64,000 nt of DNA, from contig OY969474.1 of the NCBI GenBank assembly GCA_963700145.1, forward strand, positions 3,968,001 to 4,032,000, read 5' to 3'. Position 1 is the first letter of the stretch; the number at the start of each line of letters is the position of its first letter. The notes below the pieces were generated by a model. That model did not search any database, was not told where the DNA came from, and worked only from the letters and a program-made list of their open reading frames with translations. Of the stretch, positions 1 to 64,000 are shown one piece after another. Both the position numbers and the translations under genes were made by a program. Origin of the DNA: an uncultured Acidobacteriota bacterium (GTDB lineage Bacteria > Acidobacteriota > Thermoanaerobaculia > Multivoradales > UBA5704).

Positions 1-97
1 GCGCATGCCTGCCGGGCCGGCAAAGATCCTCCTGCAGGTCGTCGCCAAGCACCCCGAGGCAGTCTGGGACGTCGTAAGACCAAAGCAGACAGCGTGA
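1..97 (+). CDS. 3' end of XRE/HigA(NadS)-like HTH antitoxin (partial, runs off window)
   Basis: Frame 2 reads RMPAGPAKILLQVVAKHPEAVWDVVRPKQTA*, matching the 'R.P.GPA..LL.....HPE' tail of short XRE antitoxins. Confidence 0.7.
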   Translation, partial: RMPAGPAKILLQVVAKHPEAVWDVVRPKQTA

Positions 98-101
98 AAC
101 T

Positions 102-185
102 GTGGAATTCCAGCTCGATGACGCCCTGGAGATTCTGGCGCGGACGCCTGCCGCGCTCGCCGGCCTGCTCGACGGCATCGGCCCG
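102..185 (+). pseudogene. 84-bp orphan 5' fragment of the dinB gene at 2085
   Basis: 77/84 nt identical to 2085-2168; begins exactly at the GTG start; encodes VEFQLDDALEILARTPAALAGLLDGIGP. Confidence 0.9.
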
Positions 186-342
186 TGCGTTATCGGTTCG
201 AGAGCACCGCTGCGCTCCAAGCTATGTGCAGAGATCCGGATACTTCTTCAAGCGTTGACAGCCTCTCCTGCCCACCAATAGACTTCCCAGTAGAAGAAGC
301 GCGAGCTACGCACGGCACTTTTGAGTTCCATCAGGGGGCAAA

Positions 343-759
343 ATGCGTGAAGCCAAGCTCTTTGACTCACATGGTTTCGTCGTCACAACGGAGCGGTTCG
401 TCTACGGCTCCAAGGTCGTGCCACTAGCCGAAATCACAATCGCTATGGCAAACATCATCCGAGGTTGGGCCGCCTTGATCATCGCTGTAATCGGTATAGG
501 ACTGGTTGTATGGGGCGGAGTTCTCTTGAAGATCCTGGGTCTAGGCTTGCTACCCGTAGCCTATCTCGTCTTTATTCGGATGACCGAACGCCTAGTCGTT
601 GTGGCAACTAAAGATGGCAAGTTCATGGAGTTCAAAGTCGAAACAACCGAGCTGCTCGAAAATGTAGTAGGAGCTATCAACAATGCGCTCCGGGACCGGC
701 AGAGAGCCCACGCAGCAAATCTGCGGGCCGAACTCGATAGCCTTCCAAGTGTGAGGTGA
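343..759 (+). CDS. Two-TM membrane protein, DUF6232-like
   Basis: VVTTERFVYGSKVVPLAEIT strand region followed by a hydrophobic hairpin; lower GC. Confidence 0.6.
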   Translation: MREAKLFDSHGFVVTTERFVYGSKVVPLAEITIAMANIIRGWAALIIAVIGIGLVVWGGVLLKILGLGLLPVAYLVFIRMTERLVVVATKDGKFMEFKVETTELLENVVGAINNALRDRQRAHAANLRAELDSLPSVR

Positions 760-792
760 CAGACTATTTACCAAAGTGGATAGGAGATAACC

Positions 793-936
793 ATGGCAAA
801 GGGCAAGAAGTGCCCGCAATGCGGCCATCAGATGTATGCTATATCTGAGGATCATCAGCCAAAAGGAACATGGGTGGTGTACGAATGCCGGAATGGTAGC
901 TGCAAGTTTCAAGAGAAAGTCTTTGAAGGCCGATAA
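793..936 (+). CDS. 47-aa Zn-ribbon protein (not in ORF track)
   Basis: AGGAG RBS at 782-786; MAKGKKCPQCGHQMYAISEDHQPKGTWVVYECRNGSCKFQEKVFEGR* with CxxC...CxxxxC. Confidence 0.75.
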   Translation: MAKGKKCPQCGHQMYAISEDHQPKGTWVVYECRNGSCKFQEKVFEGR

Positions 937-970
937 GGTCGGATAGGCTGATCGGCAAATTGAGGCGCCT

Positions 971-2032
971 ATGGGCAGGGCTGAAGACATCTTTGAGCGG
1001 ATCTCGCTGGAAGGCGAGGCAGCTATAGACGAATTCATCCTGACGCGAAAGTCCGAGGAGCTCTTCCTTGACTTTAAACGATCGGCGGATGAGGGCAGTG
1101 CGGGCCACTTACACCAAAACGACCGCAACAATCTAGGACGAGCTATATCCGGCTTTGCAAACTCCGAAGGCGGTGTAATCGTCTGGGGCGTGGACTGCCG
1201 CCCCGGACCAGGCGGTGCAGATGTTGCTCGATTCAAGTTCCCTTTAGTCGATAGCGCGGCGTTCGCAAGCTGGCTAGAGAGCGCTGTGTCAGGATGTACC
1301 ATGCCAGCCTGCACCGGCGTTCGAAGCATTTCCATAGCAGGGAATGAAGACGCCGGATTCGCCGCCACCTACATTCCAAAGAGTGCCCGCGCTCCTCATC
1401 AGGATCTAGCCAGGGGCGGTTACTATATCCGGGCAGGTTCGGACTTCTTGCCGGCTCCCTATGGTGTGCTTGCCGGTCTATTTGGGAAGCGTCCTGAACC
1501 CTTCGTGTTCCACCAGCTCTACATTGAGAAATCGATCCAGATCTCCTCTCAAGAGTCGGCTGTCGATGCGGTCGTTGGATTTGTTCTCGTCAGTGACGGC
1601 CCGGGAATCGCACGAGATCTCTTCATGAGCTTGGATCTCCTCCATCCTGGCGGAAAATCGTCATTTTTCCTGGAGCACACTCACGAGACCATCTTTGACT
1701 ACTATCACCACTTCGGTATTCACCTGAGCGTGATCAGCAAGGACGGCTTCAAGCTTCCCCCTGGTGGGCGAATCCACGTCCTCACCATTAAGATTCATCT
1801 CGTTCCACCTTTCACAGGCGATGGTCTCTATCTCAACTTAAGCTACGGTTGCTCCGGAGCGCCGACAAGGCAGAGAACACTCACGCGCGAGGCAACCACG
1901 TTAGAGCGGCTTTGCCGAACAATCGGAGGCTTGCCGAGCGAGGAGAGGAATGCGTTTTTCATAAGCGAGTTTCTCGGGGAACTCGGGCCAGGGGAACTCA
2001 CCGAAAGGTCACCGATGGTTGGGGAGAGGTGA
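971..2032 (+). CDS. Schlafen/AlbA_2 domain protein with unknown C-terminal domain
   Basis: E.LFLDFKRS, AISGFANSEGGVIVWGVD, PHQ and YYIRAGSD motifs of AlbA_2. Confidence 0.85.
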   Translation: MGRAEDIFERISLEGEAAIDEFILTRKSEELFLDFKRSADEGSAGHLHQNDRNNLGRAISGFANSEGGVIVWGVDCRPGPGGADVARFKFPLVDSAAFASWLESAVSGCTMPACTGVRSISIAGNEDAGFAATYIPKSARAPHQDLARGGYYIRAGSDFLPAPYGVLAGLFGKRPEPFVFHQLYIEKSIQISSQESAVDAVVGFVLVSDGPGIARDLFMSLDLLHPGGKSSFFLEHTHETIFDYYHHFGIHLSVISKDGFKLPPGGRIHVLTIKIHLVPPFTGDGLYLNLSYGCSGAPTRQRTLTREATTLERLCRTIGGLPSEERNAFFISEFLGELGPGELTERSPMVGER

Positions 2033-2084
2033 TGCAGCGGCTTCCGGTGGGGCCGGGAGTTCTAACCCGGGGATCTGGCTAGCC

Positions 2085-2615
2085 GTGGAATTCCAGCTCG
2101 ATGACGCCCTGGACGTTCTGGCGCGGACGCCCGCCGCGCTTGCGGGGCTGCTCGACGGGATCGGCCCGGGGTGGCAGGGGGCGAACGAGGGGCCGGAGAC
2201 GTGGAGCCCCGTCGACGTCCTGGGGCACCTGATCCACGGCGAGGAGACCGACTGGGTGCCGCGCGCCCGGATCATCCTCGAGCGGGGCGAGGCGCGGCCG
2301 TTCGATCCGTTCGACCGGTGGGCACAATTCACGCGTTTCGAGGGCTGGTCGCTGCCGGCTCTCCTCGCCCGCTTCGCAGAGTTGCGCGGCGAGAACCTGG
2401 CGACGGTCCGCGGCTGGAACCTGACGAGCGAGCAGCTCGACCGCCGCGGCCGCCACCCGGAGCTCGAGATGGTCACGCTGCGCCAGCTCCTCGCCACCTG
2501 GGTGGTGCACGACCTCGATCACGTGGCGCAGATCGCGCGCGTCATGGCCAAGCGCTACGCCGCGGACGTCGGCCCCTGGGAGAAGTACCATTCGATCCTG
2601 CGAGACCGCCGATGA
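2085..2615 (+). CDS. DinB/YfiT-family protein (putative metal-dependent thiol transferase)
   Basis: WSPVDVLGHL, GRHPELEMVTLRQLLATWVVHDLDH metal-binding His pattern. Confidence 0.85.
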   Translation: MEFQLDDALDVLARTPAALAGLLDGIGPGWQGANEGPETWSPVDVLGHLIHGEETDWVPRARIILERGEARPFDPFDRWAQFTRFEGWSLPALLARFAELRGENLATVRGWNLTSEQLDRRGRHPELEMVTLRQLLATWVVHDLDHVAQIARVMAKRYAADVGPWEKYHSILRDRR

Positions 2616-3598
2616 CCGCTTTCCTCGCCACCCTTCCCCTCGCGCTCCTCGCTCTCGGCGCCGCGGCGCCGCAGCCTGCCACCGTCGAGATCCGCGAGTG
2701 GCCGGTGCCGTGGAAAGACACCCGGCCGCGCGACCCGGCCGTCGACCGGCAGGGGCGCGTCTGGTTCGTCGGGCAGCGCGGCGACTACGTCGGCTGGCTC
2801 GATCCGGCGTCCGGGGAGTTCGGGCGCCACGACCTCGAGGCGGGCAGCGGGCCGCACAACGTGATCGTCGGCGCCGACGGCCAGCTCTGGGTGGCGGGCA
2901 ACACCGCCGCCTACATCGGCCGCATGGACCCGAAGACCGGCAAGGTCGTCAAGTACGCGATGCCGGAGGCCGATGCCGGGGACCCGCACACGCTCGTGGC
3001 GGCGGCGGACGGCGACATCTGGTTCACGGTGCAGAGCGGCGGCTACGTCGGCCGCCTCGACCCCGAGAGCGGCGCGGTCCGGCTCGTCAAGGTGCCGACG
3101 CGCGGCGCCCGCCCTTACGGCATCCTCGTCGACCGCAGCGGCCGTGCCTGGTTCAACGAGTTCGGCACTAACGCCGTCGGCGCGGTCGACCCGAAGACGA
3201 TGGCGCTCCGGGAGCACCGGCTGCCCGACGCGGGCGCCCGCGGGCGGCGCATCGCGCTGCCCGGCGACGGCGGCGTCTGGTACGTCGACTACGCGCGCGG
3301 CTTCCTGGCGCGGCTCGATCCCGAGACCGGAAAGGTCCATGAGTGGCAGACGCCCGGCGGCGCCGGGTCGCTCCCCTACGCGATGGCGAGCGACGACCGC
3401 GGCCGCATCTGGCTCGTCGAGACCGGGCCGCAGCCCAACCGCCTGGTCGGCTTCGACCCGAAGCCGCACCGCTTCTTCTCGATCACCGAGATCCCGAGCG
3501 GCGGCAGCAACGTCCGCCACATGGTCTTCGACCCGCGGGAGCGGGCGCTCTGGTTCGGGACCGACAAGAACACCATCGGGCGGGCGCGCCTGCCGTAG
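2612..3598 (+). CDS. Secreted virginiamycin B lyase (Vgb)-like beta-propeller
   Basis: Signal peptide; repeated PH/PY..D..G..WF....G..G.LDP blades; ATGA overlap with dinB stop. Confidence 0.8.
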   Translation: MTAFLATLPLALLALGAAAPQPATVEIREWPVPWKDTRPRDPAVDRQGRVWFVGQRGDYVGWLDPASGEFGRHDLEAGSGPHNVIVGADGQLWVAGNTAAYIGRMDPKTGKVVKYAMPEADAGDPHTLVAAADGDIWFTVQSGGYVGRLDPESGAVRLVKVPTRGARPYGILVDRSGRAWFNEFGTNAVGAVDPKTMALREHRLPDAGARGRRIALPGDGGVWYVDYARGFLARLDPETGKVHEWQTPGGAGSLPYAMASDDRGRIWLVETGPQPNRLVGFDPKPHRFFSITEIPSGGSNVRHMVFDPRERALWFGTDKNTIGRARLP

Positions 3599-3607
3599 GC
3601 GGCGCGG

Positions 3608-4123
3608 CTAGGGGTGAGGAGCGCCGCCGATCGCGGCGAGGAAACCCTCGGGGTCGTCGGGGGTGACGACCAGCCGCCGCTCGGGCAGCTCGACGAGGAC
3701 GGCGTGGGCGAGGTCGGAGGCGTAGAGATCGAGCTCGCCCAGGAGGTGGGACTCGAAGCCGCCGCTGCCGGCGGTGACGCCGCCGGAGGTGGCCAGCCGC
3801 TCGAGGTGGGCGGTCTCCTCCGCGTCGAGGCGGCGGGCGGCGGCGCCGGCGACGGGGAAGCGCTCGCGGCGGCGGCGCATCTGGATCGCCAGACGGTCGT
3901 CCTCCAGCTCCAGCCAGAGGGGGTCGAGGTCGCCGCTCATCCGCCAGGCGGTCCACGCGGCCAAACCGACGAGGAGGGCGAGGACGCCGTTGCCAATCCG
4001 GCCGAGCGCGAGGGTGGCGGCGCCGACGCCCGCCATCAGCAGCGCCAGCCCGACGAGCAGCCGGCGCAGCCGCCGCCGCCCGCGGGCGATCGCCCCGCCC
4101 GCCGTGCAAAGGAAGCGCGTCAC
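3608..4123 (-). CDS. Membrane protein with bacterial PH-like domain
   Basis: Two TM helices then ELDLYASDLAHAVLVELPERRLVVTPDDPEGFLAAI; start approximate. Confidence 0.6.
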   Translation of the reverse strand: MTRFLCTAGGAIARGRRRLRRLLVGLALLMAGVGAATLALGRIGNGVLALLVGLAAWTAWRMSGDLDPLWLELEDDRLAIQMRRRRERFPVAGAAARRLDAEETAHLERLATSGGVTAGSGGFESHLLGELDLYASDLAHAVLVELPERRLVVTPDDPEGFLAAIGGAPHP

Positions 4124-4130
4124 CGGCCGG

Positions 4131-5045
4131 TCAGCCGCGCCTAGCTCGCGGATGGGCCTCGCGGTAGACATCGAGGAGGTGCTGGACCTCGAGGTGGGTG
4201 TACTTCTGGGTGGTCGAGAGCGAGCTGTGGCCGAGCAGCTCCTGGATCGCGCGCAGGTCGGCCCCCGCCTCCAGCAGGTGGGTGGCGAAGGTGTGGCGCA
4301 GGGTGTGGGGGTGGACGCCGGCGGCCACGCCCGCCGCCGCCGCCCAGCGGTCGAGGACGCGGCGCACCGAGCGGTCGGGGAGCCGGCCCCCACGGGAGCT
4401 CAAAAAGACCGGCTCGCCCGGCAGGTCCGGGGCCCGCAGCCCTTCCCAGACCTGCAGCCAGGCGCGCAGCGCCTCGGCCGCCGGCCGGCCGAAGGGGACC
4501 ATCCGCTCCTTCCCGCCCTTGCCGGTGACGCGTAGCACCCGGCCGCCGAGGTCGACGTCGGGCCAGTCGAGCCCCACCAGCTCGCCCACCCGTAGGCCGG
4601 TGGCGTAGAGCAGCTCGACGATCGCCCGGTCGCGCAGGACGAGCGGCTCGCCGCCCGCCGGCGCCTCGATCAGGTTCTCGACCTCGCCGGGGCGGAGATG
4701 GCGCGGCAGAGTGTGGGGGTGCTTCGGCGTGCGCACGCCGCTGGCCGGGTTGGCGCCGAGGGTCCCCTCGCGGCAGGCGAAGCGGAAGAGGCTGCGGATC
4801 GCCGCCAGCGCCCGCCCCTGGCTGCGCCGCCCGAGGCCGCGCCGGGTCTCGGCGGCGAGGAAGGAGCGGACGGCGAGGGCGTCGACCTCCTGGGGCTGGA
4901 TCGTCTCCGGCGCGCGGGCGAGGAAGTCGCGAGCGAGGAAGTCGAGGAAGCGGAGGAGGTCCCCTTCGTAGGCGCGCAGGGTGTGGCGCGAGAGGCCGCG
5001 CTCCTGCCCCAAGTGCTCGAGGAAGCGATGGATCAGCCGACGCAC
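4131..5045 (-). CDS. xerC: Tyrosine recombinase XerC
   Basis: LLYATGLRVGEL, GKGGKER, HPHTLRHTFATHLLEAGADLRAIQELLGHSSLSTTQKYTH; follows trmFO. Confidence 0.9.
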   Translation of the reverse strand: MRRLIHRFLEHLGQERGLSRHTLRAYEGDLLRFLDFLARDFLARAPETIQPQEVDALAVRSFLAAETRRGLGRRSQGRALAAIRSLFRFACREGTLGANPASGVRTPKHPHTLPRHLRPGEVENLIEAPAGGEPLVLRDRAIVELLYATGLRVGELVGLDWPDVDLGGRVLRVTGKGGKERMVPFGRPAAEALRAWLQVWEGLRAPDLPGEPVFLSSRGGRLPDRSVRRVLDRWAAAAGVAAGVHPHTLRHTFATHLLEAGADLRAIQELLGHSSLSTTQKYTHLEVQHLLDVYREAHPRARRG

Positions 5046-6367
5046 GCCGCTTCCGCCCACACCCCTTGCCGCACCGCCCAGGCGAGGAGGTCCCCGCGCG
5101 CCCGCTCGGCGTAGGCCGCCCGCCGGTCGCCGCGGCGCGGCGCGTTGGGCAGCTCGGCGAAGAGGCCGTAGTTGACGTTGGCGGGCTGGAAGCGCCGGGG
5201 GTCGGACTCGGTCAGGTGGCGGGCGAGGGCGCCGAGCGCGGTCGTCGGCGGGAAGGGCTCGGGGGCGCGGCCGCCCGCGCGCTCGAGCGCCAGGTAGAGC
5301 CCGACCGCCAGCCCGGTGGCCGCCGATTCCAGGTACCCCTCGACGCCGGTGATCTGCCCGGCCAGGCGCACGCTCGGCGCGGTCTTGACCCGGTAGTGCG
5401 CGTCGAGGTGGGTGGGGGCGTTGATGAAGGTGTTGCGGTGGATCTGCCCGAGGCGCACGAAGCGGGCGCCCTCGAGCCCCGGGATCAGCCGCAGCACCCG
5501 CTCCTGGTCCCCCCAGCGCATGCGCGACTGGAAGCCCACCAGGTTGAACTGGCTCTTGGCCAGGTCCTCGCGCCGGAGCTGGACGACCGCCCACGGGCGG
5601 CGCCCGTCCGGGTCCCGGAGGCCGACGGGCTTCATCGGCCCATAGCGCAGGGTGTCGACGCCGCGGCGCGCCAGCTCCTCGATCGGGAGACACCCCTCGA
5701 AAAAGAGCGCCTTCTCGAAGTCGTGGAGGGGGAGGACTTCGGCCTCCATCACGGCGGCGTGGAAGGCGAGGTACTGCTCGCGGTCGAGCGGGGCGTTGAG
5801 GTAGTCGGCCCCTTCGCCCTTGTCGTAGCGCGACTGCCAGAAGAGCCGGCTCTCGTCGAGGCTCTCGCCGTCCACGATGGGGGCGATGGCGTCGTAGAAG
5901 TAGAGGTAGTCGCTGCCGAGGAGGGCCTGGAGGGCGGCGGCCATCGGCTCGGAGGTGAGGGGGCCGGTGGCGAGGACGACGTCGCCCTCGGGGATCGCCG
6001 TGACCTCCTCGCGCCGGATCGTCACCCGCGGGTGCGTCTCGAGGGCGCCGGTGACGAGGCGGGCGAAGCGGTCGCGATCGACGGCGAGGGCGCTCCCGGC
6101 CGGGACCGCCGCCGTCCGCGCGCTGGCGATGACCAGCGAGCCGAGCTGCTCCATCTCGCGCTTGAGCAGGCCGGCGGCGTGGAGCGGGTCGTCGCTGCGC
6201 AGCGAGTTGCTGCACACCAGCTCGGCGAGGTCGCCGGTCTTGTGCGCCGGGGTGCCCTTGACCGGCCGCATCTCGTGGAGCACCACGTCCACCCCCCGCT
6301 CGGCGAGCTGCCAGGCGCACTCCGCGCCGGCGAAGCCGCCGCCCACGATCTCGACCGGTGAGGGCAT
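5033..6367 (-). CDS. trmFO: Folate/FAD-dependent tRNA m5U54 methyltransferase
   Basis: GGGFAGAECAWQLA, AELVCSNSLRS, YFYDAIAPIV, AGQITGVEGYLESAA. Confidence 0.95.
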   Translation of the reverse strand: MPSPVEIVGGGFAGAECAWQLAERGVDVVLHEMRPVKGTPAHKTGDLAELVCSNSLRSDDPLHAAGLLKREMEQLGSLVIASARTAAVPAGSALAVDRDRFARLVTGALETHPRVTIRREEVTAIPEGDVVLATGPLTSEPMAAALQALLGSDYLYFYDAIAPIVDGESLDESRLFWQSRYDKGEGADYLNAPLDREQYLAFHAAVMEAEVLPLHDFEKALFFEGCLPIEELARRGVDTLRYGPMKPVGLRDPDGRRPWAVVQLRREDLAKSQFNLVGFQSRMRWGDQERVLRLIPGLEGARFVRLGQIHRNTFINAPTHLDAHYRVKTAPSVRLAGQITGVEGYLESAATGLAVGLYLALERAGGRAPEPFPPTTALGALARHLTESDPRRFQPANVNYGLFAELPNAPRRGDRRAAYAERARGDLLAWAVRQGVWAEAACVG

Positions 6368-6380
6368 CGGAGCGATTATA
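6365..6380 (-). promoter_or_regulatory. -10 box of probable leaderless trmFO transcript
   Basis: TATAAT-7 nt-ATG with no SD. Confidence 0.6.
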
Positions 6381-6385
6381 GGGAC

Positions 6386-8104
6386 ATGAACGAGCCCGCC
6401 CGCCGCGCCCGCGCCGCTTCCCCCGCCCTCCTCCTCTGCGCCGCTCTCTTCGCCGCCTGCACCTCGACGCGCCCGCCGGAGGCCGCGCCGGAACGGCCGC
6501 CGGTGGCGGCGCCGGCCGCGCCGGCCGCGGCCGAGGCGCGTACCGCGATCCTCCTGGCGGTCAACGACGTCTACCGGATCGAGGGAGTCGAAGGGGGCGC
6601 GGTGGGGGGGCTGGCGCGGCTGCGCACTCTGCGCGAGGAGCTGGAGCGCGAGCGGCCCGACCTCCTCGTGCTCCACGCCGGCGACCTCCTCTTCCCGTCG
6701 CTGCTGTCGCGGGTCTACGCCGGCGAGCAGATGATCGACGTGATGAACCGCCTCGACGGCGACCCGGCCGCCTTCGACCCGCGGCTCTTCGCCGTCTTCG
6801 GCAACCACGAGTTCGACCGCGGCAAGGCGGCCGACGCGGCGATGCTCGACGAGCGGGTCGAGGAGTCGCAGTTCACCTGGGTGTCGAGCAACGTCGTCTT
6901 CGGCGGCGGGACGGAGCCGGCCGCGCCGGCGGTCGCCGCACCGAACCTGCGCTCCTCGGCCCTGGTCGAGAGCGGCGGTCTCAAGGTCGGCATCTTCGGC
7001 CTGACCATCGACTCGGCGAAGCCCGCCTACGTCGACCGCTTCCTCGAGCCGCTGGAGACCGCGCGCGCCGCGACCGCCGAGCTGCGCGCCGCCGGCGCCG
7101 AGGTCGTCGTCGCCCTCACCCACCTCGACTGGCGCGACGACGAGAAGATCCTCCAGACGCTCGGTGACGCCGGCCCGGACCTGGTCGTCGGCGGCCACGA
7201 CCACGAGCGGATGACCAAGTGGGTCGGCGGCCGCCTCCTCGCCAAGGCCGACGCCGACGCCCGCACCGCTTCGATCGCCCGCCTCACCCGCCACGCCGAC
7301 GGGCGCCTCTCCGTGGCGCAGGAGTTCCGCGCCCTCGACGAGCAGCACGCGCCCTCCGACCCGGAGGTGGACGCCGTCGTCACCGCATGGCTCGCGCGTC
7401 ACGAGCAGAAGGTTTGCGGCGACCTCCAGCTCCCCACGGGCTGCCTGGAGGAGGTGCTGGGGCGCACCCGCACCGACCTGGTGGGCGAGGAGACGGCGGT
7501 GCGCCGCGAGGAGACCTCGCTCGGCAACTTCGTCACCGACCAGATGGTCGCGGCGCTGGCCTCCTGCGGCGCGCAGGCGGCCTTCGTCAACTCCGGCACG
7601 CTGCGCCTCAACCAGGACCTGGCGGCCGGCTCCGAGATCACCCGCCGGTACCTCGAGGAGCTGTTCGGCTTCCCGACGCCGCTGCGGCTCATCCGCCTCG
7701 ACGGCGCCACCCTGGCGCAGGTGACGCAGCGCGCAATCGCCGGCTGGCCGGGGAAAGGGTCCTGGCTGCAGATCGCGGGCTTCGCTTTCGTCCACGACCC
7801 GGAGGCGGAGACGACCTCGCGGCTCACCCGCCTTGCCCCCGAGGGGGCGCGCCCGCTGCGGCCGGAGGAGGAGCTGCTCGTCGTGACCACCGACTTCCTG
7901 CTCGACCCGAGCAGCGGCCAGGACGGCTACACGATGCTCAAGCAGGAGATGGTGGTGCCCTGCGCCGCCGCCGGCGTCGACCTCAAGAAGGTGGTCGGGG
8001 AGGCGCTGGCCGCCGCCGAGCCGGAAGGGATCGCGCCGCGCGTCGAGGGACGGATCTGCCGCGCGCCGGTGACTGGCCCCTGCCTGGCAGTTCCGGCTCC
8101 CTAG
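6386..8104 (+). CDS. Bifunctional metallophosphatase/5'-nucleotidase lipoprotein
   Basis: Lipobox FAAC; NDVY, AGD, GNHEFD, GGHDH, ETSLGNFVTD, NSGTLR motifs. Confidence 0.85.
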   Translation: MNEPARRARAASPALLLCAALFAACTSTRPPEAAPERPPVAAPAAPAAAEARTAILLAVNDVYRIEGVEGGAVGGLARLRTLREELERERPDLLVLHAGDLLFPSLLSRVYAGEQMIDVMNRLDGDPAAFDPRLFAVFGNHEFDRGKAADAAMLDERVEESQFTWVSSNVVFGGGTEPAAPAVAAPNLRSSALVESGGLKVGIFGLTIDSAKPAYVDRFLEPLETARAATAELRAAGAEVVVALTHLDWRDDEKILQTLGDAGPDLVVGGHDHERMTKWVGGRLLAKADADARTASIARLTRHADGRLSVAQEFRALDEQHAPSDPEVDAVVTAWLARHEQKVCGDLQLPTGCLEEVLGRTRTDLVGEETAVRREETSLGNFVTDQMVAALASCGAQAAFVNSGTLRLNQDLAAGSEITRRYLEELFGFPTPLRLIRLDGATLAQVTQRAIAGWPGKGSWLQIAGFAFVHDPEAETTSRLTRLAPEGARPLRPEEELLVVTTDFLLDPSSGQDGYTMLKQEMVVPCAAAGVDLKKVVGEALAAAEPEGIAPRVEGRICRAPVTGPCLAVPAP

Positions 8105-8112
8105 CGAGGGCG

Positions 8113-8151
8113 CTCCCTCCCCCGCGCAGCGGGGGAGGGCCAGGGAGGGGG
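8113..8151. repeat. REP-like palindrome between convergent genes
   Basis: CCCTCCCCCGC-gca-GCGGGGGAGGG hairpin followed by GGGAGGGG. Confidence 0.6.
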
Positions 8152-8207
8152 TATCGAAGTCAATTGCCTTCGCGGGTGGGTGGGCAGAGGCAAGCCCTGA
8201 CGCACTC

Positions 8208-9083
8208 TTAAATTGTCGGCAGGAGGGGATCCCCGAGCGCGTCGTCCGGCCGCGTGAAGGCATCCGGCTCGGGAGTCACGAGCTCGAAGTTCGAGAACTT
8301 CACCGTCCCGTGCGGCTCGCCCTGCACGTCACCGTCCTTCCAGCCGTAGACGGTGAGCGTCGAGGGCAGGGTCACCCCGTCCACCGTCACCCAGTCGGAG
8401 AAGACGATGGCGCGCGGGTCGCGCTCGGCGTCGGCCAGCGACTTGCCATAGGCGTCGATAAAGGCCATCGCCGCCAGCCGGTTCGTCTCCGGGTCGCGGT
8501 AGGCGATCATCCAGTTGTCCGGCGTGTCCCCCGCCCCTTCGAGGAAGGTGAGGCGGGCCGCCGAGTAGGTCTTTCCCGCCAGCTCGCGCTCCCCCAGGTC
8601 CTCGAAACGCACGCCGGGATCGCGCAGCTTGAAGGGGGCGGCGAGGAAGTACGGCCAGGCGCGCAGGTGGTAGCGGGCGCGCTGGAAGTTGGAGGTCGAC
8701 GGCGACACCCAGGCGTCCTTGCCGTCGAAGACCAGGAGGGTGCCGTCCGAGAAGTCGTAGCGCGCGGCGGAGGAGTCGGTGCGGAAGAGCAGGGTCCCCT
8801 GGTTGCGCACCTTGCCGCCGAAGGTGGCGACCATGTCCGCGCTGAGCGCGCTCTTGGCGTTCCAGGCGTCCAGCCCGTGGGCCTGCTCGACCGGGGTGGC
8901 GAACTGCTGCGAGAAGGGATCGCTCGGCCGCGGCGGCGGCTCGGGGGCGGCGGCTTCCTGGGGCCCCTCGGCCCGCCGGCAGCCGGCCGCGAGGGTCAGG
9001 GCGAGCGGCGCGAGGAGGAGCAGGGCGAGCCCGCGGCGCTCCCGGCGGCAGGGGCGGAGGGCGGGCGGATTGGAAATGAGCAT
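8208..9083 (-). CDS. Lipoprotein, DUF6503/LolA-like fold
   Basis: Lipobox AAGC; AHGLDAW, YFLAAPFKLRDPGV, GDTPDNW motifs. Confidence 0.6.
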   Translation of the reverse strand: MLISNPPALRPCRRERRGLALLLLAPLALTLAAGCRRAEGPQEAAAPEPPPRPSDPFSQQFATPVEQAHGLDAWNAKSALSADMVATFGGKVRNQGTLLFRTDSSAARYDFSDGTLLVFDGKDAWVSPSTSNFQRARYHLRAWPYFLAAPFKLRDPGVRFEDLGERELAGKTYSAARLTFLEGAGDTPDNWMIAYRDPETNRLAAMAFIDAYGKSLADAERDPRAIVFSDWVTVDGVTLPSTLTVYGWKDGDVQGEPHGTVKFSNFELVTPEPDAFTRPDDALGDPLLPTI

Positions 9084-9230
9084 GTCCAAGGGTCTCCTCT
9101 CGAAACGGCGCGAAACGATATCAGAGGGGCGTACGGAGGCGCCCTCGGGGCCGTCGCGGCGAGGGCGCCTGGCTCCGGCTGGCACCCATGCTGCACGTGC
9201 TAAGCTCGTCCGGCTTCCGAGGAGGACTCG

Positions 9231-9617
9231 ATGCGCACTTTCCGCCTCGCCTCCATTGTTCTCACCGCCGCCCTGCCGCTCCTCGCCGCCTGTTCGTCGG
9301 AGCCCAAACCCCTGCAGGTGACCTACTACTACGAGCCCGGCTGCGAGGCCTGCAACAGCGTCAAGCCCGACGTCCAGGCCCTCGAGCAGGAGTTCCCCGG
9401 CCGCGTCGAGGTCGCGCTCGTCAGCGCCGAGGAGGACGCGGCGCGCGAGGACGTCCGCCGGCTGGAGTTCCGCAGCCAGGGCCTGGTCGTGCGCGACTTC
9501 CGCGGCGCCGTGCTGATCAAGCAGGCCGATCACAACGTCAACCTGGAGGAGGTCCGCGCCACGCTGCAGCAGGCCCTGGGCGAGAGCGCCGCCGAGGACG
9601 CCGAAGGCGCCGGCTAG
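9231..9617 (+). CDS. Thioredoxin-like lipoprotein
   Basis: GAGGAGG RBS; lipobox LAAC; CEAC redox motif. Confidence 0.7.
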   Translation: MRTFRLASIVLTAALPLLAACSSEPKPLQVTYYYEPGCEACNSVKPDVQALEQEFPGRVEVALVSAEEDAAREDVRRLEFRSQGLVVRDFRGAVLIKQADHNVNLEEVRATLQQALGESAAEDAEGAG

Positions 9618-9708
9618 CCCGGTCCGTCCCCTTTCCCGCGCCCCCGACGCGGCGTAGCGCCCTTCCGCCCGGAAGGGCCGCCGGGGGAGCGGGCGTTACA
9701 CTGCCTTG

Positions 9709-13211
<3,503 letters not shown>

Positions 13212-13215
<4 letters not shown>

Positions 13216-14081
13216 CGGGGAGGAAGAAAGAAGCGTGTCGTCGAGGGTTCCGGTGTGGGGGCGCGCTCCTCGTTCTGCTCGCCGCGGCCTGCGGGCGGGA
13301 GGAGCCCATCGGTCCGGACGTGGTGGCGCGGATCGGGGGAGTGGAAGTGCGGTACGCGGAGTTCGAGCGGGCGGTGGCGCGGACGGTGGGGGACGACGAG
13401 GGGGTGCTGGGGAGCGACGTGCTGTCGCGGCTCTTCGACCAGTTTCTGGACGAGGAGCTGCTGGCGCGGCTGGCCGCCGAGCGCGGGCTGCCGGCGGCGA
13501 GCCGGCGGGCCGCCGTGGACGCGCTGCTGCGCGAGGGGCCGGCGCCGCCGGTGGGGGAGCGGGAGGTGCGCGGCTACTACGAGGCCCACCGCGACGAGTT
13601 CTCGCGCCCCGAGCGGGTGCGCCTGCGGCAGATCCTGGTCGAGGAGCGCGCCGACGCCGAGCGGGCGCGCGCCGAGGTGCTCGGCGGCGCCGACTTCGCC
13701 GAGGTGGCGACGCGGGTGTCGCGCGACCCGAGCGCGGCGCGCGGCGGGCTCCAGGGCGAGCTCTCGCGCCAGGACCTGCCGGCGTCCTTCGCCGCCGCCA
13801 TCTTCGGCCTCGGCGAGGGGGAGGTGAGCGCGATCGTCCCGGCGGACTACGGCTTCCACCTCTTCCAGGTGGTCGAGCGGCTGCCGGCCGAGGTGGTGCC
13901 GCTCGCGGCCGCCCGCCCTGAGATCGTCCGCCGCCTGCGCCGCGCGCGGGCCGACCGCCGGCTCGCGGCGCTGGTCGAAGAGGCCCGCGACCGCTACACT
14001 GTCGCGGTCTACGAGCGGAACCTGCCGTTCCATTACGAAGGGACCTACAGTGCATCGCAAGACACGCCGCCTGACCGCTAG
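13212..14081 (+). CDS. Parvulin-type peptidyl-prolyl isomerase lipoprotein
   Basis: VRLRQILV, FAEVATRVSRDPSAARGG, YGFHLFQV. Confidence 0.8.
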
Positions 14082-15291
14082 CCGCGTCCTCGTCCTCGGC
14101 CTCGCCGCCTTCCCCTGCTGCGCCTCGGCGCCCGCCGGGGCCGCCGAGCTCAACCGCATCGTGCTGCGGGTCAACGACCGCATCGCCACCCTGCGCGATT
14201 ACGAGGAGCGGCGCGCCGGCCTCCTCGGGGAGCTGCAGCGGCGCGAGCTCGACCCCGAGGAGCGGCGCCGGCTCCTCGTGGAGGCGCCGGAAGCGATCTT
14301 CAACGAGCTCTTCCAGGAGCTCCTCCTGCAGTCGCGCGGCGACCAGCTCGGAGTCGAGGTGCCGGAGGAGCGGGTGGACGACACGCTGGCGCGGATGAAG
14401 GAGGGGTACGGCATCACGAGCGACGCCGAGTTCCAGCAGGCGCTGGCGACCTCGGGGATGACCGAGCAGGCGCTGCGCGCCCAGATGCGGCGCAACCTGC
14501 GCATGCGCGAGGTCATGCAGCGCGAGGTGCAGGAGCGGGTCCTCGTCTCCGAGGAGGACCTGCGCCGGATCTACGGCCAGAAGCCCGACAGCTACCGCCT
14601 CCCCGAGCAGCGGCGGCTGCGCGAGGTGGTGGTGCTCGACACCAGCGGCCGCAGCGAGGAGGAGCGGCGGCGCATCGCCGAAGAGGTCCGGCAGGAGCTG
14701 GCCAAGGGCGAGCCGGTGTCGGAGCGGATCGCCGGCTGGGCCGCCGAGGGGGTGACGAGCAACGTCATCGACCTCGGCTGGGTGACGGCCGGCGACCTGG
14801 CGAGCGACCTCGAGGCGGCCGCCCGCGCCCTCCAGGCCGGCGAGGTGAGCCAGCCGATCTCCGGCCGCGGCGGCCTCCACGTGATCCACCTCCTCGAGGT
14901 GCGCGCGCCGCGGGTGCAGAGCTTCGCCGAGGTCGAGGCACAGCTCCGCGAGCAGGAAGAGGACCGCCGCTACCGCCAGGAGGTCGGCAAGTACATGCAG
15001 GAGCTGCAGGAAGCTTCCTACATCGTGGCCAAGCCGCCGGCCGAGGCCGCGGGCTTCCGCCGCCGCCTGGGCGAAGGGTTGCCCGAAGAGGTGCTGGAGA
15101 GCGGCGCGCCGCCCGCCGAGAGCACGGCGCCCGTCGAGTTGCCGGAAGGGATCGCGCCGACCGGCAAGCCGGAGCCCGGCGATCCCGGCCAACTGCCGAT
15201 CGCCAGCCGACCGACCCGCAGACGCCGGACGAACCGCCGGCGCATTGAATCGATCACGGTTTCCGCGCGACCAGCGTACAAGCGTAACTAA
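14050..15291 (+). CDS. SurA-like chaperone/PPIase (true stop may be about 15248 if frameshift near 15205)
   Basis: LNRIVLRVND N-domain, DLGWV...GEVSQPI...GLHVI parvulin domain. Confidence 0.75.
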   Translation: MHRKTRRLTASRVLVLGLAAFPCCASAPAGAAELNRIVLRVNDRIATLRDYEERRAGLLGELQRRELDPEERRRLLVEAPEAIFNELFQELLLQSRGDQLGVEVPEERVDDTLARMKEGYGITSDAEFQQALATSGMTEQALRAQMRRNLRMREVMQREVQERVLVSEEDLRRIYGQKPDSYRLPEQRRLREVVVLDTSGRSEEERRRIAEEVRQELAKGEPVSERIAGWAAEGVTSNVIDLGWVTAGDLASDLEAAARALQAGEVSQPISGRGGLHVIHLLEVRAPRVQSFAEVEAQLREQEEDRRYRQEVGKYMQELQEASYIVAKPPAEAAGFRRRLGEGLPEEVLESGAPPAESTAPVELPEGIAPTGKPEPGDPGQLPIASRPTRRRRTNRRRIESITVSARPAYKRN

Positions 15292-15354
15292 AACGTAAAT
15301 ACCAGCCAACGCGCAAACGCCGGCCAGGCCGGCGTTTGCGAACCGTGCCGTCGC

Positions 15355-15405
15355 GGTGGAAATCTGTGGAAAAAAATGGACAAAAGTGGGTTGACTTGGT
15401 ACGAT
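15355..15405 (+). promoter_or_regulatory. dcw promoter with four phased MraZ-type boxes
   Basis: GTGGA/GTGGA/ATGGA/GTGGG at 10-bp spacing; TGGACA(15377)-N17-TACGAT(15400) with extended TG. Confidence 0.8.
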
Positions 15406-15444
15406 CCCGCCTCAGCAGTCCACTGACAGAGGTTTGTCACAACT

Positions 15445-15891
15445 ATGTTTCGCGGCAGCGCACCTGCGAAGGTCGACGAGAAGGGGCGTCTCAAGGTCCC
15501 GACGGATTTCCGTCGCTTCCTCGAGGACCGCTTCGGCCCCGACCTCTTCGTCACCTCCCTCCTGGGGGACTCTGTCCTCCTCTTCCCGCTGCCCGTCTGG
15601 GAGGAGATCGAGAGCCGCCTCGCCGCGGTCCCCTCGACCGACCGCGCCAAGACCAAGTACCTCGAGCGGGTCAGCTACTTCGGCCAGCAGGTGCGTCTCG
15701 ACGGCCAGGGGCGGTTGGTCATCCCGCAGCTCCTGCGCGAGAGCGCCGGCATGAGCGCCGACGTGGAGGTGGTGGTGAGCGCGCGGATCGACCACCTCGT
15801 CGTCTGGAACCGGGAGCGCTTCACCCGCCGCCTCGAAGAGCAGCCCTTCACCGAGGACGACTTCCGCGCCCTGACCGAGCGCGGGATCTGA
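15445..15891 (+). CDS. mraZ: Division/cell wall cluster repressor MraZ
   Basis: Two DxKGR/DxQGR repeats; first gene of dcw. Confidence 0.95.
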   Translation: MFRGSAPAKVDEKGRLKVPTDFRRFLEDRFGPDLFVTSLLGDSVLLFPLPVWEEIESRLAAVPSTDRAKTKYLERVSYFGQQVRLDGQGRLVIPQLLRESAGMSADVEVVVSARIDHLVVWNRERFTRRLEEQPFTEDDFRALTERGI

Positions 15892-15892
15892 C

Positions 15893-16822
15893 TTGGATGG
15901 GCGGCACACCCCTGTCCTGCTCGTCGAGAGCCTGGAGCTGCTGGCGCCGGCGCGCGGCGGCCTCTTCGTCGACGCCACGGTCGGGCTCGGCGGTCACGCC
16001 GAGGCCCTCCTCCGCGCCGCGCCCGCCGCTTCGCTCCTCGGCATCGACCGCGACCCCGAGGCCCTGGCGCACGCGGCCGAGCGGCTGGCCCCTTTCGGCG
16101 ACCGCGTGCGGCTCGTCGAAGGGGACTTCCACGACCTGGCCGAGGTCGCGGCGCGGGCCGGCGTCGAGCGCGCCGCCGGCTTCCTCGCCGACCTCGGCGT
16201 CTCCTCCCTGCAGCTCGACACCCCCGAGCGGGGCTTCAGCTTCCGCTTCGACGCCCCGCTCGACATGCGCATGGGCCGCCGCGGAGAGACCGCGGCGGAC
16301 CTCCTGAACCGCAGCTCGGAGGCCGACTTGGAGAAGACCCTGAGGGAGTACGGCGAAGAGCGGCAGGCGCGGCGGATCGCCCGGGCCATCGTGGCGGCCC
16401 GGGCCGAGGAGCCGATCGCCACCACCGGCCAGCTCAAGGGGCTGATCGAACGGGTCAAGAGGCGGGAGCCGGGAGAGCGCGAAGGTCGGGTCGACCCGGC
16501 GACGCGCGTCTTCCAGGCGCTGCGCATCGCCGTCAACCGCGAGCTCGCGGGGCTGGGCGAGGCGATCGAGCAGGCGGTGCGGCTGCTGGAGCAGGGGGGG
16601 AGGCTGGTGGTCATCTCCTACCACAGCCTCGAGGACCGCATCGTCAAGAACACGCTGCGCGACCTGGCGCGCGGCGAGATCGACCAGGTTACCGGCCGCC
16701 CGCACACGGAGACCCAGGCGATCGAGGTGCTGACCAAGAAGCCGGTGCGCCCGAGCGAGGAAGAGGTGGCGTTCAACCCGCGCGCCCGCTCGGCCCGGTT
16801 GCGCGCGGCGCGCCGGATCTAG
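15893..16822 (+). CDS. rsmH: 16S rRNA m4C1402 methyltransferase
   Basis: HTPVL, DATVGLGGH, DLGVSSLQLD, NPRARSARLR. Confidence 0.95.
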   Translation: MDGRHTPVLLVESLELLAPARGGLFVDATVGLGGHAEALLRAAPAASLLGIDRDPEALAHAAERLAPFGDRVRLVEGDFHDLAEVAARAGVERAAGFLADLGVSSLQLDTPERGFSFRFDAPLDMRMGRRGETAADLLNRSSEADLEKTLREYGEERQARRIARAIVAARAEEPIATTGQLKGLIERVKRREPGEREGRVDPATRVFQALRIAVNRELAGLGEAIEQAVRLLEQGGRLVVISYHSLEDRIVKNTLRDLARGEIDQVTGRPHTETQAIEVLTKKPVRPSEEEVAFNPRARSARLRAARRI

Positions 16823-16836
16823 GAGCCCGCCGCGCC

Positions 16837-17181
16837 GTGAAGACCGCCTACGCCGTCCATCGCCCGGTGGCCAACAGCTACCTGGTGCGCGAGCGCGACC
16901 GCCGGCGGGTGCGCGAGCTGGCGGTCGTCCTCGTCGCCGTCGGCTGCCTCGGCGGCGGGCTCCTCGCCTACACCTGGATCCACGCCGAGCTGCTGCGCGC
17001 CGGCTACCGCATCGACGAGCTGGAGCGCCGCCAGGAGGAGCTGCAGCGCCTCGAGCGGCAGCTCCTGCTCGAGGCCTCCTACCTCGCCAGCCCGCAGCGC
17101 GTCGAGCGCCGCGCGGTCGACGAGCTGGGGATGCAGCCGCCGGCGATCGAGCAGGTCCTCTTCTGGGAGGAGCTGCGGTGA
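16837..17181 (+). CDS. ftsL: Cell division protein FtsL
   Basis: Single TM plus coiled coil between rsmH and PBP. Confidence 0.75.
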   Translation: MKTAYAVHRPVANSYLVRERDRRRVRELAVVLVAVGCLGGGLLAYTWIHAELLRAGYRIDELERRQEELQRLERQLLLEASYLASPQRVERRAVDELGMQPPAIEQVLFWEELR

Positions 17182-18902
17182 AGGGGCGCCTGCTCTTCGT
17201 CGCCCTCTTCCTCGGCGGCTGGACGGCGGCCATCGCCGGGCGCCTCTACGTCCTCCAGGTCGTCCGCCACGACGCCTACGTCGAGCGCGCCGCCGAGCAG
17301 CAGCAGCGGGTGCTCGAGCTGACGCCGGCGCGCGGCACCATCTACGACGCCCGCGGCCGCGAGCTGGCGGTCTCCGTGCAGGTCGACTCCGCCTACGTCG
17401 ACCCGCGCCAGGTGCGCGATCCGGACGCCCTCGCCCGCGAGCTCGCCGCGGTCCTCGGCGCCGACGCCGCGAAGCTCCGCCGCCAGCTCGACGCCGACAG
17501 CGAGTTCGTCTGGATCGCGCGCCAGCTCGACCCGCCGATCGCCGAGGAGCTGCGGCGCCGCGCTCTGCCCGGCCTGCACTTCGTCGAGGAGAGCAAGCGT
17601 TACTACCCGATGCGCGAGCTGGCGGCGCAGGTGCTCGGCTACGCCGGCGTCGACAACCAGGGGCTCGCCGGCCTCGAGCTGGTCTACGACGAGGTGGTGG
17701 CGGGGCGGAAGGGGGAGCGCACCGTGCTGCGCGACGCGCGGCGCGACACCGTGGTGGCGCCGCACCTCGCGGTCTCGGCCGCCGAGCCGGGGCGCGACCT
17801 CCACCTCACGCTCGACGCCACCATCCAGCACATCGTCGAGCGCGAGCTGGCGCGCGCCGTCGAGGAGCGCGGGGCGAAGCAGGGGACGGCGGTCTTCCTC
17901 GACCCGGCGACCGGCGCCGTGCTGGCGATGGCCACCTACCCGGGATTCGATCCCAACGAGTTCGCGCGCGTCCAGCCGAGCCGCTGGCGCAATCGCGCGA
18001 TCACGGACGTCTACGAGCCGGGCTCCACCTTCAAGGTGGTCACCGCCGCCGCGGCGCTGAAGGCCGGGCTGGTGGCGCCCGAGGACCCCTTCGAGTGCGA
18101 GATGGGCGGCATCACGCTCGCCGGCATCCGCATCCGCGACCACAAGCCGTTCGGGCGCCTGACCTTTGCCGAGGTGCTCGAGAAGTCGAGCAACGTCGGG
18201 ATGATCAAGACGGCACTGCTGCTGGGCGACCAGCGCCTGCACGCGACGGTCACGGCCTTCGGCTTCGGCAAGCCCACCGGCGTCGACCTGCCGGGGGAGA
18301 GCCCGGGAATCCTCCATCCGCTCGCGCAGTGGCGGCCGCTGACCAAGGCCTACCTCTCCTTCGGCCAGGGGATCGCGGTGACGCCGCTGCAGCTCGCCGC
18401 GGCGGTGGGCGCGATCGCCAACGGCGGCACGCTGGCGAGGCCGCACGTCGTGGCGGCGCTCGGCGGCGACGGCGAGAGCCATCCGCGGCCGCCGGTCGTC
18501 GGGCACCCGTTGGACGAACGCTCGGCGGCGACGCTGCGCGCGGTGCTCGAAGGGGTCGTGACCCACGGTACCGGGAAGGGTGCGGCGGTGCCCGGCTACC
18601 GGGTGGCGGGCAAGACCGGCACGGCGCAGAAGGCGGTGGCCGGCGGCTACTCGCGCAGCGGCTACGTGCCGAGCTTCGTCGGCTTCGCGCCGGTCGAGCG
18701 GCCGGTGCTGGTCGGTGTGGTGGCGGTGGACGAGCCGGCCGGCTGGGAGTACCACGGCGGGCAGGTGGCGGCGCCGCTCTTCGGCGCCATCGCCCGACAG
18801 GTGCTGCTCTACATGGGGGTGCGCCCGGACCGCGAGCCGCCGGCGCTCTGGCCGGGGGAGGTGCCGCCGCCAGCGCCTCCGTTCACGGGCGAGGCCATCT
18901 GA
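17178..18902 (+). CDS. ftsI: Class B penicillin-binding protein (PBP3)
   Basis: RGTIYD, EPGSTFK, SSN, KTGTAQK. Confidence 0.9.
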   Translation: MKGRLLFVALFLGGWTAAIAGRLYVLQVVRHDAYVERAAEQQQRVLELTPARGTIYDARGRELAVSVQVDSAYVDPRQVRDPDALARELAAVLGADAAKLRRQLDADSEFVWIARQLDPPIAEELRRRALPGLHFVEESKRYYPMRELAAQVLGYAGVDNQGLAGLELVYDEVVAGRKGERTVLRDARRDTVVAPHLAVSAAEPGRDLHLTLDATIQHIVERELARAVEERGAKQGTAVFLDPATGAVLAMATYPGFDPNEFARVQPSRWRNRAITDVYEPGSTFKVVTAAAALKAGLVAPEDPFECEMGGITLAGIRIRDHKPFGRLTFAEVLEKSSNVGMIKTALLLGDQRLHATVTAFGFGKPTGVDLPGESPGILHPLAQWRPLTKAYLSFGQGIAVTPLQLAAAVGAIANGGTLARPHVVAALGGDGESHPRPPVVGHPLDERSAATLRAVLEGVVTHGTGKGAAVPGYRVAGKTGTAQKAVAGGYSRSGYVPSFVGFAPVERPVLVGVVAVDEPAGWEYHGGQVAAPLFGAIARQVLLYMGVRPDREPPALWPGEVPPPAPPFTGEAI

Positions 18903-18912
18903 GGTCGTGGAC

Positions 18913-20388
18913 GTGCGGCTCGCGGAGCTGACCGCAGGGCTTCCGGTCACCCCGCCGCCAGGCGAGGGGTGGCGGGAGGTGGAGGTCGTGGGCGTGGCGC
19001 ACGACTCGCGCGCCGTCGCCCCCGGCGACCTCTTCGTCGCCTGGGCCGGTGAGCGGCACGACGGCCGCGCCTTCGCGCCGCAGGCGGTCGAGCGCGGCGC
19101 CGCCGCGGTGCTCGGCGCCGGCCCGGCGCCGCAGGGGATCGCGGTCCCCTGGCTCGCCGGCGCCGACCCGCGCGCCCTGCTGGCGCCGCTCGCCGCCCGC
19201 GTCTACGACCATCCCGACCGCGAGCTGGTCGTCGCCGGCGTTACCGGCACGAACGGCAAGTCGACGGTCGCGACGCTCATCGCGGCGGTCCTCGAAGCCG
19301 CTGGCCGCCGCGCCGGCTTCATCGGCACCCTCGGCTACCGGCTGGGCGGGGTGGCGTTCCCCGGCGAGCGCACGACCCCCGAAGCCTCGGACCTCTTCCG
19401 CACCCTGCGCGCCATGCGCCAGCGCGGCGCGCGGGCGGTGGCGATGGAGGTCTCCTCGCACGCCCTGGAGCAGGGGCGGGTGGCGGGGCTTGGCTTCGAC
19501 GTCGCCGTCTTCACCAACCTGACACGCGACCACCTGGAGTACCACGGCTCGATGGAGAGCTACTTCGCCGCCAAGCGGCGGCTCTTCGAGCTGCTGAAGC
19601 CGGCCGGCCGGGCGGCGGTCAACCTCGACGACGAATGGGGCCGGCGGCTCGCCGCCGAGCTGCCGGGGGCGCTCACCTACGGGGAAGGGGGCGAGGTGCG
19701 GGCCGAGGAGGTCGAGCTGACGATGTCCGGCATCCGCGCGCGGGTCGCGACCCCTGCCGGTAACTTCGCCCTCGCTTCGGCGCTGCGCGGCCGCTTCAAC
19801 CTGGAGAACCTCCTCGCCGCGACCGCCGCGGCGGTGGCTCTCGATCTCCCTCTCGCCGCCGCCGAGGCCGCCTTCGCGCGGCAGGAGCCGGTGCCGGGGC
19901 GGCTCGAGCCGGTGGACCGCGGCCAGCCGTTCGCCGCCTATGTCGATTACGCGCACACCGACGCGGCGCTGGCGGCGGCCCTGCGCTCGGCGCGCGAGCT
20001 GGCTGCCGGCCGCGTGATCCTGGTCTTCGGCTGCGGCGGCGAGCGCGACCCCGGCAAGCGGCCGCTGATGGGGCGGGTGGCCGGCGAGCTGGCGGACCTG
20101 CCGATCGCCACCTCCGACAACCCCCGCCGCGAGGACCCGCTGGCGATCCTCGCCGCGGTCGAGGAAGGGCTCGCGGCGAGCGGCAACCCGGACTACCGCG
20201 TCGTCCCCGACCGCCGCGCCGCGATCCGCGAGGCGGTCGCCGCGGCGCGCCCCGGCGACGTCGTGCTGGTAGCCGGCAAGGGGCACGAGGCGACGCAGGT
20301 CGTGGGCGAGGAGAAGCTGCCGTTTTCCGATCGCGACGAGCTGGCGCGGGCACTGGAGGGCCGCTTCGGTGCGGGCGACCTTGGCTGA
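18913..20388 (+). CDS. murE: UDP-MurNAc-tripeptide synthetase (DAP type)
   Basis: GVTGTNGKST, MEVSSH, DYAHT, SDNPR. Confidence 0.95.
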   Translation: MRLAELTAGLPVTPPPGEGWREVEVVGVAHDSRAVAPGDLFVAWAGERHDGRAFAPQAVERGAAAVLGAGPAPQGIAVPWLAGADPRALLAPLAARVYDHPDRELVVAGVTGTNGKSTVATLIAAVLEAAGRRAGFIGTLGYRLGGVAFPGERTTPEASDLFRTLRAMRQRGARAVAMEVSSHALEQGRVAGLGFDVAVFTNLTRDHLEYHGSMESYFAAKRRLFELLKPAGRAAVNLDDEWGRRLAAELPGALTYGEGGEVRAEEVELTMSGIRARVATPAGNFALASALRGRFNLENLLAATAAAVALDLPLAAAEAAFARQEPVPGRLEPVDRGQPFAAYVDYAHTDAALAAALRSARELAAGRVILVFGCGGERDPGKRPLMGRVAGELADLPIATSDNPRREDPLAILAAVEEGLAASGNPDYRVVPDRRAAIREAVAAARPGDVVLVAGKGHEATQVVGEEKLPFSDRDELARALEGRFGAGDLG

Positions 20389-21745
20389 GGCCGCGGCGGC
20401 GATGGACGGCAGGCTGGCGGGCGCCGACGGCGCAACGCCCTGGGAGGGGGTGGCGATCGACTCGCGCGCGGTGCGCGCTGGGCAGCTCTTCTTCGCCCTC
20501 CCCGGCGCGCGCACCGACGGCCACAGCTTCCTGCCGCAGGCGCTCGCCGCCGGCGCCGCCGCCGTGGTGGTGCACGACGACTCCGCGCTGCCGGAAGGGG
20601 CGCCGCACATCGCCGTGCCCGACACCTTCGAGGCGCTGCACGCCCTCACCCGCCACGCCCGCGCCCGGGTGCCGGAGAAGCTCGCCGCGGTCACCGGCTC
20701 GGTGGGGAAGACCACCACCAAGGAGCTGCTGGCGGCGATGCTGGCGCGCCGCTTCCGGGTGGCGCGCACGCCGGGGAACCTCAACAGCCTCTACGGCTTC
20801 CCGCTGGGGCTCCTCGACGTCCCCGCGGACACCGAGTGGATGGTGGCCGAGATGGGGATGTCGACGCCGGGGGAGCTGGCCCGCCTGTCGCGCCTCGGCC
20901 GGCCGGACGTGGCGGTCTTCACCGCCGTGCGGCCGGTGCACCTGGAGTTCTTCGGCAGCCTGCGCGCCATCGCCGAGGCCAAGGCCGAGCTGCTGGCCGG
21001 GCTGGCTCCGGATGGGCTGGTGGTCGCCAACGCCGACGACCCCGAGGTGGCGCGCATCGGCCGCCGCCACGAGGACGAGGGGGGACGGGTGGTGTGGTAC
21101 GGCGCGGCCGGCGAGGTGCGGGCGCGCGACGTCGCGCCGGCGGCCGAAGGGGTCGGCACACGGTTCGTCCTCGAGGCCGGCGGCGAGAGCGCCGAGGTGC
21201 TCCTGCCGCTCCACGGCCTCTACAACGTCGAGAACTGCCTTGCGGCGGCGGCCGCGGCGCGGGCGATCGGTGTGCCGCTCGCCCAGATCGCTGCGGCCGC
21301 CGCGGAGGTGCAGCCGGCGGCGATGCGCGGCGTGGTGCATCGCCTCCCCGGCGGCGTCACCCTGATCGACGACTCCTACAACTCCAACCCCGACGCGCTG
21401 GCCCGCGCGCTGGAGAGCGCTTCGCTCCTGCCCGCCCAGCGCCGGCTCGCCGTCCTCGGCGACATGCTGGAGCTGGGGCCGGAGGGGCCCGAGTTCCACC
21501 GCGAGGCCGGGCGCAAGGCGGCCGAGCTGGGGTTCTCGCCGATCGTGGGAGTCGGCGAGCTGGCGCGCGAGCTGGTGGCGGGCGCCGAAGAGGTCGACGT
21601 CGAGACCGACTGGTTCGAGGACGCGGAGAGCGCCGCCGCCTGGATGCCCGAGGAACTGCGCTCGGGCGACCTCCTGCTGGTCAAGGGCTCGCGCGGCGTC
21701 GGCCTCGACCGCGTCGTCAAGGCGCTGCTCGAGAGGGCCGCCTAG
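20369..21745 (+). CDS. murF: UDP-MurNAc-pentapeptide synthetase
   Basis: VTGSVGKTTTKE, DDSYNSNP, LGDMLELG, KGSRG. Confidence 0.95.
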   Translation: MRATLAEAAAAMDGRLAGADGATPWEGVAIDSRAVRAGQLFFALPGARTDGHSFLPQALAAGAAAVVVHDDSALPEGAPHIAVPDTFEALHALTRHARARVPEKLAAVTGSVGKTTTKELLAAMLARRFRVARTPGNLNSLYGFPLGLLDVPADTEWMVAEMGMSTPGELARLSRLGRPDVAVFTAVRPVHLEFFGSLRAIAEAKAELLAGLAPDGLVVANADDPEVARIGRRHEDEGGRVVWYGAAGEVRARDVAPAAEGVGTRFVLEAGGESAEVLLPLHGLYNVENCLAAAAAARAIGVPLAQIAAAAAEVQPAAMRGVVHRLPGGVTLIDDSYNSNPDALARALESASLLPAQRRLAVLGDMLELGPEGPEFHREAGRKAAELGFSPIVGVGELARELVAGAEEVDVETDWFEDAESAAAWMPEELRSGDLLLVKGSRGVGLDRVVKALLERAA

Positions 21746-22821
21746 TGCTTTACCACTTCCTCTATCCGCTGGCCGACCAGGTGCCGCTGTTCAACGTCTT
21801 CCGCTACATCACCTTCCGGGCGGCGGGGGCGATCGTCACCGCGCTGCTGCTCTCGCTCTTCCTCGGCCCCTGGTTCATCCGCACCCTGCGGCGCCTCTCG
21901 GTGGGGCAGAACATCCGCGAGCTCGGGCCGCAGGCGCATCAGGTCAAGGCCGGGACGCCGACGATGGGCGGCCTGCTGATCCTCTTCGCGGTCCTCGTCC
22001 CGACGCTGCTCTGGGCGACCCTCGACAACATCTACGTCTGGGTGGCGATGGCGGTGACCACCGCTTTCGGCGCCATCGGCTTCGCCGACGACTACCTCAA
22101 GGTGCGGCGGCGCAACAACCTCGGCCTGAGCGTCCGCGGCAAGTTCCTCCTCCAGGTGCTGGTGGCGGCGGCGCTCGGCGCCTATCTCCTCTGGCTGCCG
22201 GGCTTCGACGCGACCGTGTACTTCCCCTTCTTCAAGCGGCTGATCTGGCAGGCGGGGATCTTCTACGTGCCGTTCGTGGCGCTGGTGCTGGCGGGGACCT
22301 CGAACGCCGTCAACCTGACCGATGGCCTCGACGGCCTGGCGATCGGCGCGACGCTGGTGGCCAGCGCCACCTACGCCGTCTTCAGCTACATCGCCGGCAA
22401 CCGGGTCATCGCCAACTACCTGCAGGTGACTTACGTGCCCGGCGCCGGCGAGGTCACGGTCTTCTGCGGCGCCCTGGTGGGCGCCAGCCTCGGCTTCCTC
22501 TGGTTCAACTCCCATCCCGCCGAGGTCTTCATGGGAGACGTGGGGTCGCTCTCGATCGGCGCCGCCATCGGCAGCGTGGCCGTGCTCGCCAAGCAGGAGC
22601 TGGTGCTGGTGCTGGTCGGCGGCCTCTTCGTCATGGAGGCGCTCTCGGTGATCATCCAGGTCGTCTCCTTCAAGCTCACCGGCCGGCGCGTCTTCCGCAT
22701 GTCGCCGCTCCACCACCACTTCGAGCTCTCGGGGTGGGCGGAGCCTAAGGTCATCGTGCGCTTCTGGATCCTCTCGATCCTGTTCGCGCTCCTCTCTCTC
22801 TCGACGTTGAAGCTGCGATGA
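21745..22821 (+). CDS. mraY: Phospho-MurNAc-pentapeptide translocase
   Basis: KAGTPTMGG, NAVNLTDGLDGL, FMGDVGS, PLHHHFE. Confidence 0.97.
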   Translation: MLYHFLYPLADQVPLFNVFRYITFRAAGAIVTALLLSLFLGPWFIRTLRRLSVGQNIRELGPQAHQVKAGTPTMGGLLILFAVLVPTLLWATLDNIYVWVAMAVTTAFGAIGFADDYLKVRRRNNLGLSVRGKFLLQVLVAAALGAYLLWLPGFDATVYFPFFKRLIWQAGIFYVPFVALVLAGTSNAVNLTDGLDGLAIGATLVASATYAVFSYIAGNRVIANYLQVTYVPGAGEVTVFCGALVGASLGFLWFNSHPAEVFMGDVGSLSIGAAIGSVAVLAKQELVLVLVGGLFVMEALSVIIQVVSFKLTGRRVFRMSPLHHHFELSGWAEPKVIVRFWILSILFALLSLSTLKLR

Positions 22822-24224
22822 GAGCGCCCTGGGCCAACGACGCGGAGTGGCGGCGGGTGCTGGTCTACGGGCTTGGCCTCTCGGGGAAGGCGGCGGCGCG
22901 CCTGCTGCTGCGGCAGGGTGTCGCGGTGGTCGGCGTGGACGCCCGCCCGGCCCCGGTCCTCGACCTCGGCGACCTGGCCGGCGACCCGCGGCTCGAGCTG
23001 GCCGGACCGCCCGAGCCGACCGAGCTGCCGCCCGGCATCGACGGCGTGGTGCTCTCCCCCGGCGTGCCGCCCGACCGCCCGCTCCTCGCCGACGCCCGGC
23101 GCCGCGGCGTGCCGGTCATCGCCGAGGTGGAGCTCGCCTTCCCCTTCCTCGACGGGCCGGTGGTGGCGATCACCGGCAGCAACGGCAAGAGCACGACGAC
23201 CGCCCTGGCCGGCGCCATGCTCCGCGCCGCCGGCCGCTGGGTCGAGGTCTGCGGCAACATCGGCGAGCCGCTGGCCGGCCGCGTCGAGGGCCCTCCGGGG
23301 CGGATCTTCGTCGTCGAGCTGTCGAGCTTCCAGATCGAGGGCATCGTCGGCTTCCGGCCGCAGGCGGCGGCGCTCTTGAACCTCTCCGAGGACCACCTCG
23401 ACCGCTACGGCAGCATGGCCGAGTACGCGGCGGCCAAGAAGCGGCTCTTCGCGGGGCTCGGGGCCGACGCCGTCGCCGTGCTCAACGCCGACGACCCGGC
23501 GACGCTGGAGGTCGCGACCGCGGCGCGCAAGCGGCTCTTTTCGCGCCGCGGGCCGGTGGCCGACGGCTGCTTCCTCGACGGCGAGCTGGTCGTCGAGGTC
23601 GATCCCGGCGAGCCGCCGGTCGCGCTCTTCAGCGCCGGCGACGTGCCGCTCGCCGGGGTGCAGAACCTGGAGAACGCGATGGCCGCGGCGCTGCTGGCGC
23701 GCGCCGCCGGCGCCGACCCGGGGGAGCTGCGCGAGGGGCTGCGCGCCTTCGAGGGGCTGCCGCACCGGCTGCAGCGCGTCGGCGAGCGCGCCGGCGTCGT
23801 CTTCTACGACGACTCGAAGGGCACCAACCCGGCGGCCACCGCCAAGTCGCTCGAGGGGTTCGCCGACGGCAGCGTCCACCTGATCCTGGGCGGCCGCAAC
23901 AAGGGCGCGGACCTGGGGGCGCTGGCGCCGCTCGTCGGCCAGAAGGCCAAGCGCCTCTACCTGATCGGCGAGGCCGCCGGCGACTTCGAGCGCGCGCTCG
24001 CCGGCGCCGCGCCGGCCGAGCGGGCGGAGACCCTGGAGCGGGCGGTGCGCGCGGCGGCGGAGCGGGCGCGGCCGGGCGAGGCGGTCGTCCTGTCGCCGGC
24101 CTGCGCCAGCTTCGACCAGTTCCGCAACTTCGTCCACCGCGGCGAGGTCTTCCAGGCGCTGGTGCGCGACGTCACGGCGCCGGCCGGTGAAGGAGGGGGC
24201 CATGGCCAAGAAGCTGGCCTTTGA
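22818..24224 (+). CDS. murD: UDP-MurNAc-L-Ala:D-Glu ligase
   Basis: ITGSNGKSTT, ELSSFQ, DDSKGTN, LSPACASFDQF. Confidence 0.95.
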   Translation: MRAPWANDAEWRRVLVYGLGLSGKAAARLLLRQGVAVVGVDARPAPVLDLGDLAGDPRLELAGPPEPTELPPGIDGVVLSPGVPPDRPLLADARRRGVPVIAEVELAFPFLDGPVVAITGSNGKSTTTALAGAMLRAAGRWVEVCGNIGEPLAGRVEGPPGRIFVVELSSFQIEGIVGFRPQAAALLNLSEDHLDRYGSMAEYAAAKKRLFAGLGADAVAVLNADDPATLEVATAARKRLFSRRGPVADGCFLDGELVVEVDPGEPPVALFSAGDVPLAGVQNLENAMAAALLARAAGADPGELREGLRAFEGLPHRLQRVGERAGVVFYDDSKGTNPAATAKSLEGFADGSVHLILGGRNKGADLGALAPLVGQKAKRLYLIGEAAGDFERALAGAAPAERAETLERAVRAAAERARPGEAVVLSPACASFDQFRNFVHRGEVFQALVRDVTAPAGEGGGHGQEAGL

Positions 24225-25287
24225 CAAGCTCCTCTTCACCACTGTCGTCCTGCTCCTGATCTTCGGGCTGGTGATGGTCTACTCGGCGAGCGCCGCGGTG
24301 GCTCGCGACAAAGGGGTGACCTTCAACCCCTTCCTGGTCAAGCAGGCCGCGGCCGCCGCCCTCGGCCTGGTGGCGATGGCCGCCGCCATGCACTTCGACT
24401 ACCGGCGGCTGCGCCGCGGCTGGATGGTCTACGGCCTGCTCGGCGGCGTCCTCGCCCTCCTCGTCGCCGTCCTCTTCCAGCCCGAGCTCAACGGCACCCG
24501 CCGTTGGTTCCACTTCGGCGGCGTCTCGCTCCAGCCCTCCGAGCTGGCGAAGCTCGCCTTCATTCCCTTCCTGGCTTGGCAGATCGAGCGCAAGTCCGAC
24601 CGCGTGAACCGCCCCGAGCTGCTGCTGCCGGTCGGGGCCTTCACCTGCCTGACCGCGGGGCTGATCCTGCTCGAGCCGGACCTCGGGACGGCCGTGCTCC
24701 TCTGTGCGACCACGTTCCTCCTCCTCTTCCTCGCCGGTCTCTCCTGGCGCTACGTGGTGGGGGCGGTGGCGGTGGCGGTGCCGGTCCTCTACCTGGCGGT
24801 CGTGGCGGTGCCCTACCGCCGCCAGCGGCTCTTCGCTTTCCTCGACCCGGAGGCCGACCCCTACGGCAGCGGCTTCCAGGCGCTGCAGTCGCTGATCGCG
24901 GTGGGCTCGGGGGGCGTGCTCGGCCTCGGGCCGGGGGCGAGCCACCAGAAGCTCTACTTCCTGCCGCACCCGCACTCGGACTTCGTCTACGCCATCGTCG
25001 CCGAAGAGCTGGGGATGATCGGTGCGCTGGTCCTCGTGGCGCTCTTCGGCGTCCTCGCCTGGCGCGGCGCCGCCGCCGGCTGGCGGGCCCCGGACCTCTT
25101 CGGCCGCTACCTCGGCTGGGGCTTCACGGGCATCCTAGTGCTGCAGGCGCTGATCAACATCAGCGTCGCGGTCGCCCTCCTGCCGACCAAGGGGATTCCG
25201 CTCCCCTTCATCTCCTACGGCGGCTCGTCGCTGGTGGTCTCGATGACCCTCTGCGGCGTGCTCCTCAACCTGTCGCAACACGGATGA
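24202..25287 (+). CDS. ftsW: SEDS peptidoglycan polymerase
   Basis: QPSELAK, EPDLGT, LPFISYGGSS. Confidence 0.95.
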   Translation: MAKKLAFDKLLFTTVVLLLIFGLVMVYSASAAVARDKGVTFNPFLVKQAAAAALGLVAMAAAMHFDYRRLRRGWMVYGLLGGVLALLVAVLFQPELNGTRRWFHFGGVSLQPSELAKLAFIPFLAWQIERKSDRVNRPELLLPVGAFTCLTAGLILLEPDLGTAVLLCATTFLLLFLAGLSWRYVVGAVAVAVPVLYLAVVAVPYRRQRLFAFLDPEADPYGSGFQALQSLIAVGSGGVLGLGPGASHQKLYFLPHPHSDFVYAIVAEELGMIGALVLVALFGVLAWRGAAAGWRAPDLFGRYLGWGFTGILVLQALINISVAVALLPTKGIPLPFISYGGSSLVVSMTLCGVLLNLSQHG

Positions 25288-25291
25288 GGCG

Positions 25292-26380
25292 ATGGCGCGC
25301 CCACCTCACGTCCTCCTCGCCGGCGGCGGCACCGGCGGCCATGTCTTCCCCGCCCTGGCGGTGGGGGACGAGCTCGCGCGCCGGGGGTGGACGGTGAGCT
25401 TCACCGGCGCCGCGACGGGGCTGGAGGCGCGGCTGGTGCCGGCGCGCGGCATCCCCTTCCATCCGCTGCCGGCCCTGCCGCTGGTCGGCAAGAGCGCGGC
25501 GGCGCGGGCGCGGGCGCTCGCCACGCTCGGGCGGTCGGCCCTGGCGGCGCGGCGGCTGGTGCGCTCGCTCGGCGTCGACGCCGTGCTCGGCACCGGCGGC
25601 TACGTCTCGGCGCCGGCGGTCGTCGGCGCGCGGCTCGTCGGCCGGCCGGTGCTGCTGCTCGAGCCGAACGCCCGCGCCGGTGTCGCGAACCGCTGGCTCT
25701 CGCGCTGGGCGGCGGGGGCGGCGGTCGCCTACGACTCGGCGCGCGCCGACCTCGCCTGCCCGGTCTGGGTGACCGGCGTGCCGGTGCGGGAGGAGTTCTT
25801 CCTGGTCGGCCCCGAGCTGCCCGCCGGCCCACCGCGCCTGCTGGTGCTCGGCGGCAGCCAGGGGGCGCGGCAGGTGAACGAGCTGCTGCCCGCCGCGGTG
25901 GCGGCGCTCGCCCCACGGCTGCCCGGGCTCACCGTGCTGCATCAGGTCGGCGAGCGCAATCTCGAGGCCGCGCGCGCCGCGTGGGCGGCGAGCGGCGTGC
26001 CGGCGTCGCAGGTCGAAGTGGCGCCGTTCCTCGACGACGTCGCGGGCGCGATGGCCGCCGCTCACCTGATCGTCTCGCGCGCCGGCGCGCTCACCACCGC
26101 CGAGATCTGCGCCGCCGGCCGCGCGTCGCTCCTCCTGCCGCTGGCCATCGCCAAGGGGCACCAGGGGGAGAACGCGGCGGTGCTGGCGGAGGCCGGCGCC
26201 GCCGAGGTGCTGGCCGGCGGCGAGGTCACCGCCGAGCGCTTGCAGGCACTCCTCGCCGCGCTGCTCCCCGACCGCGAGCGGCTGGCGCAGATGGCGCGCG
26301 CCGCCCGCGGCCTGGCGCGCCCGCGCGCCGCCGCAGCGATCGCCGACCGTCTCGAGCAACTGGTGGAGGCCGGGCTTTGA
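25292..26380 (+). CDS. murG: Lipid II GlcNAc transferase
   Basis: GGGTGGHVFP, GGSQGA, SRAGALT. Confidence 0.95.
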   Translation: MARPPHVLLAGGGTGGHVFPALAVGDELARRGWTVSFTGAATGLEARLVPARGIPFHPLPALPLVGKSAAARARALATLGRSALAARRLVRSLGVDAVLGTGGYVSAPAVVGARLVGRPVLLLEPNARAGVANRWLSRWAAGAAVAYDSARADLACPVWVTGVPVREEFFLVGPELPAGPPRLLVLGGSQGARQVNELLPAAVAALAPRLPGLTVLHQVGERNLEAARAAWAASGVPASQVEVAPFLDDVAGAMAAAHLIVSRAGALTTAEICAAGRASLLLPLAIAKGHQGENAAVLAEAGAAEVLAGGEVTAERLQALLAALLPDRERLAQMARAARGLARPRAAAAIADRLEQLVEAGL

Positions 26381-27786
26381 GCTTCATCCCCTACACCGAC
26401 CTGACCCGCATCCACTTCGTGGGGATCGGCGGCGCCGGCATGAGCGGCATCGCCGAGATCCTGCTGCAGCCCGGCTTCGACCTCGAGATCTCCGGCTGCG
26501 ACCTGCAGGCGAGCCCCGTGACCCGCCGCCTCGCCGACGAGCTGGGCGCCCGCATCGAGGTGGGCCATTCGCCCGAGCACCTGGAGGGCGTCGAGCTGCT
26601 GGTCACCTCCTCGGCGGTGGCCGAGGACAACGCCGAGGTGCGCGAGGCGCGGCGCCGCGGCATCACCGTCGTCCGCCGCGCCGAGATGCTCGGCGAGCTG
26701 ATGCGCCTCAAGTACGGCATCGCCGTCGCCGGCACCCACGGCAAGACGACGACCACCTCGCTCATCGGCACCATGCTGACCGACGCCGGCCTCGACCCCA
26801 CGGTCATCGTCGGCGGCCGCCTGCGCCTGCAGGGCACCGGTGCGCGCCTCGGCCGGAGCCAGTACCTGGTGGCCGAGGCCGACGAGTTCGACCGCAGCTT
26901 CCTGCGGCTGACGCCGGTGGTGGCGGTGGTGACGACGATCGACGCCGACCACCTCGACACCTACCGCGACCTCGACGACATCCGCGACGCCTTCGTCCAG
27001 TTCGCCAGCCGCGTCCCGTTCTTCGGCCGTGTGGTCGTCGGCCTCGACGACCCGAACGTGCAGCGCATCCTGCCGCGCCTGGCCGACCGCCGCATCGTCA
27101 CCTACGGCTTCTCGCCGCAGGCCGACCTCTCGGCGGTGGACGTCGAACCCCACGTGGGAGGTACCCGCTTCGGCGTCCGCCACCTCCAGCGCGGCCTCCT
27201 CGGCCGCGTCGAGCTGCCGATCCCCGGCCGCCACAACGTCGCCAACGCCCTCGCCGCGGTGGGCGTCGGCCTCGCCCTGCGCCTCCCCTTCGACGTCGTC
27301 GCCCGCGGCCTCGCCACCTTCGAAGGGGTGGACCGCCGCTTCGAGCAGGTGGGGAGCTGGCGCGGCGCCACGGTCGTGGACGACTACGCCCACCACCCGA
27401 CCGAGGTGGCGGCGACACTGGAGGCGGCGCGCCAGACCTTCCCCAAGGCGCGCCTCCACGTCGTCTTCCAGCCCCACCTCTTCTCGCGCACGCGCGACCA
27501 GGCGGAGGCCTTCGGCCGCGCGCTCCTCGCCGCCGACCGCGCGGTGGTGACCGATGTCTACGCCTCGCGCGAGTCGCCGCTGCCGGGGGTGACCGGCGAG
27601 CTGGTGACGAGCGCCGCGACGACCAGCGGCCACCGCAGCGTCCACTACTGCCGCGACTGGCAGGACGCGCCCGCGCTCCTCGCCGCCGAGGTGGAGCCCG
27701 GCGACGTCGTCCTCACCTTGGGCGCCGGCGACATCTACAAGCTGGCGCGCCAGCTCGCCGCCGAAGAGCTGGAGGCTGGCCTGTGA
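26377..27786 (+). CDS. murC: UDP-MurNAc:L-Ala ligase
   Basis: GIGGAGMSG, AGTHGKTTTT, EADEFD, DDYAHHPTE. Confidence 0.95.
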   Translation: MSFIPYTDLTRIHFVGIGGAGMSGIAEILLQPGFDLEISGCDLQASPVTRRLADELGARIEVGHSPEHLEGVELLVTSSAVAEDNAEVREARRRGITVVRRAEMLGELMRLKYGIAVAGTHGKTTTTSLIGTMLTDAGLDPTVIVGGRLRLQGTGARLGRSQYLVAEADEFDRSFLRLTPVVAVVTTIDADHLDTYRDLDDIRDAFVQFASRVPFFGRVVVGLDDPNVQRILPRLADRRIVTYGFSPQADLSAVDVEPHVGGTRFGVRHLQRGLLGRVELPIPGRHNVANALAAVGVGLALRLPFDVVARGLATFEGVDRRFEQVGSWRGATVVDDYAHHPTEVAATLEAARQTFPKARLHVVFQPHLFSRTRDQAEAFGRALLAADRAVVTDVYASRESPLPGVTGELVTSAATTSGHRSVHYCRDWQDAPALLAAEVEPGDVVLTLGAGDIYKLARQLAAEELEAGL

Positions 27787-28679
27787 GCGGCGCCACTCTC
27801 CTGCGCGGCGCCCTATCGCCGGTCTCCGAGCAGCGCGAGCGCGGCTCGCTCTTCCGCCGCAAGGCGGTGGCGCCGCGGCGCCGGCGCCGCAACCTCCTGC
27901 TGCGCGTCGCCGGGCCGCTGGGACCGCCGCTGGCGCTCCTCGGCCTGCCGCTGGCGGTCGCCGGCTGGGTCCTCTCGGCGCCGCAGTTCGCGCTGCGCGA
28001 GGTGGTGGCGGAGGGCGGCGCGCGCGTGCCGGCCGTGTGGCTGGAAGGAGCGTTGGCGCCGCTCCGCGGCGCCAACCTCGTCCGCCTCGAGCTCGCCTCT
28101 GCCGAAGCGCGCCTGCGCCGCCACCCCTGGGTGGCCGAGGCCGAGCTGACGAAGGAGCTGCCGGGCCGCCTGCGCGTCGCCGTCGTCGAGCGGCAGCCGG
28201 TCGCCCTCCTCGCCCGCGGCGGCGGCCTCTACTTCGCCGACCAGCGCGGCCGCGCCATCGCCCCGGTCGGCCCCGGCGGCCGCGCCGCCGAGGACGCCCG
28301 CGGGCTCCTCGTCGTCGAGGCGCCCGAGCGCGCGCCGGACGGCCTACAGCGCGCCCTCGAGGTCGCCGCCGACCTCGGCCGCGCCAACCCCACCTGGGCC
28401 GGGAACCTGACCCGCGTCGAGGTGCTGGGCGACCGCGACTTCCGGCTCGCCACCGCCGCCCTCCCCTTCGCCCTCTTCGTGCGCGAGGGCGACGTGCAGC
28501 CGAAGGTGCGCCGCCTCGAGACCCTCCTCCCCGACCTCGCCACCCGCTACGCGGCGGTGGCGGCGGTCGACCTCCGCTTCGCGCGGCGGATCGTCGTACA
28601 GCCTTTGCTGTCTTCCAATGCATCGCAACCGGCGGCGCCCGCGCCGCCTCTTCCTCGAGGGGACCAGCCGCATGCCTAA
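27783..28679 (+). CDS. ftsQ: Cell division protein FtsQ/DivIB
   Basis: TM plus POTRA (PWVAEAEL..ELP...V.ER.P), C-terminal VDLRF. Confidence 0.8.
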   Translation: MSGATLLRGALSPVSEQRERGSLFRRKAVAPRRRRRNLLLRVAGPLGPPLALLGLPLAVAGWVLSAPQFALREVVAEGGARVPAVWLEGALAPLRGANLVRLELASAEARLRRHPWVAEAELTKELPGRLRVAVVERQPVALLARGGGLYFADQRGRAIAPVGPGGRAAEDARGLLVVEAPERAPDGLQRALEVAADLGRANPTWAGNLTRVEVLGDRDFRLATAALPFALFVREGDVQPKVRRLETLLPDLATRYAAVAAVDLRFARRIVVQPLLSSNASQPAAPAPPLPRGDQPHA

Positions 28680-29910
28680 ACCGGAACCTGCCTTCGTCGG
28701 CATCGACATCGGATCCTCCAAGGTCGGGGTGCTCATCGGGCACAAGGACGACAAGGGGGGCATCGAAGTCGTGGGCAAGGGGCTCGCCCCCAACCGCGGC
28801 ACGCGCAAGGGGAACATCGTCAACGTCGAGGCCACGGTCGAGGCGCTCAAACAGGCGAGCGAGGAGGCCGAGGTGATGGCCGGCGTCGAGATCTCGCGCG
28901 CCTGGGTGGGTGTCGCCGGGCCGGACATCCGCAGCGTCAACTCGCGCGGCATGGTCTCGGTGGCGCGCAAGGACCGCGAGATCACCCGCCAGGACATCCA
29001 GCGCGTCCTCGAGGCGGCGCAGTCGGCGGCCCTGCCTTCCGACCGCGAGATCCTGCACGCCATCCCGCAGGAGTTCCTGGTCGACGAGCAGGGCGGCATC
29101 GAAGACCCGCTCGGCATGCAGGGGAGCCGGCTGGAGGTGATGGTCCACCTCGTCACCGGCAACATCACGCGCTCGAAGACCATGCTCACCTGCGTCAACC
29201 GCGCCGGCATCGAGGTCGTCGAGATGGTCTTCGAGCCGCTCGCCACCGCCGAGGCGGTGCTGACGCCGGACGAGCGCGAGCTCGGGTCGCTGCTCATCGA
29301 CATCGGCGCCGGCACCACCGAGTACGCGCTCTTCGCCGACGGCGAGATCCGCTACAGCGCGGTCTCGCCGATCGGCGCCGGCCACTTCACCAACGACCTC
29401 TCGATGGTGCTGCGCACGCCCTTCGCCGAGGCCGAGAAGATCAAGATCAAGCAGGGGTGCTGCCTGACCGGCATGGTCACCGGCGACGACGGCGTCTCGG
29501 TGCCCACCGTCGCCGGCGGCTCGGCGCGGGTGGTGCCCAAGAAGGAGCTCTCCGAGATCCTCCAGCCGCGCGCCGAGGAGCTGTTCAAGATGCTGCGCGA
29601 CGACCTCGCCAAGCACCTCTCCGAGGACAGCCTGCGCGGCGGCGTCATCCTGACCGGCGGCGGCGCCCAGCTCGACGGCCTGCTCGAGCTCGCCGAGCAG
29701 GTCTTCGACGCCGGCGTGCGCTACGGCCTGCCGCGCGGCCTGGGGGGGCTCGTCGACGTCATCAGCAGCCCGAGCTGGTCGACCGCCTCGGGCCTCCTCC
29801 TCTACGCCATGGCCGCGGCCGAGGCGCAGGGGAAGGTCCAGAAGCCGGCCAAGTTCAGCGTCAAGGGGATGGTCGGGAGCTTGCGCGGCATGTTCAGCGA
29901 CCTGCTCTAA
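28672..29910 (+). CDS. ftsA: Cell division protein FtsA
   Basis: GIDIGSSK, IDIGAGTT, LTGGGA, C-terminal amphipathic helix. Confidence 0.95.
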   Translation: MPKPEPAFVGIDIGSSKVGVLIGHKDDKGGIEVVGKGLAPNRGTRKGNIVNVEATVEALKQASEEAEVMAGVEISRAWVGVAGPDIRSVNSRGMVSVARKDREITRQDIQRVLEAAQSAALPSDREILHAIPQEFLVDEQGGIEDPLGMQGSRLEVMVHLVTGNITRSKTMLTCVNRAGIEVVEMVFEPLATAEAVLTPDERELGSLLIDIGAGTTEYALFADGEIRYSAVSPIGAGHFTNDLSMVLRTPFAEAEKIKIKQGCCLTGMVTGDDGVSVPTVAGGSARVVPKKELSEILQPRAEELFKMLRDDLAKHLSEDSLRGGVILTGGGAQLDGLLELAEQVFDAGVRYGLPRGLGGLVDVISSPSWSTASGLLLYAMAAAEAQGKVQKPAKFSVKGMVGSLRGMFSDLL

Positions 29911-29940
29911 ACCGGGAGAACGAACCAAAAGGAGTGACGC

Positions 29941-31209
29941 ATGATTCTCTTCGATGACCAGGATGCCCCGGACAAGGGGCGGCCGCTGACCCACGACGCG
30001 CGCGACATGGTGCCGGCCAAGATCAAGGTGGTCGGCGTCGGCGGCGGCGGCGGCAACGCCGTCAACCGCATGATCGACGCCCATCTGCGCGGCATCGAGT
30101 TCATCGCCGCCAACACCGACCTCCAGGCGCTGGCCAAGTGCCGGGCCCAGGTCAAGCTCCAGCTCGGCCAGAGCCTGACCAAGGGGCTGGGCGCCGGCGC
30201 CGACCCGGAGGTGGGCAAGAAGGCCGCGCTGGAGGACACCGAGCGCATCCTCGAGATGCTCGACGGCGCCGACATGGTCTTCTTGACCGCCGGCCTGGGC
30301 GGCGGCACCGGCACCGGCGCGGCGCCGATCATCGCCTCGCTGGCGGCCGAGATCGGCGCCCTCACCGTCGCCGTCGTCACCAAGCCCTTCGGCTTCGAGG
30401 GGCGGCGGCGGATGCAGCTCGCCGAGCGCGGCGTCGAGGACCTGCGCAACGCGGTGGACACCCTGATCACCATCCCCAACGAGCGCCTGCTCAACTTCGT
30501 CGAGCGCGGCACGCCGCTCGCCGAGGCCTTCCGCATCGCCGACGACGTGCTGCGCCAGGCGGTGCAGGGGATCAGCGACCTGATCACCGTCCCCGGCGAG
30601 GTCAACGTCGACTTCGCCGACGTGCGCACCATCATGAGCGGCATGGGCATGGCGCTCATGGGCACCGGCGTGGCGCGCGGCGAGAACCGGGCGCTCGAGG
30701 CGGCGCAGCGGGCGATCTCCTCGCCGCTGCTCGAGGAGACCTCGATCCAGGGCGCCAAGGGCGTGCTGATCAACATCTCCGGCGGCGCCGACCTCACCCT
30801 GCACGAGGTGGCCGAGGCGGCGCGCATCATCGCCGAGGCGGTCGACCCCGACGCCAACATCATCTCCGGCATGGTGATCGACGACGCGATGGAGGAGGCG
30901 ATGAAGGTCACCGTCATCGCCACCGGTTTCGACTACGCCCCCGACGTCCGCGTGCGCCCGGCGATGCCGGTCTACGCCGCCTCGGCCCCGCGGCCGCTGC
31001 CGGCGATGCCGGCGGCCGGCCCGATGCTGGCCGCGGCGGCGCAGCCGCTCGCCTCACCGGAGGAGCCGGAGCGCACCGTCGCCGACATCCCCTTCTACCG
31101 CAAGGTCATCGCCCACGGCCGCGGCGAGGACCCGGGCGGCTTCGGCCCCAACTGGTCGAACGTGGACGACTACGACATCCCGACGGTGCTGCGGAAGCAG
31201 ATGGATTGA
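29941..31209 (+). CDS. ftsZ: Cell division protein FtsZ
   Basis: GGGTGTG tubulin motif; C-terminal DIPTVLRK. Confidence 0.98.
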
Positions 31210-31279
31210 ACGGGCCGGGATTGGAGTAGCATCGAGAGGTATCGCCGTATCGATCTAACTGGATAGGAGTTGTGAGTTG

Positions 31280-31456
31280 GTGAAGATTCGCCTTTACTCC
31301 GCGACCGTCACGCACCGCGGTCCCGACGGCAAGGTCCGGGAGGAGGAGTTCCCGGTCCGCGCCGCGGACCAACCCGGGGCCTGCGAGCTGGCCCTGGCCT
31401 ACGTCCTGTCGTCGCTGAAGCTCGACGAGTTCGAGCTGCGCGTCGTGGGCCCCTAG
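31280..31456 (+). CDS. 58-aa hypothetical protein downstream of ftsZ (not in ORF track)
   Basis: AGGAG at 31265-31269; MKIRLYSATVTHRGPDGKVREEEFPVRAADQPGACELALAYVLSSLKLDEFELRVVGP*; GC3-rich codons. Confidence 0.65.
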   Translation: MKIRLYSATVTHRGPDGKVREEEFPVRAADQPGACELALAYVLSSLKLDEFELRVVGP

Positions 31457-32046
31457 GGCCGCGCGCGCGGCGGCTCCGCCAGGAGCTGCTCGATCCGGGC
31501 TTCCAGCTCGGCGTAGTCGCCGTCCCCGGCGACGTACTGCCCGCCGGGGTGGATGTGGCGGACGACCCCCTCGCGGTCGAGGAGGAAGGTGACGCTGGTC
31601 CAGCCGGAGGGGACCTCGTCGAGCCACCAGCGCCGCAGCGTCCGCCAGCCGCCGTCGATCGCCACCGGGAACTCGAAGCCGAGGTCGCCGGCCCACGCCT
31701 CGACCTGCTCCGGGTCGAGGCGCGAGCCGCTCTTGTGGTGGTAGAAGCCGAGGACCGCGAGGCCGCGGTCGCGGTAGCGCCGGTGGAAGTCGTTGAGCGC
31801 CGGCGCCGTCGCCCGGCAGAAGGGGCAGTGCGGCGCCGTCCACCAGCGCACCAGGACGACCTGGCCGCGCAGGTCCGCGAGCGTCACCGGCCGCCCGTTC
31901 AGCCAGTGCGACACGCTCCACTCCGGCGGGCGCTTGCCGAGGAGGTCCTCGACGCCCTGTCCGCGCGCCCCCGGCGCCGCGGCAGCGAGCGGCGGCAGCA
32001 GCAGGACGAGCGCGGCGAGCCCGGCGAGACCTCTCGCGCCGCCCAT
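31453..32046 (-). CDS. Secreted TlpA/redoxin-family disulfide reductase
   Basis: Signal peptide; DLRGQVVLVRWW...CPFC; TFLLDREGVVR. Confidence 0.8.
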   Translation of the reverse strand: MGGARGLAGLAALVLLLPPLAAAAPGARGQGVEDLLGKRPPEWSVSHWLNGRPVTLADLRGQVVLVRWWTAPHCPFCRATAPALNDFHRRYRDRGLAVLGFYHHKSGSRLDPEQVEAWAGDLGFEFPVAIDGGWRTLRRWWLDEVPSGWTSVTFLLDREGVVRHIHPGGQYVAGDGDYAELEARIEQLLAEPPRARP

Positions 32047-32089
32047 CCTAGCCCTGGCCGGCGCCGGAGCGCCTGATAGGATTCGCTCG

Positions 32090-34039
32090 ATGTCGCAGCC
32101 CGCTGTCCGCGCGTTCGCTTCTCCTCCTCGCCGTCCTTGCCGCCGCGCCGGCCGCCGTCCACGCGCAGCTCGCGCCCGTCGGTCCCCAGCTCACCCTCGT
32201 CCCGCTCGGCGAGACGAACTTCGACGACCGCCCGGCGGTGGCGGCCGGCCCCGAGGGGTTCGTCCTGGCCTGGACGAGCCCCCAGCCCGACCCGGCGCCC
32301 GGCGGCTTCGCCACCAGCATCTCCGCCCGGCGCTTCGACCTCCAGGGGCGCGCCGCCGGGGCGGTGGTGCGCGCCGACCTGCCGCCGGAGCCGTTCGCGG
32401 ACGGGTTGCGCCTCGAGCCGACGGTGGCCGTCGGCCGCGACGGCGGCTTCGTCGTCGCCTGGCACGAGCGTCGACGACCGCGACGTCCACGCCCGCAGCT
32501 TCGGCCCCCGCGACCGCGCGCGGGGCCGCCGACTTCGTCGTCAACACCACCCGCGACTTCTGGCAGGTCCTGCCCAAGGTCGCCGCCGATCCGCGCGGCG
32601 GCTACACCGTCGTCTGGGTCAACAGCGACGTCGGCGACCAGGGCCCCTGGCCCGAGGGCGCCTTCGGCCAGCGGCTCGACCTCGCCGGCCGCAAGGTCGG
32701 CGACGAGTTCCCCCTAGACCAGACCGAGGCCGCGGACCGGCAGGTGGACGTGGCGATCGCGACGAACGGCGAGCGGCTGGTGGGCTGGTGGTCCTGGCTG
32801 CCCGAGCTCATGGTCCGCCGCCTGGCGCGCTCCGGCGCTCCCCTGACCCCCGAGCTCAGCGCCAGCGGCCACTCGGAGTGGCACGGCACCACCTCGATCT
32901 GCGCCCTGCCGGGCGGCCGCTTCCTGGCGGCGTGGGAGGCGCCGTTCCCGGAGGAGGGCCTCTTCGCCCGCGGCATCGGGGCCGACGACACCCTCGGGCC
33001 GATCCACCGGATCGACCCTCCGGGCGATCCGCTCCGCGGCCGGCCCCACCTCGCCTGCGACCGCTTCGGCGGCGTCCTGGCCGTCTACGCGGCGTTCGAC
33101 GGGACGGTCCGCGCCCGCCAGCTCGACCTCTCGGGGGCGCCGGCGGGGGAGGAGGTCGTCGCCGGCGACTGGCCCCACGAGCTACTGCCCCCGGCGCCCG
33201 TCGCGGCGCTGGGACCGGGCGGCCGCGCCCTGGTCGCCTGGCGCTCGGACGGCGCGGCCGGAACTGGCGTCGCCGGCCGGGTCCTGCAGCTCGGCCCCGC
33301 GGCCTGCGTGACGTCCGACACCGACCTCTGCCTCCACGGCGGCCGCTTCCGGGTCCGCGCCCACTGGCGCATCCCGAACAGCCGCGACGCCGGCCTCGCC
33401 CGCGCCCGGCCGCTCCTCAACGACACCGGCACGTTCTGGTTCTTCGCGCCCGACAACCTCGAGCTGGCGGTCAAGGTGCTCGACGGGCGGGCGGTCAACG
33501 GCCGATTCTGGGTCTTCGCGGGGTCGCTGACGACCGTCGAGTACTGGCTCGAAGTCTTCGACACCGCGACCGCGGCGGCCCGCACCTACTACAACCCGCC
33601 CGGCAGCCAGGCCGGGATCGCCGACACGGGCGCCTTCGTCGCGCCGGCGGCCGCGGCCGCGGTCTCGCCGCCGGCCCGAGGGCCGGCCGCGGCGTTCCCG
33701 GCGGGTCCTTGCGCCGGCCCGCCCGCGACCCTCTGCCTCGGCGGCGGCCGCTTCGCCGTGGAGGTCACCTGGGACATCGGCTCGGCGACCGGCGCCGGCA
33801 CCGCCGTCCCCCTGACCGCCGACACCGGCGGCTCCTGGTTCTTCGGCGACCAGAACGTCGAGCTCCTCGTCAAGCTCCTCGACGGCCGCCCGGTGAACGG
33901 CCACTTCTGGGTCCTCTGGGGGGGCCTGACGACGGTGGACTACACCTTCAGGGTCACCGACCTCGCGACCGGCGAGCGGAAGGAGTACCACCACCCCGCC
34001 GGCTCCCTGCTCGGCGGCAGCGACAGCGTGGCGTTTTGA
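32090..34039 (+). CDS. Secreted protein with two C-terminal lineage-typical repeat domains; three apparent frameshifts (about 32120, 32470, 32520)
   Basis: Signal peptide and P.VA....G.F.VAW repeats split across three frames; tandem LCL.GGRF.V...FWFF..N.EL.VK.LDGR.VNG.FWV...AF domains. Confidence 0.75.
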   Translation: MSQPAVRAFASPPRRPCRRAGRRPRAARARRSPAHPRPARRDELRRPPGGGGRPRGVRPGLDEPPARPGARRLRHQHLRPALRPPGARRRGGGARRPAAGAVRGRVAPRADGGRRPRRRLRRRLARASTTATSTPAASAPATARGAADFVVNTTRDFWQVLPKVAADPRGGYTVVWVNSDVGDQGPWPEGAFGQRLDLAGRKVGDEFPLDQTEAADRQVDVAIATNGERLVGWWSWLPELMVRRLARSGAPLTPELSASGHSEWHGTTSICALPGGRFLAAWEAPFPEEGLFARGIGADDTLGPIHRIDPPGDPLRGRPHLACDRFGGVLAVYAAFDGTVRARQLDLSGAPAGEEVVAGDWPHELLPPAPVAALGPGGRALVAWRSDGAAGTGVAGRVLQLGPAACVTSDTDLCLHGGRFRVRAHWRIPNSRDAGLARARPLLNDTGTFWFFAPDNLELAVKVLDGRAVNGRFWVFAGSLTTVEYWLEVFDTATAAARTYYNPPGSQAGIADTGAFVAPAAAAAVSPPARGPAAAFPAGPCAGPPATLCLGGGRFAVEVTWDIGSATGAGTAVPLTADTGGSWFFGDQNVELLVKLLDGRPVNGHFWVLWGGLTTVDYTFRVTDLATGERKEYHHPAGSLLGGSDSVAF

Positions 34040-34040
34040 G

Positions 34041-34102
34041 ACTCATCTTCAGGGGCCTTCAGCGGCCGGCGTCAACCGTCCGCTGCAAGGCCCGTGTTAT
34101 GC
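34041..34102 (-). mobile_element. Integron attC site (62 bp) with non-canonical R' (GATGAGT)
   Basis: GCATAAC-ac-GGGCCTT(G)CAGCGG..loop..CCGCTGAAGGCCC-ctgaa-GATGAGT; inverse core overlaps TAA of upstream gene. Confidence 0.85.
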
Positions 34103-34918
34103 GTCATCTTTGTCCTCTCGGGTCTCCGGTGTATACACGAACTTCTCAAGCGCCTCCTTGTCCAATTTGCCCATCATCAAGAGGAATGCATTCAAGGTCT
34201 GTTGCACGAACGTGGCGCGCTCTTTGTATGGGGCTATCATACAAGCGAGAAGGCACAGCCTTACGACCCGCTTTCTTTGCTCCTTGAGAGTCTCGGTGGT
34301 TCCCCCGACAACTCCAGGTCGTCCCGACTCGTCAGCATAGAGGAGAAGATTCCTCGTGTTGGCGCGCTCTTCTATGTACTTCATTACATCCCCTTGCGCC
34401 GGACCCTGTGCGAATTCCTCAAGCTGGCGCTCGAAATGGTAAGGCTGACCTGGCTGCTCCTCCGAGACAAGAAAATTGAATGGGGTATCAGGACTGCCCC
34501 ACCGCCCATCAGGGGCTAGAAACTCCCATATAAGGTGAGGCTTCGCCTCTTCCTCGACTAACCTGAGACGGACTGGTGGGAACTGTGAACTAACCGACGC
34601 CAGAAACTTGTATATCTGCATGACAAAGGGATAGAGAGCTGCCTTGTACGGGTGACTCCATAACTGGATCTTCTCTGAGTTCGCATAACGCCGCTGGCGG
34701 AGGCTAAAGAATACAGCGGTGGCGGCCTCCTCCTCAGCTGTTATCGCTCTGAACATTGCCATCTCGGGATCGATATCTACAATCTGGCCTGCTCGCTCAA
34801 GGTGATGAAAGGCATGGCGCGCACATTGAAGCACACGCCCGCTGGTGGCCTTGAGACCTTCCACAACCAGATTCTCTAGTCTCTGGTCATCAAGCTTAGG
34901 TGTCTCTTCATCACTCAT
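34097..34918 (-). CDS. Cassette gene: AbiV-like HEPN protein (putative anti-phage)
   Basis: AMFRAITAEEEAA, HPYK and RNLLLYAD motifs resemble AbiV HEPN; bounded by core GTTATGC (34930-34936) and attC. Confidence 0.6.
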   Translation of the reverse strand: MSDEETPKLDDQRLENLVVEGLKATSGRVLQCARHAFHHLERAGQIVDIDPEMAMFRAITAEEEAATAVFFSLRQRRYANSEKIQLWSHPYKAALYPFVMQIYKFLASVSSQFPPVRLRLVEEEAKPHLIWEFLAPDGRWGSPDTPFNFLVSEEQPGQPYHFERQLEEFAQGPAQGDVMKYIEERANTRNLLLYADESGRPGVVGGTTETLKEQRKRVVRLCLLACMIAPYKERATFVQQTLNAFLLMMGKLDKEALEKFVYTPETREDKDDA

Positions 34919-34962
34919 AACGTTCTACCGCATAACGTTCACCACATCCACCCTTTAGCTAC

Positions 34963-35021
34963 GGCCAACTTCGTAGCCCCTCGCCGGCGGCGAAGCCGTC
35001 CGGTGCAGGGGCCGGTTAGCC
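34963..35021 (-). mobile_element. Integron attC site (59 bp)
   Basis: GGCTAAC-cg-GCCCCT(G)CACCGG(A)CGGC-ttc-GCCGCCGGCGAGGGGC-tacgaa-GTTGGCC; two extrahelical bases; overlaps TAA. Confidence 0.9.
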
Positions 35022-35615
35022 GCTTCCCACGTCAGCACGATCACGCGCGGTATCCTTGCGTGCAGGAGCTGGCGCCTGAAAGCGATCAAGGAGGCTCGTT
35101 GCGCCATCCCAACCGTAGTGACTCATATATTCGCGGATTCTGCGAAGCTTCGGATCGGGGGAATCGGGCCGCAGGTGCACACCCCAATAGTCAAGGTAAG
35201 GTTCAACATCGCTCTCCGTGATGAGACCGGCGCGAATATAGCTCTCGAAGCGTTCGAGGCCGTCGCATAGCGTATCAAAAGCATCTCGAACCGCGGTCTC
35301 CTTCTCCGTGAAAGTGCAGCCATTGCCGTGAGGTCGCAGAGCATCGACGATCTCCTGAGCTGAGATGAATTCGAGCCGGTCGGGATTCTCTCTATGCGGG
35401 AAGAGCTGAATCGGCCGCCAGCCCCAATCCACCATCTTGAAGGCCGCGTCAACTTGTGGATTTGTAAGGAATTCCTTCATCTCCTGCGACACCCATTCGG
35501 CTCGCTTCCAGCGCTGAGCCTTCTTGTACTGGAGCAAGCCCACGACAAAGGCTACGCCTGCACCGAGGAGAGCGAACGCCGTGAGTGTCTGCTCCGCATT
35601 CCAGTTTGACAGCAT
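35016..35615 (-). CDS. Cassette gene: single N-terminal TM hypothetical protein (DUF4760-like)
   Basis: TM then QYKKAQRWKRAE; core site GTTGGCC at 35631-35637 upstream and attC downstream. Confidence 0.65.
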   Translation of the reverse strand: MLSNWNAEQTLTAFALLGAGVAFVVGLLQYKKAQRWKRAEWVSQEMKEFLTNPQVDAAFKMVDWGWRPIQLFPHRENPDRLEFISAQEIVDALRPHGNGCTFTEKETAVRDAFDTLCDGLERFESYIRAGLITESDVEPYLDYWGVHLRPDSPDPKLRRIREYMSHYGWDGATSLLDRFQAPAPARKDTARDRADVGSG

Positions 35616-35728
35616 TAATGGCTCCAAGTCGGCCAACTCTTGTCTGGTAGCGCTCTGCCACCCGCCTCGTATTGGATGACCGGGGACACTTTGCGGGACG
35701 GCGGCGAGTGCATCGTAGGATAGTTCTC

Positions 35729-36117
35729 ATGAACGACGTGCTGCCGTGCCTCGACCTGCTCGAAGCCACTCCCGCTATCCTGCGCGGGCTGATGTCCGAG
35801 ATCTCCGCAGAGGACGCGCACTGGAAGCCGGCAGCCGACCGTTTCTCGATCGCCGAGGTGCTCTCGCACCTCTCGCATTCCGAGGCGCACTGCTACCGGT
35901 CCAGGCTCGACCGGTTCCTCGCCGAGGAGCGCCCGGAGTTCGAGCCGGACGATGCGCAGATGCATCTCGACGTGTACCGGAATGCCGACCCCGAGGAGGA
36001 CTTCGCGCACTTTGCGGACCAGCGTGAAACCAACATCGAGCTGCTGCGGGGCTTGCCCGCCGAAACCGGTGTCCGCAAGGCACTGCATCGGTTCGCCGGT
36101 GAGATCACGTTGTCCCA
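35729..36117 (+). pseudogene. 3'-truncated, inverted diverged copy of dinB 37168-37680
   Basis: Same protein to EITLSQ with about 8 aa changes; lacks C-terminal HDIGH; upstream CGTAGGATA..TCTC also shared. Confidence 0.9.
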
Positions 36118-36158
36118 GGCGGCAGCGCCAGCGCGGCGTTTTGAGACTCATCTTCAGG
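36118..36158 (+). repeat. 41-bp copy of 34013-34053 (gene 3' end plus attC junction)
   Basis: GGCGGCAGCGmCAGCGyGGCGTTTTGAGACTCATCTTCAGG, 39/41 identical. Confidence 0.9.
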
Positions 36159-36170
36159 CGCCGGTTATGC
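36146..36170 (-). mobile_element. Collapsed attC remnant
   Basis: GCATAAC-cggcgcctgaa-GATGAGT: same ends as attC 34041-34102 with the stem deleted. Confidence 0.65.
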
Positions 36171-36175
36171 GGCGA

Positions 36176-36767
36176 TTACTTGGTTCCACCGCTTGAACGT
36201 ACACGAACCCCTTATATCCCGCGAGTCTTGGATCGGGCTCATAAGAGACGTGAGGTTGATACTCCTCGTCCGCGTTGGTAGTGAGGAACGACCGTTCGTG
36301 TTGGTACAATCCGTGCCGGTCATTAGACCCCCACCAGATGAAATCGCCCAATCGCCCACTGACGTCCACAACCGGACGATTTTGGGAATCGAGCAGCTCG
36401 AACCGAAGGCTTCCGTTGAACTTTTCCGTATCGCGCCACAAAGCATCGTTGTGATCGCGGATGACGAGGTACACGCCACACGGCCGCCCGATGTCGGCGA
36501 GATCGGCCAAGTGGTACTCCAACTGCTGGGGGCTGGCCAGATCGAGCTCAGGCATGGTGATGCTGTAGCCCGGGGTCGGCAAAGGCCGGCAAACCACGAG
36601 ATGTCTTCAAAGCTGCCGTCGCCGCGATGGCTCGGGACGGGAGGAAGGAGCAAGCGGCGGGCGATGAAGAAGCCGCCGAGCAGCAAGACGGCCACCACCG
36701 CAATCTTGACTGCCCGACGCTTCCGCATTTCCTCAGCCTCGCGGAAGCTCTCGACAAGATCGTTCAT
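36176..36767 (-). CDS. Cassette-like membrane-anchored hypothetical protein, frameshifted (about 36595 and 36193)
   Basis: N-terminal TM in one frame, globular continuation (PGYSITMPELDL...GFVYV) in another; ends next to attC remnant. Confidence 0.5.
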
Positions 36768-37147
36768 CCCTCAATCATCTCGGTCCGGCTGAAGGAGCAC
36801 TGCTCCATCACGAGCCGCCATTCGCCGGCCTGTTTCTCCCAGACCATGACGCACCGATGGTCATCCGTGAAGGGAGTGCCCTCGAACGAGCCGGCACCCT
36901 GGTAGCGGTGCCGCACCACGACCGCGTCAGGGCCCACGACGCGGACGACGACTTCGGTGCGCGTGCCGTGATCCAGCCGATAGCTCGGTGAGCGGATGAT
37001 CGCCAGGATGGCTTGGCGATCGAGGCTCGAGCCGTCCGGGGCAACGTAGATGTAGTCATCGGCCGCCAGCCGTTCCACGGTCGCGGCATCCTTCTCCAGC
37101 CACGCCTGAAACCAGCGCTCACTCAGGTCATGCAACTCCGACGACAT
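36764..37147 (-). CDS. NTF2-like (DUF4440) protein
   Basis: WFQAWLEKDAATVERLAADDYIYV ... VWEKQAGEWRLV. Confidence 0.8.
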   Translation of the reverse strand: MSSELHDLSERWFQAWLEKDAATVERLAADDYIYVAPDGSSLDRQAILAIIRSPSYRLDHGTRTEVVVRVVGPDAVVVRHRYQGAGSFEGTPFTDDHRCVMVWEKQAGEWRLVMEQCSFSRTEMIEG

Positions 37148-37167
37148 CCGCCGGTCCTCCCGGATCG

Positions 37168-37680
37168 TCATGGCTTCAACCGATACTCTTCGCCCAATGG
37201 GCCGGCCCCCGCGAGATACTTCCGGGCGCGCACCAGTTCCGCGATCTGCCGGATGTGCCCGATATCGTGAAGCGCCCACTCGTGCAGCATCTGGGAGAGC
37301 GTGATCTCGCCGGCCGACCGATGCAACGCCTTGCGGCCGCCGGTTTCCGCGGGCAAGCCCCGCAGCAGCTCGATGTTGGTTTCACGCTGGTCCTCGAAGT
37401 GCCCGAAGGCCTCCTCGGGGTCGGCGTTCCGGTACACGTCGAGATGCATCTGCGCGTCGTCCGGCTCGAACTCCGGACGCTCTTCGGCGAGGAACCGGTC
37501 GAGCCTGGCGCGGTAGCAGTGCGCCTCGGAATGCGAGAGATGCGAGAGCACCTCGGCAATCGAGAAACGGTCGGCGGCCGGCTTCCATCGCGCATCCTCT
37601 GCGGAGATCTCGGACATCAGGCCGCGGAGGATGGCGGGAGTCGTTTCGAGCAGGTCGAGGCACGGCAGCACGTCGTTCAT
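37168..37680 (-). CDS. DinB-family protein
   Basis: FSIAEVLSHL, EWALHDIGHIRQI. Confidence 0.85.
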   Translation of the reverse strand: MNDVLPCLDLLETTPAILRGLMSEISAEDARWKPAADRFSIAEVLSHLSHSEAHCYRARLDRFLAEERPEFEPDDAQMHLDVYRNADPEEAFGHFEDQRETNIELLRGLPAETGGRKALHRSAGEITLSQMLHEWALHDIGHIRQIAELVRARKYLAGAGPLGEEYRLKP

Positions 37681-37686
37681 GAGAAA

Positions 37687-38343
37687 TTATCCTACGGAAG
37701 GGTAGGCGGCCGGCGGCAAGCGGCACGACGCCAACCAGTAGTGTGTGAGCTCAACGGTTTGGGAGTCGACTGCGCCGAGAGCATCGAGTCGCGACAGTAC
37801 ATCGGACATCGACGGGTAGTTCTTGAGGACCATGTGTTGGCTGCCGTCAGAGAGCGTCCTCTGCTGGTAGGTGTTGCCCTCGGCGTCACTGGCGACGATC
37901 GGGGAGCTACTGCCTAGAAGGAAGCGATTGTCGAAGAGAATCAAGAGGCTCGGAGACGCGCTCGGCCGCAGGGCGCGTAGCGCGTTAGCCAACCGGCCGA
38001 GCGGAATGTGGGACCACCAAAAGCCCGCGACGACGACGTCAAAGGGACACCGAAGAGGCTGCTGCAGGAGTGCGTCAGCGGCGACGAAGCGCGTGGAGCA
38101 AGCGTAGTGCTTCTGGCTTGCGACGCGAAGCACAGACATAGAGATGTCGCTACCGATGATGGACTCAGCCACTCGGGCGAGGCGCTGCGTCCAGTAGCCG
38201 GTGCCACAAGCCACTTCAAGGACACGGCCTTCGCGACACAGGAGGGCCAGCCTGGCTTCGAGGGCCGCGAGATCTGCCTGTCTCTCGGGCAGGCCGTAGA
38301 TGGCCTCGTACTCAGGGGCCCGACGGGAGTAGTAGTCCAACAG
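37687..38343 (-). CDS. Class I SAM-dependent methyltransferase (cassette-like)
   Basis: YYSRRAPEYE, VLEVACGTGYWT, GFWWSHIP; core site GTTAGCC at 38359-38365; start approximate. Confidence 0.8.
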   Translation of the reverse strand: MLDYYSRRAPEYEAIYGLPERQADLAALEARLALLCREGRVLEVACGTGYWTQRLARVAESIIGSDISMSVLRVASQKHYACSTRFVAADALLQQPLRCPFDVVVAGFWWSHIPLGRLANALRALRPSASPSLLILFDNRFLLGSSSPIVASDAEGNTYQQRTLSDGSQHMVLKNYPSMSDVLSRLDALGAVDSQTVELTHYWLASCRLPPAAYPSVG

Positions 38344-38375
38344 GCTGCGGCCGACTTGGGCTAACAAGCCCGATG

Positions 38376-38937
<562 letters not shown>

Positions 38938-39014
38938 TACGTAAGAGTACCTGGTTCGGCGTGATACCCGCTGCCCCGGGCGCAACGGTGACGGCGTTGT
39001 GCGCACTTGCCCAC

Positions 39015-39061
39015 TTGCCGCCCCAGGCCGGATGGAATATTCTAGCTCTTCCTTAAGGAGG
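39015..39061 (+). promoter_or_regulatory. Sigma70-like promoter and RBS of amine oxidase pair
   Basis: TTGCCG-N17-TATTCT; TAAGGAGG SD. Confidence 0.55.
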
Positions 39062-39066
39062 ACATC

Positions 39067-39786
39067 ATGGGAAAGTACGTCTCGTGGCTCTTCGCGGCGC
39101 TGGTGGCAGCTGTCTTCCTCGGTTGTACCAGTACTTACGGTTCATCCCCTCCGCCCGGCGGGGGTCCCGCGTATCCCCCGCCTGCCGCGCCGATTCTTCC
39201 CCTCGACCCACTGCGGCCCGAGGAAGTCGAGGCGGCGCAGCGGATTGCGCAGTCGGATCCGCGCGTGCGCGAGCTCCTCGCTGAGAACCCGCGTGTCATT
39301 TACGTCCAGTCGATCGCACCGAAGATCGGTCCGAACGCCGACGAGCCGCGCGGACGGCACGCGGACGTGTTCTACCTCAGCGGCGATGAGGAGACGGGCG
39401 TCCGTGTCCTCGTCGATCTCGCGGGAAGTCGTGTCGTCGAGCATGTTCGACTTCCGCAGAACAAGGTCCCCCTTGGCGTCGCCGACGTTCAGGAAGCGCT
39501 TCGGCTCGCCCTCGAGAACGGCGCCGTGCGGCAGCTGCTCGGTGCGCGGGCCAGCGGCTTCCGCGTTCTGAGCGGACCCATCACACCGGAAAACGCGAAT
39601 TCCGACCGCGTCTCCGGTCTGCGTCATGTCGCCGGCAACCGCGAAGATCCGTGCTACCGGGGTCGCTGTCTCTACCTGCTCTTCAGCAGCGGCGGACGCC
39701 TGATCCTCACGGACGAGGAAATCCTGGTGAATCTCACCACGCGAGACGTGCGGGTCATGTCCACGCGGGAAGGAGCGAACCGATGA
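39067..39786 (+). CDS. Lipoprotein resembling copper amine oxidase N2/N3 domains
   Basis: Lipobox FLGC; PLDPLRPEEV like CuAO HPLDPL..EI; two similar alpha/beta halves. Confidence 0.6.
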   Translation: MGKYVSWLFAALVAAVFLGCTSTYGSSPPPGGGPAYPPPAAPILPLDPLRPEEVEAAQRIAQSDPRVRELLAENPRVIYVQSIAPKIGPNADEPRGRHADVFYLSGDEETGVRVLVDLAGSRVVEHVRLPQNKVPLGVADVQEALRLALENGAVRQLLGARASGFRVLSGPITPENANSDRVSGLRHVAGNREDPCYRGRCLYLLFSSGGRLILTDEEILVNLTTRDVRVMSTREGANR

Positions 39787-40901
39787 ACCGCAAGGCGATC
39801 CTCATGCTCTTCGCGATCGCGGTCCCGCCCGGGATCGCCGCAAATGCCCAGTCGCCTCAGTTCTGCAATGCGCCGTACTTCGTCGAACAGTCGTTTCCGG
39901 TCGGCGGCCCGGAAGTCTCGCGATGGAAGTTGTGCTGGCAGGTCGTCAACGGCCCCAACCTCGTCATCACCGGCGCGTGGTTCCGGCCTGCTCCCGCGGC
40001 GCCGTGGATCAAGATCCTCTACGACGGCCGTCTGTCGCAGCTCTTCGTGCCGTATCACGGCGGCGCCCCTCGCTTCTACGACGTCGATTACGGCTTCAGC
40101 TACGTCGCGTTGTCGAAAGACGACTGCCTGCCGCCGCATCAGATCATCGGTGCGTCCGAGGTCTGCAAGGAAGTGCGGGATCGCGGCCTGATGTGGAAAC
40201 ACGACCTCAAGGAGCGCCGCGGCGAGGAGCTCGCACTCTGGAGCGTGCTGGCGGCCGCGAACTACAACTACATCGTCGAATGGACATTCCGCGACGACGG
40301 AGTCTTCGGCATGCGTCTCGGCCTGACCGGCATCATCTGGCCGAACAAGCAGAGCCACATGCACGGAACGATCTGGCGGCTGGACATGGATTTGAACGGT
40401 GCGTGCTGCGACACGGCCGCGATCATGTCGCACGCGGAGGTCGGGCTGACCGGCGTCGACTCGATGACCGACGTCAACAATGCGAAGGGCTTCCCGTGGA
40501 ATGCGCTCGCCTTCGACATGCTCTCGATTCGCGATGCGACGCTGAAGAACTCGAACGGCAAGTCGACGGAGTGGCATCTCATGCCGTACCGCATGGGAAC
40601 GCCGATGCACAACGGTGTCGACGAGGGGTTCACGAAGAACACCTACTGGGTCACGCCGTACGTGTGGTGGCAGACGAAGGCGGAGGACCTGCCGGATTAC
40701 GTGATGGGAAGTCCGAACACGAAGAACACCGACGTCGTGCTCTGGTACTACACCGGCGCGCACCACGTCATCCGCGACGAAGATCTGACGCCGGGCGGCG
40801 GCCCGGGGATGACGTTGATGATGTACGACTACTTCCTGCTCAAGCCGTTCAACCTCTGGTCGTCCACGCCATTCTGCGATCCGCCGAGCAGTTGCCTGTG
40901 A
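39783..40901 (+). CDS. Secreted copper amine oxidase catalytic-domain protein
   Basis: Signal peptide; LFVPY..RFYD, NYNY (TPQ site), HMH, WRLDMDLNG, DVVLWY...HH. Confidence 0.75.
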   Translation: MNRKAILMLFAIAVPPGIAANAQSPQFCNAPYFVEQSFPVGGPEVSRWKLCWQVVNGPNLVITGAWFRPAPAAPWIKILYDGRLSQLFVPYHGGAPRFYDVDYGFSYVALSKDDCLPPHQIIGASEVCKEVRDRGLMWKHDLKERRGEELALWSVLAAANYNYIVEWTFRDDGVFGMRLGLTGIIWPNKQSHMHGTIWRLDMDLNGACCDTAAIMSHAEVGLTGVDSMTDVNNAKGFPWNALAFDMLSIRDATLKNSNGKSTEWHLMPYRMGTPMHNGVDEGFTKNTYWVTPYVWWQTKAEDLPDYVMGSPNTKNTDVVLWYYTGAHHVIRDEDLTPGGGPGMTLMMYDYFLLKPFNLWSSTPFCDPPSSCL

Positions 40902-41000
40902 GAGCGATGTAGGACAGACAAGAGTGTCTGCTCTTGCGGATGGCGGCCGGCTCCTCCCGTCGCGGCGATCGACATCGGCCGCGCCAGGAGCCCTGGCCCG

Positions 41001-41372
41001 CTAGCCGGGCGGCGGCTCCGCCGCCTTGTCCGCCTTTTTGGCCCGCGGCCGCTTGTTCGGGCCGCGGACGCCGTGGGGCTCGAGGCCGAAGCCTTGGAGG
41101 TGGTTGCTGCGCTTGCCGTAGCGGCCCCGGAGGAGGAGGGCGATGCGGCCGTGCAGCTCGGCGGTCTGCGTCTCCAGCTCCAGGCGCCGCCGGTTCGCCT
41201 CGCGCAACCCCGCCTCGTGCTTGTCGGCCTGGTACATCTGCTCTTGGATCTCTTCGAGGCACCGCCCCAGCTCGGCGTGCTCCTTCGCGAGCTCCGCCGC
41301 ATCCTCCGGATGCGCCGTGAGCCCGTCGAAGAGCTTCCGCCACGTCACCAGCCGTTCGCCAATCGTTTTCAT
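41001..41372 (-). CDS. Small coiled-coil protein with YG.RS..L..FG..P motif and basic tail
   Basis: GGAGAGGAGG SD before ATG 41372; 123 aa. Confidence 0.75.
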   Translation of the reverse strand: MKTIGERLVTWRKLFDGLTAHPEDAAELAKEHAELGRCLEEIQEQMYQADKHEAGLREANRRRLELETQTAELHGRIALLLRGRYGKRSNHLQGFGLEPHGVRGPNKRPRAKKADKAAEPPPG

Positions 41373-41398
41373 GCGGGTCCTCCTCTCCCCGGAGGGGT

Positions 41399-41655
41399 CC
41401 GGATAGCTCGCCGGACGCCCGGGATAGTTATCCGGAGCGTCGGGAAAGCTTTCCGGAGCGTCGGGAAAGCTTTCCGGAACGCCGGGAAAACTATCCGGAC
41501 CGTCGGGAAGACTATCCGGGCCGCCGGGAAAGTCAACCGGAGTCTCGGGAAAGCTTTCCGGAACGTCAGGACAACTATCCCGAGTCCCGGGAAAGCTTTC
41601 CCGAGCGTCGGGAAAGCTTTCCGGAGCATCGGGAAGACTATCCGGACCGTCGGGA
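41399..41655. repeat. Tandem array of 12 x 21-bp units with palindromic core
   Basis: Consensus CGGGAAAGCTTTCCGGAGCGT; core GGAAAGCTTTCC is a perfect palindrome. Confidence 0.95.
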
Positions 41656-41667
41656 CGTTCTTGGCGG

Positions 41668-42156
41668 CTAACGGCGGCCGGTCGGCTGCTTGCGGCGGGG
41701 CGCCGAGGGGCGCTCGGGTCGGGTCTTGGCGCGCTCTTCGAGCAGGGCGCGGCGGACGTCCATCCTGCCGAGGCTCGACTCGAAATCGCGCAGCGCCTCG
41801 ACGGCCTTAGCCTGAGCGGCCGTGACCTCCGGGTCGTCCCAGCCGCCGAGCGCCGGATCGCGCGGGGAGACGGCTTCGCGCAGCTCGAAGGGGAGCCTGG
41901 CCTGTTCGGCCACCGGGTACTTCGCGAGCTCCTCCTCGGCCGCTTCGAAGAGGACCAGCAGCTTGAAGTATTGTTCCGGGCCGACCCCGAGGACCGGCAG
42001 CAGCGACTCCAGGGTCGCGAGGTCCAGCTTGCCCTTGCCCTTCTCGAGGCGGTTGACCTTCGATTTGCCCACGCCCCACTCCGCGGCGAGCTGCTTCTGG
42101 CTCCATTGACGCTTCTCGCGCACCAGGGCGATCGCGCGGCCACCGCTCACGGGCAT
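41668..42156 (-). CDS. XRE-family HTH regulator
   Basis: AIALVREKRQWSQKQLAAEWGVGKSKVNRLEKG. Confidence 0.85.
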   Translation of the reverse strand: MPVSGGRAIALVREKRQWSQKQLAAEWGVGKSKVNRLEKGKGKLDLATLESLLPVLGVGPEQYFKLLVLFEAAEEELAKYPVAEQARLPFELREAVSPRDPALGGWDDPEVTAAQAKAVEALRDFESSLGRMDVRRALLEERAKTRPERPSAPRRKQPTGRR

Positions 42157-42247
42157 GCTCACGGGAGGAATCTTAGTGACGGCAGCGGCCACGATGCAAG
42201 CCCAAAGTACTGAGCGTGAACAACTTAGATCGCACACGGAGTTGCCG

Positions 42248-42871
42248 ATGATGAGGCCGAAGAGCCCGGAAACGTTCCATTCGAGAGCATTCGGTTGCTC
42301 GTTTGCCTATCTATTGGCGATTTTTTGTACGTTTTGGCTGGTCGTGCCGCGCTCGCTCGCGGCCCTCGACACGATCTACCTGGTGCGCCACGCGGAGAAG
42401 GCGGAGGGGTGGCCGGAGGCGGACAAGGCGCTCGATCCCTTCTGGCCGCTTTCGCCGGCGGGGATCGCGCGGGCGCGGGGGCTGCCGGCGCGCTTCGCCG
42501 GCGCCGGCCTCGCCGCGGTCTACGCCAGCCGCACCGTGCGCGCCTTCGCGACCGGGCTGCCGGTGGCCGAGGCGGCCGGCGCGCCGCTGGTGGTGGACCC
42601 CGCCTCCACCGTCAAGCCGGAGATGGACGCCTTCCTCGCCCGGCTGCGCCAGCGCCACCCCGCCGACCGCGCGGTGCTCGTCGTCGGCCACTCGAACACC
42701 ATCCCAGAGCTCCTCCGGCGCCTCGGGGCCACTCAGGACTGCTTCGCCGGCCTGGGGATCAAGGCGAGCGACGGAGGCGGCCTCGAGATCGTGGGCTACG
42801 ACGGCCTCTGGAAGGTGGAGCTGGCCAAGCCCGGCTGCGCGGGGATGACGCGCGAGCCGCCTGTTCCCTAG
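42248..42871 (+). CDS. Secreted histidine phosphatase (PGM/SixA-like)
   Basis: IYLVRHAEK, LVVGHSNT; start approximate. Confidence 0.8.
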   Translation: MMRPKSPETFHSRAFGCSFAYLLAIFCTFWLVVPRSLAALDTIYLVRHAEKAEGWPEADKALDPFWPLSPAGIARARGLPARFAGAGLAAVYASRTVRAFATGLPVAEAAGAPLVVDPASTVKPEMDAFLARLRQRHPADRAVLVVGHSNTIPELLRRLGATQDCFAGLGIKASDGGGLEIVGYDGLWKVELAKPGCAGMTREPPVP

Positions 42872-42909
42872 GCCGCACTCGCCGGTACGACCTCGCGGTC
42901 GTTACTGCC

Positions 42910-43776
42910 TCATGCTTCAAGGAACTCCAAAGCCTTTTTCACGAACGCCTCGTGGTACTGGAAGATGCCCCCATGCCCGGCATCCTCATAGAGGACGAGT
43001 TCGGCGTTCGGAAGGCGGCGCGCCAGGTCAACCGAGTTGCTGCTGGGTACCATCTTGTCGTGATTACCATTCACCACCAGAACCGGGTGATGAATGCGCG
43101 ACAGATCGGCAGGGTGCTGACGCCCCCATGCGTGTATGGCCTTCAATTGGGCGATGAACGCCGCGATCGAAACCGGCTTGTCGCGGTTTTCGGTGCGCTC
43201 TTTCAGCCGTGACAGGAATTCGCGGGCCGCATTGCGGCCGTTGCGGGTCTCGGTGAAGAAGAGATAGTACTCCGGGTGCCTGAAGGTCATCGCGCCCTTC
43301 ACCATGTCGCGTATGGTCACCGACGTCACCTTGTCGATGCCTGTGCCCCCGGCTGGCCCGGTGCCGGCGAGGATGATCTTCCGGACTAGTTGCGGTTCTT
43401 CTTGGGCGATCACCTGCGAGATGAAACCGCCAAGGGAGAAGCCAAGCAGGTCGACTTGAGCAGAACCGAGGGCCTGGAAGAAGGCCACAGCGTCCCGCGC
43501 CATCGCCTCCACTGACGCGGGGGTCTTACCTTCCGACGCGCCAATCCCCCGGTTGTCGAAGACGATGACGCGGCGTCTCGTGGCGATGCCGTCGACGACC
43601 CTGGGATCCCACCTGTCGAGTTCCGCAGCCAGATGGTTGAGGAAGATAACCGGCACGCCTGTGTCGGGCCCAAGCTGCCGGTAAGCCAGCTTCGTCCCGC
43701 CGACATCGACGCCTTTCGTCGTCGCATTCCTCCACGCGATGCTCGATTCAGGATGCGACTGTTGGTGCATGCTCAT
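42910..43776 (-). CDS. Alpha/beta hydrolase
   Basis: FDNRGIGAS, GFSLGG, NHD, AGHGGIFQ. Confidence 0.85.
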   Translation of the reverse strand: MSMHQQSHPESSIAWRNATTKGVDVGGTKLAYRQLGPDTGVPVIFLNHLAAELDRWDPRVVDGIATRRRVIVFDNRGIGASEGKTPASVEAMARDAVAFFQALGSAQVDLLGFSLGGFISQVIAQEEPQLVRKIILAGTGPAGGTGIDKVTSVTIRDMVKGAMTFRHPEYYLFFTETRNGRNAAREFLSRLKERTENRDKPVSIAAFIAQLKAIHAWGRQHPADLSRIHHPVLVVNGNHDKMVPSSNSVDLARRLPNAELVLYEDAGHGGIFQYHEAFVKKALEFLEA

Positions 43777-43808
43777 TTTGAAGGCGAGCGCTTCCAGCGC
43801 GGCGCAAG

Positions 43809-44807
43809 CTAGTCCGCTACGCGAATAACCACCTTTCCGACGGCGCGGCCGGATTCCACGTAGGAGATGGCCTCGGCCGCGGCTTCCAGCGGAAAGATCT
43901 TGTCCAGGACCGGCTTGATGACACCCTGGTCTACCAGCGCTCCTATCCTCTCCAGTTGCTCGCCGCTCGCGCGCATGAACAGGTACTCGAAACGCACCCG
44001 CCTTCTCCCGCGCTAGGCGATCGACGTTGCGATTCAGGAACCCCAGGATCCAGACGAACGGCAGGCTTAGGCCCCAGGCCCGCGCGAACTTGCCGTCGGG
44101 CCGGCCGCCGATCGTCACCACAACGCCGCCCGGCTTGACGGCCTCGAACGAGCGGAGCAGCGTGTCGCCCGCTTGCGTGTCGAGGACCACGTCCTGATCC
44201 TTGGCCACCTCTTCGAAGCGGGTCGTCTTGTAGTCGATGGCCACATCTGCGCCGAGCGACTTCACCAGCGCGTGGTTCTTGGCGCTGGCAGTGGTAGCGA
44301 CATGCGCGCCGAGGTGTTTGGCCAGCTGGATGGCGAAGGTGCCGACGCCGCCCGAGCCGGCATGGATCAGGACCTTTTGTCCCGCCCGCAACCGTGCGAG
44401 TTCGATCAGCGTCTGCCAGGCGGTAAGCCCCACCAGCGGAAGCGACGCTGCCTGCGTGTAGTCGAGGCGCGCAGGCTTTCTCGCCGCAGCGCTTTCACGC
44501 ACCAGGGCATACTCGGCGAAGGCGCCGATGCGGTCGTTGTCGAGGCGCGAATAGACCGCGTCGCCGAGCTTGAATTTGGTGACGCTTGGGCCGATCGCTT
44601 CCACGTCGCCGGCGAGATCGGTGCCGAGGATCAGGGGAAAGAAAAGGGGAGCAGCACCTTCACGACGCCGTCGCGGATCTTGTAGTCGAGCGGGTTGACG
44701 CCGGCGGCTCGCACGCGCACCAGAAGCTCGCCCGGACCCGGTTCGGGCCGAGGCAGCTCCATCATTTCCATTGGTGCCTTGTAACGACGAATGGCCAGCG
44801 CTTTCAT
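43809..44807 (-). CDS. NADP-dependent quinone oxidoreductase-like MDR; two apparent frameshifts (about 44640, 44003)
   Basis: AAGVNPLD, IHAGSGGVG, GRAVGKVV found in three successive frames. Confidence 0.8.
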
Positions 44808-44828
44808 AGCTCGAGCCAAAGCTGCCTG

Positions 44829-45719
44829 CTAGGCGGCCATCTCCCCCACGACGACCCGCAGCGCCCGCGGCAGCACCTCGAAGCGGGTGGGCTGGTCGGG
44901 CAGCAGCTCGCCGTCGACGTTGAAGGTCATCGGCGGCTCGGAGCGCAGCTCGATCGCGGCGGCGCGGCGGAAGATCGCGAGATCGCTGCCGGTGTGCCGG
45001 CCGAGGAGGACGAGCGGCACCAGCACCGCGAGCTGCGGCACCGAAGACTCGGGGACGATCATCAGGTCGAGGAGGCCGTCGTCGAGACGCGCCTCGGGAG
45101 CCACCGGGATGCCGGCGGCGACGTAGCGGGCGTTGGCCACCACCACGCTGTAGGCGGAGACGTCGAGCGTCTCGCCGCCGTCGAGCCGCAGCGTCGTGCG
45201 GTAGGACGCGAGCTCGGGAGCGGCCTCGACCGCGGAGCGCAGGTAGGAGAGCGGGCCCCAGGAGCGCTTGACCTCGGCGTCCATCTTCTCGTTGATCACG
45301 CCGCTGAAGCCGCCGGCCGAGACGTTGACGAAGTGGCGCGGCGCCTCAGCCACGGCGCGCCCGACGTCGAGCGCCGCCGTGCGGCCCGCCGCCAGCACCG
45401 CGAGCGCCCCGTCGAGGTCGGCGGGCACGCCGATCGAGCGCGCGAAGTCGTTGCCGGTGCCGAGCGGCAGCAGGCCCAGGCGGGCGGCGGCGAAGTCGAC
45501 GGCGAGGCCGTTGACCACTTCGTTGAGGGTGCCGTCGCCGCCGGCGGCGATCACCAGCTCGTACCCCGCCTCCACCGCCTCCCGCGCCAGGCGCTCGGCG
45601 TCCCCCGGCCCTTCGGTCGTGCAGACCTCCGCGTCCCGCAGGGCCGCGACTCCGGCGCGCAACGCCGCGCAGTCGTCGGCGCTGCCGGCGTTCGGGTTGA
45701 GGACGACGCGCGTCCTCAC
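44829..45719 (-). CDS. YegS/DAGK-family lipid kinase
   Basis: NPNAG, GGDGTLNEV, PLGTGNDFA, NVDGE. Confidence 0.9.
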   Translation of the reverse strand: MRTRVVLNPNAGSADDCAALRAGVAALRDAEVCTTEGPGDAERLAREAVEAGYELVIAAGGDGTLNEVVNGLAVDFAAARLGLLPLGTGNDFARSIGVPADLDGALAVLAAGRTAALDVGRAVAEAPRHFVNVSAGGFSGVINEKMDAEVKRSWGPLSYLRSAVEAAPELASYRTTLRLDGGETLDVSAYSVVVANARYVAAGIPVAPEARLDDGLLDLMIVPESSVPQLAVLVPLVLLGRHTGSDLAIFRRAAAIELRSEPPMTFNVDGELLPDQPTRFEVLPRALRVVVGEMAA

Positions 45720-46084
45720 CGGTCGTCGCTCAGGTTGAGCCAGCGCGCCGCGAACCAGGCGATGGTGAGGGTGGGGATCGGCCCGGTGAAGGGGACGAGG
45801 GCCTCGAAGGTGGCGACGTTGCGCAGGGCGCCGAGCCGGAGGCGGCGCAGCAGGAACCAGACGATCGGGGCGGAGAAGACGTCGAGCCCGAGGTCCAGGA
45901 GGTCGAGCCCGACGACGAGGGCGAGCGGCACGGCGCGCAGGGTGGTGAAGAAGTCGGCGTTCTCGGGGAGGTCCAAACGCTGCAGGCGCCGGTAGACGTA
46001 GACGAGGAGGAGCGTGGCGATGCAGAGGGCGAGGACGGCGACCCCCGCCAGCCACGCCACCACCGTACTGAGGTCCGTTTCCAT
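45716..46084 (-). CDS. Small membrane protein
   Basis: GGAGG SD; hydrophobic segments; GTGA overlap with kinase. Confidence 0.65.
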   Translation of the reverse strand: METDLSTVVAWLAGVAVLALCIATLLLVYVYRRLQRLDLPENADFFTTLRAVPLALVVGLDLLDLGLDVFSAPIVWFLLRRLRLGALRNVATFEALVPFTGPIPTLTIAWFAARWLNLSDDR

Positions 46085-46181
46085 GTCCCTCCCCTGGGCG
46101 AGCGCTCCCCGGCTATGCAATCCCGCCGCCGCCGTCCGCGGCGCGGCCGGCGGCCCCGATCCTGCATCAAGGGGCCAGGCC

Positions 46182-47968
46182 ATGAGCTTTTCGCCACACC
46201 CCGCGGGGCGGTGGACGGTGCGGTGTGCCGCGCTGGCCTGCCTCCTGCTCGCCGCGGCGCCGCCGGCGCGGCCGGCCCCGCGCGCCTGGCCGCCCCCGGC
46301 CGGGCGCGGCCTCCAGTACCTGGAGACGGGGCTGGGGCAGCTCCAGCGGCTCGAGCGCGGATCAAGCGGCTGGGCGAGGACCGCCAGGGGGCCGGCGCGC
46401 TGGCCGCCGCGGCGCTGGCCGCCGCCGGCCGCCCGACCGGGGCGGACGCCGTCCGCTGGACGACGGAGCTCCTCGACGCCTGCGCCGGCCGCTGGCAGCG
46501 CCTCCAGTGCCAGCACGCCGAGATCGCGCTGCAGCGGATCGCCCTCCAGTACCCGCAGGTCTTGCCGCCGCCGCTGCTCGGCCGGGTGCGCGCGGAGGCC
46601 GTCGCGGCCGCGCCGCCGCCGGGGCCCGAGGCGGTCGCCGACCCCTGGCGCTTCAAGGACACCGAGAACCAGCGCATGCTGCAGATCGCGCGCAGCCTCG
46701 GCGCGCAGACGCTCGCCGGCACGCCCGACTCGCCGGCGGCGCGGGCCTGGGGGGCGTACGCCGAGGCCTTCCTCGCCGCCCACGACCGGCAGGGCTGGTA
46801 CGAGGCCGAGAGCCCGGGCTACCTCGCCTCCTCGATCACCTCGCTCCTGCACCTCGCCGACCACGCGCCGCAGCCGGCGGTGCGCGAGCTGGCGGCGCGC
46901 CAGCTCAACCTGCTCTTCGCGCGCTGGGCGCAGGAGCAGGTCGGCGGCTTCCCGGCCGGCGCCAAGAGCCGCACCTACGTGCACTGGGCGCTCGGCCACC
47001 GCAACACCGCCTGGCGCGCCTGGGCCTGGCTCGCCGGCGCGCTCCCCTCCGCCGAAGGGCTCAGCTTCATGGACTGGCCGGAGCTGCCGGCGAGCGGCTA
47101 CGCGCTGCCGGCCCCGGTCGCCGAGCTCCTCGCCGAGCGGCGCCGGCAGCCGCCGTACGAGGTCAAGGCGCGGCGGCGCATCGACCTCGGCGAGCGCATG
47201 GACCTCGACGTCGCCCTCTACAGCTACGCCACGCCGGACTACGTCCTGGGGACGGCGCAGGCGGTGGGCGGCCTGCGCTTGAACGTCTCCGGCGGCCAGG
47301 AGATCCTCGCCACCCTCTTCCCGGAGTGCGGCTTCGCGCCGCTCTACCTGTGGAGCCGCAGCGACAACCCGCGCAAGGACCGCTGGCGGAACTGGGGGCG
47401 CGAGGACCTGGCGGTGGGGCACGAGAACACGGCGCTCGCCCGGCTCGGCGGCCCCGGCGCGATCGGGCACGCCTACTTCGCGCCCGGCTGGTCGCCGCCG
47501 GAGCCGCGCGCGGGCGACGGCGCGGTCGTCTTCTCGCGCTGCGGCGACGCCTACGTGGCGCTGACGACCGAGGGCGGCTGGGAGGTGGCGCCGGCGCCGC
47601 AGCGCCTCCCCGGCTACTACGGCGGCGACAAGGCCTACCGCGACGCCTGGGTGGCGGTGCCGCGCGTGCAGCCGGCGCGGGTGGCGCTGGAGGCCGGGCG
47701 CCTGGCGGAGGACGGCCCCTTCGAGCGCTTCCGCGCCAAGCTCGCCGGCGCCCGGCTCGCGGAGGTGGACGGCGAGCTGCGCTACCGCACCGCAGCCGGC
47801 CTGGCGCTCGCCTTCCGGCCCGGCGAGCGGGCGACGGCCGGCGGCCGCGCGATCGACGCCGCCGCCTACGCGCCGCTCGAAGGCCCGTTCCTCTCCCGCC
47901 CCCGCGAGGGCGGCTGGCGCTTCGTCTGGAAGGCGGTGCGCATGAGCCTGCCGGAGCTGGCGCCTTAA
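46182..47968 (+). CDS. Secreted hypothetical protein, possibly polysaccharide lyase-like; frameshift near 46360
   Basis: Signal peptide in one frame, body (DTENQRML, GWYEAESPGY) in another. Confidence 0.5.
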
Positions 47969-48006
47969 GAAAGAAAAGAAAAGGGGGCGCCGCGAGGCGC
48001 CCCCTC
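47969..48006 (-). terminator. Intrinsic terminator of TonB receptor gene
   Basis: AGGGGGCGCC-gcga-GGCGCCCCCT stem with U-rich tract on minus strand. Confidence 0.8.
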
Positions 48007-48032
48007 GATGAACGCGGACTGCCGGCGAGCGC

Positions 48033-50945
48033 CTAGAAGCGCACCCGCAGGCCGAGCTGCGCGAGCCGCTGCTCGCCCTGGAGCGGGTCGCCGGCGAAGA
48101 CCGACGGATTGCCCAAGCGGTCCGGCCGCGCCGGGTTCTTGTCGTTGAACAGGTTGAAGATCTCGCCGATCAGCTCGAGGCTGAAGTCGTCGGTGAAGCT
48201 GAACTCCTTGGACAGGCGGACGTCGAACTGGCTGAAGTCGTCGCCGCGGCCGGTGTTGACGCCGCTGACGCCCGGGGGCAGGTCGATGAGCGAGCCGTCG
48301 CCGTTGAGGTCGGCGTTGGCGTGCTCGAGGTAGGGCGTCGCCGAGCGGTAGCGGAGCATGCCGGAGGCGTTGAGCCCCCACGGCCCGTGCCAGATGCCGC
48401 CGAGAGTGACGCGGTGCCGCGCGTCGGTGTAGAGCGGCCCGAAGCAGCGGCTGCACTGCGGGTCGAGCGGATTGATCGACTGGTCGCGCCGGCCGCGGAT
48501 GACGCCGACGTCGGCCTGGGCGCCGGCGTCGGTCAGCCGGAACTCGTCGGCCCCGGCGAGCACGTTCCCCTCGGCCTCGGACCAGGTGTAGAAGCCCTGC
48601 ATCTCGAACTTGTCGCGCCGGATGCGGCCGCCGATGTTGACGCCGTCGTAGGTGGCCCGCCCGCCGCCGTACCAGATGCGGAAGTTGGCGAACTGCGGGA
48701 ACCGCGGCGCGCCGGTGGCCGGGTCGATGACGTTGGCGCGGAAGCGGTAGGGGATGTCGTGGTAGTCGATGGAGATGAGCTCGAGGTTGAGCCCCAGCCA
48801 GCTGTTGACCTGCCAGGAGTAGCCGAGCGAGATCTGGTCGGAGTAGGGGGTGGCGAGGGTCGGCGAGGCGATCTCGTCGGCGCCGGCCCCGAGCTCCGAG
48901 CTGGGAAGGTCGTTCGACAGGCAGTTGGTGGTCACCGAGCCGAGGCACAGCGGCTGGCCCGGCTGGAAGAACGTGCCGTTCGGGTTGAGGATGCCGGTGT
49001 CGGGACCGGCGTGGCGGAAGATCGTGCCGTAGAGCGACTGCACCTGGATCGCCGGGAAGAGGATCGTGGCGTTGGTGTAGGGGAAGTCGAAGTAGGTGCC
49101 GTAGCCGCCGCGCAGCAGGTGGCGGCCGTCGCCCTTGACGTCGTAGGTGAAGCCGAGGCGCGGCGCGAGGTTGTCGTCGTCCTCGTCGAGCACGCCGTCG
49201 AAGTCGCGGAAGTCCTGCAGGTAGTACTCGTTGTACCGGGTCTGGCTGTGCAGCGCCTGGTAGAGGGCGTTCGAGCGCTGGTCGAGGTCGAAGCCGGTGA
49301 AGTAGTCGTAGCGCAGGCCGATGTTGAGGGTCAGCCGGTCGTTGAAGGCCCAGTCGTCCTGCAGGTAGGCGCTCTTCTGATCGATCGGGGTCTCGTTGCC
49401 GGCGAAGCCGCCGAAGACCTCGACCGTCGAGATCGGCGAGCCGATGCGGTCCTCGATGGCGGTGAAGGCGCCGGCGATGCCGGTCGTAAAGTCGCCGCCC
49501 AGCGAGTACTCGTCGATGTAGTTGACCCCGACCTTCCAGTCGTGGCGGTCGCCGGCGATGGTGCTGGTGAAGCTGAAGTCGTCCTTCCACTGCCGCTTCC
49601 GCTGGTGGGTGGACTGCGGCGTGTTGATGTTCTGGCCGGTGAAGAAGCCCGACGGATAGGAGATCAGCGGGTCGTTCGAATCGGCGGAGATCGAGTTGTC
49701 GAACGAGGTGTACTGGAACACGAACTCGTTGAGCATCTCGCTGCCGATCTGCGCGTTGTAGCCGGCGAGGAGGGACTCGTACTCGTTGGTCAGGGTGCCG
49801 AGCCCGCTCGGCGCGGCCAGCGGGCTGGCGCCGTACTTGTCGGCGTTCTCCTGCATGCCGTAGCGCACCTGCAGGAAGTTCTTGGGATTGAGGTCCCAGG
49901 TGGCCTTGGCGGTGAGCAGCTCGTCCTCGAAGGGCAGCGCGACGACGGTGCCGTCGAAGGTCGGGAAGGCGCCCTCGGTGAAGACCGTGTAGTTGGTCGT
50001 GCGGTCGGTCTTCTCGTAGGTGGTGAAGAAGTGCGCCCGGTCGCGCACGATCGGGCCGCCGATCGAGCCGCCCCACTGCTCGCGCTCGAGCTTGCCCTTG
50101 TCGATGCCGGCTTGCTTCTCGGTCTCGGTCTTCTCGGCCAGGCCGTCGTCGCGGAAGAAGCCGTAGACGCTGCCGTCGAAGTCGTTGGTGCCGGTCTTGG
50201 TGACGACGGTCAGCACGCCGCCCGAGGAGCGGCCGTACTCGGCCTTGTACTGCTGGGTCTGGATCTTGAACTCCTGAACCGCTTCCAGGTTGAAGTTCTG
50301 CAGCGCGCCGCCGATCGTGTCGTCGGTGTTGTCGCCGCCGTCCATGGTGAAGTTGATGTTGCGGCCGATGCCGCCGCCCAGGGCGACCGTCAACTGCCCC
50401 GGCTTGGTGGGGTCGGAGTTGTAGGCCAGCGTCGTGCCCGGGGCGAGCGCCGCGAGATTCGCGAACTGGCGGCCGTTGAGCGGCAGGTTCTCGAGCTCCT
50501 CCTGGCTCACCACGGTGCCGATCGACGGCTCGGTGGCGACCAGCGGCGCCTCGTCGACGACGGTGATCGTCTCCTCGATGGCGGAGCTCTGCAGCGTGAC
50601 GTCGAGCGCGCGATCGCTGGCGACGTTGACCTGCACGCCCTCCACCACCACCGGCGCGAAGCCGGACAGCTCGATCCGCACGTTGTAGCGGCCGGCCGGC
50701 AGCGCCGCGAGGCGGAAGGTCCCGTCCTCGACCGTCACGCCGACGCGATCGAGGCCGGTGTCGACGTTGGTGGCGGTCACCGTGGCGCCCGGCAGCGGGC
50801 CGCCGGAGCCGTCGTTGACGTTGCCGGAAATCGAGCCGCCGGCGGACTGCGCCACGGCGGCGCCCGGCAGCAGGGCGGTCAGACAGGCGAGCGCGAGCAG
50901 CGCCGCGCCGGCCTTCCACAGCAGGGATGGGTTGGTTCGTTGCAT
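48033..50945 (-). CDS. TonB-dependent receptor, Oar-like, with carboxypeptidase regulatory domain
   Basis: G.V.D.SG.PLPGATV, LPLNGRQF, AEYGRSSGG, C-terminal QLGLRVRF. Confidence 0.9.
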   Translation of the reverse strand: MQRTNPSLLWKAGAALLALACLTALLPGAAVAQSAGGSISGNVNDGSGGPLPGATVTATNVDTGLDRVGVTVEDGTFRLAALPAGRYNVRIELSGFAPVVVEGVQVNVASDRALDVTLQSSAIEETITVVDEAPLVATEPSIGTVVSQEELENLPLNGRQFANLAALAPGTTLAYNSDPTKPGQLTVALGGGIGRNINFTMDGGDNTDDTIGGALQNFNLEAVQEFKIQTQQYKAEYGRSSGGVLTVVTKTGTNDFDGSVYGFFRDDGLAEKTETEKQAGIDKGKLEREQWGGSIGGPIVRDRAHFFTTYEKTDRTTNYTVFTEGAFPTFDGTVVALPFEDELLTAKATWDLNPKNFLQVRYGMQENADKYGASPLAAPSGLGTLTNEYESLLAGYNAQIGSEMLNEFVFQYTSFDNSISADSNDPLISYPSGFFTGQNINTPQSTHQRKRQWKDDFSFTSTIAGDRHDWKVGVNYIDEYSLGGDFTTGIAGAFTAIEDRIGSPISTVEVFGGFAGNETPIDQKSAYLQDDWAFNDRLTLNIGLRYDYFTGFDLDQRSNALYQALHSQTRYNEYYLQDFRDFDGVLDEDDDNLAPRLGFTYDVKGDGRHLLRGGYGTYFDFPYTNATILFPAIQVQSLYGTIFRHAGPDTGILNPNGTFFQPGQPLCLGSVTTNCLSNDLPSSELGAGADEIASPTLATPYSDQISLGYSWQVNSWLGLNLELISIDYHDIPYRFRANVIDPATGAPRFPQFANFRIWYGGGRATYDGVNIGGRIRRDKFEMQGFYTWSEAEGNVLAGADEFRLTDAGAQADVGVIRGRRDQSINPLDPQCSRCFGPLYTDARHRVTLGGIWHGPWGLNASGMLRYRSATPYLEHANADLNGDGSLIDLPPGVSGVNTGRGDDFSQFDVRLSKEFSFTDDFSLELIGEIFNLFNDKNPARPDRLGNPSVFAGDPLQGEQRLAQLGLRVRF

Positions 50946-51028
50946 CGTTCGTCTCCTTTTGTCCTCTAATCGTAACGGCAATGACAGGGTGCCAAGCGAC
51001 GCGGGTGCGGCGGCTCGGTGGGCGGCGG

Positions 51029-53191
51029 TCACCTCCCTCCCGGCGCCGCCCCCGCCGCGGGCCCGGCAAGACGGGCCAGGAGGCGGCGGGCGGCCGAGCG
51101 CTGCTCGGCGAGCTCGGGGGTGTCCGCGGCCGCGGCCAGGAAGTCGCGGTAAGCGGCGATGGCGGCGGCGCGCCGGCCCAGGAGGTCGAGCGCGATGCCG
51201 CGGTTGAGACGGATCTCGTGCTGGGCGGGAGCGAGCGTCAGGGCGCGCTCGAAGAGCGGCAGGGCGTCGGCCGGCCGGTCGCGCGCCACGGCCAGGGTGC
51301 CGAGGCCGTTGAGCGCCTCCCCGTAGCCCGGCGCGGCGGCCAGCGCCCGGCGGTAGGCGTCCTCCGCCTCGTCGAGCCGGCCTTCGGCGCGCAGCGCGTT
51401 GCCCAGGTTGTTGAGCGCCGGGGCGTTGCGCGGGTCGAGCTCGGCGGCGCGCGCGAAGGCGCGCCGCGCGGCGGCCGCGTCCCCCTCGGCGAGGAGGGCC
51501 ACGCCGAGGGCGTTGTGCGCCTCCGGCGCCTCGGCATCGAGGCGCACGGCCTCGCGGCTCGCCAGCGCAGCCTCCTCGCCTTCGCCCGCCTCCTGGAGCG
51601 TCGCCGCGAGGTTGTACCAGCCGTTCGGGTCGCCGGGAGCGACGTCCACCGCTCGACGGTAGAGCGGGATGGCGCGATGGAGCTCGCCGGCCTCGCGGTA
51701 GGCCTTGGCCAGCTCGCCGATGAAGACCGGGTTTGCCGAGTCCGCGGCTAAGAGCTGGGTGAGGGAGTCGGTTGCCTCTGCCACGCGGCCGGCGCGCAGA
51801 CCGTTGTGCGCTTGCTCGTACCGCCGGAAGAGCGCGATGCGGTCCTTGGGATCCGCACCGCGCACCGTAGCGCCCGGGCCACGTCCCGGGCGTTTTGCCG
51901 CGGTCGCGTACCCGAGGCTCGCGAGCTTCGCCGCACTCTCGGCGTCGCGCGCCGGGACCGCCGGCTCGACCGCTTGACGCTCGATCTCGGCGATCCGCTC
52001 GGCGAATCCCTGCCGCGCCTCCTGACCTGAAAGATTTGTCTTTTCTCCCGGATCGCGCCGCAGGTCGTAGAGCTCGGGGCGCGGCGCTTGGATGTACTTG
52101 ACCTCGCGCCGCCGCAGCGCCGCGAGCCGGCTCCAGCCGAAGACCTCCGGATAGTGCGTCTCGGCGTAGAGGTCGGCGGCGGCCGGCTCCTCGCCGGCGA
52201 GGAGCGCGGCGGAGAGGTCGCGTCCCGCCAGTCCTGCCGGCGCGTCGACGGCCAGCCCGCCCTCCACCAGGCCCGAGAGGGTCGGCCCGAGATCGGCGAG
52301 TCCCACGGGAGTCTCTACGACGGTGCCGCCCCGGAAGTTCCCGGGCGCGCGCAGCAGCAGCGGCACGCGCAGCGTCGGCTCGTAGAGGAAAAAGCCGTGC
52401 GTCAGCTCGCCGTGCTCGCCGAGCGCCTCGCCGTGGTCGGCCGCCACCGCCACCACCGTGTCGCCGGCCAAGCCGAGCCGGTCGAGCGCCGCGAGGAGCC
52501 GCCCCACCTGCGCGTCGGCGAAGGCCACCTCGCCGTCGTAGGGGCGCCCGGCGTGGCGCTCGCGGAAGGGCGCCGGTGGCGCGTACGGCGCGTGCGCGTC
52601 GTAGAGGTGCACCCAGAGGAAGAACGGCCGCTCGGCGTCCTCGCCCGGCCGCTCCAGCCAGGCGAGCGCGCGGTCCACCACCTGGTCGCCGCGCCGCTCG
52701 GCTTCGAGGCTCGGCGCCGTGTCGGGGCCGCGCTCGATCTCGTCGTCGTAGGTCGCGAAGCCGCGGTCGAGGCCGAAGCGGCGGTCGAGGACGAAGGCGC
52801 CGAGGAAGGCGGCGGTGCGGTAGCCGCGCGCGGCGAGCGCCGTCGCCAGCGTCGGGCGGTCGGCGGGGAAGGCGCCGGCGCCGTTGTTGCGCAGCCCGTG
52901 CGCCGGCGGCAGGAGGCCCGAGAGGAGGCTGGCGTGGGCCGGCAGGGTGAGCGGCGCCGGCGAGGAGGCCTGGGCGAAGCGCACCCCCTCGCGCGCCAGG
53001 CGGTCGAGCGCCGGCGTCGCGACGGACCCGCCGTAGCAGCCGACGCGGTCGGCGCGCACGGTGTCGAGCGTGACGAGGAGGACGTTGGCGCCCGGGCGCG
53101 CGGCGCCGTCGCGCGCACAGCCGCCGGCCACGAGCGCGAGCGCGGCCGCGACGACGATGCGGAGCGTCAGGCGCGCACCGGCATGAGGCAT
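51029..53191 (-). CDS. Sulfatase-like lipoprotein fused to TPR repeats
   Basis: NVLLVTLDTVRAD, TLPAHASLLSG, ADHGE, ELYDL..DPGE; C-terminal TPRs. Confidence 0.85.
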   Translation of the reverse strand: MPHAGARLTLRIVVAAALALVAGGCARDGAARPGANVLLVTLDTVRADRVGCYGGSVATPALDRLAREGVRFAQASSPAPLTLPAHASLLSGLLPPAHGLRNNGAGAFPADRPTLATALAARGYRTAAFLGAFVLDRRFGLDRGFATYDDEIERGPDTAPSLEAERRGDQVVDRALAWLERPGEDAERPFFLWVHLYDAHAPYAPPAPFRERHAGRPYDGEVAFADAQVGRLLAALDRLGLAGDTVVAVAADHGEALGEHGELTHGFFLYEPTLRVPLLLRAPGNFRGGTVVETPVGLADLGPTLSGLVEGGLAVDAPAGLAGRDLSAALLAGEEPAAADLYAETHYPEVFGWSRLAALRRREVKYIQAPRPELYDLRRDPGEKTNLSGQEARQGFAERIAEIERQAVEPAVPARDAESAAKLASLGYATAAKRPGRGPGATVRGADPKDRIALFRRYEQAHNGLRAGRVAEATDSLTQLLAADSANPVFIGELAKAYREAGELHRAIPLYRRAVDVAPGDPNGWYNLAATLQEAGEGEEAALASREAVRLDAEAPEAHNALGVALLAEGDAAAARRAFARAAELDPRNAPALNNLGNALRAEGRLDEAEDAYRRALAAAPGYGEALNGLGTLAVARDRPADALPLFERALTLAPAQHEIRLNRGIALDLLGRRAAAIAAYRDFLAAAADTPELAEQRSAARRLLARLAGPAAGAAPGGR
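51867..51896. repeat. GTAG-type REP-like hairpin in coding linker
   Basis: GTAG-CGCCCGGG-ccacgt-CCCGGGCG-TTTT; 25/26 identical to intergenic 56892-56917. Confidence 0.65.
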
Positions 53192-53377
53192 GAGCGGGAA
53201 CCGGCGGTGGTCCAGCATTTCATCGAAGGGGCCTCGGCGCCGAGAATAGCGAAAAGGCTCTGGGTCGGGAAGGGTGCGAGTGTGTCCAAAGCGTTGAGTC
53301 CAAAACTCTGAATGCCACGGCGCGCGGGCGCGCTTTGATACCATCCCGTGCCTCATGAACGCTGCGAGGACCCGACC

Positions 53378-53875
53378 ATGACCGACGGCTACGACGCGGC
53401 GCGCGGGCGCCGCAACGCGCTCGAGCGGCTGGGGGAGAAGATCCCCGGCTTCCGCGGCTTCCAGGACCGCGAGCTGCGGCGCGACGTGGACCGCCTGCAG
53501 CGCGAGCACCTGGCCACGGAGCTCACCCATATCAAAGGTGCCTTGCGCCAGCGCGCCCGCGCCGCCGCCGACCGCGGCGGGCTCGACGGGCTCGGCCCCT
53601 TCGAGCGGCTGGACCGCCAGCTCGACGGCCTGGCGCAGTCGGTGCGCTTCAGCGACTACGGCGCCGCCGGCCTCTTCGACGCGGTCAAGATCGGCGAGGC
53701 GGAGCTCGAGAAGCTCTACGAGTTCGACCTCGCGCTGCTCGACGAGGTGGCGGCGCTCGGAGGCGAGGCCGCGGAGGCCGACCCCGAGCGGTTGGAGGAG
53801 AAGGTGCGGGCGCTCGCCGACCGCTGGCGCCGCCGCGAGACGGTGATCTCCGACGTGGTGAAGACGGCGGGGTAG
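53378..53875 (+). CDS. Alpha-helical hypothetical protein, first gene of SPFH operon
   Basis: IPGFRGFQDRELRR..D, YG..GLFDAVKI.E.EL.KLYEFD. Confidence 0.75.
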   Translation: MTDGYDAARGRRNALERLGEKIPGFRGFQDRELRRDVDRLQREHLATELTHIKGALRQRARAAADRGGLDGLGPFERLDRQLDGLAQSVRFSDYGAAGLFDAVKIGEAELEKLYEFDLALLDEVAALGGEAAEADPERLEEKVRALADRWRRRETVISDVVKTAG

Positions 53876-53886
53876 GAGGGCTTCTC

Positions 53887-54936
53887 ATGGACGTCATCCA
53901 GCATCAAGACCCGACCGGCCAGACCATGGTGGCGCGCTGGCCGCGCGAAGGGACGGCGGCCATCCGCCTCGGCAGCCAGCTCGTCGTCGAGGAGAGCCAG
54001 CGCGCCGTCTTCTTCCGCGACGGCAAGGCGCTCGACACCTTCGGCCCCGGCCGCCACACCCTGGCGACCCAGAACCTGCCCATCCTGGCCAGCCTCTTCG
54101 GCATCCCCTTCGGCGGCACTTCGCCGTTCCAGGCGGCGGTCGTCTTCGTCTCGAGCAAGACCTTCACCGATCTCAAGTGGGGGACCAAGGAGCCGGTGGT
54201 CTACCGCGACCGCGAGCTGGCGATGGTGCGCCTGCGCGCCTTCGGCAAGTTCGCGGTGCGGGTGGCCGACCCGCAGCTCTTCGTCAACGGGCTGGTCGGC
54301 ACGATGGGCCTCTACACGACCGACGGCGTCGAGGCCTACTTCAAGGACGCCATCGTCGCCCGCCTGACCGACCTGCTGGGCGAGAACCTGACCTCGATCT
54401 TCGACCTGCCGCGGGTCTACGACGAGCTGGGGATGGGCTTGAAGGCGCGCGTCGCCGACGACTTCGGCAAGTACGGCATCGAGCTGGTCGATCTCTTCCT
54501 GGGCGCCATCACGCCGCCCGAGGAAGTGCAGAAGCTGATCGACGAGCGCACCGGCATGGGCGCGGTGGGCGACCTCGACGCCTACATGAAGTTCAAGGCG
54601 GCGCGGGCGGTGGGCGACGCGGCGCAGGCGAGCGGCGAGAGCGGCGCGGTGGGGGCCGGCCTCGGGCTGGGGATGGGTGCCGGGCTCGGCGCCATGCTTC
54701 CCGGCATGATGCGCGAGGCGATGCAGAGCGGCGCGGCGGGCCCCGGCGGCGGCGCTGCGCGCGCCGCCGACGGCGCCGGATCAACCGGCGGCAACCCCGC
54801 GCCCGCGGCCGGCGGCGCGGCGGCGAGCGAGACGCCCGGCGCCGGCGGCCCGCCGGCCTTCTGCGCGCAGTGCGGCAACCGCCTGCCGGCGAACGCCCGC
54901 TTCTGCCCCGCCTGCGGCGCCTCGGTCCCCGCGTAG
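53887..54936 (+). CDS. SPFH (YdjI-like) protein with C-terminal double zinc ribbon
   Basis: GSQLVV.ESQ.AVFFRDGK, PGRHTL.T.N.P, KWGT; CAQC...CPAC. Confidence 0.85.
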   Translation: MDVIQHQDPTGQTMVARWPREGTAAIRLGSQLVVEESQRAVFFRDGKALDTFGPGRHTLATQNLPILASLFGIPFGGTSPFQAAVVFVSSKTFTDLKWGTKEPVVYRDRELAMVRLRAFGKFAVRVADPQLFVNGLVGTMGLYTTDGVEAYFKDAIVARLTDLLGENLTSIFDLPRVYDELGMGLKARVADDFGKYGIELVDLFLGAITPPEEVQKLIDERTGMGAVGDLDAYMKFKAARAVGDAAQASGESGAVGAGLGLGMGAGLGAMLPGMMREAMQSGAAGPGGGAARAADGAGSTGGNPAPAAGGAAASETPGAGGPPAFCAQCGNRLPANARFCPACGASVPA

Positions 54937-54949
54937 AGCGAGCGGGCCG

Positions 54950-55735
54950 ATGCAGCCGGCCGTCGCGCCCGCCGTGCCCGCCGTCACCAACCGCCTCGCC
55001 TGCCCGCAGTGCGGCGGCGAGAACGCATTGGTGAGCGGCGAGCGCCTCCTCGCCTGCGCCTTCTGCGGCGCCGCCCTCTACGTCGACCGCTCCGGCCTCG
55101 TCTCCCACTACCGGCTGCCGCGCCTCCTCGACCGCGAGCGCGCCGCCGAAGCGCTGCGCCGCTGGATGGCGGGCAACGAAACGGTCAAGGACCTCGACCG
55201 GAAGGCTGTCGTCGAGGAGCTGGCGCCGGTCTCCTTCCCGATGTGGTTCTTCCGCATCCGGCTGGAGAGCGGAGAGGACGTGGCGGTCGAGCCCGCCGCC
55301 CCGACGCCGGTGCCGCAGCTCGCCGATCTCGACGTGCCGGCGGGGAAGCTCGAGCCGTACGCGCCGGAAGGGGGCGACGTCGAGGAGGTCGCCGCCGGCG
55401 TGCCGCTGGCGACGGCGCGCGGCTGGGTGCCGCGCCTGCGGGGTGAGATCGAGCCGAGCGAGACCGCCCTCGTCCACGTCCCGCTCTGGCGCTGCCGCTA
55501 CCGCTTCCGCGAGCAGCCCTACCTCGCCTACGTCGACGGCTCGACCGGCGCCGTCCTGGCCTCCGTCTTCCCGGCCAAGTCGGAGAGCCCGTACTACCTG
55601 GTGGCCGCGCTCGGGCTCCTCCTCTTCCTCGCCGAGGGGTTCCTGCTCCCGAACCTCCTGCTCAAGGCGGCGGCCTATCTCGTGACGGCTCTGCCGCTGG
55701 TGCTGCTGGCGTGGCTGGTGTCGAAGAAGGTATGA
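54950..55735 (+). CDS. Zn-ribbon membrane protein (YdjG-like)
   Basis: CPQCG...CAFCG; VPLWRCRY...VDGSTG; two C-terminal TMs. Confidence 0.75.
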   Translation: MQPAVAPAVPAVTNRLACPQCGGENALVSGERLLACAFCGAALYVDRSGLVSHYRLPRLLDRERAAEALRRWMAGNETVKDLDRKAVVEELAPVSFPMWFFRIRLESGEDVAVEPAAPTPVPQLADLDVPAGKLEPYAPEGGDVEEVAAGVPLATARGWVPRLRGEIEPSETALVHVPLWRCRYRFREQPYLAYVDGSTGAVLASVFPAKSESPYYLVAALGLLLFLAEGFLLPNLLLKAAAYLVTALPLVLLAWLVSKKV

Positions 55736-55744
55736 GCCCTGTCT

Positions 55745-55771
55745 GTCATCCCGAGCGAGAGCGAGGGACCT
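55745..55771 (+). repeat. GTCATCC-type short palindromic repeat
   Basis: GTCATCCCGAGCGAGAGCGAGGGACCT; related copy at 56948. Confidence 0.6.
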
Positions 55772-55796
55772 GGGGGAAGGGCGGCGCGGAGTCGTT

Positions 55797-56870
55797 GTGC
55801 CGAGGGGAGCTCCCCTGTTAGCAAGCCCGGCGTCGCCCGCCGCCGCGGTGCACGGCCTCTCCTGCCCGGCCTGCGGCGGCGCCCTGGAGGTCGCGCCCGG
55901 GCTGCGCGTCCTCGCCTGCCCCTTCTGCGGCACCCACCTCCTCGCCACCGGCGAGGCCGGCGTGCGCCGCTTCAGCGTCGAGGCGAAGCTCGACGCCGCC
56001 GCGGCGCGCGCCGCGGCGGTCGCCTGGCTGGCGGCGGGGTGGAACAAGGACCCGCGCTTGCGGCGCGAGGCCGAGCCGGCCGAGTCCTTCCTCTGCTTCC
56101 TCCCTTTCTTCCGCGTCCAGGCCGACGCCGTCGGGCTCGCCCTCGGCACCGAGGAGCGCCGGCGCACCGTGGGGTCCGGCAAGAACCGGCGCACCGAGAC
56201 CTACGAGGTGGACGTCGAGCGCACCGTCGAGCGCGTCTTCGACGAGACCTGCGCCGCCGTGCAGGTGGCGGAGTGGGGCGTGCAGCGGGTGAACCTGGCG
56301 GGCGACCGCCTGCTGCCGCACGACGCCGAGGCGCTGGCGAGCGCCGGCATGGTCTTCCCGCCCACCCGCTCGGAAGTCGAGGCGCGCGCCGCGGCCCTCG
56401 CCCGCTGCCGCGAGGAGGCCGATCCCGGCAAGGGGATGAAGCGCGTCCGCTTCCGCTTCCTCGAGACCCTGCGCGAGCGGTTGAGCGTCATCTGGTACCC
56501 GCTCTGGGTGGTGCGCTACCGCTTCCGCGGCCGCTCCTACCAGGTGCTGGTGGACGCCGAGGACGGCTCGCTCGCCTACGGCAAGGCGCCGGGCAACGAC
56601 CTCTACCGGGCGCTGATGATGGTGGGCGCCGAGGCGGCGGCCTGCTTCCTCTTCACCTCGACGCTGCAGCACCTCGTCGACTCCGACGACGGCTGCGGGG
56701 TCGTCGTCGGCGCCGGCGCCATCGCCCTCGCCATCCTCGCCTGGGGCTGGCGCCGCTTCCGCTGGGGCGGCGAGGTGGTCGAGGGGAGCGGCGTCGTCGC
56801 GGAGCCCGCGGCAGGCGGGGCGCTGGCGGCGGTCAAGGCGATGCTGCCGCGCGGGAGCTTCGGGAAATGA
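55797..56870 (+). CDS. Zn-ribbon membrane protein (YdjG-like paralog)
   Basis: CPACG...CPFCG; YPLWVVRY...VDAEDG; C-terminal TMs; start uncertain. Confidence 0.75.
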   Translation: MPRGAPLLASPASPAAAVHGLSCPACGGALEVAPGLRVLACPFCGTHLLATGEAGVRRFSVEAKLDAAAARAAAVAWLAAGWNKDPRLRREAEPAESFLCFLPFFRVQADAVGLALGTEERRRTVGSGKNRRTETYEVDVERTVERVFDETCAAVQVAEWGVQRVNLAGDRLLPHDAEALASAGMVFPPTRSEVEARAAALARCREEADPGKGMKRVRFRFLETLRERLSVIWYPLWVVRYRFRGRSYQVLVDAEDGSLAYGKAPGNDLYRALMMVGAEAAACFLFTSTLQHLVDSDDGCGVVVGAGAIALAILAWGWRRFRWGGEVVEGSGVVAEPAAGGALAAVKAMLPRGSFGK

Positions 56871-56891
56871 AGGCGTCCTGGGACAGCGTCT

Positions 56892-56973
56892 CGCCCGGGC
56901 TACGTCCCGGGCGTTTTCCGAGCGCAGCGAGCCATCTCCCCACCGCCGTCATCCTGAGCGCAGCGAAGGATCT
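56892..56973. repeat. Two adjacent short palindromic repeats
   Basis: CGCCCGGGctacgtCCCGGGCG and GTCATCCTGAGCGCAGCGAAGGATCT. Confidence 0.6.
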
Positions 56974-56994
56974 GGGCGGGGGAGGCTTTGCCCA

Positions 56995-57636
56995 GTGACC
57001 ACCGGCTTCCGTCTAGTACGCCTGCAGTGCCCGCAGTGCGGCTCCGGCATCGTCGCCGAGGGGGAGGACGTCGTCTACTACTGCGTCTCCTGCCGCTCGG
57101 GCTTTCGCTTCGACGCCGGCGCGCTGGCGCCGGTCGAGGTGGCGTTCCTGTCCGCGCCGGCGATCGCCGCCGGCCGCTGGCTGCCGTTCTGGGTCCTGCC
57201 GGCGCAGGTGACCCTGCACGAGCGCGACAGCACGCGCGGCGCCTTCAGCGGCCTCCTCGGCTTCCTCGGCGCCGGAGACGAGAAGCCCGGCGCGCCGGCG
57301 GCGGGCACCTTCGCCGTCCCCGCCTTCGCCGCCCTGCTCGGCGAGGTCACCGCGCTCGCCACCCGCTACACCCAGGAGCTGCCGCAGCTCCTCGCCCGCG
57401 GCGGCGAGCGCCTGGGCGAGCGCCTGACCGGCGGCCGCCTCGACGCCGCCGACGCCGAGAAGCTCGCCCACTTCACTCTCATCTCCTCCGAGGCCGCCAA
57501 GCCCGACACCCTCCGCACCCTCCGCTACACCCTCGACTTCGGCCCCGCCCGCCTCCTCGGCGTTCCCTTCGTCCAGAACGAAGGGCGCTGGACCGACGCC
57601 CACTTCAACCTCCCGGCGACACTGCCGGAGAGTTAG
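56995..57636 (+). CDS. Zn-ribbon protein (third paralog, soluble)
   Basis: CPQCG...CVSC; WLPFWV. Confidence 0.7.
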   Translation: MTTGFRLVRLQCPQCGSGIVAEGEDVVYYCVSCRSGFRFDAGALAPVEVAFLSAPAIAAGRWLPFWVLPAQVTLHERDSTRGAFSGLLGFLGAGDEKPGAPAAGTFAVPAFAALLGEVTALATRYTQELPQLLARGGERLGERLTGGRLDAADAEKLAHFTLISSEAAKPDTLRTLRYTLDFGPARLLGVPFVQNEGRWTDAHFNLPATLPES

Positions 57637-57646
57637 TCCTCCGAAG

Positions 57647-57952
57647 GGGACAGGTACGGGCCGCGTTCCACGGCTCGTCCGGCCGATGGGACAGGTTCGG
57701 CGCCGGGAACCGTCCATTTTCCGCCGCATGGGGCAGGTACGCGGACGAATGGGCCAGGTATGCGCCGTACCTGTCCCATTCGCGCGTGTACCCAGCCCAT
57801 TCGCCGGTGTACCTGCCCCATTCTCCGCCGTATGGCCCAGGTACACGCCGTACCTGTCCCATTCGCGCGTGTACCCAGCCCATTCGCCGGCATACCTGTC
57901 CCATTCTCGGCCGTACCTGTCCCATTCGCCGGCCTACCTTCCCATTCGCCGC
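57647..57952. repeat. 21-bp-period array with inverted left arm
   Basis: About 8 units GTACCTGTCCCATTCGCCGGC at 57767-57952; four reverse copies (GGGACAGGTAC-like) at 57647-57761. Confidence 0.9.
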
Positions 57953-58005
57953 TCGATCTCCGCCATGCGTGGCCGTACTTGCCGGGTTGCTGCAAAAATC
58001 TGCTC

Positions 58006-58516
58006 ATGACGAGACTCCGGATCGCCGCTCGGCTGCCGTTCCTTCCCTTTCTGCTCCTGACCGCCGTGCCGGCGCTCGCCGCCGCCCCAAACTGGCTGCC
58101 GGCCCACGGATTCGCCGATGTCAACGGCGCGCGGCTCTATTACGAGGTGGGCGGCAAAGCGGACGGTGTGCCGGTCGTCTTCCTCCACGGCGGCGAGATG
58201 GACAGCCGTATCTGGGACGGGCAGTGGGAGCGCTTCGGGAAGGACCGGCGCGTCGTGCGCTACGACGCGCGCGGCTACGGCGGCTCGAACCTGCCCGACG
58301 CCCCCTACTCCGACGCCGAGGATCTGGCGGCGCTCCCTCGACTACCTGGGGATCGAGCGCGCCCACCTCGTCGGGCTCTCGCTCGGCGGGCGGATCGCCA
58401 TCGACTTCGCGCTCGTCCAGCCGCGCCGGGTGGCCTCCCTCACCCTCGCCGGCCCGGGGCTCGCCGGCTTCGAGTTCTCCTACCCGGAGGCCGGCAAGCA
58501 CTTCTGGGACCAGTGA
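58006..58516 (+). pseudogene. Truncated secreted alpha/beta hydrolase (frameshift near 58338)
   Basis: VVFLHGG, RYDARGYGGS, GLSLGG present; stops before catalytic Asp/His region. Confidence 0.75.
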
Positions 58517-58517
58517 T

Positions 58518-61500
58518 TTACTTGACCACGAACCGCCGCGTTTCACTTTCGGTCAATCCGCCCTTGCCATCCTCCACGATCACTTTCCAGAAATACGATC
58601 TCCCCGATTTCAGGGCGGCTCCGGATGGAGTGCTCCTGGCCGTTCTCTCCAGCATTCCGGGCTTGGATTTCTTCAGTATTCCGAGCTTGGATCTCTTCAG
58701 CCATCCGAGCTTGGACCGTTCAACCGTGATCGGTTTGGGGTCGCAGTCGTTCAGCGTGAACTGCCTTTCGATGGGCCAGATGCACTGTCTGTACGTCACG
58801 CCTTTGCTTTCCCGATCGGCCGCTTCGCTGAAGGTGAAGGGCACGGGCTGTGGGAGCTCCGCGCGGTCTGCGGGGAAGTCGAGCTTCGGCGGGTCGGGAA
58901 ATCGATTGCGCTCGCTCTGCTCGGTCTCGGCGTACGCCTTCGCGAACCCGGTCTCGCCAGTCACCATGACGTCCTGGATGCAGTTGTTCCTGCGGTTCTT
59001 GTCGGCGATGTTGCCGCAGAATTGTTCTGCGGTCCTCTCATCCAGCGGCTTCTGCGGCGCCGGTCCCGGCGGGATTCCCGCAGTCGGAGGCACGTCGCAG
59101 AGCGTGGGATTCTCTTCCGGCCATTTTTCGATCGTGAACGTCGCTGTGGACGTGCCGGGCGCGTAATCGAAGAGAGATGTCGCGGACGTCACGCGCCATG
59201 CCTTCTCGAACTTCTCGTACAAGTCGACATACCGCTGGTGCAGGCTCGCCGGCCGCGGGCCGAGCTGCGTTCCGTCCGGCAGCGCGGGCAGCCAGTTGTT
59301 CGGAGCGATCGCGCCCATGACTCCTTCCGTTGCGCGCGACTGCCGTACGTTGATGTTCATGTACCAGAGCTGACGATGGTCCCACCAGTTCGACGTGATG
59401 TTGATGACCGTCCCGCCGGGCGTATCGATCTGCAGGTTCGCGCCGGGCGACGCGCGGAAAACGCGGCCTCCTGAGGGAAGCCGGATCTCGCCGCCACCGA
59501 GGGTAGTGAGCTCGCCGTCGATGCGCAGTTCGGGACCGCGCTCGTTGGACTGTCCTTCGCGCGGGGGCTGGTACGTGATCCGATGTGGATCCACGCGCAC
59601 GGCTGCGGCGGGCTGGTACGTGATCCGATGCGGACCCACGCGCACGGCCGCGGCGGTGTTGATGCTGACGCAGGAGCTGAGGCCGGTATGCGCGTTGGGA
59701 GGAAGAGGCTCGCCCGTCGGGACCGCGGTCTGGCGCGTCTGGATCTCCACACCGAGATCGCGCAACAAGACGAATTCGCCCGCGCTCTGGAAGTCATAAT
59801 GAACGCCGTCAATCGTCTGAATGTGCGGATCCCCCTCGGTGTAGTTGGCGCCGCCGACGATCCATCGCTTGATCGTTTCAATGTCCGCCTTGCTGAGCGC
59901 AGGGCCGCCACACGGCATCATCCCCGTGCCGCTCGGCGGGCACGTTTCATCCGTGCGCGTAATGAATCGGTAAATGGGGCCCATCAGCGACGTCGACCTC
60001 GGCTGCGCGATGTCGTACGGCCGTCTCATCGGCGATGTTCCCGCCGGAGGGATTTCTTGTTCGGCCAGGTTCAACGTCGTGTCAACATTCTCATACGGCG
60101 GATAGCGCAGGTCGCCGTGACACTCGATGCAGCTCTTATTGAAGATCCTCTGCACGTCGGTGTAAGTGGGCGGATCGGCGGCGCCGGGCAATGATCCAAG
60201 CGAGGTGTTGACTAGAGGAATCACCACTGCGCAGGTCGTGGAAGTCCCGAGGCCGAGGCTCGTTCGCATTTCCGAGATCAGACGGTTGCGGTACGAGCCG
60301 AAGACGTCCGCGAAGGTGTAGGTGCGCGAACGGCCGCGGACTCCCATCGACCATTTATCGACAGATACGCCCAAAGGCTCCAGGAAGTAGCGAAACAGAG
60401 CCATCTTGTTCGTATTGGAGGTGTAGTCCTCACGATCGATGTAGAGACCGTTCATCACCATTGTGGTATCGCCGGGGAAGACCTCGAGCGGCCGCTGAAA
60501 GACCTCCCGTCGAACGCGGGGTGTATCCACGGTTGCCGTCGGGTCATATTGCTGGAGCAGTCCATTCTCCGAGGGAGGATCCATCAGATAAGGGTCGATC
60601 CTTCGGTCGAGAGCCATCTTCTGAATGTCCGCTTTCCTGCGGGGAAGGCTCACGGCGCTCTCTCTCGTATCGTTCACCAGGTCATTGATCCCGGTGATTC
60701 CGTTACGGGAATTGAAGAAGCCGAAGTCGACACTGAGCGCCGGCGTGCTCGTGATCGAGCCGCTGCCAGCCGGATTGATAGTCAGACAACTCATGGCGAT
60801 CGCCAGCGTGATCGGGCGGACGTCGATGCCGACGCTTCCCGTCGCAAAGCGGTGATCGATGAGCTCATCGGCGATTCGTTGGGGATTGAGATCGCCGTCC
60901 AGTCCGCCAAGGAGGTCGAAGAACTGGACCCCGCGACCCTCATCGAGATCCGGCCTCGAATAGTCGTCATTCAGGACGGCATCGGCCGGTGGGGGCTCAG
61001 GACTCTCGTGGCGCAGCGTGGCGTATCTGCCACCCTGCGTGACCGTCGACGGGGCAGTACTTGGCCCGCCGAAGTTGTAGCCACTCGTCGCCGTCGAGGT
61101 AGTGATCGCCGGCATTGAGTCGAATCCGAAGACGATGTGCCCGGTGTCTGTCGTGCTCGTGAGATTGCGCGTGATGCGGTGTGGACTCGTGGAGGAAACC
61201 CACGATGCCTGGAGCTGCAACTGCTCGAGGATCTGGCGGATGCTGTCGTTCTCCGCGCTGTTGCGCCAGTTCCAGAGATTGAAGATGCGACGGAATGCGA
61301 CCGCCTCCACCGAGCCCTGATAAATGCGGTCACGATTGAACGGCGTCATCCCACCCCAACTGTCGTAGGCATCCCAGTTCGGCTTGTTCTTGAACTTGAC
61401 GCCTCCCGGCGGGCCGCTGGTGCCGTTGGAGGTGGTGCGATTGAGCACGTTTCTCGTCGAATGGCATTTCGAACATTTGTCGTCGTCGATTGACACGCCG

Positions 61501-62213
61501 CGGCTTCTCGCCGGGATCGTGCTGGGAGCCGGCATCGCCAGGATGTCGGCGACGATGATTTCGTGGAAGCGGAAGTTCTTCTGAGTGGCGTCCCACTGCA
61601 TGTACTCGATGGCATTGGGATGCGCGCCGGGATAGGAGCTGTGCGGCGTCATTCCGATGGTGAACGTGAAGCGCGCGTCGTCGCTCGGCATGAGGATGCG
61701 AGGCGTGCGCGCGGTGCCGGTCTGCAGGCTTTCCGAGCGCGACATCAGGATCCAGTTCTGCCGGAAGTCGGCCCGCAGTGCGGCGATGAAGCGCGCCGGC
61801 GTGTTGATCTCCGGATGCGCCGTCAGGTAGGCCTGCAGCCCCGTCGCGCCATCGGGAGCGAAGTCCGTGATCGTCGTGATTGCCGTGTTCCATTGGAAAT
61901 TGGCGGTTACGGCGCGGGCCACGGTCATCGACACTGTACAGGTTCCGGTTCCTGAACAATCTCCGCTCCATCCGGTGAAGGTCGAGTCGGCGGCTGCGGT
62001 TGCGGTGAGTATCACCGTGTCTGTGGTCAGGAAGTTTCCGTCGCAGACGGTGCCGCAGTTGATCCCGGTGCCGGTGACGGTTCCGGACCCGAGGCCGGTC
62101 TTCAACACCAGCAGCGGGGGATCATCGGGCTGTGCGACGATCGCGAATGCAATCAACAAAAGGCCGAGGGTGAACGCGTAGGCGACGCGCGGCGGAGTTG
62201 CTGCGATCTTCAT
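58518..62213 (-). CDS. Secreted 1231-aa protein: InlB B-repeat-like domain, two CxxCH haem motifs, VWD domain
   Basis: STFTGWSGDC..C; CSKCH (61461-61475); CIECH (60117-60131) with MP...L...I.RWI; GDPH..T.DG..YDFQ..GEF. Confidence 0.8.
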   Translation of the reverse strand: MKIAATPPRVAYAFTLGLLLIAFAIVAQPDDPPLLVLKTGLGSGTVTGTGINCGTVCDGNFLTTDTVILTATAAADSTFTGWSGDCSGTGTCTVSMTVARAVTANFQWNTAITTITDFAPDGATGLQAYLTAHPEINTPARFIAALRADFRQNWILMSRSESLQTGTARTPRILMPSDDARFTFTIGMTPHSSYPGAHPNAIEYMQWDATQKNFRFHEIIVADILAMPAPSTIPARSRGVSIDDDKCSKCHSTRNVLNRTTSNGTSGPPGGVKFKNKPNWDAYDSWGGMTPFNRDRIYQGSVEAVAFRRIFNLWNWRNSAENDSIRQILEQLQLQASWVSSTSPHRITRNLTSTTDTGHIVFGFDSMPAITTSTATSGYNFGGPSTAPSTVTQGGRYATLRHESPEPPPADAVLNDDYSRPDLDEGRGVQFFDLLGGLDGDLNPQRIADELIDHRFATGSVGIDVRPITLAIAMSCLTINPAGSGSITSTPALSVDFGFFNSRNGITGINDLVNDTRESAVSLPRRKADIQKMALDRRIDPYLMDPPSENGLLQQYDPTATVDTPRVRREVFQRPLEVFPGDTTMVMNGLYIDREDYTSNTNKMALFRYFLEPLGVSVDKWSMGVRGRSRTYTFADVFGSYRNRLISEMRTSLGLGTSTTCAVVIPLVNTSLGSLPGAADPPTYTDVQRIFNKSCIECHGDLRYPPYENVDTTLNLAEQEIPPAGTSPMRRPYDIAQPRSTSLMGPIYRFITRTDETCPPSGTGMMPCGGPALSKADIETIKRWIVGGANYTEGDPHIQTIDGVHYDFQSAGEFVLLRDLGVEIQTRQTAVPTGEPLPPNAHTGLSSCVSINTAAAVRVGPHRITYQPAAAVRVDPHRITYQPPREGQSNERGPELRIDGELTTLGGGEIRLPSGGRVFRASPGANLQIDTPGGTVINITSNWWDHRQLWYMNINVRQSRATEGVMGAIAPNNWLPALPDGTQLGPRPASLHQRYVDLYEKFEKAWRVTSATSLFDYAPGTSTATFTIEKWPEENPTLCDVPPTAGIPPGPAPQKPLDERTAEQFCGNIADKNRRNNCIQDVMVTGETGFAKAYAETEQSERNRFPDPPKLDFPADRAELPQPVPFTFSEAADRESKGVTYRQCIWPIERQFTLNDCDPKPITVERSKLGWLKRSKLGILKKSKPGMLERTARSTPSGAALKSGRSYFWKVIVEDGKGGLTESETRRFVVK

Positions 62214-62220
62214 GACGCAC

Positions 62221-62580
62221 CTATTGCTTTCCGGACTCGAGGCCGAGGATCCAGTTCACGAGGCGGGAGATCTCTTCATCGGTGAGGCGTGGGGAGTGCG
62301 GAGGCATGGGGACGCCTCTGGAGATGCGCGTCCAGTTGCCCTTGCCGCCTTTCTTGACGGTCTCGATCAGCCGTTCGGGCGCCTTCGGGTCGCTTTTGTA
62401 TCGCGCGGCGACGTCCGCATAGGCCGGGCCGACGACTTTGTTGTCGACGCTGTGGCACTCGAAGCAGCCGGCCTGTTTCGCCAGCTCGGCGGGAGGCAGC
62501 GTAGCGCTCTCCTGAGCAATGAGTCCTGGAGCAGCACTAATGAGAACACCAAGGGAGATACCGATCCAGCGCGTGTTCAT
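62221..62580 (-). CDS. Class I cytochrome c (c551/c552-like)
   Basis: Signal peptide; CFECH, VGPAY, MPPH; GGAGG SD. Confidence 0.9.
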   Translation of the reverse strand: MNTRWIGISLGVLISAAPGLIAQESATLPPAELAKQAGCFECHSVDNKVVGPAYADVAARYKSDPKAPERLIETVKKGGKGNWTRISRGVPMPPHSPRLTDEEISRLVNWILGLESGKQ

Positions 62581-62808
62581 GCGATCCTCCGTTAAGGACG
62601 CCACGTCGGCGCAGGCGAGCGCCAGCGAAGTGGTTGATCTGTCGGTCCGATCCGGCCATCATCTCAGCTCGATGATCCCCTCTACCCGCCTTAGCAGTCG
62701 TCGCCGTTCAGGGTTTGCCGATGTCGTCGGGCTAAGTGAAGTGATGTCCGTAAAGCAAGCGGGGTCGGCAACTCCTGTGCTAAACGACCGTTTTGCTTCG
62801 CGATCACA

Positions 62809-63237
62809 TCAGCCTAAGCAGTAACCGTTGGCGCTGTTATTTCCCTCATCAGATTCATCTACCACGTTAGTGGAGTCAATGGCGATCGTGAAGTGACAAT
62901 CAGGCTGGTGGCAATTCGCTGGGAAAGCTCCTAAAGCAATCGGTCCGAGATTAAGCGACTCGCCTCTTGTCAGAACAGGCGTGGGCAAGTCGACCACTTG
63001 GTTACCGGTCGGTACGGAAGTGAATGTGACTCTTGTGATTGAGGCTGGCGCATCAGCAAGCCCTTGATTCTTGACTATGACTATCAGCCTGCCGTTATCA
63101 TCCAAGCTGCAGTATGCAACTGGGTCCGTACCCAAATCAGGTAGCTTAACTGCCAGCAGGTCCGGCTTTGAGTCGCAACCGCCGAGAGCAGCGATTGTCG
63201 AAATCCCAAAGAGCAGTAGTAGCGTTTTACCACGCAT
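62809..63237 (-). CDS. CARDB-domain lipoprotein
   Basis: Lipobox LGGC; PDL, VKNQG, DSTNVVDESDEGNN; AAGGAGG SD. Confidence 0.8.
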   Translation of the reverse strand: MRGKTLLLLFGISTIAALGGCDSKPDLLAVKLPDLGTDPVAYCSLDDNGRLIVIVKNQGLADAPASITRVTFTSVPTGNQVVDLPTPVLTRGESLNLGPIALGAFPANCHQPDCHFTIAIDSTNVVDESDEGNNSANGYCLG

Positions 63238-63654
63238 CGCATACCCTCCTTTTGGAATTCAGGTTTCGCGCACAATAACGCACTGCGAGTCATGCCTCTG
63301 TGTCGGAGAGGATAACGCTGGTCGTTGACCATGATGGAGGCTGCCCTCCTTGCCATGCCAATGTCCTGGACAAGTTCCATGCTCTCTACGCGGGGGGTTG
63401 TGGCTCTTCGGGAGCCATTGCATTCGGCAGTCACCATGAAAGCGACAAGGCGCCGAACCTCTGCTTCTACGGATTGGCCGGCTTTCGAACGAGGGGTGGC
63501 ACAGCCGTTCGGCTGTCCGCATATGCTCCTGCTCCGAGAGCGGGCCCATGGCTGCCAGATGCTTGCGCCTCTATAAGTTGCGCGATTATAGCAGGAAAGA
63601 AGCGTCGGCGCGAATGCGGCTCGGAAGGGCCAGCTGCGGAATCCTCCAAGTCTG

Positions 63655-63902
63655 CGGCTAAGGCTTAGGCCGGCAGGCGCTTAGGCGGACGCCGGAGCCG
63701 GCTCCCGCCGGGGCGGGGGCTCCCACGACCTCTGGTGATTGGCGGGCGCGCGGTGCCACGGCGTCGTCTAACCGGCCCTGGCGGATCGAAGCTGGAGCGT
63801 AGGCGGCGGATCGGCGCCGCCTACGCGCCGCTAAAGCCGTGCGCCTGCCCCGTGCGCCGACCACCTGCGAGGAGCTTATGCGGCATGGCTCTGTCGGCTA
63901 AG
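63655..63902. other. Candidate attI-like integrase-binding region downstream of intI
   Basis: Cluster of CTTAGGC/CGGCTAAG/CTTATGCGG boxes and GTTAGAC (minus, 63766-63772). Confidence 0.35.
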
Positions 63903-63925
63903 CACGGACAGGGGTAAGAGCCGCG

Positions 63926-64000
63926 CTACAGAAAGTCCGCCGGGCTGCGCACGCCTCGGCCGCCCTTGTTGAGGACGTGGGTGTAGATCATGGTGGTCTT
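63926..64000 (-). CDS. intI: Integron integrase, C-terminal 24 aa (partial)
   Basis: KTTMIYTHVLNKGGRGVRSPADFL*, the IntI-type TTMIYTHV...GV.SP.D tail with catalytic Tyr. Confidence 0.85.
   Translation of the reverse strand, partial: KTTMIYTHVLNKGGRGVRSPADFL

Follow-up and report, generated by a model that had tools for sequence, protein, structure and literature searches.

Clusters of attC sites, or single attC sites, that lack an integron integrase are known as CALIN and SALIN in the parts of Cury et al. 2016 (PMC4889954) and Loot et al. (10.1101/2022.09.11.507474) that deal with them. The passages of the latter on genomic insertion describe how the integrase IntI also inserts cassettes at attG sites of the genome, 5'-GWT-3'. 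Homology-facilitated illegitimate recombination is invoked for displacement arrays, viz., T6SS effector-immunity arrays and the orphan modules of Rhs/CDI, in a section of Kirchberger et al. 2017 (PMC5361080), and integrons and cassettes are transferable by natural transformation according to portions of Domingues et al. 2012 (PMC3410848) and NAR 2025 (PMC12614218). An initial annotation of the locus considered here had put it forward as the best candidate for an undescribed system; CALIN/SALIN, attG insertion and displacement arrays formed by one-sided homologous recombination have, however, already been published, and no new molecular machine emerges from the locus.

The locus lies in a window of 64,000 nucleotides, the whole stretch of DNA that was analysed, from a Thermoanaerobaculia host genome (G000) with ~72% G+C and numerous low-G+C islets. 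Its variable region has as left border the 3' end of gene A, whose orthologues are 92-93% identical over 31.3-34.05 kb in two relatives (G003 and G004) and which is also found on a metagenome contig (L034); no Pfam family was matched by the 32600-34036 portion of this gene. The features are:

31793-34039, + strand: gene A, a maximal ORF with a provisional start, encoding a large repeat-domain protein
34013-34057, + strand: anchor copy 1, made up of A's final 26 nt with the TGA stop, the spacer of 9 nt (GACTCATCT) and then TCAGGGGCC
34041-34102, - strand: attC of c1, with R'' GCATAAC, a 5+6-bp stem from which one G bulges out, and a spacer of 7 nt
34097-34918, - strand: cassette gene c1, 273 aa
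34963-35021, - strand: attC of c2, complete, 59 nt, GGCTAAC ... GTTGGCC
35016-35636, - strand: cassette gene c2, 206 aa, cassette start G↓TTGGCC (35631-35637)
35729-36117, + strand: truncated dinB_a (DinB_2), first ~389 nt, Pfam profile positions 2-114 of 128
36118-36162, + strand: anchor copy 2, made up of the final 26 nt of an A allele with TGA, the spacer of 9 nt and, in reverse complement, the stop and last codons of c3
36154-36767, - strand: c3, an N-terminal membrane segment and an uncharacterised domain in two overlapping frames
36764-37171, - strand: DUF4440/SnoaL-like gene (PF14534, E 9e-20)
37168-37680, - strand: intact dinB_b (DinB_2, 170 aa; Pfam E 1.2e-15, profile positions 2-128 of 128)
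37687-38367, - strand: SAM-dependent methyltransferase (Pfam)
38377-39006, - strand: RibD_C-domain gene (Pfam E 4.1e-13)

The second copy of the left anchor noted initially is real. The two copies form a direct repeat of 45 nt with 93% identity, consisting of the A end, the TGA stop and GACTCATCTTCAGG(G/C)GCC. Copy 2 is 97.3% identical over 37 nt to the A end of G003, and the three differences between the copies match allelic variants present in G003, G004 and L034 in a five-allele alignment. The left edge of copy 2 is a non-homologous junction with dinB_a. The inverted truncated dinB copy is likewise real and belongs to an inverted repeat of 395 nt with 92% identity (35724-36118 versus 37291-37685), both arms of which are DinB_2 (PF12867), a four-helix-bundle family with proteins of 170 aa, and not DNA polymerase IV or another Y-family polymerase. 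The truncated dinB_a has kept a conserved ~33-nt leader upstream and is 96.6% and 96.2% identical to its counterparts in G003 and G004, where the gene is full-length (170 codons) and occupies the same place and orientation relative to A. Because congeneric genomes retain a full-length dinB_a, the truncated copy is derived. The intact dinB_b is ~95% identical to that of G003 and 97.8% identical to that of G009, a genome of another genus. DinB genes had been proposed as anchors, but at the hotspot they are cargo, dinB_a and dinB_b both lying inside the variable region and having near-identical copies in other genera.

Within the variable region attC sites are found at c1 and c2 only. The covariance model used to score them (R1) was built by us from seven sites picked by attC-defining features and is thus circular as to definition. 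The c1 site, which is outside the training set, scores 34.4 bits (E 3.5e-6) and forms a hairpin of -20 kcal/mol (z -5.6) with unpaired R boxes; its R'' contains the c1 stop codon, it has no GTT R' box, and the R' position reads G↓ATGAGT. The c2 site scores 69.5 bits but is itself a training sequence; its R''/R' and L boxes pair, R''/R' fully (z -2.5). Core sites able to pair (RYYYAAC/GTTRRRY) are complete in c2, whereas in c1 R'' is present and R' is replaced by GATGAGT. The imperfect hairpin with an extrahelical base, expected at ~57-140 nt, is present in both (5+6-bp stems, bulged G, 59-62 nt). The two attC sites are 860 nt apart, and a metagenome contig (X2 record 11) spans 34641-35638 with 14 letters different. 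No Pfam or PADLOC match was obtained for c1; its resemblance to HEPN_AbiV clusters (Atlas feature match 0.93, 208 of 256 features in common) offers a lead only towards a HEPN/AbiV-like product.

With two attC sites (the CALIN definition asks for at least two without a nearby integrase) and 31-41 kb free of integrase domains, the hotspot locus appears to be a CALIN-type site. As in CALIN/SALIN, c1 and c2 have one ORF per attC with the stop within R'' and no intI nearby; unlike these, the terminal attC lacks the GTT R' box, and none of the other genes of the island (c3, DUF4440, dinB_b, methyltransferase, RibD_C) is accompanied by an attC. A complete integron was not found, there being no intact intI in the host genome (best TIGR02249 match 137 bits, cut-off 265) and no match above the cut-off in four congeners. 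The best match in the host genome is a fragment ~29 kb from the hotspot, covering model positions 226-313 in a 125-aa open frame:

63935-64000, continuing to ~64198 outside the window, - strand: C-terminal fragment of an integron integrase, beside groES/groEL

About 12 such attC sites, single or paired, are dispersed across the host genome. When 100 kb on one side of five intact intI genes from four relatives was scanned with R1, one weak match of 19 bits was obtained, with sites on the other side or of differing attC types being possible, and a crude structural scan of the same one-sided 100 kb found no attC arrays.

The gene c3 is of a different kind. It has only an R''-like heptamer, located inside its reading frame, and is therefore not an attC cassette. 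An attC end had been thought to abut both anchors; this holds for copy 1, whereas copy 2 adjoins the 3' end of the c3 frame, a boundary at which neither an attC (covariance model, E ≤ 10) nor a hairpin (DNA fold z -0.16) was found. The c3 stop codon (TGA inside GGCGCCTGA) is 9 nt from the stop of gene A, and the two genes are no more than convergent neighbours. In the host genome c3 is frameshifted near 36586, and there is an overlap (ATGA) between its start and the stop of DUF4440; a metagenome contig from X4 has 2 nt fewer at 36586, and c3 with that change is a single 204-codon open frame. The order of a cassette-like gene followed by the intact dinB is correct in that both are present, but the DUF4440 gene lies between them. 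Further to the right, the methyltransferase is missing at the corresponding position in G003 and has 45% amino acid identity to a G004 methyltransferase located directly after an attC, and the RibD_C gene is mobile and widely shared, with nucleotide identities of 88-94% across other genera and families and in one further relative at order level. Pfam gave no transposase or recombinase domain within 34.0-39.0 kb; an IS or transposon, which would leave a short and identical target-site duplication, does not fit, the repeat having a length of 45 nt and an identity of just 93%.

Comparison across genomes suggests that a hotspot at the population level lies just 3' of the conserved gene A, with cargo varying among related Thermoanaerobaculia genomes. 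Allele 1 consists of A, the 9-nt spacer, the attC cassettes c1 and c2, and dinB_a; allele 2 of A, the 9-nt spacer, c3, (DUF4440), dinB_b, the methyltransferase and RibD_C. Each is present alone on contigs from independent soil metagenomes. For example, X1 record 1 (12,827 nt) matches 33000-35697 and continues into a full-length + strand dinB and then DUF4440, giving A-c1-c2-full dinB_a-DUF4440. X4 record 23 (2,426 nt) matches 33668-34057, 36193-36783 and 37161-38450, giving A-c3-dinB_b-methyltransferase; the 31 letters between its 34057 and 36193 matches are those of 36163-36192 save one letter. G003, G004, X1 and X3 all have an intact gene of the dinB_a type at this locus. In the host genome, allele 1 extends to ~nt 389 of dinB_a and is followed by allele 2 from 26 nt before the A stop, the join at 36117/36118 having 1 nt of microhomology (dinB_a ...TCCCAG↓ATGC, A ...GCTCG↓GCGG). 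Of the earlier claims, the stacking of two alleles that occur apart is borne out; loading of each allele by integrase at the same base is not, c3 being without an attC.

We consider it probable that the alleles were stacked through homology-facilitated illegitimate recombination, i.e. allele displacement, which is the simplest single event. The DNA of one allele would have been acquired from a relative, with a homologous crossover on one side, within A or within DUF4440-dinB_b, and an illegitimate join, possibly by end-joining, on the opposite side. The resident allele would have been retained and the incoming one added, leaving as scars the diverged second gene-end copy and the broken dinB_a. 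The stacking would call for no integron integrase, which would have been needed, if at all, earlier in the history of c1 and c2. Against this route, the 1-nt microhomology is shorter than is known of published joints of the kind. This type of recombination was reportedly described by de Vries and Wackernagel and by Prudhomme et al. in 2002. As in its products, both parental forms are found apart (metagenome contigs and MAGs) and one join is without homology, while the homologous border is inferred. The host genome encodes three Ku homologues and ComEC, the family of which also matches in 10 of 14 control genomes, and ComEC gives only a hint of natural transformation in the host. The locus resembles displacement arrays in that an allele with one conserved side was added, part of the old allele was kept behind and conserved-gene fragments are repeated. 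It differs in its cargo, which is made of integron-type cassettes and small stress/defence genes rather than toxin-immunity pairs, and in its anchor, the 3' end of the neighbouring gene alone with 26 nt repeated; in this phylum it is known from sequence comparison. Entry of cassette DNA into the chromosome via host recombination and not IntI is a feature shared with transfer by natural transformation, for which the evidence here is comparative alone.

The 92-93% similarity of the two dinB copies and of the two anchors could also go back to an ancient intragenomic duplication, after which the copies diverged and the cargo was exchanged. This is extremely improbable, since G003 holds both dinB_a and dinB_b as distinct genes, each host copy resembles its G003 orthologue (96.6% and 95.4%) more than it does its partner (~92%), and the alleles occur apart. 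Another possibility is that IntI put different cassettes at one attG site in two lineages, with the anchor as the recombination site. The R' G expected for the c1 attC is at 34047 and is followed by AT, and this 5'-G↓AT is compatible with the GWT consensus of IntI1 as worded in the part of Loot et al. on that consensus (10.1101/2022.09.11.507474); c2 starts at G↓TTGGCC, and of 26 relatives searched, 8 have an intact IntI. The right-hand motif CRGM given there (positions 6-9) is, however, absent, the site reading TCTC, and the fit of the c1 junction to GWT is possibly due to chance because the adjacent 11 nt are common to the 3' end of c3. In the other allele these shared 11 nt are filled by c3's own stop codon, and in G004 the junction-side attC is 27 nt from that G (usually 4-7 nt) with the junction unfolded. 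An IntI crossover would also be unable to duplicate 26 nt of A or to break dinB_a, and with no intact intI in the host or its four congeners we regard this explanation as quite unlikely.

Stacking of the kind that we favour may extend beyond this hotspot. The separate dinB locus reported at 102-2168 is real, and its duplicated gene end flanks a 1.9-kb low-G+C insert with DUF6232-like and Schlafen/AlbA_2 genes:

97-2173, + strand: second stacked locus (locus 1), with a duplicated 5' end of a DinB_2 gene flanking a low-G+C insert; bracket copies at 97-185 and 2085-2173, 84 nt aligned, 91.7%

In G001, G003 and G004 homology to locus 1 begins at 2086-2087 and the upstream DNA is different in each genome. 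Across the host genome, diverged direct repeats of 35-400 nt with 75-97% identity flank 23 low-G+C stretches, and inverted repeats flank only 3; two of the 23 are tandem arrays of a 37-nt repeat, which were excluded to leave 21 islets. At least nine of the brackets end at the stop codon of a host gene and two are 5' ends of DinB_2 genes. Cargo of the seven annotated islets and of locus 1 is mostly of defence-type domains (TIR, STAND, SIR2, HEPN, Schlafen), and 4 of 8 attC clusters lie within such brackets. Allele stacking as a general, integrase-free way of building islets at core-gene ends in this Thermoanaerobaculia lineage, through one homologous crossover and one end-joined non-homologous junction, is a tentative proposal that we hold to be doubtful at present.

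The same survey bears on two other explanations. A non-autonomous integrative element at 34058-36117, with a replacement A end as attachment site and a recombinase acting in trans, would account for an island enclosed by a directly repeated gene end, which is the classic attL/attR picture, and for the recurrence of this pattern at 21 loci. It is nevertheless very unlikely, as this element would end on the right in a disrupted gene of which G003, G004, X1 and X3 have a whole copy at this locus, the bracket repeats vary in length (35-339 nt) with no common junction motif seen, and no integrase or other recombinase was found in any of the seven annotated islets. Alternatively, two strains in the sample, one with each allele, may have been concatenated by the assembler. 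The alleles do occur singly in metagenomes; no contig from four metagenome runs bridges 36117/36118 (the best run contained 0.34 of the sampled words), and none of 40 relatives searched has a contiguous match across it. Because no metagenome contig bridges the junction, it is known from the assembly alone. Such a chimera is still unlikely, as the join is non-homologous whereas assemblers join through sequence held in common, the genome was assembled as one contig of 5.46 Mb, twenty further loci in it have the same type of bracket, and G003 independently has a dinB2 fragment upstream of the intact dinB2 at locus 1.

The locus is a natural and well-documented case in which both parental alleles and the stacked product are visible. 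It shows how cargo can be gained at a fixed chromosomal site without a site-specific recombinase, and how attC cassettes can persist and spread in a genus in which an intact integron integrase was not found. Should the pattern of 21 brackets with mostly defence-type cargo be borne out across the genome, such events could be sought in metagenome-assembled genomes by a simple signature, the diverged second copy of a core gene's end, and defence islets without an integrase would be easier to explain. If stacking were indeed general, integron cassettes would pass from one chromosome to another chiefly as part of hotspot alleles that carry them along, and not by IntI.

The genome (G000) is a single contig of 5.46 Mb with a mean G+C of ~71.5%, in which the number of small low-G+C islets is 171 to 199 depending on the threshold, and the stretch from 34.0 to 45 kb of the window is one low-G+C islet (55-69% G+C). 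Its two closest relatives are Thermoanaerobaculia MAGs by exact-pattern matches. The repeats described in the initial annotation were both confirmed by a repeat search, as a direct repeat of 45 nt (34013-34057 and 36118-36162, 93%) and an inverted repeat of 395 nt (35724-36118 and 37291-37685, 92%). Pfam assigns both 'dinB' genes to DinB_2 (PF12867) and not to polymerase IV, and the + strand copy ends at position 114 of the 128 in the DinB_2 profile. ORFs and Pfam together give the following gene order:

Gene A, + strand, large repeat-domain protein gene whose 3' end (anchor copy 1, 34013-34057) is the left border of the variable region
c1, - strand, cassette gene with attC
c2, - strand, cassette gene with attC
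dinB_a, + strand, truncated DinB_2 gene
36118-36162, second copy of the end of A (anchor copy 2)
c3, - strand, gene behind anchor copy 2
DUF4440 gene, - strand
dinB_b, - strand, intact DinB_2 gene
Methyltransferase gene, - strand
38377-39006, - strand, RibD_C gene

No transposase or recombinase domains were found in the region by Pfam; PADLOC gave no matches for c1, c2, c3, DUF4440, dinB_b and RibD_C, and matched the methyltransferase to mad2.

Two congeneric MAGs, G003 and G004, match the window at 92-93% in gene A and on through ...TGAGACTCATCTT, and the cargo beyond ...TGAGACTCATCTT differs in G003 and G004; alignment of a metagenome contig (L034) reveals a fifth cargo at this site downstream of A. 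In both MAGs, dinB_a is full-length (170 codons), is oriented like the truncated copy in the window and shares 96-97% identity with it, so the window's truncation is the derived state. DUF4440-dinB_b-RibD_C is also present in G003 (94-95%); since G003 has both, dinB_a and dinB_b are distinct genes, and each window copy resembles its own orthologue more closely than it does the other copy.

Logan contigs of four metagenome runs (X1-X4) were aligned to 33000-39000. Record 1 of X1 (12.8 kb) carries A-c1-c2 (33000-35697), followed by a full-length + strand dinB and then DUF4440. In record 23 of X4 (2.4 kb), the end of A, up to 34057, leads directly to c3 (36193-36783), the 31 letters between them matching 36163-36192 except for one letter; further along, this contig covers 37161-38450 (dinB_b and the methyltransferase), and 137 other letters stand in for DUF4440. 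Record 16 of X3 has A, 1,174 other letters and dinB_a, and X2 has cargo of the L034 type, with c1-c2 on a separate contig. Since the two alleles, A-c1-c2-dinB_a and A-c3-dinB_b-methyltransferase, are found apart in metagenomes, the window consists of the first up to nt ~389 of dinB_a and the second from 26 nt before the stop codon of A. This supports the initial annotation, which had proposed that two alleles are stacked here. The putative junction at 36117/36118 is seen in this genome's assembly; it is bridged by none of the aligned contigs of the four runs, which apparently do not include the source sample and the best of which contains only 0.34 of the sampled words. Two metagenome contigs matching a 20-nt junction pattern (L032, L033) are unrelated, chance matches.

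In the X4 contig, c3 has 2 nt fewer at 36586 than in G000. With this difference, two overlapping c3 frames become one frame of 204 codons, ending at a TGA inside GGCGCCTGA; c3 is therefore frameshifted in G000, where it is probably a pseudogene with the 2-nt difference lying within 36570-36600. As the stop codon of c3 is 9 nt from that of A, the two are convergent neighbours, with the 'GACTCATCT' element as the spacer between them. The 11 nt CTTCAGGCGCC, which form the end of c3, are common to anchor copy 2, G004 and L034 in alignment, and in G004 and L034 they resemble a short leftover of c3, with other cargo added behind it.

A rough search of the genome for attC sites (AAC...GTT and a hairpin) yielded 455 candidates, most of them noise, and was replaced by a covariance model, R1. 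R1 was built from seven attC-like sites (that of c2, two from G004 and four elsewhere in G000), with the c1 site kept out of the training set as a test, and matches two sites in the window:

34041-34102, - strand, attC of c1 (34.4 bits, E 3.5e-6)
34963-35021, - strand, attC of c2 (69.5 bits, a training sequence)

Both sites have the ORF stop codon inside the R'' heptamer and a 5+6-bp stem with a bulged G. R' of the c2 site (GTTGGCC) pairs with R''; the c1 hairpin is strong (z -5.6), without a GTT box behind it. In anchor copy 1 the letters are CTTCAGGGGCC, which also provide the spacer and L' foot in the c1 site. The R' G of c1 is expected at 34047, giving G|AT. This fits the 5'-GWT-3' genome-site consensus for IntI1 (10.1101/2022.09.11.507474), a fit that may be coincidental. 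In G004, 27 nt separate that G from the junction-side attC, and the junction has no fold.

Across G000, ~12 R1 sites at E<0.03 form eight clusters of one or two, and these scattered clusters are the CALIN/SALIN picture. The sole integron-integrase signal in G000 is a C-terminal fragment (137 bits versus a cut-off of 265; model positions 226-313) at 63935-64198, of which 63935-64000 is inside the window and the rest, to about 64198, beyond it; it directly adjoins groES/groEL, and on that side neither its N-terminal half nor attI nor an array is present. Intact IntI was found in 8 of the 26 relatives searched and in none of four congeners (completeness 81-95%). In 100 kb fetched beside five intact intI genes of relatives, on one side only, R1 gave one weak match, and no arrays emerged from a structural scan; for this one side, the result may speak against filing c1/c2-type sites with working integrons.

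It had also been suggested that both anchor copies were loaded by integrase at the same base. This is not supported: the c3 junction has no R1 match at E<=10 and no fold (z -0.16), and as a cause of the stacking an IntI crossover could neither duplicate 26 nt of A nor break dinB_a. Nor would a discrete integrative element stop within a gene found intact at this locus in other sequences. The stacking would be explained most simply by homologous exchange on one side and an illegitimate join on the other, i.e., homology-facilitated illegitimate recombination (HFIR). The junction between dinB_a and the second A end has a microhomology of 1 nt. HFIR has also been put forward to explain Rhs displacement and the stacking of T6SS immunity arrays (PMC5361080), the same route as that proposed here. 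ComEC and three Ku homologues are encoded in G000, which may be taken as only a hint of an uptake/end-joining route. The Ku homologues lie at G000:C1:31956-32495, 1365493-1366032 and 5001506-5002060 (170-174 bits each).

DinB_2 has 20 matches in G000. At 34013-37700 the DinB_2 genes are cargo, and not anchors as had been envisaged. Genes of the dinB_a/dinB_b type in four genera have in common a conserved leader of ~33 nt (GACGGCGGCGAGNGCATCGTAGGATAGTTCTC) and only ~10 nt past the stop (leader/flank positions: window 35683-35728 and 37681-37696; records L023 3830-3862 and L024), and this unit appears to move as a tight module with no R1-detected attC. The sequence upstream of the truncated dinB_a, considered as a methyltransferase C-terminus remnant for its weak YW...VG* likeness, is part of this conserved leader. 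The RibD_C gene is found at 88-94% nucleotide identity in other genera, families and one order-level relative, and in four runs from soil and sediment its summed contig depth is by far the highest; the gene appears to be mobile and very widely shared.

A second site with a duplicated DinB_2 5' end (locus 1) is present at 97-2173, where homology in G003, G004 and another relative (G001) begins at the first codons of the DinB_2 gene and the upstream DNA is different in each; at this place G003 carries a dinB2 fragment and an insert of its own. A motif of ~25 nt, TTATCGG(G)TTCGWGAGC..GCTG, starts otherwise unrelated inserts (window 186-212; G003 record L035 848-876) directly after the breakpoint in the dinB2 fragment, the breakpoints differing between G000 and G003; a search across G000 found the motif to be unique, with no family. 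Two small genes at about -480 to 95 in window coordinates, the second of HTH type and ending 4 nt before the left dinB2 fragment, look like a toxin-antitoxin pair; in G004, a truncated form of the second gene lies immediately next to dinB2.

Diverged direct repeats around low-G+C islets (brackets) were searched for by windowed self-BLAST of G000 (repeats of 35-400 nt, 75-97% identical, 0.6-9 kb apart, around DNA of <=63% G+C), which gave 23 direct-repeat loci versus three inverted-repeat loci, one of the latter being the window's dinB pair. Of the 23, two were left out as tandem arrays of a 37-nt repeat. Regularly spaced ~37-nt direct-repeat arrays, excluded from the count, lie at G000:C1:1080361-1094650 and are probably CRISPR arrays. 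The remaining 21 brackets have repeats of 35-339 nt, 79-96% identical, many of them host gene ends, for example:

C1:132809/137486
C1:970760/972231
C1:2139938/2141562
C1:3247231/3250572
C1:3503923/3507266
C1:4820737/4824087
Window 97-2173
Window 34013-36162

In at least nine of the 21, an automated check places the end of one repeat copy no more than ~20 nt from the stop codon of a long host gene, and in two the repeat corresponds to a DinB_2 gene's 5' end. The cargo of seven annotated islets and locus 1 consists mostly of defence-type domains (two TIR, STAND/NACHT NTPase, RiboL-PSP HEPN, SIR2 and Schlafen/AlbA_2), along with DUF429, a HAD hydrolase and a PGK-like protein, and these eight carry no recombinases. 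Four of the eight attC clusters lie inside brackets, versus 17 of ~191 other islets (Fisher p 0.005, on small numbers). Short border palindromes (GGCGCC, GGAATTCC), considered as a recombination or restriction mark, are absent from other brackets, and the junction motifs are unique across G000, with no family.

The initial annotation had seen here a candidate for an undescribed system, and this is not supported, as the pieces are all of known kinds, viz., CALIN-type cassettes, hotspot turnover and HFIR-like displacement. What is new, and modestly interesting, is the combination of these known pieces, with both parental alleles seen directly and a recurrence across the genome.
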